A DNA stretch of 50,264 nucleotides from Paraphysomonas bandaiensis (taxonomy: Eukaryota > Protista > Chrysophyceae), in assembly GCA_965644295.1 (NCBI GenBank), contig CBFFRP010000422.1, positions 1-50,264 on the forward strand. Reading direction: 5' to 3'. Positions 1-50,264 of the stretch are shown in pieces (position 1 is the stretch's first letter; every line of letters starts with the position of its first letter). The notes beneath the pieces were generated by a model. It was not told the DNA's origin and searched no databases. It saw only the letters and a program-made list of their open reading frames with translations. A program made the position numbers and the translations under genes.

Positions 1-369
1 TGAGTTTTTTAGACAGAGGTTTAGACTTAGAGATGAGTCTATTTTACTGTCAAGAATTTTTTATCTCAGGCATTCAATAGCTGGGAGGCGTCATAGTACA
101 ACACTCAATTGAGGGGGAGTGTTGAGATCTGAAGATTCTATATACTTGCAATTGAGTGCAGTATTATGTGAGATGCAAGGATCGAAAGATATATATGTAA
201 TTAGTACATTATATTGTGTAGTATGAAACTGAAGTAGAAGTGGATGACTATACAGGATACGATCACTGAGTGTGTGGTTTGTACACTATAGTAGTAAATG
301 AATGGTGTTGAACACATCGAACACAACTTAGGTTCTTTATCATGTAATGTTTATAATTTCATCTTATCA
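1..369 (+). mobile_element. 3' end of a Ty1/Copia LTR retrotransposon (RNase H tail, PPT, 3' LTR)
   Basis: The frame from nt 2 reads EFFRQRFRL..., like a Copia RNase H C-terminus. PPT GAGGGGGAG (111-119) is immediately followed by TGTTGAGA (120). The likely LTR end is TCTTATCA (362-369), but this is unconfirmed because the partner LTR is outside the window. Confidence 0.7.
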
Positions 370-1314
370 GTTGAGAATAGTAAACCTTAGCAAATAATGT
401 CAACTTCTGTTAGGCGTCGCAGCTACTTGATAAATAACTATCCAATAAGGATTAGCCAAAAAAGCGGGATTTTCGTCCATTCACTGAATGTTGGGTAATC
501 GTACCAAACACGCTAAAACAAAATGTACTCATCCGCTGAATATTCGAAATACAGAGAATAATTATTCAGTGGATTAACTGGAAGGGACCTTAGTAAATAT
601 TAGTTGCTTATTGAATAACTCTATCACATAATCTTCGGAATACTCTTAGAAAATATAAGATTGTAGCAAGACTTGAAATTGTAGCATCAGAAAAGATGAT
701 AAAAGCCTTCCAATCTAGCCGGGTTTTTAATTAGTAGAACTACAAACTACAAAGTGCAAGAAGAATACAATCTACTCGTACTTAGGATTAATCTGCACTA
801 TATTATATAACTATACTTTTAAGTTGATGTAGCATAGACGTTTGAGTTACTAACAGTATACATCTATTAATCAGCGTGTTCTGAAACTGCACAAGGGTGA
901 TCCTTTTATTATTATATATTGGTAAGGCAACAGTAAGAACGTAAGAACATAGTAACCACTACGCAATTATATTCCACTCAAAGTTTCAATATATTTTTGT
1001 AAAGACAAACTCCTTACTCCTTACAATTAGTACATAATATCTGAAAGAACACTATTGTCAAATGTACCACAACAATACTTCCCTAAGGGCGTTCCTGTTA
1101 TGAAATATTCTTCAGGAAAGAAATGTGTCGGACAACTGAAACACTCCTCGAAAGTAAATAATTCGCACCACTATTACGATAGAACTAGTCAATGAAGAAA
1201 CTATACTCTATATTCACCACAGATTGAAATACATGTAGCCTCGAAGGACACGGATGGAATTCACCGGACATGATGTTCACACTCTAAACTTGAAACACAC
1301 ATTGCACTGTGACC

Positions 1315-2031
1315 TCAAGACTGAAACTTATGCAGCATTTTGTTACTCTGAGAAGCAACATCAGTAAGTGACTTGCGTATACCCGCGGCCTCCTTATGCG
1401 CTTCGTCGAATTCTGCTTTTAGCCGTGCAATATCATCCTCAACCGTACTGGGAGTGGAAAACACTGGGTGTTCCTTCACTAGTTGATTAGGTAATGTAGC
1501 TGGGGAATACTCACGATCTCCATTAAATACATCTTCATTTGCTTTTAATTCACTTGCCAGCTTCGATGGGTTGATACAACTCGAAGTCTTACCGGCGGAT
1601 GTGTCATCGGAACACAATAATTCCTGCCCATCGCAAGGCTCTGAACTAGATTTCAGATTGGAAGATTCGATTTCACTGACACCCTCGCTACTATCATGAC
1701 CGTGTTGCTGTAAAAAGTGATAGAAGTCTTGCTTCATATATTTCTCAAAGTATTCAAGAAACTGTTCTCGCGAACGATCTGTCTGAATGCGATACTTTTG
1801 TAAATGCGATTTAATGTGTTCACGCGTCAGGTCTGGAGTTTCAGGCATCAGCCCAATCAGTGCTTTCGGCGAAGACTGCGCTAGACCCACCTGAAATATA
1901 GCAGCAACAATACTTTTTTCCAACTCAACATAATCCATTCTCTCGCGCTCGTCAGTTATTTCACTTGGTATTAATGGTCCGCTTAATTTCTGACGTTTAT
2001 TACTGCTCTCATTAGAACTTTCATCTGTCAT
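1315..2031 (-). CDS. GARP/G2-like (SHAQKYF-class) MYB transcription factor
   Basis: Motif AIFQVGLAQSSPKALIGLMPETPDLTREHIKSHLQKYR and a C-terminal coiled coil. First ATG at 2031 (the ORF-track start at 2055 is GTG). Confidence 0.85.
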   Translation of the reverse strand: MTDESSNESSNKRQKLSGPLIPSEITDERERMDYVELEKSIVAAIFQVGLAQSSPKALIGLMPETPDLTREHIKSHLQKYRIQTDRSREQFLEYFEKYMKQDFYHFLQQHGHDSSEGVSEIESSNLKSSSEPCDGQELLCSDDTSAGKTSSCINPSKLASELKANEDVFNGDREYSPATLPNQLVKEHPVFSTPSTVEDDIARLKAEFDEAHKEAAGIRKSLTDVASQSNKMLHKFQS

Positions 2032-2149
2032 ACTTCTACTGCACCAGACCCACACCTCGCAGGAATAAAAGAAACTATTCCCACCAAACGGTGACGATTG
2101 ATTTTATGCTTCCAAACATGTCCTTCCAAATGGAAAATCAGATGTATAG

Positions 2150-2304
2150 ACATACATACATACGTACATACATACATACATACATACATACATACATACA
2201 TACATACATACATACATACATACATACATACATACATACATACATACATACATACATACATACATACATACATACATACATACATACATACATACATACA
2301 TACA

Positions 2305-2338
<34 letters not shown>

Positions 2339-2496
2339 CATACATACATACATACATACATACATACATACATACATACATACATACATACATACATACA
2401 TACATACATACATACATACATACATACATACATACATACATACATACATACATACATACATACATACATACATACATACATACATACATACATACA

Positions 2497-2526
<30 letters not shown>
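2150..2526. repeat. (TACA)n tetranucleotide microsatellite, ~375 bp
   Basis: Near-perfect ACAT repeat read directly. Confidence 0.98.
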
Positions 2527-2532
<6 letters not shown>

Positions 2533-2683
2533 TTATCTTCGTACGTATAGATCCACGACAACTGCTTTCATTTTCAGTATTCATCATCGTGATAGTGACT
2601 ATATTCTTGTAAGTTACACCTGGACATATGTGGCGACACTGTGCTTCATTCGTGACCCTGATTGATGAAATTCTATTTGAAAG

Positions 2684-4507
2684 ATGAGTCATGACGGGAA
2701 AAGTGATAATCCGGATGATGATCGGAGACTCACTGTGCGTGACAGATGGGAGAGTTTCAGAAGAGTTATACATGTTGTGTCGAATAATGCGCGCATGGAA
2801 TATCTTTATTATGATCTGAAACTACCTCTTAATCACAATTCTGACCAGACTGCCGTTCTTGCTGATGAATTATCTCATAAGAAGCCTGATATTTACTTTT
2901 GCGTTCGTGCACTAGAGCGCGGAGCAGATCCCAATGCGATTATAGGGGATGGTTTGGAGAGGCCAATACATCGAGCAGCCAAGAAAGCATCTCCTAAGGT
3001 TATAGAATATTTATTGCGGGCAGGTGCAGATGTGAATGCTCTCAACTCACGGAATCAAACTGCATTGATAATAGCCAGTGACACGAAACGAGTAGATGGT
3101 GGATATATTGCGGTCATCAGATTATTGTGCCGATACCCTGGTAGCAAACTTGAAGCAAGAGATATTGGAGGAAATACGCCTCTTCTGAATGGTATATTTA
3201 GAAATAATGTTTGGGTCACCAGGTACTATGAAACGTATTTTTCCTGCCTTTGCTGTTTTGCATATTTTTATCTTTTCTACGTTATATTGCGATGCAAAAC
3301 TGAAGTTTCATCATTGCTGGCAGGGAGTTACTGCTAGCTGGTGCTAAAGTATACCGGGGTGAGCGGAGTCCTTATGAGATTTCCTTGTTTATATTAGCTC
3401 AGCACATACACCTGGAAGTTCACGAAGTCCCTGACAAACTTCTGCACCCGTGGAAATACGACGCAAAGTACTTTCTCTTTTCTCCGAGAGGTGCTTATAA
3501 GCGAAGTATATACACTGCATTTCAATTGTGTACGAATAGCGACATTGAGCTAGTGTTCAAGATGGTGCAACGTAGGTATGAATGTATGCCATTCTCTGTG
3601 ATATATCTATGAATGCTTCATATATAGGTATTGCCTGGGTGTGTATATCTAGTTTAATATAATATGAGCAGGCTACTTGACCTTGAGTTCCAAGGAGTGA
3701 ACACAGATCGACCGAATACTGTTCGGGGGACATATGTCAACAGGGAGGAGGGAAAAAAAGAGATTCACGAGAAGCTGGAGAAGAGACTAAGTAAGAGGGA
3801 ACAGCGAGAGGCAAAGTACGCGTTTTCATTTGGCTCGTATTATTCAAGCTTTGTAAATCACAATCATTATGTCTATTGCGAAAGAGTTTCTGAATTACAG
3901 TGAATTTGTTCGATGTGATTTTCTATAATGTTGATGCGTGTTTGCGTAGATTCACAACGGCACCGATTTTTTCTGATGTTAACAGTGATTGATACTTATA
4001 AATAAATGCAGGCGCAAGGAGGAGAAGCGACTTAGAAGGGAGAAAGCTGAAAGAGAGCGATGGGAAAATATTAAAGCGGTACCTCACCTGTCCCAAGCAT
4101 GTTTTTTTTTGCCGCATCTGAAGTATAACCTGTGGTCTAATTTCTCGTACTATTGTCAGGGAATTGTCCGGAGTGTGGAAAATGAATACTCATTTGAGAA
4201 AAAAACGAAGACAGTTGATATGGAGCAGACTTGGGCAGTGGACAATTGTGTACTGCATGATGACTCCTTTTTTCCAGACAACAAGTCGATAGTCGCAAGT
4301 GATCGGCATAACTCGAAGAGTACAAATAGTCTCAACGTATCTAAAGACTCTGACACGTTTAGCACTGGATCTGGAGGGAAACGTTGGAAGGTGGCCACCA
4401 GAAAATACCCGTCGGTGTATTCAGCCAATCCATTGCCGGGAATCTCGGCCTCTCTTGTGAATGATCCACCTGGTGGTAGGCATGCTTCTCAAGCTATACG
4501 TAAATGA
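2684..4507 (+). CDS. Multi-exon ankyrin-repeat protein
   Basis: Ankyrin motifs ERPIHRAA..LLRAGADVNALNSRNQTALIIA and GNTPLLNG. Intron 3223-3323 (GT..AG) rejoins in frame to RELLLAGAK. Later exons encode charged coiled-coil and low-complexity sequence, and their boundaries are approximate. Confidence 0.75.
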
Positions 4508-5200
4508 ATGTTTAATGCGCTAAAGAGTGAAATGTATACTATCCATTGTTAACCTCTGTGTCATATATGGGCTGGATATAGTGGTATTATATTGCAGTAG
4601 TGAGTTAATGGGAATGTATGTTGTGGATATTTATATCGTTTTATTTTTGGTATTGTCGAAAGAGTTAACTATTGTATTAAACTCGACACTTATATTAAAA
4701 CTGTACCAATATTACAGTGTAATAGAATTACGTAATCTTATTGTATTCAAAACAAAAGTTAGAGCTGAGATTAGACCGTGAATAATGAATGTTAATAATT
4801 GTAAAACGACTCTACCCTGCAATCAAGTCCCCTTACTATCTCCTTCATTCTACATTCTACCTTTTTTCTATCTGAATTCGAGTCACTAGCACTGTTACTA
4901 ATTTACTACCCTCTTCACCTTTACGTAGTGTTCTGTGTTGGAATACGTATGTTTCTCTAAGATAGTACTGTAGAATACGTTAACTACAATAATGTGAAAA
5001 GCAGTAATACGTAGACAAAGGTACTATATAGCTATAACTGTGAAACTGAAGTATTGTATCATGGCAGTTCAATATACGGAAGTTGAGCATTGGTTGATAT
5101 GAAATAAATAAATTATCATGTTGTTGACATGTTTTACATATGTTAACGCCAATGCTCAGTCAAATACGAAGCTCAAGTGTGATGTATTGATGTATTACAT

Positions 5201-5425
5201 GTAGTGAATGCCTTATTATTAGCAATAGGCGTGTAAGAGTCAGAACTAATGTAGCGAAACAAGCTGAACTAACTAGTGCTTAACTCTGATATCCTACTAT
5301 TTGGTATTTGGCGCTACGAAAGTTGCTTGTGCGTTTCCGCAAGCACCAAGGTGCAACCACTTTCGCCCTATTGCTCAAAGCAGAATGCTGCTATACCTGA
5401 CATCTTCTGACTTCAGAATAGTTTG
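5201..5425 (-). mobile_element. 5'-truncated copy of the short non-autonomous retroposon family (full copies at 20805, 22684, 28603)
   Basis: Shares TTAGCAATAGGCGTGTAAGAGTCAGAACTA...GCAAGCACC..GCAACCACTTTCG with 20805-21375. Flanked by GATGTATT(A/T)CAT at 5189-5200 and 5426-5437, a probable TSD with one mismatch. Confidence 0.75.
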
Positions 5426-5691
5426 GATGTATTTCATGTATACTTTAATCTTTAATTAATGAACAGATTGTAGATTGTGATATCCTGCTCGAGTGGACAA
5501 GTTGGTCTAGAGGTCAATACCATAAAATTTTTATTCAGTCGCGACATTTTGACTAGGTTGAATAATATATATAGTACAACAACGTACAAGCAGGCTTGCG
5601 TAACCATTAATGGTAATGGCCATTAATGGCCTTCCCCCATAAAATGGAAAAAAAGCAATTCATTAATGGCCATAAAAATGGGGGAGAGATG

Positions 5692-5985
5692 TGTTGAGAA
5701 ATGCTCATTTTACACTAGATCACAGAGAGAATTTGTCGTAAGACTAGATAGATTTATTAGTATCGTTTACACGAAGTTGTGATAACCAACACTAACTCAT
5801 TATAATCCCTGCATAATATCCTACATATGCGAACCTCTCGTTACTGAACATATCTTGAACGATCAAACTATTTCAGTTTCTCAATATCATCACAGCATTT
5901 GTACATCACTATATTTCACTGTATTCTCGTACATTGTCTTGAAGTGACATACTGAATATACTAGAATAAGATCCATATTCTAATA
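5692..5985 (-). repeat. 3' LTR of Copia element
   Basis: Direct repeat of 10906-11199, adjacent to the PPT. Confidence 0.95.
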
Positions 5986-5994
5986 CTCCCACTC
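5986..5994 (-). promoter_or_regulatory. Polypurine tract (GAGTGGGAG)
   Basis: Purine-rich run directly abutting the 3' LTR on the element strand. Confidence 0.8.
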
Positions 5995-6164
5995 AATGTA
6001 GAATGCAGTGAGATAAAACAACAGTGATCACAATAATCTGATAATGCTATGACTATCTAGTCCCATAGGTAAAAACAGATGTGAAATCTTTTAAAGATAC
6101 ATATATATCTAGCAGTCAACTAGATATACAGTTATGTGGGATTTTCACCCACTAAAACACACCT

Positions 6165-9100
6165 TTAACCTCTTCGGGGTCGTTTCTTCTGCTGCTCCTC
6201 CACACTGTTAGACACACTCCTCTTAACCCCGGTAATCGTTTTCTCATGACGGCTGAAGATCTTCGTGGACAACGCCTTTGTAAAAATATCGGCCGCCATA
6301 TCATCCGTAGATACATGAATCAACTTTGCTGTAGGAAATTTTCCATTAACATGTTCTCTTATCCAGTGATACTTGATGTCAATATGCTTCGACCTCTTAT
6401 GATACACTGGATTCTCTGAAAGATCCTTTGCACTCTTACTATCCATAAAGAATGGAGTCGGCTTCGCTACCAAGAGTCCGAGCTCCTTGAACACCCCCCG
6501 AAGCCACACCAGTTCTTGCAAAGCCGCATACTCCGCCATATACTCAGATTCCATGCTCGAAGTCGCAACTGTGGTCTGAAGCTTGGATTGCCAGGCCAAA
6601 GCGCCCGCACATAAAAGCACGATGTATCCCGTTGTGGACCGCCTAGTCATCCTATCACCATCCCAGTCTGAATCACTGAATACATGTAAATCAAACTCAC
6701 TCCCACTGAATCTGATTCCCTTATCAACTGTACCACGTAAATATTTCAACAAATGAATAGCTAATCTGCAAGTCGCATATGTTGGAGAAGTACTAAATCG
6801 AGCCAATAACCCCACAGCGTAAGCCAGATCAGGTCTAGTGTGAATCGCCAAATGCAACACCGCTCCAATAATTCCTCTATACGGAAATGATTCGACCCAC
6901 TGCTTCTGCTCCTCTGTCAGCTCACGTTGCTCTGCCAACAAATCCTGAACATTGGTAGGTAGTGGAGTCTCCTTATTCTTACTGCTCTTCCCCATAAACG
7001 AATCGAATTTCTTTACAATATTCTTGGCATATTCCGATTGATCTAACATGTACCAGTCCTCTCCTCTCGTGATTCTGATATTCAGAAACCGTTTGCACAC
7101 ACCCAGATCGTGCATTTCAAACGTTTCGCAGAACCTACGTTTAACACTTTCTAAGTAGGTGAGATCAGCAGATGCAATGATAATATCATCAACATATATC
7201 AGCAATAAGTGCAATTGACCATTACTCCATCGCATATACAAGCATGTATCTAAAATGCAAGCAGTAAAATGTAACGATTTGATAAACTTGTCAATATGCT
7301 TGTTCCACTGCCTTGGTGATGACCGCAAACCATATAAGGCCTTGATCAATTGAAAACACCACCCCGCTGGCAACTCTTCATCAGGTGGAGGTGCCATATA
7401 CACATCCTCCTCAAGATCGGCATAACAAAACGCTGATGATACGTCCAACTGATGTACATGCATATGAAACATAAAGGCAATTGCAAGCACCAGTCGAATG
7501 GTTATTCCTTTGACCACTGGAGCAAACGTGGACTGCTCCTCCTCCGTTTTTTCTTGTAAATTTCCTAATGCAACCAGCCGCGCCTTATACTTGACTACAT
7601 TCCCCAGAAGGTCTCTCTTCACCGTGTGAACATACTTTGCTCGCACCAACTTCACTCCCCGTGGAGTCCGCACAATCTTTAAGACACGTCTCTTCAGTAG
7701 TGAGGTCTTCTCCACCTTCCGAGCTTCTCGCCACTTCATGTACTGTGGAGATCTCTCCGCTTCAGCATAGGAGTCTGGTATCTTAAAGTCATCATGTTGA
7801 AACTCTGCATGTTTAAAGTTAAAAGTGCATGCATCTGGCACCTCAACCATATTTATTTCTCCTAACACCGATGCGTTCGCCAACCTACGCTGTAGCCGTT
7901 TCCGCCGTACACGACCATCACCATCTAGTTCAATAGGTCGTCTAGGAGATATATACGAACCCATACCTTGCTCATCCTGAGCCCGCAAATCTTGCGGTGT
8001 GGGAGGAGCCCCGCTCGCATCCCCAGACCCACGGTCTGTCAAGGTCTGCAACCTCACGACTGTCCGTTGACAGGTTGGGTCAGGACTCTCCTGGAACCCT
8101 CCAGGTCTTCCCTGGTCCAGCTCCCTGGCTGGCGTAGTACTCAGGGCGTCCCCCTTTCCTATGTACCCGGTATTCCCGGGGGTTTCTGCAGTCATACGCA
8201 CCACGTCTTCGACGTGTATAGGCACCCGGTGCTCTATATGCTCGCGACCTGCAGTAACAAGTGAACGGTATGCTACAATCACACCCTTACGTTCTACAAC
8301 TCTTGTTGTCTTATACAGAAGTCCGTCCTCATCATCAATATGATACGTTCCTTCTAAGCTGACATAGTCGGATGCAAGCTTGGGTCTAGCGGCCTCCCGC
8401 ACTCGAAGAGCATCAATCTCTGCGAAATACTTCTCTGATCGTGATGGCGTTGACTCATCAGTCAATATATGGACTGTAGTCACCACCTTGTTTGATTCAG
8501 GAAGATATACATGATATCCTACCTTCTCATCAGAGTAACCCATTAAATATCCAACTAGAGCCTTATCCTCCCAATCCTTTCGTCGATCCGCCTTCGGTGA
8601 AAGAACATAAGTTCGACACCCCCATACCCTAAGATATCTCAAATTTGGAGGCTCACCCGTTAGAAACTCTATAGGAGACATATACCCTTTATCTGTTTTC
8701 GTTGGCAATCGAATCAAAATATATCTGGCTGCCATGTATGCATCCAGCCAAAATTGCGGTGGCAGTCCAGATTGGATTAGCATTGCAAGAGTCATCTCTC
8801 CAGCAGTTCTGAACTTCCTCTCCTCTATGGCATTCGTTTCTGGAGAGTCTGTTGAGCTCCACGTATGTTGATAGCACTCCTGTGTCCTAAGATACTGACG
8901 CAGCTCTTCACTGATTAACTCTCTTGCACCATCTGCATGATAGTGCTCCATCTTGAGCTTGTACCTTCTAACATCTCCTCTAAATAGCTCTTTGAAGACT
9001 TCTAAGATCGCTTCCCCAGTTCTGTGGACTAAACCCGTCGCCCAGAACATTTTGCTGGCATGATGCGTTATCTTTAACACATACCTCTCACCTCCTCTAG

Positions 9101-10922
9101 CAGGACAATTTAAGTACACAGCGATATCTGCTGAAAAATTCGGTCTAACGGAATTCTCGTCCTTCGTTCGGAAGCTGACTCGGGTTATCTTAGACCTGGC
9201 ACACACATCACACAAACACTGATTTTTGTGTACCTTGGCTGTGAGGTGTTTCCGTTTCAACCCTGTACCCATGATGAGCATCCTCTTATGTGCCTCTACT
9301 AAAGCATGTTTGTTGAAGTGACCCGCTCTCCGATGCAGCAACTCCAGCTCGTCCTCACCAGTCCTATCGCTAAGATTTACTTCACAATTACTCGGTGTAG
9401 ACACATCTGGAAGCTCCAACAGCTGCTGAGTTGGAACTGCAGTCATTCCATTCTTCATGGGTCCCTCCAGTACCAGTTCACCAGTATTACAGTCATAAAT
9501 TTGGATCCCATACCACACCGTGAATCGATAGCCCATTTCGTTCAGCTTACGTCCGGAGCACAGGCATCGATTGATCTGATCTGAAATTTCTATGTCTCTC
9601 CATGCTCCACGGGAACCCACACTTGTGATATGAATCTCTGATCCCTTCTTAGAGCCGCTTATCACCTTTGATGTATTCATATGAGTGTCAAGCATGGTCA
9701 CATCATTCATCAAGAACATTGATGATGAACAGCAGGTGTCAATATATGTATAATGCATGTCATCATTTACACTACATATATTCGTTTCATGTATATTGCA
9801 TGACAATTTCATAACATCCTCGATCATATTTGCTTCATCTTCATCAGAGAATTCTGCTGGTTCTCCACGCCGTATATTCTCTACTGTCAGCAGCCTTTTG
9901 TCCGGCTTCCTACCATGATTCTTCCCTTTCTCTCCTCTTCTAGAATGCTTTTTCTTCGTCGTTGGACAATCAGCAGCAAGATGTTCCAGAGACTTGCAAT
10001 TTCTGCATCCCGTGTATTCAGCACTTCCAGGACGCTGCCCTGATATCTCTCCATCCTTCTTCCTCTGCTTCCTCCTGCACTGTTCAGTTGAATGGCTATG
10101 AGGAATTCCTTCTTTCCTGCAATATCTACAGTTGCCCTTCTTACGCTTATCCCGTTCCGTTCGAGACCGTTTGCTCTTTTCAATGAAATTCAGCTCCTCC
10201 ACCTTCTTGCGTTTCCGCTCTAAAGCAATCCTTCCAGGAATGGTATCATCATACCGTTCTATCTTCCTTGATAATGTTGCATAATCAACATCATCAGGCA
10301 TCAAATACAAAGCAACATTCAGAGGAGCATATTCTTCATTCAACAGACCTTCTCGTAACCGTGTTATTTTTGAGAGCTCCGATATGTCCTGCTGCTGCTC
10401 CTGTAGCTCTTTCAGCAGTATTTCAAACCGTATTATATAGTCCTTCGCAGTCTCCTCCGGACGCATACGGAAAGAGCCATACTGAGTCAACAGCTCGCTG
10501 ATCTTGTTTTGCTTCCCTCCAGCAAAGCACTTCTTCAATTCATCAATCATAATATGCGCCTTAAACCTGTTGCTTCCTCTTCCATCAGCCTTGAACCCTT
10601 TATGTAAAAGATGGAATTTCTGAAGCGCCTTCGAAGATGATTGCACTGCCTCTCTGCAGTACGAATACGCTATGGCATTCGCCTTCCAGTACTTCTTCAC
10701 AGCCTGTCTGTAAGACTTCTCCTCCATTAACGTGAGTGGCTGTTCCCCGAAGTCGCTCTCCTTCGGTGGTGGCTCCACCGCTACTTCACTTTGCTCTTTC
10801 CTCATGAGGAATGTTTCGAAGTCCTCAATCCATTGTTCAACATTGCTCTCATTAAACTGTGGCACTACTCCTCTATCCTCCTTCTCTCCTCCTCGCTCGC
10901 TACCATGTTGAGAAATGCTCAT
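6165..10922 (-). CDS. Copia Gag-Pol polyprotein, 1585 aa
   Basis: Gag Zn knuckles (CRYC..H..C, CRNCKSLEHLAADC); protease YIDTCCS; integrase HRRAGH..CDVC, HADGARE, NAIEER; RT QLDVSSAF, LYGLRSSPRQW, YVDDII; RNase H FSDSDW, HIDIKYH, ADIFTKAL. Confidence 0.97.
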   Translation of the reverse strand: MSISQHGSERGGEKEDRGVVPQFNESNVEQWIEDFETFLMRKEQSEVAVEPPPKESDFGEQPLTLMEEKSYRQAVKKYWKANAIAYSYCREAVQSSSKALQKFHLLHKGFKADGRGSNRFKAHIMIDELKKCFAGGKQNKISELLTQYGSFRMRPEETAKDYIIRFEILLKELQEQQQDISELSKITRLREGLLNEEYAPLNVALYLMPDDVDYATLSRKIERYDDTIPGRIALERKRKKVEELNFIEKSKRSRTERDKRKKGNCRYCRKEGIPHSHSTEQCRRKQRKKDGEISGQRPGSAEYTGCRNCKSLEHLAADCPTTKKKHSRRGEKGKNHGRKPDKRLLTVENIRRGEPAEFSDEDEANMIEDVMKLSCNIHETNICSVNDDMHYTYIDTCCSSSMFLMNDVTMLDTHMNTSKVISGSKKGSEIHITSVGSRGAWRDIEISDQINRCLCSGRKLNEMGYRFTVWYGIQIYDCNTGELVLEGPMKNGMTAVPTQQLLELPDVSTPSNCEVNLSDRTGEDELELLHRRAGHFNKHALVEAHKRMLIMGTGLKRKHLTAKVHKNQCLCDVCARSKITRVSFRTKDENSVRPNFSADIAVYLNCPARGGERYVLKITHHASKMFWATGLVHRTGEAILEVFKELFRGDVRRYKLKMEHYHADGARELISEELRQYLRTQECYQHTWSSTDSPETNAIEERKFRTAGEMTLAMLIQSGLPPQFWLDAYMAARYILIRLPTKTDKGYMSPIEFLTGEPPNLRYLRVWGCRTYVLSPKADRRKDWEDKALVGYLMGYSDEKVGYHVYLPESNKVVTTVHILTDESTPSRSEKYFAEIDALRVREAARPKLASDYVSLEGTYHIDDEDGLLYKTTRVVERKGVIVAYRSLVTAGREHIEHRVPIHVEDVVRMTAETPGNTGYIGKGDALSTTPARELDQGRPGGFQESPDPTCQRTVVRLQTLTDRGSGDASGAPPTPQDLRAQDEQGMGSYISPRRPIELDGDGRVRRKRLQRRLANASVLGEINMVEVPDACTFNFKHAEFQHDDFKIPDSYAEAERSPQYMKWREARKVEKTSLLKRRVLKIVRTPRGVKLVRAKYVHTVKRDLLGNVVKYKARLVALGNLQEKTEEEQSTFAPVVKGITIRLVLAIAFMFHMHVHQLDVSSAFCYADLEEDVYMAPPPDEELPAGWCFQLIKALYGLRSSPRQWNKHIDKFIKSLHFTACILDTCLYMRWSNGQLHLLLIYVDDIIIASADLTYLESVKRRFCETFEMHDLGVCKRFLNIRITRGEDWYMLDQSEYAKNIVKKFDSFMGKSSKNKETPLPTNVQDLLAEQRELTEEQKQWVESFPYRGIIGAVLHLAIHTRPDLAYAVGLLARFSTSPTYATCRLAIHLLKYLRGTVDKGIRFSGSEFDLHVFSDSDWDGDRMTRRSTTGYIVLLCAGALAWQSKLQTTVATSSMESEYMAEYAALQELVWLRGVFKELGLLVAKPTPFFMDSKSAKDLSENPVYHKRSKHIDIKYHWIREHVNGKFPTAKLIHVSTDDMAADIFTKALSTKIFSRHEKTITGVKRSVSNSVEEQQKKRPRRG
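10891..10905 (-). promoter_or_regulatory. Primer binding site (TGGTAGCGAGCG..., possibly tRNA-iMet)
   Basis: TGG-starting sequence immediately after the 5' LTR end CA. TGGTAGC resembles iMet-type PBSs, but the tRNA identity is an inference. Confidence 0.7.
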
Positions 10923-11199
10923 TTTACACTAGATCACAGAGAGAATTTGTCGTAAGACTAGATAGATTTATTAGTATCGTTTACACGAAGTTGTGATAAC
11001 CAACACTAACTCATTATAATCCCTGCATAATATCCTACATATGCGAACCTCTCGTTACTGAACATATCTTGAACGATCAAACTATTTCAGTTTCTCAATA
11101 TCATCACAGCATTTGTACATCACTATATTTCACTGTATTCTCGTACATTGTCTTGAAGTGACATACTGAATATACTAGAATAAGATCCATATTCTAATA
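10906..11199 (-). repeat. 5' LTR of Copia element
   Basis: Direct repeat of 5692-5985, adjacent to the PBS. Confidence 0.95.
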
Positions 11200-11672
11200 A
11201 GATGTAGTGCCCATTAATGGCCATTAATGGCAATATCCATTAGTTAGTATCCAGTTGTCAGCATCATGTGAGAATACGTGACAAGCCACGACCTTCCGGT
11301 GCATTATTAGTTATTAATATATTATATACCATAAAAATGGGGAAAGCAATGCGTCGCCATTAATGGCCATTAATGGTTACGCAAGCCTGCGTACAAGGGC
11401 CATCCTAACCCATAACACCTGATCCCTGCTAGGGGTGATGCTTTCCTGCCTTTTTCTATGCTAAATCTCTGAATCTATCTTTTAACTAAACATTTGCAAA
11501 ATATTTACACCATTATAGTGCTTAATTCTTCATAAGTTGTAGCAGTCAATTAATTTAAGTGTAATCTATCAACGAATTTAGAAATAGTGCTTTCCATATC
11601 AGACTTCTCTAATATAGATACCATACGATAAACAAATAATGCTCTGAAGTTGAAAGTAGCCCACTCCAAGAT

Positions 11673-13412
11673 TTAAACACGAGTCTTAGATCCAGAATCA
11701 ACCAATTGGTTGATAAGATTATCAGCAGTGTCACCAGATATTATTCTGTGCACGCGAACTTGTTAAAAGTCTCAGTGATGAAACACGTGAATCTACATAC
11801 CTTCTTCCTCTGGACGCAATTTCTTCCATAACAGCTAAACGCTTCCATTCAATATCATATTTGCGTTTATTACGCAGTTTTTCTGCAGCCATAGCTTCTG
11901 CTTGTGCTGTAGCTATCATGCCTATGACATTACATGAGTTTGGTCATCACGATGAAATTAAAAGTTATCAACTAGCACGTGTATGCACTATATATACACA
12001 TACCTTCTGCAGTATTACGTGCAGCGGCAAGACGAGACTTTGATTCAGTAACCATGGTTGCATAATCCTGATCGGCTTTAATTTTCATGGCATTACATTT
12101 AATGGTAGTACTCCTGATAAGCTCTTCAGCTTCGCGTTGTCCCTGTAAAAATATTAAGGTGCGCAATGTGGATATTATTCTATTCAACCGCACCTGGGAT
12201 TCGGCAACATCTTTGTCCCCTCTAGCTTTAGTGATGCGGGTTTCTGCAGCTGCACGCCTCTGAGTCTCACGCACCTGGAAAATAGAAGCGAAATTAATAT
12301 AAACAAACACTAGCAGCGTACATACCATGTTTTCTCCCCTCTGAACGTCTTCCATCTCTTTCATCTCAATCTCAAATATTTGACACTCGGCATTAAGTTC
12401 CTGGAGTTTCCGGCGGTTGTCTTTCCTCAGCGCTTCTAGTTTTCTAATTGAATCGTTTTCAATCAAGAGCTTCTTATTTTCTTGAGTTTTCTATGTTTAA
12501 TATGTTAAATAGGGATTATAGTGCGTATAATAGAAGCTGTACTACGTATAAAGATGACACGAATTTACATAACTAAACTCTTACCGATGCTCCATCAATT
12601 TTGGACTGAAAAGCAGTGGTCTTCTCCAGTTTAGATTGAAGAGCTGGGGGAAGCTTGACATCCGTCACCTGACGCATACTACCATAAACAAGTGGTATCA
12701 TGTAATATGTAAACAAAAACCTTGACATTCATCATACGGACACCAAAGTCCATCATTTTAGACTTCAAACTGTCCAGCATAGATACAGCGAACTCTTCTC
12801 TCAAATCATTTACCTTTCCACTACAGTATTACAAACGAAGGGGTCTATAAACTTTGCTGTATACCTTATTGTGGGTTACTCCATAAACCAGAGCACGTAT
12901 GGCTTCTTCTATTTTAGAGGACAAGTAATCGTTGAAATTGTATGCGCCAATTTTATAGACAAAGTCTGATGCTGCATCTTCACCACCCGATATGGAGAAC
13001 GTAATGGAGATATCAACAGTAACCATAACATTGTCTGCTGTTGGAACGTTATACGTCGGGGCGTCATAAGTAATTGCTGCCCTCGTTACAATGTGACTGA
13101 CACGGTCCCACGGCGACCAACACAGTTTGAGTCCTGGCAATAGTATTCCACGATTTTTACCCCATGATTGCCACAACACGTACGGTCCTGCAGGCACAGT
13201 AAAGTAGAGTTTGGGGAATATCGGAGGCTTTGGAACCAGAACGATACACTGCAGATGTACATATTAAGGACAGGATGATGGAGTTGACGGTGTTGTGAAC
13301 CAACCTGTTCACTGCCTTCTCTTTCATTAAAGTAGTAGTTTGCCCTGGATACATCCGATATGTTCCTTTGAACGAGCACTGTACGCGCTTTGCTGGAGGG
13401 TGTTGGTTGCAT
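11673..13412 (-). CDS. SPFH/band-7 (stomatin-like) protein with C-terminal coiled coil, multi-exon
   Basis: VLWQSWGKNRGILLPGLKLCWSPWDRVSHIV..YDAPTYNVPTADNVMVTVDISITFSI..FVYKIG..IEEAIR matches the SPFH signature. It is followed by an Ala/Glu-rich coiled coil. Several short introns. Confidence 0.85.
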
Positions 13413-13852
13413 GAGTCAATATTCAAGAAAATAATGCAATGATATACACACTGAAGTAAATAGACTCAATGCAGGTCTGTTCTGTAGATTCAGTGCCGTG
13501 ATTTGATACTCCTGCTGTGCAATCGGACTGTAGGGGGCTGCATGGTGCTGTACACGCACAGCACGCAAGAACTGGCGATAACTGTGACAGAATTCAGTAT
13601 TCCTTCTTCGCTGTATACCGGTGTATACCGGTATTCCTGTTGTAGTGACAGTGTATAACTGGTATACCGTTTAGTATACGGAGGTACAACTGCCTCTACG
13701 TCGTACGTATGCTCAGTGTAGTACAGTGTAGGCAGGTACTGCTGTACATGCTGAGAGCTGGAAGAGCGTGGCACAGTTGCAGTCTATCACAGTGCCCATA
13801 TAAACATACATACAGCCTCCTCTCACCCCGTTGAATTTAACTGCACCCCAGC

Positions 13853-15912
13853 ATGCCATTGACAGGTACCTACGAGTGGTCGGAGAAGAAGGACCTTATC
13901 CAGGTCTCTGTCCCTCTGAAGGGCGTGGCTCCCGCTAAGGTGGATATTATAGGTACACATATATAACCCTATGAGCTGTGTATGTATATATGACACATCT
14001 CTTCGTGTGTAGCCACATCGTCGACACTGAAGATTAACTACTCGCCGTACCTTATCGATATTGTGCTGCACGGAGTTATAGACTCCCAGCGACATAAAGC
14101 ACGAGTGAAGAATGGCAGCCTTATTGTTACACTGTACAAAGCCACTGCAGGGTTATGGGGGGCATTGGAGTTGTCTGATGAGGCTGAAGCAAAGCAAGTG
14201 CGTAAGGATGCTGTTGAGAAACAGCATGTTTTGGATGAAGAACTTGCTGAGAAGCGCAAGGACCGTAGAATAGCGGATGAAAGGCTTTCCACAAGGAAGC
14301 AAATGGCACTCGAAGAAGCCGAGAGAAACCGTTTAGAGTCAAAGAAAGAGGAAGAGAAAAAGATTGCAGAAGAAGATATGTATGCTACTTTTTCTAAAAT
14401 GCAGAGTTCAAGTGCATCCAGCGCGAGCAGCCCTGCAACGGCCACTCATGCTTCCCAAACTCTGCGAAAGATAGATGAAGAGATGGATTTAGATGATATC
14501 GATGAAGGTGAAGAAACTTTAGAAGAAACTTTAGAAGAACCTGCAGAGGAAATTTATTCTTCACACTACGAGCATGCGCCATGTGTTCTTAAAAGCAAAG
14601 AAGTAGAGAAGGAAGATGTCGACGCGGATATTAAGTACATTCCTCCGCCAAGACGCCCTGTAGGAGCCGAAGGGACTGCATCAGTGGGGATAAATTTTAC
14701 CCCTCGGGTGTTTCCTACTCCAATGAGAGAGTCTAAGCAGGCAGAAGAGGAAGATTGGGTGGCAAAAAACCGCAAGCATCTGAAGAAGCACGGTCAGCTT
14801 GGAAAGAATTTGACTAAAGGTCAGTATGAAGTTGCACTGATTGAGCGCCTCCTTCAGTTTGCTTAATATCATAAATGGTGCAAATAGAGTATACTATTAT
14901 TATTATTATTATGTATTTTTCTCAATCACATTGGGTAGGTAATGGGGTCGATATTAGCGAAGAAGATCCAGCGTGGCTGAAAGCCAAAGGGGACGACTTT
15001 TTCCGCGGGGGAGACTATCGATCCGCTATTAATGCATACAGTTCCGCCCTGGATGTCGACGAGAAAATGATATCATGTTTATCTAACCGCTCAATGTGTT
15101 ATTTAAAACTTGGAGCTGCTGCGGATTGTCGCGGGGATTGTGAAGATGGAATCGCTTTGCTGCGACAGGTTATATCAGACGACTCATCACTTCCGACTGA
15201 ACTTGTGAGCGCTCACAAGTCATTGGTGAAGCTTTTGCTCCGCAAAGGTATATCGAATTGTCAGTTGGGTTCTTTTGCTGGTGCCGTGGAGGATTACGAA
15301 CAGGGACTCCAAGTTCTCGAGGACATGGCGAGAGGAGATAAGTCACTTGTTGCGATGATTGAGTCTACGCGAAAAGATTTAGACAAGCTGCGGTTATTAC
15401 ATCAAGCTGATGTTTTAAAGAAAAAGGGAGATGCAGTTTTTGCGGACGGAGATCTCGGTTCTGCTCTTGGATTGTACTCCGAAGCACTTGAGGCTGCTCC
15501 GATGCACGTGGGATGCCTTTCTAACCGCGCTGCCTGTAAAATTGCCTCTAAAGACTTTAGCGGGTGTGTTGCTGACTGCAGTGCGGCATTAGCTACAATG
15601 GAAAGCCCATATGGTGGAAACAAGGGAGGATCAGCAGTTGAAAGCCTAGGTGCTGGAGCGATAAGTATGATGACCGCCATTCTTCCCCCTGAGGGAAGCG
15701 ATAGGAGAAAGGGTTGGTTCCTCAAAACTCTTGTCAGACGAGGAGCTGCTTACGCTCAGATGCGCATGATAGATGAGGCCATTGCAGACTATGGGAAAGC
15801 ATGCGCGATGGACCCAACCAATGACACCCTTAAAACAGACTTGAATAATTTAACCAATTTCAGAGCGGGTCAGCGCAATGCGCAACAGTCCAGCTTACGG
15901 AGTGATACGTAA
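13853..15912 (+). CDS. DNAAF4: Dynein axonemal assembly factor 4 (DYX1C1): CS/p23 domain + coiled coil + TPRs
   Basis: Spliced N-terminus MPLTGTYEWSEKKDLIQVSVPLKGV..LKINYSPYLIDIVL..LIVTLYK (intron ~13953-14012). INFTPRVFPTPMRES..EEEDW and EEDPAWLKAKGDDFF..SAINAYS are characteristic of DYX1C1. Second intron ~14820-14938. Confidence 0.92.
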
Positions 15913-16668
15913 TAAATATGTATTTTTATTCATTTTAAATTTAAAAGTTTTTGAATTATAGCCGAATGAAGAAAATAGAAGTTAAAGGCGCCAGTATATG
16001 ACTTTAATGACTGTCTAAGATTGTAGAGTATTGTCTAATCCACATAGCAAGTTGTATTGGACGATGAGAAATGCTTCCTAGCTGAGTTTTGCTTACTGGG
16101 TCTAAATATTAATTTTAATTTATTGTTGCAATAATAATATTCCAACGTAATTCATTGTAGTAAAAAGCTCAAGACTTTGGTATACCGAGTGATAACCCAA
16201 TGCATTACAACATGGTATCATTATATCAAACTCGAAGTGAAAAAGTACCTATATCTATGCTCTTCGTTAAAAGTCACGCTAAAAATGCAACATGGATAAT
16301 AGCAGATTTAAAAATTAGATTAAGCGTATGATAATATTAATATTGTAGAAGTAGACTGTGCCGAGCCTAAAATCAAGTATTTTATAGTTGTATAGCCGTA
16401 TTATTGTCTACAGTGTTGATATATCATATATATCAGTGATCAGTGACCATACGAATACGAATGTGGGACAGGGACATAATTATTAATTGAGTATATATAT
16501 ACATTACACTCCACGAGCACATCTTTTTCGTCATTTTATGTGTGTGCTATGGTATACAACTATTAGTGTAAAATATTTCCAGTGCTGCTTCCACGTCTAA
16601 GGTATTGTGTAAAGCACCATCTCCACACTGACATTGAATATGAGTGCGATTCAAACCCTCGAAATCAA

Positions 16669-18195
16669 TCAGCTGTTCCAGTCTTCATCCTCCGACAAAT
16701 CATTTCTCTCCTCCGCGGAACTTTCTTCAGCATAACTGACTCTTCGACGCTGCCTTGCACTACTTCGTTTGCTCTTTTTCATATCTCCGAAATTCGTCAT
16801 TCCATCCGAGTACAAATCGTCTTCCGAATCCCCTGTGATGTTCGTCTTTGATGAAGAGGTCTTCTTTTTGTTTCTCGCAACGGTTGTGGTGCGCAGTTTT
16901 GGTTTTCCTGTCATTTTGCTGCTGGACTCGTCAGCAGTGCCATCACTATCACTAAGAATTACTACATCATTATCCATGCTTTTCCCAACAGAAAGCCGTT
17001 TGTTCACGAGCCTCCGCGATAAAGGTTGAGCGTCACTACCGTCACCGGCTTCACATTCGAGTGTTACTATATCCGCTTTCTTCGCGTTTATTATTTCCGG
17101 GGATATTGATGTGCGTGCTCTCTTCCGAGTGCCACTTTTTTGTTTCTTTGGGTTGCATACGAAATCAATCAAATTTTCATCCTCCTCCGTATCACTATCG
17201 GGTTCAGCATAACACTGTTTCCTAACTGCCGCAGAGCGACTGGACCGCCTTCCCCCTACATGTGAGTAATACTTAGTTTACCACTAATATATTTTACGAC
17301 ATACCGACGCCAGTTTGAGAATGCGTATTTATATCCTGCGATGCAGCAATATCTGTACGTAATATATACGTTACTCAATATTAGATGATAACGATCGTAC
17401 CATCAAAATCACCGTCGCTACCGTAATCTGAGGGGCTCGCCTCTCCTGCCCCAACGGAGGAGGCAACTACAACAGATGTCATCTAACCATATACAAAATA
17501 TAATCGTTCATACCTGAAGACGCGGTTGCCGTCCGACTCATCATGCTGCCCGTGACACGCACAGCCTCGGGATGGGACATTGAACTACATCCAAAGCTCG
17601 TCAACCATTGTCGGCTTTCAGAGGCTACATTATCTTCCGCACCACCATTCAAATCAGCATCAAGTGACCTGACTGATGTACTAAACGGTACAATTTTATA
17701 TCCCTGTCATTACAGTCACAGCAGTCTCCACAAATAATAGTTCTGATGAAACTAACCATATCGAACACCAAAGCACGAGAAGTAATGTCCTGGCAAAGAG
17801 ATTGATTCTTTCTTGGCTGCAGATCTATCGCCATAAACAGAGTAGACATTTCCTGGAACCGCCCCTGGAATCTAATCTCACCCTGCGAGCACGTGACCCC
17901 ATCAACTGCATGCACAACAGTGCGCACCTTCTCAGTGTCCAGCACAAGCTCAGGAGCACTCGTGTTGTAATTATCAATATAGCCGAAGCTTCCCTCCGCG
18001 CCCTTTAGAAAAGAAAACTCTGCCGGGAGAATAATCATCACATTCTTCGACTTCCCTCTGCGCGAAATGTCCTGACCATTACACTTCAACAGAGCTGATG
18101 CCCGTTACAACACACACACTTATCACATAAGACGTACCATCACTCAACACCAGTGAGTGCTCAGAGGAAGGAGGAGTCGATACCACAGATGCCAT
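16669..18195 (-). CDS. RHL1: RHL1-like DNA-binding subunit of the topoisomerase VI complex, multi-exon
   Basis: Spliced product MASVV..LSDALLKCNGQDISRRGKSKNVMIILPAEFSF..FGYIDNYNTSAPELVLDTEKGEIRFQG..FMAIDLQ..LCQDITSRALVF parallels the plant RHL1 core as I recall it (LKHHGxDI..K..R.LFSFPG..G.L..L.T.NP.LYL.FPQGRMKL.G..YLTL..C.D.FD..IVF). Basic/acidic disordered C-terminus. Confidence 0.72.
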
Positions 18196-18222
18196 TTGAC
18201 AGCAAGAATTTTAACAATAGCA

Positions 18223-18225
<3 letters not shown>

Positions 18226-18255
<30 letters not shown>

Positions 18256-18814
18256 TGTATGTATGTATGTATGTATGTATGTATGTATGTATGTATGTAT
18301 GTATGTATGTATGTATGTATGTATGTATGTATGTATGTATGTATGTATGTATGTATGTATGTATGTATGTATGTATGTATGTATGTATGTATGTATGTGT
18401 GTGTAAGTATGTATGTATGTATGTATGTATGTATGTATGTATGTATGTATGTATGTATGTATGTATGTATGTATGTATGTATGTATGTATGTATGTATGT
18501 ATGTATGTATGTATGTATGTATGTATGTGTGTATGTATGTGTGTATGTATGTGTGTATGTATGTATGTATGTATGTATGTATGTATGTATGTATGTATGT
18601 ATGTATGTATGTATGTATGTATGTATGTATGTATGTATGTATGTATGTATGTATGTATGTATGTATGTATCATGTATGTATGTATGTATGTATGTATGTA
18701 TGTATGTATGTATGTATGTATGTATGTATGTATGTATGTATGTATGTATGTATGTATGTATGTATGTATGTATGTATGTATGTATGTATGTATGTATGTA
18801 TGTATGTATGTATG
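18226..18814. repeat. (TATG)n microsatellite, ~590 bp, with a few TGTG interruptions
   Basis: Read directly. Confidence 0.98.
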
Positions 18815-19387
18815 CGTTCCTACACTGCTGTATGCGGTACAGCACTACACGATACTGTTTTTTTGGAAGAGAGTGTTTGCGACGTACCAAAACCAACTTT
18901 CCGTAGGAATAGCTGCGGTGCTGTACGTTGTACTGAATCGGAATCCTGTAGCTGTAAGTCTGATTTCTTCGGCTTCGAAAGCAGAGGAGCTCACTGCGTA
19001 AGCATGTGATTAGACAGAGTATTAAGTATATGAGCTATGGGAAAAGTGCTACGGTCTCTGTACCGATACTCAAGTGTTGAACCACCTCCATGTCAAAAGT
19101 ACAGCCCCTTGTGCTGAGTTACGAAGGGGGGGCTCTAGTAAAGCCATTTGGATTTTCATTTTTTGGACCCTAATTATGAAGAAAACGAAGTTGGAAGATT
19201 TGTGGACTTCGATCACTATTTCCTCGAATGAAGTGCTGGCAGAGTCTGTATTCGTATATACGGTCATATGCTTAGACTAACTTGAGTATGCTTGACACAC
19301 TGGCCCCTTCAGATCACACTCTCATCTCATATTTATAGAGATAAGTGACATGAATCCTCATGGTGGCCTCCCACCATTAGCAGCACG

Positions 19388-20308
19388 ATGCAAGCGACCC
19401 GCCCCCTCCATAATAATATAGTTGCAACAGTGATGAAAGCGACTATGACAGGAAATATGCCTGTATCAGTACCTGAAAAAATGGTTGTTAATACGCTTTG
19501 GGGGCACCTGAGCAGACCATCAGGGCAGCCGCCAAATCCCTCCCTGGCCTTAATACTCCTCAAAGCAGGATGGTCTACACACTTGAGGAACGTCTGGCTA
19601 CCCTAAAAGCCCGTGTTGATGGGGATTTGATGGCAGTGAAGTTCTACCTCCATGACCAAGCCAGTTATGAGTATAGTCGAAGCGAAAATTTAAAATTCGC
19701 AGTGCAATACTGCCAGCAATATGCTGTCTGTGTGGCGAATGGGGGGATCGCACGAATCAGTCTGAATGACTCAGGAAGGCCAAATGCAGGAAGAACGTAT
19801 TAAAGTATAACTTCTTCTCACCGAAGGATTATGACTGGGCGGAGAACACCAGACCACCAATTAGCAAGACTTTTGAGGTTCAGGCGTGCGGAGGCTGCAT
19901 ATCCGACGCGGCAAAAGCACTATGGCTCGGATTTGCTCATATTGTTGACTGCATCCACACAGGCACTCTCTAAGGGTGGGCCTGGTGGAGAGGATGCTGA
20001 AGACTGGGGCGAGATCGGTTTCGACCCATGGGGAAGGGTTTACAAAAAAATTAGCCTATGAAAAGAGACTGCAAATGAGAAGGCTAAGAATACCCTCATG
20101 AATCAGCAGTTGGTATACAAGCGCGTCATAGAATCTTTCCGCGAAATTCCCACCTTCAATTGGAGATATCCCCAAGGCATTGATAACCGTACTCCTCAGG
20201 TCATCTGAATTTATCATACCTGATTGCATTATTGGAGTCGCCGATGAAGGTACGGTTAGCAGTCTGAATTTAGTGGATGGAGGCCTTGTATGTGACACCA
20301 TGGTGTGA
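19388..20308 (+). pseudogene. Fragmented coding-like sequence of unknown origin (decayed gene or TE relic)
   Basis: Chain of short overlapping + strand ORFs in changing frames, GC-richer than the flanks, with no recognisable motif. Confidence 0.25.
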
Positions 20309-20804
20309 GCAATTTGTGTATGCTTTATTTTTATCTTTTCGATTAGCTTTAATTTTTATATTATAAACTAGCTTGAGTAGTTTATCTTTTCGAATATTAT
20401 ATATTAATTTGATTCACTGAGTGTAAACACTTCTATATTAGGGCAAGTTAAGAATGCCAGCCAAGTAGTTGCTGATGGGTAGTTGAACGGTGTCTCAGTG
20501 TCCTACTATATCATACATATATACAAATACTATTAAGAGTCATTGATTCACGTATATCCCTTAACGCGTGAATACTAACACATGTATACAATGAAATACC
20601 AAAGTGACTGAATAATTACCAAGCTATACATTATACGCGACTGTGCAAGATACGCTCATGTGTGTGGTGCTAACGCTCTGCTCAAAAGTGTCTTGCTATT
20701 ATACTATTAGGCCTTATCATTATCTCTAATAATATCAAGTGTATCCTTACTAAATACCAAGACTAACCTTAAATCTTATTTAATACGACTGTAACGGGGC
20801 TCTA

Positions 20805-21375
20805 GTAGTGAATGTCTGATTTTTAGCAATAGGCGTGTAAGAGTCAGAACTAGTGTAGCAAAATTCTAACTAACTATTGCTTAACTCTGATATCTGATAT
20901 CTGATATCCTGCTATTTTGCGCTACACGAAAGCTGCTTGTGCGTCACCGCAAGCACCGAGATGCAACCACTTTCGCACTCTGTCCTTAAGGTGAACTAGT
21001 CCGGCTGCTTGACTTCAGCAGGCAGTTCAATACCCCGGATTCCTGTTTAGTCGTCAAGGCCCAAAGAAGTCAACACACCCATCACACAACGCCAATACAC
21101 GTCATACACTACTATCTCTTGGAGGTACATCATGCCTGAGCATACTAGAGTATTCACTCATAACTATATATAACTATACAACATTACTATACAAGTTGTA
21201 CCACACAAGCATCAGGATATGAGTGGGCACAATAAAATAATATATATTGTGATGTTATCTGCTGGTGACTATTATAATATATAATATGCGACTCACACTA
21301 GTTTTCCGGAGAAATATCTCCGGTGCGTATCCCCTATAACACCACGAAAAAGTGTGAGCCCGACTTTGTTGAGGG
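20805..21375 (-). mobile_element. Full-length short non-autonomous retroposon (SINE-like), 571 bp
   Basis: Exact 12-bp TSD AACGGGGCTCTA (20793-20804; 21376-21387). The 5' end CCCTCAACAAAGTCGG and the 3' end CCTATTGCTAAAAAATCAGACATTCACTAC are shared with the other copies. Confidence 0.85.
21289..21375 (-). ncRNA. Putative HDV-like ribozyme at retroposon 5' end
   Basis: P2 GGCUCAC/GUGAGUC, P3 ACU/GGU, L3 UUUUCGU, P4 CCGGAGA/UCUCCGG, J4/2 CUAGU. P1 is imperfect. Confidence 0.65.
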
Positions 21376-21854
21376 AACGGGGCTCTACAATATATGTTGT
21401 CACCAGACGAACTATGAAATGTCTGGAAGGTTTACCTACTATAGTAGGTCTATCATCATTAATTTACATTACTCCTAACGTTTCTAGAGAGTATTCTTGA
21501 CACGACTGCGGGCCCCACTTGCTATGTGGTCTATGATTGTGGATTCGGCATTATTGACGCCATGGTAAAATTGACCTGTGATGTATTCTAAACAATCGTA
21601 CTATAGTTCTATTTTAAAAAATTAAAAGTGGGTATAGAGCCACACTACAGGTGTGACACTCATGAATCACCCACACACAACAAATCACATGAACTCTACA
21701 ATATCTACAGACATAGAATGAAGTTTACAAGAATAATAAGAGCACACGGGCGTTGATATTAATCTACTAACAATCATAAAACATGTCTGTACTATTAGTA
21801 ATACTATATAATATTATTATGTGTGTTGAGATACATATATTATTATGTAGAATT

Positions 21855-22240
21855 CTATCCTCCACAAGAGTCCGAACCCGACAGAGGCAAGCGCAACAAC
21901 CACTCCGGAAGCAACAATCATCCTTACACCTGTGGCCGTAACCCCACATCGCCAACCAGCACCATCTCCACCATCGACTTACACTCTTACCTATATACAT
22001 ATCGCCCTAGACATCTACTCCTCACATAAACCGTGGCACAGGTCCGCCAAACACATTGCCCAAAGGTAGACCCCCTGACTAAAACCTCACTACAACGACG
22101 GTTGCACCATGGTGCTCGCAGCGATGCACAAGTAGTCCCGAGTTGTTTGATTCACCATTAGTATTATATAGCAAGTCCAGTTATTAGTTAGTCTATAGAT
22201 AGATGTAAAACTAGGTTCTAAATACATAATAGTAATATAT
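21855..22240 (+). mobile_element. Possible decayed 3' fragment of a LINE
   Basis: C/A-rich sense strand like the LINE at 41-50 kb, a short frame ending ..NTLPKGRPPD* (stop 22080-22082), then an AT-rich TAG-rich tail. No TSD found. Confidence 0.3.
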
Positions 22241-22683
22241 GACAATGCTGGAAATTTATATGGATGCCCACTATTAAAATGTAGTTTGAAAACTTTTTAT
22301 TCAATTAGTAGTATTATTATTATAACTGCTATTCTCATTACGTTTAATTTGCACCATAGTTCGGTTGTTTCATTTTTATACATCTATTTTAAAAAAATAA
22401 TATTCTCCATAATATATGTATATTATATATATGTTTACGGAGTAAGAGTTCCAATTTCAGAGCAAATTAGAATCAGTAGCAGCATAAAGTTTTGCTAAAT
22501 GTCGTTGGTTGGAATTAACCCAGATCAGCTACCTAGCTCAATAGCGCCCGTGGTTGAATATAAATGTGATTCTACATTGGCGAAATAGTATCTGCCTCTG
22601 TGGGTTCTGTAGAGTATCATGAAATGGCTTGCTGTAGTATTTCTGGACTGTGTTAAAAAGAAGAGTTCATAGATAGTACTCTC

Positions 22684-23195
22684 TCTCCCTCAACAAAGTC
22701 GGACTCGCACCTTTTCGTCGTGTTCTGGGGGATAAGTACCGGAGAGATTCTCTCTGGGAAACTAACGTGAGCCGCAAGCATAGTCAGCAGATACTCTTCT
22801 GCCCACTCATAGCCGAATGCTTGTGTGGTACAAGGGACACCAATTAGTGTCACTTGTGTAGACGTTTTTGGGCCCTGACGAATAAACAGGCATCCTGAAA
22901 TGGGCCCACCTCAAAGGCACCCGGGCAGGGCCCACCTGAAGGGTAACCGGGGTATTGGGCTGCCTGCTGAAGTCAAGCATCCGGGATGTTCACCGTAAGG
23001 ACTCAGAACGGAAGTGGTAGCACCTAGGTGCTTGTGGCGACGCAGAAGCAGCTTTCGTAGCGTTCAATAGTAGGATAATAGAGGTTGTATTGACTAGTTA
23101 CAGGTAGAGGTCTAACTAGGTTGATTAGCATTCATCTAGCTACTAAGCTGGTGCAGGTATTTAACGCCTATTGCTAAATAAAAGACTTTCAATAT
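22684..23195 (+). mobile_element. Full-length short non-autonomous retroposon (SINE-like), ~510 bp
   Basis: TSD ATAGTACTCTC (22673-22683; 23196-23206). Homologous to the reverse complement of 20805-21375 and to 28603-28986. Confidence 0.85.
22687..22774 (+). ncRNA. Putative HDV-like ribozyme at retroposon 5' end
   Basis: CCCUCAAC-AAAGU-CGGACUCGC-ACC-UUUUCGU-CGU-GUUCUGG-GGGAUAAGUA-CCGGAGAG-AUU-CUCUCUGG-GAAA-CUAAC-GUGAGCCG follows the P1/P2/P3/L3/P4/J4-2 order. Confidence 0.65.
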
Positions 23196-23518
23196 ATAGT
23201 ACTCTCCCAATAGTTATAATCTTACACAGTTGTCAGGCTTATACAGAGCCAACGGTCATCAATAATTAACCACGATATCTGGTGTTCTGTATTATACACT
23301 TTTATATATTCGCATCTAAAGTACATAAATAAGCCGTGTACTCTCTATCTACATCAGACAGACAGCCAAAGCTATAGTACAATGGAACATTGAAATCGCT
23401 GGCCACGCACTACTATCAGAACTGCAGCCAAACTAGTCATACTCGACTACGCAATACTTTAGGTTTCCAAACACAAACACACATATTAAAATACAATTAG
23501 CACCACCGCGTTCATAGA

Positions 23519-25837
23519 TCATCTTTTCACCATTCTCTCTGGAATTGGTGCTCTGTCATCCTCTGCCCACATTTCAACAACCTCCTACATGTGTATAGTC
23601 ATCCTAAATAAAACCACTCTCAAATAGAATACTCACACTCATAATGGAATTGATAGTAAGCTTCTCGGATGGAAGAGGACCGTCGAATAACCCAGTCACT
23701 GCAGGGGATAGTTGTGTGTCTCCATGTCTTGCCGGTGCAGACGTTGGAGGAGGAAATGTTGTAGGAGACGGCGAATTTACCATTTTTACTTTCTCGTAGT
23801 TGTGATTTCTTGCGTTCTTCTTGTTCGACGATTGTGCCGAGATTGCCCCTAATTCAGTGAGCTCAAGTGTGCTACCACTCTCCTCATCATCCTCAGCCAG
23901 ATCAAAGAGTTTATTGAGTGTGCTCTCCTTCCTCGTATGCTCCAGGTTACTCAAAACCTGTATAGCAGTTGCTACTCCGAGAGATATCATGGAGGCCGCT
24001 TGTAGCTCCTATATCATGAGCACACACGGGGTTACTATTTCTAAAAAGGAGATATGATTCAACTCACTTCGGGTTTTTGTTTGTCCATCGGCTGAATCTC
24101 TACGTCCAAGCCCAACCGCGAGTCGAATGGCGACTGCACTCCCATCATGGTAAAGCACCGTTTCTCAGTACCAGATTTGTCGTAAGAAATGCCTTCCCCG
24201 TGGAGCTGGTTTAAAGAGCATTTAAAAACAGACGTATGCGCACCAGTCAGAATATCTGTAATGTCCCCGACCGCTACACTATCTTCAGTTTCCTTTAGCA
24301 CTCCAGCCTCCAGTTTATAAAACAAAAGACGATGCCTGGGCTGCTTTTTGTGTCGATCTTCATCTCTGAGGTCGTCATCCAGAATCATGAGACGCTTTAT
24401 TCTCCTCGGACGAACACTACCTGGAATCATGAAGTGGATTACCACCCTCACACCTTCTATGAGGATTCTCTGAAAAGGACCACTTTCACTGAGGGCCAAG
24501 CGTACCGCCATACTCGGGCGCCGCTTCTTTGTCAAGTACAGAGGCTGTACAGGGGACTGCCAGGATGGGCGACGGAGTGGAACCATTGGGACATGTCGCT
24601 GTGGTGTACGAGCGCCAGAGGCAGGACTACGACTGCCAGAGCGCGTTGGAGAGTTTTCGTCAGGTGTGCACGTGCTACTCCGAGCAGGAAACGGGGAACC
24701 TTCAAGAGATGCCATACTTGGACTCTGTAACAATGCCTCCACCGGTGTCATTGTACCATCACCACTACCCTTTTCTTTTCGTACTCGCTCTGCATGCATT
24801 TCGTCCAGTACAGAGGGCATGTCCATGGTGTTCTATACAGTAAATAAGAATAGTATTGCCAAGAAAGAACTACGAACCTGCTCTATTTCTAGAAGCATTT
24901 CCTGTAACAGCTCAGTGTTCAACTCTTCTACTTGCACAGTTGAAGTTATAGACGAGCTTGAGTTCGTGCGGTCCATTTGTGGTCGCTCGGAAATTAATTG
25001 TTCACGCTCTCTCTCTTGCTTGAGTATTTCTAATCGAGAACCAGCTTTTTGGAGGGCAGACCGGGAGTTAACTCGGTCAAGCATACGTCTCTGGGTAGAA
25101 GAAAGTGTATCAACATCTCCAGATCGCGCACCGTCGATTGCATAAAATGCTTCGAAAATAATCATTTGAGGAATTAGTTCGTCGAGGATACAGTCCACAA
25201 CGCATGTGCACTTCTGTTCGAGTGAGAATCGATGGTAAGTATGTGTTGTATCCGTGGAATCAGAGTGTACAGAAGAAAAGCTCCCGGCCTTAGATGTGAG
25301 AGTCCGAGCGGATTGGGATGAGTATAGTTTACGTGGGGATGGGGGAATTTTCTCAGCGCCCTTGAGGTCGTTCATTGATTGTCGTCGTCGGGCCTTGTCT
25401 TCCTCTACTTGTACTGGCTGGGATACGCTGGCATCGGCTTTAGTCGGAGATGAACTTTCGCTTTCGTTGCCTTCTGACTCAATCTCGCGGACAGAACTTT
25501 GTCTTCCAAAAGAGAAGTTTCCAGATAGCCCCGCTCTGAGGAACCTGAGAGACGACATCCTTAGGAACTTCGTCTCCTGTTTATAGACCCATCTGCCCCT
25601 ATCACTTGAAGGAACTATCTTACCAGAGGATCCACGGACACTGAGGCCGAAGTCATGCAGGCGAAAGAGGATGTCCAGGGACCGGGCGGGTGTTTTTTTA
25701 TTGGATGATGCGTGAGTGCTCTGAATGGCATCTACTCGAGAAAGTTCTTTATACACAGATAGACTGCGGCGCTCAGAGGTAAGCACCAGAGAAAACGCGC
25801 AAGCAAGGTGCCACAGATGGTCGTCCTTGCGGTCCAT
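23519..25837 (-). CDS. Uncharacterised multi-exon protein with a PH-like domain and Ser/Pro-rich disordered regions
   Basis: Consecutive minus-strand ORFs joined by short introns. LIEGVRVVIH..RLLFYKL..SVAVGDITDILTGAHTSVFK..RCFTMMG..LDVEI resembles a PLC/Mcp5-type PH fold. The start is uncertain. Confidence 0.6.
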
Positions 25838-26252
25838 GGAGAACACGGAGAGTAGGTGGGTGTATCAATATATCAATACATTGAGCTGCTCACATATACA
25901 GCATACGTACAGCACATACTCCTCCTGAATAAATACAGAGCAGAGTACAGCCCTGCAGCTCTCTCCATGAATATACACGTACAACGAAATTTAACGGGCT
26001 ACAAACCATACGATATACCAATCAAATTGCCCTCTCAGGCACCTATTGGCCATGAACACACCAACCACTCAAAGTAGTGTGATATACAGCACAGTATTCC
26101 AGCATGTCTTCATATGCATATCGTGTTGTAGTTTTATATGAGCCACAATACTCTTCAGACTGTGGAAGAACGACTAACACTTGAAGCTACCTTCTCCATA
26201 GTGAACCGGTGTGTTGTGTTGGTAACGTTCCTATCATTTGGAGTTATATACA

Positions 26253-27483
26253 ATGGGAAGGACTTCGAAAGACAAGAGGGTATACTCTGATGCTTCCAGT
26301 GGCCTCTTGTGACTGTTGCGTAGGATATATATTACCGTAAAGCAAAAGAGGTGGGGTTTCGAGCTAGATCTGCATTCAAGCTACTCCAAATTGATGAAGA
26401 GTATAACCTTTTTGATGGCGTCAAACGTGTTGTGGACTTATGCGCAGCACCTGGAAGCTGGAGTCAAGTTTTATCTAATAAGCTATATGAGAGTGCCGAA
26501 GAAGCGACTGAAATGTATGCATTTTTATCTATCATCGCTGTTTCTGAATATATGACGTAGAGTTGAACGTGGGCATCCGCGGATTGTGGCCGTTGACCTT
26601 CAGGAAATGGCACCTATACCTGGTGTCGTGTGCATACAAGGTTGACGTAAATTACTGATGTCGGTTTATTTCGCTGATGATGATACAGGTGACATCACAG
26701 CACAAGCCACGGCAGAGCAAATCATTGAACACTTTGAGGGCGACTTAGCTGACCTGGTCGTCTGCGATGGGGCGCCAGATGTGACCGGCCTCCACGACCT
26801 CGATGAGTATATGCAGGCCCAACTACTCCTCGCTGCTCTGAATATCACAACAAACACACTGCGAGTTGGAGGTGGCTTTGTTGCCAAGATATTCCGAGGC
26901 AAGGATGTATCTCTATTGTATTCTCAACTTCGGTGCTTCTTCGAAGAGGTATGACTCATGGCAATGCTCAGTGTCTATCTAACCTGCGATAATATTTTCT
27001 CAACGTAGGTCACTGTGGCAAAGCCAAAGAGCAGTCGCAACTCAAGCATTGAAAGCTTTGTGGTTTGTCGTAGATTCCATCCCCCCGAGGGATTTGTTCC
27101 TTCCATGGACAAACTTCTACAGTCTCACTCGTAAGTTACCGAGCACCATCTTTGTCTGAATAAGCATAGCATACGCAGTTACTAACATACTGTTATGTTA
27201 TGTATTTAGATACGGTGCTGATAATGAGATGGTGGGCATGTCAAACGTCATCGTTCCGTTTGTTGCCTGTGGTGATCTCTCTGGATTCGATTCAGATAAA
27301 TCTTATCCCCTCCAACTCACGGCAACACCAGATGCGGGTTCCATGTCAGCTGGAGAGACAGAGGGGGAATATGTATACAGCTATAGGAAGCCGGTACAAC
27401 CCCCCATCAACCCAAATTACCACACGTACCAGACCGAACACAGTGTGCATAGTCAACAGCGGTCTGGAAAGGCAACTGTTTGA
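26253..27483 (+). CDS. TRM7: tRNA (cytidine32/guanosine34-2'-O)-methyltransferase, multi-exon
   Basis: MGRTSKDKR|[114 protein letters not shown] (FTSJ1/TRM7). Confidence 0.95.
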
Positions 27484-27884
27484 GTAGCTTACGATGGCTG
27501 TTTTTTTTGTGAGGCTGGTTTATGGGATAGATATGAACCTATATAGCGAATCGGGGTACATTGTATAGTTAGTTGTATTGCTTTGTGCGTCGAATTCTGG
27601 GATTCTTGTATTAAGCATTTACAATATACATTATTCACTGTCAAATAATCTGAAGTACCTGGTGTGAATTGAGCATTCGCACTGAATGTAAAGTCGTTGC
27701 GATGTCGTTGTATAGTAAAGTACTGGCTTCTCTCTCCATACCCTATTCAAAACTTTCTAGTATTAAGTACCTAATCTAGCATAGAAAGACATTCTCCTTT
27801 ACAAAGTTTTACAACAAATGTATCATGCGGATTTCGGAGAAGTATGATCAAGAAAGTATCATGATCTAGCGAGCTGGTTGATTA

Positions 27885-28156
27885 TGTTGGAAATTGCTCA
27901 TTTTAAGCTAGCACATAGAGAATTTGTCGTAAGACTAGATAGATTTATTAATAACGTTTACACGAAGTTGTGATAAACAACACTAACTCATTTTGATCCA
28001 TGCGAACCTCTCGTTACTGAACATATCTTGAAAGATCAAACTATTTCAGCTTCTCAATATCATCACAGCATTAGTACATCACTATTTCACTGTATTCTTG
28101 TACATTGTGTTCAAGTGACATACTGAATATACTAGAATCAAATCCATATTCTAATA
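27885..28156 (-). mobile_element. Solo LTR of the Copia family at 5692-11199
   Basis: Diverged 272-bp copy of the LTR (one ~21-bp deletion plus substitutions) with 5-bp TSD GATTA (27880-27884; 28157-28161). Confidence 0.92.
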
Positions 28157-28602
28157 GATTAAAACCCCTGTGACACATTTACGTAAGAACTTTCATGTAC
28201 TAATTTATTATTTATGTACTCATTTACACCCCTGTCGAGTATAGCTATATTGAGTAATGAAATTCTGTCAGAAGTGATACACTATGATATAGTTAAGACA
28301 ATCTGAAATATATTGATTGTCTAAGATCGTGCCTATCTGAGATATGATAATATTGATTGGAAATTGGAAGTAGTCAGAATAGATAACTTTAGTGAATGAC
28401 AATGAATGATGCGAGATGTTACTTATAGTTTTACAAATAGATTATTGTGTGAGTTCAACCTTCAGATGCTTATGTTTTACCCATCCTAATACACCCCATA
28501 TTAGATATTTTAGAATTGTACTGGTAAAGAGTAATATTAAAACATTAATATCTGTTAGAAATTATGCTTCTTAGAGAGCTAAGAGTATATAGTAGTAGCA
28601 CC

Positions 28603-29164
28603 CCCACAACAAAGTCGGACTCGTACCTTTTCGTCGTGTTCTGGGGGATAAGTACCGGAGATATTTCTCCGAGAAACTTTCGTGAGCCGCATCATATATA
28701 TAGTCAGCAGATACTTTTCTTCCCACTCATAGCCGAATGGAGTACAAGGGACACTAATAAGTGTAACTTGTGTATACGTCATTGGGCCTTGACGAATAAA
28801 CAGGCATCTGGGAATGGACCCACCTCAAAGGAATCCGGGGTATTGGACTGCCTGCTGAAGTCAAACATCCGGGATGTTCACCTAGAGGACTCAAAACTCC
28901 TGAACTCAGCAGATATCAGGTATATCAACATTTTGCATTGGCACGAGTTTTTAACGCCTATTGCTAAATAACAAGACTTTCAATATAACGTTCTGCATGA
29001 TCATGGCGTTTGCTGAGAATAATGGATGGAGCCTTTGAATGATATAGCGAAAGAGGTTGCACCTTGGTGCTTGCGTTAAGTAGTAGATAGTAGGATATCA
29101 GAGTTAAGCATTGACTCTTAAACGTCTATTGCTAAAAATAAGACATTCATTACATTTACAACAG
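28603..29164 (+). mobile_element. Short retroposon copy with two tandem 3' ends
   Basis: 5' ribozyme-like head (28601-28689). First 3' end ..CCTATTGCTAAATAACAAGACTTTCAATAT (~28986) and second 3' end ..CTATTGCTAAAAATAAGACATTCATTAC (~29153). AGTAGCACC direct repeats at 28594-28602 and 29165-29173. Confidence 0.78.
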
Positions 29165-29347
29165 AGTAGCACCACCTTGTCTTTGTTCGAACTCATAATG
29201 CAAAAAAAGGTTTAGAGGAATGATAGACAAATAACTACACTTATGTTACATTAGTTTACAAGTGCGCAGTTTAATACAATTTTTTAGGATTCAAATTCGC
29301 ATACAGAAGGTTCAAGGGAGCACACTGCTTCGAATTAGTCGTTTACA

Positions 29348-30268
29348 TCATTTTATACCGAGCGCTGCCAAACGCTTGGCTCGTATTCGCTCTTGTTCTG
29401 ACATTGGTTTTTCCTGCTGCTGTGAATCCTGCATGGAAAGCCGTATTGCAAGAGCAAGCTCATCATCTTCGCCTAATTCTGTTGGGGGGATGGTGTCTCC
29501 GCCGAGCCGTCGCCCACGCCCTTCTAGGAATACATTGGGTGTACCACCACTACCAGTTCGTTTGTCAGACTGGAGCAGAACAGATTCTCGATAATATGCT
29601 GGGCCCATACTCGCGCCACCATGTGTACCGGATGCAAAAGACAAATCTCCTCTTGCTACAAAAACTGAGTAACCTTCTGCAGCAAGTTGCCCCAAGTAAG
29701 CTGTCAGGTAAAAACTCGACACTGGCACAGGCCGTTCCAAGGTGCTGTTGAGATCCCACCACTTACCAGCTATCTTACGGATAGTAAACCAGTGTGATGA
29801 GCGGTTGACAATGAATCCCTCCTCACATTCAGATGGATCACCCTCAGACTGCTTAACAGACCACGGTTCCAGCGAGATGTTATTCACATTGCTAAGGGCA
29901 CTCTGCAGTACTTGCACAGAAAAATTTCCAGAGGCGTCGACGTTTCCAGATTCTTCAGCAAGAAACTGTATACAGCGTGATATCGGGTTAAATATAATTT
30001 CCATATTCACACACTTTGATGGCGTCAGTGGTGTCGGTCCCCCACTCCATCATGCACCTTCTCTCCTTATTATCGAATTCGTGAGCAATATCCGCCAAAT
30101 CTCCCGCAGTAAAGACGGGGTACTGTAACAAATTATTCAAACAATGTTGGCCACCTGTGATGCAAAGTGATCAGTACCTGCCTGCATACATACACAACCC
30201 CTACATAACATTGACTCCTGTCGCTCATGATATATCCACACCTCGGAGTCAGAGGAAGTGTAGTTCAT
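29348..30268 (-). CDS. ATXN3: Ataxin-3-like Josephin deubiquitinase
   Basis: IYHERQESMLCGQHCLNNLLQ (intron splits the catalytic Cys codon), NVDASGNFSVQVL, FIVNRSSHWFTIRKIAGKWWDLNS, UIM EDDELALAIRLSMQ, and C-terminal ERIRAKRLAAL (p97/VCP-binding-like). Confidence 0.92.
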
Positions 30269-30419
30269 GCTGATGTATTTATTCGGGGATGGATATGATA
30301 GGAATGAGTTCCCTCGAGGTAAATGAGTTAACAGAGATAGATTCTAAGAACCTCACGCACAGAGCACCCCACTGCTGGATATAACAGTCACCTTCCTCAC
30401 ACCGATGTCTGTATGTACA

Positions 30420-30726
30420 GTATGTATGTATGTATGTATGTATGTATGTATGTATGTATGTAGGTAGGTAGGTAGGTAGGTAGGTAGGTAGGTAGGTATG
30501 TATGTATGTATGTAGGTATGTATGTATGTATGTATGTATGTATGTATGTATGTATGTATGTATGTATGTATGTATGTATGTATGTATGTATGTATGTATG
30601 TATGTATGTATGTATGTATGTATGTATGTATGTATGTATGTATGTATGTATGTATGTATGTATGAATGTATGTATGTATGTATGTATGTATGTATGTAGG
30701 TAGGTATGTAGGTAGGTAGATGTATG
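30420..30726. repeat. Compound (TATG)n/(TAGG)n microsatellite, ~305 bp
   Basis: Read directly. Confidence 0.97.
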
Positions 30727-31019
30727 TGGGTATACCTGGTATACCGTGTATATTTGTGCAGTGCTGTGTGGGCGGTGTGTGTGGAGCTTTCTGTCTAGAT
30801 GTGTGCCAATGGTACTGCGGTACAGTGCTGTGTGTTGTGGTATGATGCTACAGTGTTGCAAGCCATTTCAAAGCAAAGGAAGAATGACATGCACTTACAG
30901 ATCAAGGATCTTGTAGCATTTTCAAACCCCACCTCTCTGTAGTGATACCTGTGATTGTAATTGCCGAAGTTGTTTATCAGTATAAGATTCTGAACAATTA
31001 ATTCTAGTTTAAGAACAGC

Positions 31020-34000
31020 ATGAGCGAGGAGAGGAAGCAGGAGCAGGACAGTTCCACTGATCGGCTCTCTGATGATGAGGTGCATTATTATTATAGAAAT
31101 AAGTTGAAGTTATTTTTTTGTCAGCTTCTGCGAATACTAGAAAGTGGGAATGCGTCCGCTTTTCCTCCAGAGTCTGTGGGCTCAGAGCTGCGCAGAAATA
31201 TCGAGCTTAAAGAGAAGTTTTGTAAGGTAGAGTTATTATTCGGCTCTTGATATCTTCATAATAGATTTTGTAGCTTTTTTGTTACTATAAATGTCCCTCA
31301 CCGGCGTCTCGAGAGAAGCTCAAAACAGAAAGAGTTGCGATACACCCAAGTAACAAGGAGGAACCGTTGCCTGGAGGAAAACAAGCAGTTGGATTAGCTA
31401 TTGCGATTTCGTGAGTATCTTGCTTACGTTATTGTGATTTAGTATACTTCTCCTGCATGTGATACTGCAGTACAGTTAATGTGTTTTCTATTATCATATT
31501 GGATTATCGTAATGCAGTGCTCATTGCATGTGTTAGATCTGCGCTAAACATTGATGAGATTCAAGCCACGGTTTTACTACATGAATATCTTCCATATGCT
31601 ATAGCACGTGATGAAGTTAAAGCTATTGACAAGTCGTTTTATACATCTTTGGAGAGCGTATGGAAGGTGTCTGCCTTCCTAATTGAGTCGCAAAGTACAG
31701 TATGGCACTTGTTGCAGGAGTTGTTACGCATAGACTCGGACAGCACGCATGTTTACCATGGTGATGTCGCAGAGTATTTGACGGTTCTGATTGAAGGGTA
31801 AGGAAGTTGTTTTGATGACGTTTCCTTGTGTGGTAATAATTGTGCTTTGGGCTGTCGTATATTGCTTTATGGCGGTAACGAAATCTGCACTCATATTTTA
31901 TCCGTATTTTTAGTGGTCTTCTGGATGCCGTGCTAGATTCCGTGGATAGTCTCTATAAATGGACGTATAAGGCTCCTTGTGTACGTACATATATATCTCC
32001 TCATTATCTCCAAATAATGCGTACTCGTGCATGTAGCAAAATGACTTCGACGCAATAGATATTTCTACACCAGATTTTTGTCACTTTAGGGCTCAACATA
32101 GTGCGTCCTTGGCGGAGAACGTTATCAGACAAACCGAGAAGGCTTTGGAGACTTTAGTGCTGTTAATGTACAGAAGATTCCAAGATGTTTCTCTGGCTGA
32201 GTTTGAGAAGTTGATAGATATTGGTTCTCTTGGACAGTTTAAATTGCCTCGCCATGTAGGTTTTGTTAAGCATGCCGTGATTGTTTGTGTGATCTCATTT
32301 TATCGATGACTGTGTAGGCCATCAGTATCTTGACTCCCAGTTATTCCCTAGCTACAAAGAATAAGTTGGCAGTTGAATTGTGCAACACTGCTCAGCGTGT
32401 AGAGTTTAAGTGGGTGATAGTTTTTGCAGAGTTAATGCAATATTGGCGAGTTCTGAGTGAAAATAGTGAATACAGGGCTCACCCGTTTTTGAAAGATGAA
32501 GGTGTGTAGTGTAATAAAGACCGTGTGTGCAGTATGTGTTGTAGTATACAATATATCATTGATGTACGGTGTGTATATATTCGTTCTATTATTCTGCGTA
32601 TAAATATTTCTCAGTGTTGTATGTCATAAACTGATATCCTATATGTTCTTAGGATACACCTCGTTGACATTAGACTCAATCGATACAAAGCTATCTAAAC
32701 TCTGTATGTGCGACTCAATCAGCCAGATGCAGGAATCATCTGGTTGTCATGTGATTTCTCTGATGTGGGGAGTATATCTTCGTGCATTTGCGGCCAATTC
32801 ATCAACACAGGCGGTGTCAAAGTACATTGGACTAAAGTTTGAGAATTATTTCTGCCATATGTCGCAATCGTTGGAGTATTTAGTCCTGTTATGTGATAGC
32901 GTTTTGCAGCGACCCACATATGCTAAGCGTCCGATATTTGATAGTTCTGATGTTGGTGACGTCTTTGAAGATGCATCGCGAACACACGTGGACACAGTAG
33001 TGTACTGTTTAGTGCTGCAGGAATATGTCAATGTGTTGATAGATTATTTCTGTGACAGTCAAAATATGCGTTATATTCACCCTATTACCCGCCTGATTGA
33101 GTTAATCTATCGAGGTTGTGGATCATTGTGCCAGGCAGGCTTTTGGGACCGATGGGTGTCGTGTGTGCATGTCGCAAGCACGAATCAAGAATTGCCTGAG
33201 CAGTCCTACCCAATATGCAGACTAGTTAAGTTTCTGATTGAAACATCATCCCAGGCACCACAATATTTAATTTCTATTTTGAATGCTTTGATATGTTCTA
33301 CTGAGAGTAGTCTTGAAGTACTAGTGCTATTAACCCAACAAACTACAATAATATCCACTGTTTCATGTTCGCACCTCCAAGTGGCTACGGGTAGACATCC
33401 CACTGGGGAAATACAGTGGCAGGATCCTTCTGTCTACTTTGGTCAGTCACATAAAAGACAAGGCAAGATGTCCTTAACGAACGGACTAGTGCAATACATT
33501 ACGCCAGGTGGAGGAAATTCAACGCAGAGTCTCATATCTCCTTTCTCTGGCTGTTTAGGTCGTGTAATCGAATACTCCGACACGAATGACAGTTGTGTTG
33601 TCAACTGGGATGCCCATGTAAAGTGGCTTGCATATGTACTTTACGCCATAGAGCGGGCTGCAGTGGACTTCCATCCATCGAGCCAGAACTCTGTTTTTGT
33701 AAACTCCGTTTATTTAATGGCGACATTACTTCATTACCAAAGCTATAATGCCGTAAAGTTGATTAAAGACGAATGGGAACAGATGTGTTTCGTTTCTTAT
33801 CTTCGTCAAATGAATGCTTTATCGCTTTACAATGTACTGTACAGGATGAATATATCTGTACAGGATATGAAACGTGATCAGAGGAGTGTATACGAATCTC
33901 TACTCTCGTCTGGTGTTGACGAGGACCTTGCATATGGAGTTGTAAATAACGCAATGAAATTGTACTGTCCTAGATTGTTCTGTACGGATGAAAATTGTGG

Positions 34001-37000
34001 GCTAATAATCGAATCTGTTGTTGGCCTTGTGACAACTCTTTGTGAGTACCTATCGTCGAATACACTTGCCGAAGGAGATAATGTGGAGAGTCTGCATTTA
34101 CTTGCTGGGGCTTTATATTTTCTGCGTTGTATTGTTCTAACACCATTTCCCTCCTGTCAGCAAGCTCTTCATGTGATGAAGGCCATCACTGTGAGACATG
34201 ACTTGCACGAATCGCAGGGATTGTGTGGTGTTCTCTTCAGAGTGGTTGCCTATACAGAAGGATCTTCAGGGCAGCACATGGTCACGAAGCAGGCGTTCGA
34301 TTTTTTCTCTGCCTTAATTTTAACCACCCAAACTCCTCTTCCGCCTGCTTCTAAAGGCTTGTATCATTTATTCCAGAAATTTGATATTGACGGCAATGGA
34401 ACAATATCTAGGGAAGAGTTACAGTTGGGTCTACGTGAAATTGGTCACGACGTTACGATCGGTGCTATTGATAAGCTCTTTCAAGACATTGACGTGACTT
34501 CAACCACCTCTATTCACTACTCACAGTTATTTCAATATGCGACAGCTAATTGCGTCGTTGCGAAAAACGATACCAATTCTGCTTCTGGACGTCCTACCCA
34601 GTACATGTCGGACATAGATAGAGCCGAACTTGGGTTGAAATCTCTGTTACAAGAAACTATAAGTCCGAATAGCATGGGGAATTATGCTTTATCAGAACTA
34701 GTGACAACTTCTGTTATGAGTTATTGTATGGACTATTTTACTCACATGAATAGATGGAAGTATACGAATACATGTCATAAGCTATCTTTAGCCATCTCTT
34801 GTGTTAAAACCTTTTCTATCATGTTGCACAATTCATCTGCAGAAGTACCAATGATTGTTCAACGGTGTAGCTCAAAGCAAGCAGCGGATATGTTGCTTCG
34901 ACGATTCAATGGCGACCAAGAGTTTCAATCTGCTCTTCTGAGTGCTTGCCTTCAGCTAGGAACTTCTGCTATATATCCTGATTTTTCATTCGCGAACCAA
35001 ACTTCATCACGTTCCTTGCAAGCGTTTATTGGTCAACACAAGAACGATTTATCTGGAGAAGATTCTGCCAAGTTTCGACCAACAGTTTTGCCTGTAAATT
35101 ATGGCTGTGCGTTGCATTACACCCCTGCCCTTGAACTCGAACTCGTAGAGTCGCTTGCAGAGTCTACCCTCACTTTTTTTGAGAGAATAATTGACTACTC
35201 TGTTCACAACAGTGACTACCAAGAGAGTGCATATCGCCTATGTGAGCTGATGTTTTACAGGGCTGATTCAACAGCAAATGGAGTGTTTGGTCAGATTGCG
35301 AAGCAGTCTCGTCATGCACATAGTGTGAAGCGCCTCGATATGCAATGCAGCTATTTGTCACTGTTGTGTGCTTTTATCGATTACCCTTCACCACCTAGCG
35401 AACCCTCAATACAGCTGTCTTCTAACATTCCACAGGTCGCAGTCAGGCTTTTAAAAAGATTTTTGGCAACAATGTGTCATTACAAAGAGGAAGCCGGGAG
35501 TAAGAGTAAATGGTCATTTGTTGATGGACTGGGATCGCAAAATATGCACTCATTTTGTCTGTCGCTTTGTGAGTGGCTTAAGAGCAAGGCTAATGCTGGC
35601 ATCAAGCATGCTATACTAGAAGTATTAGTGCTGCTGTGTACACATGAGCCATTAGCGGTGGTACTTCTATTAAATGTACCGATTGATACGGATAAATCAT
35701 CTGCTAGTGAGGAGAAAGTACAATCGAGGAAAAAGTCATTGGTTAATCATACGCCACCTGAACGAAGCGCCCTTGTTCAAACTATCGAAAAGCTCCTTGA
35801 GAAGCCTGAAGATCTATATGAAAAAAACCCATCCATATTGCACAAATTACTCGAAGTTATTTTAATGCTCATTGACCAGAGCGCCCATCTGAGCATTGGA
35901 AATGTGGTTCTGTACTTGTGTAAAAACAAAGTCTTTTGGGATCATGTCACATTTCCCCTTATGCAGGACTTGCCCCCCCCACCTGATGTTACTTGTTCCA
36001 ACACGCCTTCTGTCGACCTATCTGCTGAATCTGCGAGATATTGTTTTCGTTTACGTATTCATGCGACTGCATTGAAAATTCTTGCTCGCGAGAGGTTTGG
36101 GTCTCTATTTTACATCGATGAAAGTGATATGGCAGAGCACCTTGGAAAATCAGATCGAAACCCTCATGCTATCGCCGAGATGGTAGAGAGAAATGTCGAT
36201 AATTTCTTTGAGCGAGCGAATGACTCCAGCAGGTTCTTATCATGGGTGAAGCATTACATGCGGGTAGACATATATCCTCAGTTGCAGCGTGACACTGAAA
36301 AATTTGGACGGACAGTTGGGTTAAATATTGGTAGTCTCGTATCGCAATCACACTACGGTGCTGGTACAATGCCGCCTTACGGAGGATCTTATATATACTC
36401 CTTAAATACACTCCAGGCATTGTCAGACAAGTATTTGGAGATTCATGAAATAACGCAGGGCGGAGGAAGCAATGTAGAAGAGTGGAAAAATATCATCGAC
36501 ACCGTCTCCAGACTCAACTGCATGTGGTCTATTGCTGATACCCAGGTAGTAATATTTTATTTTGTGTGTATTTCTATCAGGCATTGCGGTCATAATGTAC
36601 TATGGATATTCAACTAACTCTGTAGGTGACGAATGTATTGTGTAGGTCGTTTTGTTGCACAATTGGAGGGAGTTCATTGAGGTTTATGTACAGCCATTGC
36701 CGAATAGACCGAAATCTTACTATAAATACAAAATGAAAACGAAGTCATGCCCCGAACGTGGGGGGATAGCAGATGGGGAAGGCCCCAAAGATTTTTACAG
36801 CAGTGACGAGGATATTCCATGGGCCCCTCATTCGCTCCCACTGTCCCAATCACAACTTTCCGGTATGCACTCTTGCGTCTATTTTTATCGTTTCCGTCGT
36901 GTGTCCTCTGACTCACGCATATATTCATTAAATATTTGCATAGTGTCACCGTATTGTAGATTAATGAGAAATATTATCACAGGGGCACAGTCACCAACTT

Positions 37001-40000
37001 TTGGATCGGGTAATTCCTCGCCAAGTCAGTCGAAGAAATCGTCATTTGCTGGAGATAGGCGTTCTTACGAGCTTGTGTCTGAGATATCCAAGCAAATTAC
37101 AGGTAAGTTATTGTCTTGTATTCAAGTGTCAAAGAGGTGACTTTTTAATCATCTGAAAAGGCATGCCAACCACCAGAGGTGAATCGTCATCAAACAAAAA
37201 ACAGTTCCAATTCTGTGATTCCGAATATATTTACCTCGGAACTGGAGCAGCAGTTGAAAAGTGCAATTTGCTGGTTAGCATGTTAAACCACCAGCTTAAA
37301 CAGATTACGTATCGCACTGCAGATCCGAGCAAAAGCCAGGTCACTAATCGAAACACTGGTAGTTTGAGGCTTAATTCCAAAAAAATGATAGAGCTTTTGG
37401 ATGATATAAATCATGCATATATGCACTTAATAGATGCATTGACAGTGAAATCGCCTCAATACTTTAATATTGAGCAATATCAAGCGACGAAGGAATTTTG
37501 GCTCCGGTCAAAGAGAAGTATTATGCTGCGACTTCTTACAGCACAGTTGCTACTTTTTCAAGCACTGGAAAGTTCTAATTACAACAGCAGCACTTCTAGC
37601 AATGTATATATCACTGCTTTTAACATTGTTACCACTGCATTGAAAGAAGAGTTAACACAAGACCACACTGTGTTACTAAGGAGCGCTGAAAAAGGGATGG
37701 CCTCACAGTCATCAATCGGTGGTGATCGCAGAGTGATTCAGCCACTTAACCTTTCGCACTCGATTGTGATGGTGTGCTTCCGACTTCTCAAGTGCATTGC
37801 GCCTAGAGATCTTACGTCGTTTCGTGAAACTGAAATTCAAGCTTGGCGCGCCGTCCTTGACGATTCTGCTCTCTATCATGTGATTTTGAGTGCATTGTAC
37901 GTTATCTGCGAACAGGACTCTGTAAATACGCAGAGCGAGCTAGACTACTCTCTCTGGGACGACTCCACCCAGGTGCAGTCTGGAGTAGTGTTCACTGGCC
38001 CTCCAAGTATGCGGACTCCTCTAGCACGGCAGGCAGCGACAACTCCCTCACCTGGCCAGTCTCAGTCAACGCGACACACGACATGGGATGGACTGATGTG
38101 TGTACTTGACTACGTTCTGTATGAAGGTACAAATAGCAACGGTTTATTATTCTGCAGTCTGTTGGAAAACGGGCTGCTTGCATTGCTGACGTCTGCTCCC
38201 TTGTTCAAACACATGCAAACAATGTTATGTGGTAGTGGGCAACCTGTACATAAAGCAGCGGCATTTATGGGGTACAATGCGCAGACAGGCGAGGATTCGG
38301 CCCTCAGCAGCTGTTGGTGCAAAGTGGTACAGATATTCCAGTGTGCGCTAAGGTAGAAACTGATGTCAATATTGAAACAACACTGACTTTTTCGTGTAGG
38401 ATGTCTCGTATAAACGAGGAATATCACTCCTTAATTCAGAGCCAAGTTCTTATTTTCATCCAATCTTTTCAACCTCTACTTTTCTTACCGTTTCCTGACG
38501 GTCACGGGAGATTTTCTCTTTACCAGTTGTATTACTCAAAGTTAGTTGTGCAGTTTTTCGTGGACTGTGGTCGATTCACTCCTTCATGGAAAGTTATGGC
38601 ACGTGCTGCGTATGATAGACTGGTGGACAGGGTCCTAACCATGTTTACATTGTTCACAGCATTGTTAGGTATGGTAATGCATGATTCACGTGGGATGTGT
38701 ATGAATATTCGATATGTTTCTTCCCTGTATGTTGTATATATATTATGTTAGTTATATTACATTGGTGGTGTTATACAGGTGAGCGAAAGGACCACCACTC
38801 GCAACTTCAACAGATCCAGCTGCATCGTTCCCTTGTTGCTGTGTCGTCTCATGAGAAGCGTGAAAGATCTCGTAAGACTAGGAGTAAAAGCCGTTCATAT
38901 AGGTACTTTATATTGGCTCACCTATGTACAACTTATTACGACACCTTTTATGTCATATATATTTAATTAGCTCATATTTTTCGCAATGCAGCAATCAATG
39001 GGACTCCCCATCATCAGAGGGCGTATCTTTGTTTCATTCATCTTCGATAGACATTTACGACACGAAAGAAAACAAAGTACGATACAAATCGATGATCGTA
39101 TTTTTGGCTGATGCTGAAATGGGTATCATAAATGTACTCAACCCTTGCATGGCACTGCTAAGAGCAGAGGTCGATTATTCTATTTCCAGTGTGGAGGTGC
39201 GTGGCATGTAGATAAATGATCTTTAGATGCATGGGAAATAATTATAGCTCGCATGTGCCGTAAAATTACGATTTATTTTACCTGTGATGAATTATCTATG
39301 CAGGGATATAATATAGATTCAGTATACGGAAAGCTGCAGACTCACCACGAGAAATGTACTCTCGAAGTGGGATCTAGAATATTCTTTGTTTCCGCAATGT
39401 CAATATACGACGGCTATATTTCGGTAAGACTTCTGTACTTTATATGTGGCTTCTTTGACAAGTACTCGTTGCTCATCAGGGCGTGGTTCATAGCGTAGAC
39501 CACAACCGCAATGTGTACAGTGTTCGTCTTCCTGATGGAACAATTGAGTATGATGTCCCATGTCACGCAATCAGTTTCCAAACAACCCCACCTTGCATCG
39601 CATTCGATTTGCGTACTGGTGCTTCAAGTCTCACTACTGGCACTGTTGCAACTACTGCACACCTGCTGCAGCTGTTAAATTGTGTTCGGTACTGGGAGAA
39701 TGCAGTTGAATCTCTTGATGACAGGGATATCACTCTAACTAATAGCACCCCAGACGTCGATATGCTGTGTGGGCAGCTGGTTTATGTACTTGTTATGACT
39801 ATTGCACTTCATAGCAACAGTCAGATTGACATTGGTGATATTAGAAACCAATTACTCGATATCGAAGATATTATTGCAAGGGACGAAAAATCATATCACT
39901 GGATCAATAGCCAATCATGGGATAGAACGAGAGAATGGTTGGTAAAAATGATGAGTAGAATTTTAGGACCTACAGAATGGCCGTACAATGTCGAGGAAGA

Positions 40001-40244
40001 AGAGAGCATGGACATATCCCAAGTGTCAACCAGAAAGCCGAATACCAAGTTTTTAACGTACGTAATCAAAATATTGTGTGAGATGTGCATTCATGCAATA
40101 GATTGTTTAAACGCACTATTTTCTGTGTTTAGTTGATGATTTGTATTATGTACCTCACTTTTGATAAATTGCAACAGGGATAGAAGCCATGGCGGAGGAC
40201 ACTTGGGAAAATTGAGGGTGGGACCACAGTTTATAGACATGTAA
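31020..40244 (+). CDS. Large multi-exon alpha-solenoid protein, probable nucleoporin Nup188-like, with EF-hand pair
   Basis: About 9.2 kb of + strand exons joined by short introns. N-terminal LNIDEIQATVLL..ES..VWHLLQELLRI..HVYH and the SH3-like insertion SPFSGCLGRVIE..VVNWDAHVKW resemble Nup188. EF-hand DIDGNGTISREEL. The last exon rejoins in phase to a stop at 40242-40244. Confidence 0.6.
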
Positions 40245-41144
40245 TGCTAGGAGAGTTTAGTTTAAGAAGATGAAGGCAAAGTTATAATGTTAAGCATTGT
40301 TCTTACACTATACGATATATACTTCATCATGCACTCGCTCATGTAGATAGAAAACATGAGTCTATGTAGTAGTGACTCTTGGAGGAAAGAGTATAATCCC
40401 CACTCAGTGTCGACTTCTTTATTAGATATGCGTACATACATTGGTAAGGCAAAGAAAAATACATGACGAAAAATATGGGTACTGTCATCAAGGGCAGGAC
40501 CTGGTAACCGTTAGGCATTATAATTGCCGGGAACCGGACTACCATTAATGGTATCCCCTTAATGACCTGTACTGCTATATATAGAACTCAGTGTTTTAAG
40601 ATAATATAGTATCTCCTCTATACTCCGAAGAAACTCTAAACAATATTAGACAGCAATGTTCATGCAACTCTACAGGCACTCTGTGGCAGCTTTGTTCATT
40701 GTCTTCTCAATGTTCCAGAGTTAGAGAATAGTTTCCTGAGCAATATCCATAGCAATGTACCCATATACACTAAAACTCTAAAATAATCATTAAAAATATG
40801 CATATTTCACCTAGAAAGCTTTCATAAAACACCTATTTTTCCCCAAAGTTGAAAGAAGCAGCAGTACACAACTCTACCATCCAGCATTAATCGAATATGA
40901 TGGCCAAAAATATTGATGGCAGTGTAATTTACAGTCTGAGTCTTCTTCCGAGTGAATTCAGAGAATCCTCTCAGTGCTCTGTATCATATTTGTTCGTCGT
41001 GCAATAATCGCCTCAATCAAGATATACAGCGAGGCTGCACGACTCTTATGTGAATCATATATAGCCAAGAAAATCTTTCTCTGCCCTACGGTGGCAAATA
41101 CCGTTCAACACAAAGTTTCACCTTATTAACCAGCTTTAAGCTCA

Positions 41145-43685
41145 ATGTCCCTATTAAGGGTATGGATGAGTCATGTCAGTGTGCCTAGGGCCTCTTCTCC
41201 CTCTCTTCGGCCACATTTTGCTGATCACCTCGTCTCCGACAAATCTCTTGTTTTACCACGTTGTACACGTTCCAAGCCTCACTGCCTGGCTTTGCGACTT
41301 CCACCCAACCTAACGGCTTCGGCTAAACCACGTGCCTGCACTAATGCAGCGCTTACCGCATTCATATGCCATCACATCAGTAGACATCATAGTCTCACCT
41401 ATCGAATTCTACGGTTACAACCACTCAAAACGTGGCTCGTGCGAGCAGGTCCACGCAAAAGATCCTCTGGTGCTCTCCATATGGTCACAGAATACTCTCG
41501 AACCCTCACAACTGAGCTACAGGGCTGCCTCCTGATGTCCACACAAAACAACCCAACATGGTTTCTCTGTGGTCTATGCATCCAGCAGGTTACCCCCTCA
41601 TTCTGTTCACCTATCACTCCCTCAGCCCATTCCTCTTATTGGACAGACACTGTATTCCGCATACGGTATATTCGGCTACTGTACTACAGTGCCCTACAGG
41701 ATGTATACCACACAAAAACGGTGCTAGCATGCGGTACACCACGTAGCCCCGGACCCCATCAATACCCTACCAACACACACCCACTCAATCTTGCTGGTTA
41801 TGAGTATATCACCTATGCAAGGCCCCAAAGTTCACGCTTAAGTCTCTTGCGCAACAACACTCGGTTCACATACAGATATACACCAACACTCTCTAGAAGC
41901 AACTTCGACACAATTTCAATGAAACGTGAAACAAATTCCAACACTTCCAGAACCTTCACTCCAAAGTTTGTTCTTCCCCCCTCCTATCAACCAACCAACA
42001 TTGATGCGCAGATCAAAAATGCTATCAGAGAACAGAAGAAAGCCAAAGCTGACACTCCCCAGCTACAGCTCCCATCGGTACGCACCTTTCTGGGATGGGA
42101 AAATGACCTACCTGTGGGAGAGTACAAAACACTCGTCCTTACAAACATAAAAGCTGCTGATGATGCCACCTTCCTGGGGATAACACACTACCTTATCCAT
42201 GAGTTGGGGTTTCCCATTCAACCCCCTACCCCCCAAGACATCGCTACCTTCAGGGCAGCCAAGGATGCACGAACGTGTTCAGACTTACCCGCTCCCACAG
42301 CGAGTAGGGTAGTCCGAGCGTTCGACCTAGGCAGACCTGGGTACGAAGTCCGACAGGGCATGGGAGCGAATGTTACCGCTGACTCATGTATGTACTCCTC
42401 CCCTCTATGCTTTGACCTCCATGTAGAAACGGGCACATCAGTCGATGACAAAGGCCTCCTTCGGACCGAACGCCGACATGTCCAGATATCACTTTTCCGA
42501 ACGCCACGAGAACTCTTCGTGGGTCGCACCAAGGATGAGCCCTCGCTGATACCAGTGGCGGCTATATATGGGCTACATGCAGACTCAGCGCACACCAGAC
42601 CTGCACATGCCTTTAGGTTACGAAACACGCTGGATATGCTTCTCCGAACGGGAGGTTTCCCCACGCTACCTCTATACGAAGTATTCTGGACTCTAACACA
42701 CTATAGAGGCAAGACTCGAGCCACTGATAAAACATATAGGTTCTATCAGATTCTATTACTCCACGATCCCATTCACGATCAGGATCTAAGAGCTAAATTC
42801 TATAAAGCACTCTTCAATAATGAAATAGGAGGACATGTCGAAATCAACCTCGGCTCACTCTGTTGTAGAATGGTCAGCACTGAAACACCCACGCAAAAGC
42901 AGTCCAACTGGACACCGTCTCAAGAACTCTTCCGCATCGCTGTCTGCTCTGAAACACTCCTATCTCCCATCCAAGTCTGGCAAGCCTGTGAGGCCATAGG
43001 TATCCCATCCACGGACATAGAGGACATCATTTGGACCGCCCGCAACCCACTCACAAGCGGGCGCAAAGAAAAAGAACGCTTAGTTGAACAAACCTACATT
43101 TACCTGGACGACAGGAATACCAAGATCAAACTCTGTTGGGAAATCTCACGCACAGGTATCGTGCCTTTACTGCGCAAAGCTCTGGGTGACGAAACTCTAA
43201 GGCTCCTCTATCACACCATAGCAGTCCCCCCTGGCCTCCCTACTCAGCGGTTTCTATACGGCCTCCATAAGGCCACAGACACAGCAACAAACGCCCCTCC
43301 CATAATACCGCCTCCAACGTCCCTTCAACCCTTCGGTCCAACTGTTGCTCCACAAATGCAGACCGATACACCGCGATCGTACACTCCCAAACGACAGCGA
43401 CAGATGGACACATCCCCATCAACAGAGCCAGCACCAGCTCCCACCTGCCCAGAGCTCTGCGAAATAGCTCTACACATCGCTTCAGATCTTGTACCTCTGT
43501 CAAAAATCCATGCCATCCTCGCGCAAATGGAAAACGCGGTTGCAGCTCTCTATGAGATCGATGCTGGGGCGACTCTCACGGTACTTGATTACTATAAAAA
43601 CAAGGTAGATCACAGTATCCCAGAAAGGTCCTCAGAAGAACACTCTCGGGTGGACTCGGACATCTTCGGCTCCGACTCCAACTGA
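41145..43685 (+). CDS. LINE ORF1 (gag-like position), no recognisable domain
   Basis: 846-codon open frame in first position. The real start may be downstream (e.g. ATG 41919, MKRETNS). Confidence 0.6.
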   Translation: MSLLRVWMSHVSVPRASSPSLRPHFADHLVSDKSLVLPRCTRSKPHCLALRLPPNLTASAKPRACTNAALTAFICHHISRHHSLTYRILRLQPLKTWLVRAGPRKRSSGALHMVTEYSRTLTTELQGCLLMSTQNNPTWFLCGLCIQQVTPSFCSPITPSAHSSYWTDTVFRIRYIRLLYYSALQDVYHTKTVLACGTPRSPGPHQYPTNTHPLNLAGYEYITYARPQSSRLSLLRNNTRFTYRYTPTLSRSNFDTISMKRETNSNTSRTFTPKFVLPPSYQPTNIDAQIKNAIREQKKAKADTPQLQLPSVRTFLGWENDLPVGEYKTLVLTNIKAADDATFLGITHYLIHELGFPIQPPTPQDIATFRAAKDARTCSDLPAPTASRVVRAFDLGRPGYEVRQGMGANVTADSCMYSSPLCFDLHVETGTSVDDKGLLRTERRHVQISLFRTPRELFVGRTKDEPSLIPVAAIYGLHADSAHTRPAHAFRLRNTLDMLLRTGGFPTLPLYEVFWTLTHYRGKTRATDKTYRFYQILLLHDPIHDQDLRAKFYKALFNNEIGGHVEINLGSLCCRMVSTETPTQKQSNWTPSQELFRIAVCSETLLSPIQVWQACEAIGIPSTDIEDIIWTARNPLTSGRKEKERLVEQTYIYLDDRNTKIKLCWEISRTGIVPLLRKALGDETLRLLYHTIAVPPGLPTQRFLYGLHKATDTATNAPPIIPPPTSLQPFGPTVAPQMQTDTPRSYTPKRQRQMDTSPSTEPAPAPTCPELCEIALHIASDLVPLSKIHAILAQMENAVAALYEIDAGATLTVLDYYKNKVDHSIPERSSEEHSRVDSDIFGSDSN

Positions 43686-43733
43686 CTCCTACTGGACTGG
43701 GACACAACGAACATCAAACGTACACTCATAGAA

Positions 43734-46700
43734 GTGTCCGCAGCTGCTCACACGTGGTTATCCCCCAGTCCACACTTACATATCCATAGTGGGCCCTCAC
43801 CTGACACAACGACCTTCGCCTGTAGCACCCACATGCGTCCACCACGTAAACCGCCAGACAAACAGTCGAGATCCACCAGTGTACATCCCACGAAAAGGCA
43901 TCAAGGACCGCACTTTTCCTGTGATAATAGTGGTGATGGACCACGAAAACGGCCGGCCTCGACACAACGTAAGCGAAACAACCTCCGGCGGCTCAGTCGC
44001 AAACGAACTCTGCAACAATTTCGTGAAGGAACAATCCAGTCCCTCCCTCCACACATACAACGTCAACAGACACGAAACAAGCTCCGCATCCGTGCCCACA
44101 ACAAGCAAGCATGGCGAGAGCATTTACAACACCTGGCACAACAGTGTGTAGACACACACAACATCGTGACCACTCCTATACCTGACACAGCACCCACAGC
44201 TGTTACAGCACCCCCCCGTCCAGAAGACTCCACACATACTATTTGCCTCCCTCCGCCCACAGTGGAGGACGAACAAGAGAGAACAATCACTGACACAAGT
44301 GTACTGCCTCAACTATTTGTGCCGCACCCTCTGCCAGCTGCCTTCACGGACCCCGGACTGCAGAATTGGTCCTTCTACTCGCCCAGCGGTCTGTTAGCCA
44401 TTGCCATACACGAAGAGGTGGTTCACAGTGTCATGTCCATGCTACAATCGAGGCACGCTTTAGAACGCATAGAACAGCACCTCAGATGTTCGCTTGAGGA
44501 GGGGAAAATGCTGGTTGCACGTCACTACACACACACAGAATACAACAACACACCAATGGAGGGCTTCTGCGGACTAGCTGCTATTGCCGCAATATACCAC
44601 AAACAACCGGAGGAGGACCACTACCCGTATTTAAATCCCGATGATCCAGCCTCGAAAGCAAAACTGCTCCAAGTCATTCAGACAAGCAGGACGGTACTTA
44701 GTACCTACACGCTCGCTGAAGCCAAGATGCTTAACTTTGCATGCATCCGGAAGAAGCTCCGACAGCAGCTAACAACGTACAACAAAGCACTACGCCGCAA
44801 ACGACCAACTGCTGTCGGAATACCCCCAGAGCAATGGGGCTACACAGACATCATAGCCCTCCTGGCAGAAACCCTGAGTATACGAATTCGTATCTGGCAA
44901 GATTCACCAGTGGACCTTGGCCACAACTGGGCGTACTGGTCTACCCACCATTCCTCCTTCCTTCCACAAACTCAATTCCTTCCATCTTATGATGTGTTTT
45001 GCTCCAACGACCACTTCTTCCTGGACACCAAATACCCGGTGGAGTTGGAACTACACGCGCTACTCGAGAGAATTCCTGACCTCGTCATCATGCGTCTCCA
45101 AAATGTGTTGCAATATCATTCCAAGGGAATGCAAGGAGTACATCGTGCCAGGTCCATCAACCATCCCTCCCACGCCCTTCAGGGGAAGGAATTCTCTTCC
45201 GATAACAGCGGTGACGGACCCAGCAAATCCACCCACACATTACCCTTACCCACTAAGGATGCCACCACACCGTATGCAACTCTATTTGACTATTTCCCAG
45301 TCAAACGGAGGCCACCTACCACCAACCCTACTCAACTGAACACCATGGGAACTCTAGCATTAGCCCCAGACGGCCCATCCTCACACTCCACTACCACTCC
45401 TGACATCAGGCCGGATGCACTGCCCAAGGACATTGCCACACACACCCGACACTACACAGAGGGCTGGGGTCACACGCCCTTTCACTCCGATCTGCTGAAC
45501 AACTGGGTTAGATATGATGAAACCCAAACCATTGCTGCCTCCCCACAGGGAAACCTTTTAAAAGAAATATATGCACACATGCTATCCCCTGCCTGTACAG
45601 ACATATGGGAAGGATTCATAGCCAAGGCTTCCAGGACGGACAACTATGATCTCATGATATCATTCACGCTACCAGAGCACAAATTGGATACCACGCACAG
45701 CGCCCTACTAGTTGCCCAGCATCTCGCGAATGGCAACAAACCCTGGGCAGACTCCACTCATGTTGTATCTAGGCATGTGCGGACCCTTTGCCTGACAAAG
45801 GGTATTCCCTCAACAGCCACTGTTAGTCTCCGTAAGACACTCATGCAATATGAATCCTCGACTCCACACACAGGACTACATCTAGACACGGAGGATTTCC
45901 AACTGCTACTCGATCTTCTCTCCATACCATACAGACTATGGGACGCTGTTCAACCGCACCTGGCGCCTGGTTGGGCACAGCTGTCACCATTCTCCAGACA
46001 GGCACTAACAGTGCACGCTTCTACCAACACTGTGGTAACCCATGACATCATACGCAGCCAGCATGGGTTTCACATACTCAATGCAACAAATATCCCCATC
46101 TGCATCATGCACGCTCTAACACGGACTCAGGAGCGGCTATCCTGTTTTCTACAACACCAGACCTCCAGACAGAGCACCAATATCCTCTGGACTTCTGAGC
46201 CGTCAACTGTACCACCTATGCCACATGAGCACAGAGAGCAACAGGAACAGAGGGAAGTAATTGCAGTCTCCTTGTCACCGAGAGCTCGACGTCAACTACG
46301 ACAGATGAACCCCACGGACCGTCGACAACTCAGGCTCCATATGTGCGACATGAGCAGAGTCTACCGCCTCACCCTCAGACCCTCAGCCCTTCGCACACAA
46401 CAACATATCCCTAGTGATGGGTACTGTGCATACAGCACACTCTATCATCTGCACATTCTTGCTTCAAGCAGGCGACACACTCGCTCCTGTCTAAAATTAG
46501 ACCTCAAACAACGCAAGGACCGTCACACGCTAGCATCTTTCATAAATACATTAGGCACCCAAGCGTTCGACATACTGCAACGGGAGTGCATGGCCCATCA
46601 CACACTTCAGCCACTACGACATAAGTTAGATCACGCACAGGCCGCACTTTTAATACCTACCAAAACAACATACACTACGGAAGACGACATAACTCACTGG

Positions 46701-47741
46701 CTCTCAGTGCGAGAGGTCCACCTTTTAGCCTCTACTATCAACCCCTGCACGACGTGGGCGCTAAATGGTAATTACCTCAGCATTGTAGGCATCCCTACTG
46801 ACAAAGTAGCTTATAACATCGCATGGAAGGTGGACGAACTTAGGGACGCTATTCGTGATAACTACTACCATGTCATACTACAAGATGCTCACTACTTCCT
46901 CTTAGACCCTGCCGGTCTTTCTACTGCCCTAGACAACGCCCTACTATCTCTTGAAAACACCTTGGCCACCAGTATACTCTCAACGGCTGACCCCATCGCT
47001 CCACCTACACTCCCCGCGGACTCAATCACGAACAACAATAGGACATCAAAGATGACCAGCACCAGAACAACCTCGTCAAGCAGCACCAAGTTAGCACGAA
47101 CAAATCGACAGATTCTGCAGGCTTCAACCCCTGGAGCACTACCATCGCACAAGAAGATGCAGTTGAAACACGCCCAAACTGCGTTAACAAGTCGATGCCA
47201 GCCAACCCGGAAAGCCAAAAAGGTCGTAAATTATGATGAAAGTGACCAACCAACGAACCTTCACAACTCACACCCAACCACGACCACACGAACGATCAGA
47301 CCAACTCCAGCACTAGATACCACCGGCTGGGACAGGGACTGGTCAAGAAAGTTCTACATTGCGTACGCCGATAACACTGCCAAAGGACTATCCCTTTATG
47401 CGAAGAACACATTCCCAGCAGACGTCATCATTGCTGAGTACAAAGGCAAACGCTATCCACTAACAAAGATGAGTCAGTCTACAAGGCGTTCTGATTACAT
47501 AGTTCAAGACAGTACTGGTACCTTCGCAATAGATGGCTTTGACCAAGTCCGACAATGTGTAACATGCGAAGCTGGGTATATTAATGACCCCCTAGCCACA
47601 AACATGGCTAATGTCAAGTTTGTCACGAAAAATAAACGCCTCTATGTCCGTACAATACGTTCCATTGCTAAGGATGAAGAACTTCTCATCAACTACGGAC
47701 ATCATCATTGGTGTGATCAGCATGGCCACTTGAGATATTAA
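43734..47741 (+). CDS. Accessory polyprotein: 2 OTU-like cysteine protease modules, 1 degenerate module, C-terminal SET domain
   Basis: PMEGFCGLAAI..QWGYTDIIALLAETLSIRIRIW..CSNDHFF and IPSDGYCAYSTL..HWLSVREVHLLA..LQDAHYF. SET: KGLSLYAK..IAEYKG..SDYIV..IDG..AGYINDP..ANVKF..VRTIRSIAKDEELLINYG..W. The track start is GTG, and the first ATG is 43833. Confidence 0.8.
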   Translation: MSAAAHTWLSPSPHLHIHSGPSPDTTTFACSTHMRPPRKPPDKQSRSTSVHPTKRHQGPHFSCDNSGDGPRKRPASTQRKRNNLRRLSRKRTLQQFREGTIQSLPPHIQRQQTRNKLRIRAHNKQAWREHLQHLAQQCVDTHNIVTTPIPDTAPTAVTAPPRPEDSTHTICLPPPTVEDEQERTITDTSVLPQLFVPHPLPAAFTDPGLQNWSFYSPSGLLAIAIHEEVVHSVMSMLQSRHALERIEQHLRCSLEEGKMLVARHYTHTEYNNTPMEGFCGLAAIAAIYHKQPEEDHYPYLNPDDPASKAKLLQVIQTSRTVLSTYTLAEAKMLNFACIRKKLRQQLTTYNKALRRKRPTAVGIPPEQWGYTDIIALLAETLSIRIRIWQDSPVDLGHNWAYWSTHHSSFLPQTQFLPSYDVFCSNDHFFLDTKYPVELELHALLERIPDLVIMRLQNVLQYHSKGMQGVHRARSINHPSHALQGKEFSSDNSGDGPSKSTHTLPLPTKDATTPYATLFDYFPVKRRPPTTNPTQLNTMGTLALAPDGPSSHSTTTPDIRPDALPKDIATHTRHYTEGWGHTPFHSDLLNNWVRYDETQTIAASPQGNLLKEIYAHMLSPACTDIWEGFIAKASRTDNYDLMISFTLPEHKLDTTHSALLVAQHLANGNKPWADSTHVVSRHVRTLCLTKGIPSTATVSLRKTLMQYESSTPHTGLHLDTEDFQLLLDLLSIPYRLWDAVQPHLAPGWAQLSPFSRQALTVHASTNTVVTHDIIRSQHGFHILNATNIPICIMHALTRTQERLSCFLQHQTSRQSTNILWTSEPSTVPPMPHEHREQQEQREVIAVSLSPRARRQLRQMNPTDRRQLRLHMCDMSRVYRLTLRPSALRTQQHIPSDGYCAYSTLYHLHILASSRRHTRSCLKLDLKQRKDRHTLASFINTLGTQAFDILQRECMAHHTLQPLRHKLDHAQAALLIPTKTTYTTEDDITHWLSVREVHLLASTINPCTTWALNGNYLSIVGIPTDKVAYNIAWKVDELRDAIRDNYYHVILQDAHYFLLDPAGLSTALDNALLSLENTLATSILSTADPIAPPTLPADSITNNNRTSKMTSTRTTSSSSTKLARTNRQILQASTPGALPSHKKMQLKHAQTALTSRCQPTRKAKKVVNYDESDQPTNLHNSHPTTTTRTIRPTPALDTTGWDRDWSRKFYIAYADNTAKGLSLYAKNTFPADVIIAEYKGKRYPLTKMSQSTRRSDYIVQDSTGTFAIDGFDQVRQCVTCEAGYINDPLATNMANVKFVTKNKRLYVRTIRSIAKDEELLINYGHHHWCDQHGHLRY

Positions 47742-47873
47742 TCCAAGCCAGGGCTGCGTACGACAGCGACATAGGCGGTGCCAATATAGCAGTATGGGAC
47801 AGACTCCGCAGACAAGAGTGGAACTCCTACAGAGACCTCCAGCAGCATCCCCAAGGATCCCTCGGGAGCAGCC

Positions 47874-50264
47874 ATGGGACTCCGACTCTCCACATGGAAC
47901 ACAAATGGCAATCCAGCATCACACACAGGTAAAGCCCAAGCTATCATCCGACACTTTAAGCGGCAAAAATTGGACGTGCTCCTATTACAGGATGTCCGTC
48001 TAACAGAAACTCAGGCCAACTTCTTCACGCGTATCATCGAAGATGCACTCCAGGGAACAAGAATATGCCTCTTCCTCAGCAAGCAGCCAAAACTGACTTC
48101 AAGAGACCCACTAATGGGGGGTACAGTAGTCATAATCAGCGAATACTGGAAGCGCCGTCTCGCCTTCACAAGGGCTGACTTTACGGGACTTGGTTTAGTG
48201 AGCCGACTAGAGTTCAAAACGTCGGTGGCGCACACCCTAGTACTAATAAGCGTCTATCTCACTCCCCGAAGCCATCCACGCCGGGCACTTGCACATTATG
48301 GAGCAAATTGACCAAGCTGAGGGAGAGCGTCCCGTGGTATCTGTACTGCTGACCCCTACAAGCTCCTATGCGACATCCTTACGAAATGGGTCACTAAGGC
48401 CAGAGCCAAGGACCATACTGTCATTGTCGCCGGCTGACTTCAATGGCTCCATGGAGACAAATCACTAAGGCAGAGACATACGACCACTTGCCGACAAACT
48501 CCAACTGGCTGCACCACTCCATGAGCTTCTCCTACCCAGGAAAACATATCATACCTTCCACAGATTAGACAAAGGAATATCGCGGATTGATCATATCTCT
48601 ACACACGCCGTTACCTCCGAACATGTCTGTTACGGACACTGGCTGCCTTGACTCCCCCCTCATTACTCGCAGCCAGCCTTCGATCATCGACCGGTCTGGG
48701 TCGGTTTCACCGTACCAGTCAATCTCGACCCTCGACCACCTGAGTCGCACCTCCGAATCCCCCCCCGTCTCAATGTAAACCCGAAGGACTCAAGGAAGTA
48801 CCATACACCGCAAGACTCCTCCAACTTCATGCACAACTATCACATTTAGACAACGGATCGACTACCATACTCCCTCCTGAGGTGGCAGCCAACAGACTAG
48901 CGGCCATCCATCACATAACCCTCCAGGCTTCGCTTGAGGCGAAGCGTCCTGCATGTACACATAGCACACGCCTACACGAACGTTGTCAGCGCACACGCTC
49001 AAAGTTCAAGAATGGCTTTTCCCCGGAAATGAGAGTAATACAGGAAGGAATGCTCATGGTTTTGCGGATTATCCAAAAGATGTTCGGTTCTGCCGGATAC
49101 AAACGGCATGGATATGGCGCGGCCCCCCCGGCAAGCCACCCCCCCCCACCCACGAAATCATCACTGCATGGTTCGCCCGATGGGACTCACTATCTCAGGA
49201 GTTCTCAGGGTCACATCAAAGGCATATCGGACATCTGCTTCTGGTGCAGCCACCGCAACGCCGGGCCCACGAGTAATCCTGGGTTGGAACGCAAAGCAAG
49301 CCACCGAGCAAAACCTTCTCCGAATCTGCCTCGCGACTGACGAGGAGACCCCTTCATGGACATTGAGCGCAGGACAGAAATGCGGCGGACTGAGACTCGC
49401 TATCAGCACCAAGCTGATGTGGATAGGCACTAAGCACAGTGCAGAAAAGAGAACTTCCAGCAATTCTTCCAGAAAATTGGTCCCTAGTTGTCAAAACACC
49501 ACTCCGACTCACCACGGTGAAAACGAACTGACCGGGCACATCCTCCACAACGCCGCAAGACGATTCGTGAAGGCATTAATGCGCATCGTGCGTGAACGAT
49601 CATGCCAAACCTCCTGGACTTCGACCTCCGACGGCACAGACAGACTCCAGGATGAACCCTACATGGTGGAAACCACTTCTGAGATCCGGGCTCAGCTGAG
49701 CATGCCGAGACCACTCCACCCCTTGTCTCTGAAAATTCCTCTCTCCCCTGCCAACCGGGGTTCACGAACGGGCCCTTTGTACCAAGACCACCTCGGCCAT
49801 GGCAGCCACACTCAAATCTACTCTTGCAAAAGACATCACCCAGGATGAATTCTACTGCACACTTCACTCTCTCTCCTTCAACCGCGCGCCTGGACCCTCA
49901 ATGGTCTCCTCCAACATGGTCAAATCCTGGCCACCGGTAGTTCAGCGAGAGGCTTACATCCTCACCAGATCTCTCTGGAAACATAAACATGTGCCCATTT
50001 GGTGGAGAGACAGGGTAATGTCTCCCATTCTCAAGAAACCAGGAGAATCCTCCTCACTAATCTCCGACCGATTGGTCTGCTTGAAGTCAGTAGGAAAATA
50101 TTAACAAGGATAATCACTCATAGAATTCTTACCGTATGGGAGGAACAGAAAGTTTTGCATCCGTCCCAGCATGGTTATCGCTGGAGGAACGGGACGGACA
50201 CAGCGATACTAGCGGGTACTCGCGGCTGCAGAAGAAGCACGACGAAAAGGCGACCAGCATATAT
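47874..50264 (+). pseudogene. LINE pol: AP endonuclease + N-terminal part of reverse transcriptase, frameshifted
   Basis: LRLSTWNTNG, LDVLLLQDVRL, LISVYL, VIVAG/DFN (extra T at 48435), TFHR..SRIDHI, FDHRPVW; then ITQDEF..NRAPGPS..PILKKPG, LRPIGLLEVSRKILTRII, SQHGYR. Several frame changes. Confidence 0.9.

What the first reader, a model, noticed from the sequence alone, without database searches (positions are those of the whole stretch)
41145..50264. Giant three-ORF LINE carrying its own chromatin/ubiquitin toolkit (OTU-like proteases + SET methyltransferase)
Seen: between ORF1 and the APE-RT ORF sits an intact 1335-codon ORF with the same strand, composition and lack of introns. It encodes OTU-like modules and a C-terminal SET domain. 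Known: LINEs normally have one or two ORFs. Accessory enzymes have been reported in retroelements (e.g. a Josephin-like protease in Dualen/RandI, cytosine methyltransferases in dinoflagellate retrotransposons), but I do not know of an OTU+SET cassette in a LINE. Inference: the element may write lysine methylation and remove ubiquitin at its own locus or on its proteins, to counter silencing or degradation, or to self-limit.
Basis: partly seen in the sequence, partly recalled or inferred. Interest (0 to 1): 0.92.

Follow-up and report, generated by a model that had tools for sequence, protein, structure and literature searches.

The report
Giant LINE with SET and OTU-like domains

Summary
It is present in at least 38 copies. 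A full-length 12.3-kb copy is bounded by a 10-bp target-site duplication. The region is conserved in metagenomic relatives at 25-36% identity and is under purifying selection (dN/dS 0.36).

The three-ORF layout is not real for the family. In 20 of 23 copies SET runs in frame into the endonuclease. The window differs by a -1/-2 indel pair, the first of 37 indels in the last 2.5 kb of the contig, and contigs from four public runs carry the in-frame version. ORF1 and ORF2 share one frame, split by a single conserved UGA.

SET passes Pfam's threshold. The cysteine modules get no Pfam hit, but a confident model matches only OTU deubiquitinases at the top (Z up to 8.2), with invariant Cys and His.

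Function is inferred: ubiquitin-like deconjugation or polyprotein cleavage, plus lysine methylation coupled to target nicking.

Partial precedents are Ulp1 proteases in NeSL/Utopia LINEs and OTU and SET ORFs in Helentrons. I found no OTU+SET LINE described.

The scan has reported this family before on other contigs of this genome.

The parts
41071..50264 (+). The part of the LINE copy held in the window. Its 5' end is at 41071, and the window/contig ends inside the RT domain.
   Evidence: Similarity to the full-length copy on C255 starts exactly at 41071 and runs collinearly to the window end (98.3% identity). The C255 copy is 12.3 kb long and has a 10-bp target-site duplication.
41145..43685 (+). 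ORF1, 846 aa, an orphan protein with no recognisable domain. It ends in a TGA at 43683-43685.
   Evidence: ORF listed. No Pfam hit. No relatives outside this genome. At least 14 near-identical copies plus a 59%-identical sister family.
43683..43685 (+). The single in-frame UGA stop between ORF1 and ORF2, in the context AAC UGA CUC CUA. It is a candidate read-through site.
   Evidence: ORF1 and ORF2 are in the same frame (41145 and 43734 are both 0 mod 3). The frame is open from 43686 onward. The UGA and its context are the same in 10 distinct copies, with one base changed in C358. No significant RNA structure lies downstream (z -1.3).
43686..47738 (+). The first ATG is at 43833.
   Evidence: In other copies this frame continues without a stop into APE-RT.
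44346..45113 (+). OTU-like module 1 (ORF2 aa ~205-460). Cys279 is at 44568-44570 and His427 at 45012-45014.
   Evidence: The P-x-x-G-[YF]-C, W and H columns are invariant in the alignment with module 3 and with modules of relatives. BLASTP aligns it to modules of P0001 and P0003.
45396..46178 (+). OTU-like module 2 (aa ~555-815). It is degenerate: the Cys box is missing, while the Trp and His-box half is retained.
   Evidence: Added to alignment A1, it aligns only in the C-terminal half and has no G-x-C box.
46266..47003 (+). OTU-like module 3 (aa 845-1090). Cys898 is at 46425-46427 and His1053 at 46890-46892.
   Evidence: AlphaFold2 model built with a 23-sequence alignment: pLDDT 81, pTM 0.77. 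The top 19 VIA-align matches are all OTU domains, Z 5.8-8.2 with 123-156 residues aligned. The top 47 Foldseek PDB hits are all OTU, E 0.08-0.4. Viral OTU-bearing proteins are also hit, best E 3.8e-4.
47319..47721 (+). SET domain (aa ~1196-1330; Pfam match aa 1218-1322 = 47385-47699).
   Evidence: Pfam SET 36.2 bits. A family profile hits PRDM12, EZH2, KMT2C/D, SET8 and SETD7 in the PDB at E 5e-8 to 1e-4. Conserved in P0001, P0002, P0004 and P0005.
47722..47807 (+). Private frameshifted stretch that creates the false end of the '1335-codon ORF' (stops at 47739, 47772 and 47787).
   Evidence: A 1-nt deletion at 47722 and a 2-nt deletion at 47807 relative to C255, C132, C433 and C440. 20 of 23 copies have a 243-nt open linker here. 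Logan contigs of runs X1, X6 and X7 carry the inserted G and TT.
47874..48710 (+). AP-endonuclease (APE) domain, broken by frameshifts in this copy.
   Evidence: Pfam Exo_endo_phos 22.8 bits on the first piece, and 38.6 bits on the intact copy L039. Motif positions are and indels.
49886..50264 (+). Start of the reverse-transcriptase domain, cut by the window end.
   Evidence: RT motifs lie in another frame at 49886, 50059 and 50173. Pfam RVT_1 scores 55 bits on the intact copies.

Best explanation
The stretch is the 5' three-quarters of one copy of a young, multi-copy APE-type non-LTR retrotransposon (LINE) of a marine stramenopile flagellate. A full-length element is about 12.3 kb. It has a short 5' UTR, then ORF1 (846 aa, orphan), then a single in-frame UGA. 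ORF2 follows, at about 3,200 codons. Its order is: a low-complexity N-terminus; OTU-fold cysteine-protease module 1 (intact Cys/His); module 2 (Cys box lost); module 3 (intact); SET domain; a linker of about 60 aa; AP endonuclease; reverse transcriptase; an RNase-H-like D-E-D-H-D region; and a CCHC motif. A 245-nt 3' UTR without poly(A) ends the element. It is therefore a two-ORF (effectively one-frame) LINE whose polymerase has a 1,380-aa accessory N-terminal extension, not a three-ORF element. The stop at 47741 is private to this contig end; it is either an assembly error or decay of this one copy. How it works is inferred, not shown. ORF2 is made either by read-through of the leaky-context UGA, as an ORF1-ORF2 polyprotein, or by initiation at the first ATG. 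I take the OTU-fold modules to be ubiquitin-like deconjugating or self-cleaving cysteine proteases (about 0.6 that at least one is active). They would either protect the element's proteins or RNP from ubiquitin-dependent restriction or cut the polyprotein. I take the SET domain, which sits directly before the endonuclease in every relative that has it, to bind and probably methylate a lysine on nucleosomal or RNP proteins at the site of target-primed reverse transcription (about 0.55 that it is catalytically active).
For: Copy number and linkage: at least 38 matches to the OTU/SET region, at least 30 to pol and 53 to ORF1. Single open frames of 2819-3016 aa join OTU/SET to APE-RT. Mobility as one unit: the C255 copy has a 10-bp target-site duplication around 12.3 kb, copies share a 3' end, and their 5' truncation points vary. 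The false stop: there are no indels from 41071 to 47721 and then 37 from 47722 to 50264. 20 of 23 copies are open across the SET-APE linker. Contigs of independent runs carry the in-frame version. The frameshift also destroys a post-SET segment that is conserved in relatives. The UGA is in frame and conserved in 10 copies. Ancient association: metagenomic relatives at 25-36% identity have SET+APE+RT in one protein (P0001, P0002, P0004, P0005) and carry 1-2 of the same Cys modules. Selection between subfamilies: dN/dS is 0.36 for OTU/SET (31 synonymous against 37 non-synonymous changes, binomial p 6e-5) and 0.16 for pol. OTU fold and SET identity. Transcripts: contigs of a poly(A) marine metatranscriptome cover 44926-48900 in pieces. 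A relative (P0006) has a Ulp1/C48 protease instead. NeSL/Utopia LINEs also have Ulp1 (PMC4640811). This suggests that LINEs have repeatedly recruited ubiquitin-like deconjugases.
Against: No Pfam OTU hit. Foldseek E-values are weak (0.08 or more against the PDB), and VIA Z 8.2 is only at the level the tool calls trustworthy. No third catalytic residue is conserved. I could only estimate from alignment ranges that Cys and His fall on the OTU catalytic positions. The SET 'NH' cofactor motif is 'ND' in the whole family, as in some PR domains, so activity is uncertain. The most abundant subfamily lacks most of ORF1 and the Cys box of module 1, so those parts are dispensable or supplied in trans. 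RNase H is supported by motif only; the profile search against the PDB found nothing. Read-through is unsupported beyond the shared frame and the stop context. In relative P0004's contig, ORF1 and ORF2 are in different frames. The RNA contigs may include DNA carry-over and do not show one long transcript.
Confidence: 0.85

Rival explanations
1. The element truly has three ORFs. In this reading the OTU/SET protein is made separately from APE-RT, and the stop at 47741 is functional.
For: The window sequence as given has the stop and an ATG at 47874.
Against: Only this copy has it, and 20 of 23 copies are open. The stop lies between two compensating indels at the start of an indel-ridden contig end. 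Read-derived contigs from four runs show the in-frame form. Relatives at 36% identity are fused.
Confidence: 0.03
2. The OTU-like/SET region is a passenger: a host gene fragment transduced or captured recently, carried along without any function for the element.
For: The abundant C440-type subfamily has lost module 1's Cys box, and module 2 is degenerate. ORF1 and the modules have no Pfam family.
Against: SET followed by APE and RT is conserved in distant relatives from other organisms. The Cys modules recur with invariant P/G/C/W/H columns. dN/dS is 0.36, p 6e-5. No copy-number evidence points to a host paralogue: a profile of the module finds only 27 proteins among 1.84 billion representatives.
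Confidence: 0.05
3. The cysteine modules are polyprotein-processing proteases, like arterivirus or tymovirus papain/OTU-type proteases, and not deubiquitinases. They would cut the ORF1-ORF2 or ORF2 polyprotein into ORF1, SET and APE-RT products.
For: There is one continuous frame of about 4,050 codons with a single UGA. The protease modules are in tandem. A short acidic G-D-G-P motif is repeated at aa 63-70 and 489-496 and near the N-termini of relatives. Thomas et al. suggest the same option for Helentron OTUs (PMC4067079).
Against: No cleavage sites are known. The best structural matches are deubiquitinases, and the nairovirus OTUs among them do not process polyproteins (own knowledge). A relative uses a Ulp1 deSUMOylase-type domain at the C-terminus instead.
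Confidence: 0.3
4. The SET domain is catalytically dead. It serves only as a lysine or histone-tail binding module that tethers the endonuclease to chromatin, much as chromodomains do in chromoviruses.
For: The NH motif is replaced by ND in all family members. The best PDB profile hit is a PR domain, PRDM12. The position directly before APE is fixed.
Against: The G-x-G motif, the internal Tyr and the C-terminal E-E-L-x-x-x-Y-G motif are retained. The Pfam SET score is above threshold.
Confidence: 0.3

Closest known systems
[quoted passage not shown]
   Same: Both are LINEs whose RT-containing protein carries a protease of the ubiquitin-like-deconjugase type as an N-terminal accessory domain. 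A relative of the present family (P0006) even has a Ulp1/C48 domain.
   Different: Those elements use a restriction-like endonuclease, have one Ulp1 domain and no SET, and are target-specific. Here the endonuclease is APE-type, the protease fold is OTU rather than Ulp1, there are up to three modules, and a SET domain follows.
Helentrons and the Phytophthora proto-Helentron (Thomas et al. 2014, PMC4067079)
   Same: These are transposable elements that encode OTU-like cysteine proteases and, in an oomycete (also a stramenopile), a SET-domain ORF. Helentrons also carry a LINE-derived AP endonuclease. So the trio of OTU, SET and APE has been seen in a mobile element before.
   Different: Helentrons are rolling-circle DNA transposons, and their OTU and SET are separate ORFs recognised by standard domain models. 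Here all three domains are fused in one LINE ORF2 with RT, and the protease modules are too divergent for Pfam. No sequence link between the two was tested.
Nairovirus L protein (N-terminal viral OTU fused to a giant polymerase)
   Same: An OTU-fold domain sits at the N-terminus of a polymerase polyprotein of roughly 4,000 aa (own knowledge). Nairovirus OTUs are the best structural matches: 6dx3_A Z 8.2 and 6dwx_A Z 7.6.
   Different: That is an RNA virus with an RNA-dependent RNA polymerase. It has a single OTU with proven deubiquitinase/deISGylase activity (own knowledge). Sequence identity is only 9-16%.
Retrotransposons that captured chromatin or DNA-modifying enzymes: DNMT-carrying elements of dinoflagellates and charophytes (PMC5890265), MBD-carrying Copia (PMC6673714), and SET-TE fusions counted in a 172-genome survey (bioRxiv 10.1101/2021.11.30.470311)
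   Same: The principle is the same: a retroelement carries a host-type epigenetic writer or reader. The survey lists SET methyltransferases among TE-fused gene models.
   Different: None of the texts I could read describes a SET fused upstream of the APE of a LINE, or a SET together with OTU modules.
I-group LINE clades (I, Ingi, Nimb, Loa, R1, Tad1, Outcast) with APE-RT-RNase H
   Same: The domain order is APE, RT, an RNase-H-like D-E-D-H-D region and a C-terminal Cys-His motif. PMC4640811 lists these clades as RNase-H-bearing.
   Different: No RT phylogeny was made, so clade membership is open. The element is 12.3 kb long with a 1,380-aa N-terminal extension of ORF2, which to my knowledge is far beyond typical members.

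Membership tests
APE-type non-LTR retrotransposon (LINE) | Reverse transcriptase of the non-LTR type in the same ORF as an N-terminal AP endonuclease | tested here: met
   Pfam RVT_1 55 bits and Exo_endo_phos 38 bits in single ORFs of 2819 and 3016 aa.
APE-type non-LTR retrotransposon (LINE) | Target-site duplication of variable sequence flanking a full-length copy, a common 3' end, and variable 5' truncation | tested here: met
   A 10-bp duplication flanks the C255 copy. C255, C433 and C440 share the same 3' end with unrelated flanks. Copies start at ORF2 aa 2, 159, 255, 326, 398, 556-641 and so on.
APE-type non-LTR retrotransposon (LINE) | Poly(A) or simple-repeat 3' tail | tested here: not met
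   The 3' end has no A-run in three copies. To my knowledge several LINE clades lack such tails, so this does not exclude membership.
I group of LINEs | RNase H domain downstream of RT | tested here: inconclusive
   D, E, D, H and D columns are invariant in six family members. There is no Pfam or PDB sequence hit.
I group of LINEs | RT groups with I-group clades in a phylogeny | not tested
OTU (ovarian tumour) cysteine protease superfamily | OTU fold | tested here: met
   Model pLDDT 81. The top 19 VIA matches (Z 5.8-8.2) and the top 47 Foldseek PDB hits are all OTU domains. The support is moderate, since the E-values are weak.
OTU (ovarian tumour) cysteine protease superfamily | Catalytic Cys in an N-terminal helix start and His in a C-terminal strand | tested here: inconclusive
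   Cys and His are invariant or nearly so across 23 modules, 145-168 residues apart. Aligned ranges place them within about 2 residues of Cys40 and His151, the CCHFV OTU catalytic numbering from my own knowledge applied to Taggert virus vOTU. No residue-level superposition was available. No conserved third residue was found.
OTU (ovarian tumour) cysteine protease superfamily | Sequence match to Pfam OTU (PF02338) or Peptidase_C65 | tested here: not met
   No hit even at E 10 for each module scanned alone. None of 10 profile-search relatives has any Pfam domain.
OTU (ovarian tumour) cysteine protease superfamily | Isopeptidase or protease activity | not testable with these tools
   Needs a biochemical assay.
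SET-domain lysine methyltransferases | Sequence match above the curated threshold | tested here: met
   PF00856 scores 36.2 bits against 22.4. A family profile hits 135 PDB SET/PR sequences, best 5e-8.
SET-domain lysine methyltransferases | Cofactor and catalytic motifs: G-x-G, N-H-S/C, and E-L-x-F/Y-D-Y with the catalytic Tyr | tested here: inconclusive
   The G-x-G-like motif, the internal Tyr and the E-E-L-x-x-x-Y-G motif are present. N-H is N-D in all six family members.
SET-domain lysine methyltransferases | Methyltransferase activity and substrate | not testable with these tools
   Needs a biochemical assay.

The most novel reading that the evidence does not exclude
The element is a LINE that edits chromatin as part of its own integration or survival. 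In this reading the SET domain, held next to the endonuclease, methylates nucleosomal histones at the nicked target or at the new copy. The OTU modules strip ubiquitin from histones or from the element's RNP. A retrotransposon would then carry both a histone-mark writer and a ubiquitin eraser. A further possibility is that the OTU/SET/APE set of stramenopile Helentrons and this LINE family share an origin.
Probability: 0.2. Interest if true: 0.85.

Novelty: new variant of a known kind. Interest (0 to 1): 0.62.

Why it matters
To my knowledge LINEs are usually described as minimal machines: an RNA-binding ORF1 plus an endonuclease-RT protein. This family shows that a LINE can keep a 1,380-aa accessory block fused to its polymerase across deep divergence (relatives at 25-36% identity). 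The block holds a SET domain and OTU-fold protease modules. The family can still be young, abundant and apparently transcribed in ocean plankton. If the domains are active, this would be a retrotransposon-encoded histone or protein lysine methyltransferase and a deubiquitinase-like enzyme. That bears on how mobile elements evade or exploit chromatin- and ubiquitin-based silencing. It would also add to the cases of TEs capturing epigenetic machinery (DNMT, MBD, chromodomain). The fixed SET-APE arrangement makes one hypothesis directly testable: that target choice or nicking is coupled to recognition of a histone lysine. For annotation, the case shows how an indel-ridden contig end can create a false extra ORF.

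Tried and rejected
- Pfam on the whole ORF and on each Cys module alone found no OTU and no other protease family.
- phmmer of the ORF against PDB sequences gave only weak SET hits.
- ORF1 has no Pfam hit. It shows no similarity to the upstream ORFs of relatives' contigs, no ESM-Atlas neighbour, and only itself in the 5.8-billion-protein search. It remains an orphan.
- RNase H: Pfam, phmmer and a six-sequence profile against the PDB found nothing. Only the motif pattern supports it.
- RNA structure after the UGA is not significant (z -1.3).
- The ESM Atlas fold search gave mixed weak rows: an OTU cluster at TM 0.38/0.47 and an otubain cluster among unrelated ones.
There is therefore no dN/dS at that depth and no check of its ORF1-ORF2 junction.
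- No RT phylogeny was made, for lack of named reference sequences.
- Literature: five searches for OTU/SET in LINEs found no description. An earlier agent's remark that the design was 'noted once before in cryptophyte algae' could not be traced.

Full report
**What is in the window**

- ORF1 lies at 41145-43685 (846 aa).
- An open frame of 1335 codons lies at 43734-47741.
- An endonuclease-like piece starts at 47874.
- All lie on the + strand, in an A+C-rich stretch of about 50% GC that differs from the 37-45% GC upstream.
- Pfam finds a SET domain at aa 1218-1322 of the middle frame (36.2 bits, cut-off 22.4) and Exo_endo_phos in the 47874 piece.
- Downstream of 48311 the pol frame is broken repeatedly, and the window ends inside the RT.

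**It is a mobile element, and the OTU/SET region belongs to it**

The window is contig C422 of a 62.5-Mb assembly. Searches of that genome gave these counts:
- The 1335-aa frame has at least 38 matches, most at 95-99% identity.
- Pol has at least 30 scored matches among 1,361 candidates.
- ORF1 has 53 matches.

On other contigs the OTU/SET region and APE-RT form a single open frame. The frame is 2819 aa on C433 (a 5'-truncated copy), 3016 aa on C440 and more than 2256 aa on C132. Pfam finds SET, Exo_endo_phos and RVT_1 in that order in these frames.

The 5' end of the window copy is at 41071, by comparison with the full-length copy on C255. The C255 copy is about 12.3 kb long. It is flanked by a 10-bp target-site duplication and ends without a poly(A) tail at the same base as the C433 and C440 copies, whose flanks are unrelated. 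Copies begin at many different 5' points. These are the marks of target-primed reverse transcription of one unit.

**The three-ORF layout is not real**

ORF1, the middle frame and the APE piece are all in the same reading frame. Aligned with C255, the window copy has no indel from 41071 to 47721. It then has 37 indels, mostly 1-7-nt insertions, between 47722 and the contig end, and 83 substitutions in one kilobase.

The first two indels are a 1-nt deletion at 47722 and a 2-nt deletion at 47807. Together they shift the frame for 85 nt and create the stops at 47739, 47772 and 47787. Of 23 copies that cover this junction, 20 have an open 243-nt linker, and only the window copy has this version.

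Logan contigs were laid on 43000-48900 from three DNA runs with different organism labels and one poly(A) marine metatranscriptome. The DNA-run contigs carry the inserted G at 47721 and the TT at 47807, and the metatranscriptome contigs do not cover those two places. At the later sites (48260-48673) the extra letters of the window are missing in the DNA runs, and in the metatranscriptome contigs at the four of these sites they support. The best DNA run holds only 0.53 of the sampled words of 46900-50264, which fits a contig end full of private errors.

The frameshift also removes a post-SET segment that is conserved in distant relatives. The stop is therefore an assembly artefact or private decay. 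The family's ORF2 is one frame of about 3,200 codons.

**ORF1 and ORF2 form one frame with a single stop**

ORF1 ends in UGA (43683-43685), in the context AAC UGA CUC CUA. The same frame stays open through the 49 codons to the first ATG at 43833. The UGA is present in 10 distinct copies, with identical context in nine; C358 has one base changed.

This layout allows an ORF1-ORF2 polyprotein by read-through. To my knowledge UGA followed by C is a leaky context. I found no stimulatory RNA structure, and in a relative's contig the two ORFs are in different frames. Read-through is therefore a hypothesis only.

A second subfamily (C440 type) has a single 3016-aa ORF. An N-terminal 190 aa resembling the start of ORF1 (67% identity) is joined to ORF2 from aa 398 onward through a private stretch of about 80 aa. 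In contig depth it is about ten times more abundant than the two-ORF form. Most of ORF1 and the Cys box of module 1 are therefore dispensable in cis.

**Are the modules OTU?**

Sequence models say nothing here. However, the module recurs in several places:
- Twice intact and once degenerate in this ORF2.
- Twice in the metagenomic relatives P0001 and P0002.
- Once in P0003 and once in P0004.

Eight modules share invariant P-x-x-G-x-C, W and H columns, with Cys and His 145-168 residues apart. A profile search of 1.84 billion representatives found only 27 further proteins, none with a Pfam domain. In the 23-sequence alignment, W is invariant and H nearly so. Module 2 lacks the Cys box.

An AlphaFold2 model of module 3 reached pLDDT 65 with 8 sequences and 81 (pTM 0.77) with 23 sequences. 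With the better model:
- The 19 best of 48,161 PDB representatives by VIA-align are all OTU domains. These include nairovirus vOTUs, otubains, OTUD1/2/3, yeast Otu2 and bacterial OTUs. Z is 5.8-8.2, with 123-156 residues aligned. Unrelated helical hits below them reach Z 5.6 or less and align only 47-84 residues.
- The top 47 Foldseek PDB hits are all OTU, but with weak E-values of 0.08-0.4.
- In the viral library the best hit has E 3.8e-4, and many OTU-bearing viral proteins follow.
- From the aligned ranges, Cys898 and His1053 fall within about two residues of the catalytic Cys and His of Taggert virus vOTU. That estimate uses the CCHFV OTU numbering (Cys40/His151) from my own knowledge.

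I conclude that the modules have an OTU-like fold with a plausible Cys/His dyad. Membership of the Pfam OTU family is not met, and activity is untested.

**SET**

A profile of the domain from six family members hits 135 SET or PR-domain sequences of solved structures. The best are PRDM12 (5e-8), EZH2, KMT2C/D, SET1, SET8 and SETD7. The G-x-G-like motif, the internal Tyr and the C-terminal E-E-L-x-x-x-Y-G motif are kept. The N-H motif is N-D throughout the family. The fold is certain; catalysis is open.

SET sits about 60-90 residues before the APE domain in this family and in P0001 and P0002, and upstream of RT in P0004 and P0005. P0005 has SET but no Cys module. SET is therefore the older and more constant accessory domain, and the number of protease modules varies from 0 to 3.

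**Selection and expression**

I compared two intact ORFs of different subfamilies.
- dN/dS is 0.36 over the OTU/SET region (31 synonymous and 37 non-synonymous differences, p 6e-5 against neutrality).
- It is 0.28 for APE, 0.08 for RT and 0.16 for pol overall.

Contigs of a poly(A) metatranscriptome cover much of 44926-48900. This is compatible with transcription but does not prove a single transcript.

**Host**

The runs that hold the sequence are marine. A neighbouring gene (14875-15912) is a DNAAF4-like dynein assembly factor. Its best named relatives are a chrysophyte (44%) and oomycetes (37-40%). The host is therefore a flagellated stramenopile. I could not name the species.

**Comparison with what is known**

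- Cysteine proteases of the ubiquitin-like-deconjugase type are known in LINEs: Ulp1 in NeSL and Utopia (PMC4640811).
- OTU-like protease ORFs are known in Helentrons, a SET ORF in a Phytophthora proto-Helentron, and a LINE-derived APE in Helentrons (PMC4067079).
- SET-TE fusions were counted in a 172-genome survey (bioRxiv 10.1101/2021.11.30.470311).
- DNMT and MBD captures by retrotransposons are documented.
- I found no description of a LINE whose ORF2 fuses OTU-fold modules and SET to APE-RT.
- Earlier agents of this scan reached the same reading on other contigs of this genome. One agent's remark about cryptophytes could not be verified.

**Verdict**

This is a real and unusual LINE family, and a new variant of a known kind. 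The 'three ORFs' and the 'intact' middle ORF do not. The proposed chromatin and ubiquitin function is plausible but wholly inferred.

Noticed in passing
window 6165-10922 (-): An intact-looking 1585-aa Ty1/copia polyprotein ORF (RVT_2 187 bits, retroviral SH3-like domain).
   Followed up: no
window 14875-15912 (+): A DNAAF4/DYX1C1-like TPR gene. Its best named relatives are a chrysophyte and oomycetes, which points to a flagellated stramenopile host.
   Followed up: partly
window 44926 onward; L040 (C440:3800-13700): A single-ORF subfamily (3016 aa). An ORF1-like N-terminus of 190 aa and a private stretch of about 230 nt with a small tandem repeat are joined to ORF2 at aa 398. Its contig depth is about ten times that of the two-ORF form.
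   Followed up: partly
window 45229 (junction seen in loose ends of runs X1, X7 and X16): A very abundant short deletion derivative joins 45229 directly to the last ~100 codons of ORF2. Many genomic loci have ORFs of about 450 aa that begin with the ORF1-like N-terminus. This is probably a non-autonomous family riding on this LINE.
   Followed up: no
window 43920-43943 and 45198-45221: The eight-residue motif S-D-N-S-G-D-G-P occurs twice in ORF2, once before module 1 and once before module 2. A G-D-G-P motif lies near the N-termini of relatives P0001, P0002 and P0004. It may be a cleavage or degron-like signal. It does not match the canonical 2A motif as I recall it.
   Followed up: no
G000 C143, C146, C394, C116 (not fetched): A sister family in the same genome is 72% identical in pol and 59% in ORF1. 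In one copy (C116) the ORF1 frame stays open for 2167 aa, that is, without the stop after ORF1.
   Followed up: no
P0006 (metagenomic relative, 2519 aa): This related RT protein has a C-terminal Ulp1/C48 protease (69 bits) in place of the OTU-like/SET N-terminus.
   Followed up: no
C433, about 1.1 kb downstream of the copy in L039 (joined C433 reverse-strand coordinates 15006-15184): A separate 179-bp, 100%-identical copy of the element's 3' UTR tail. It is either an extremely 5'-truncated insertion or the tail of a non-autonomous element.
   Followed up: no
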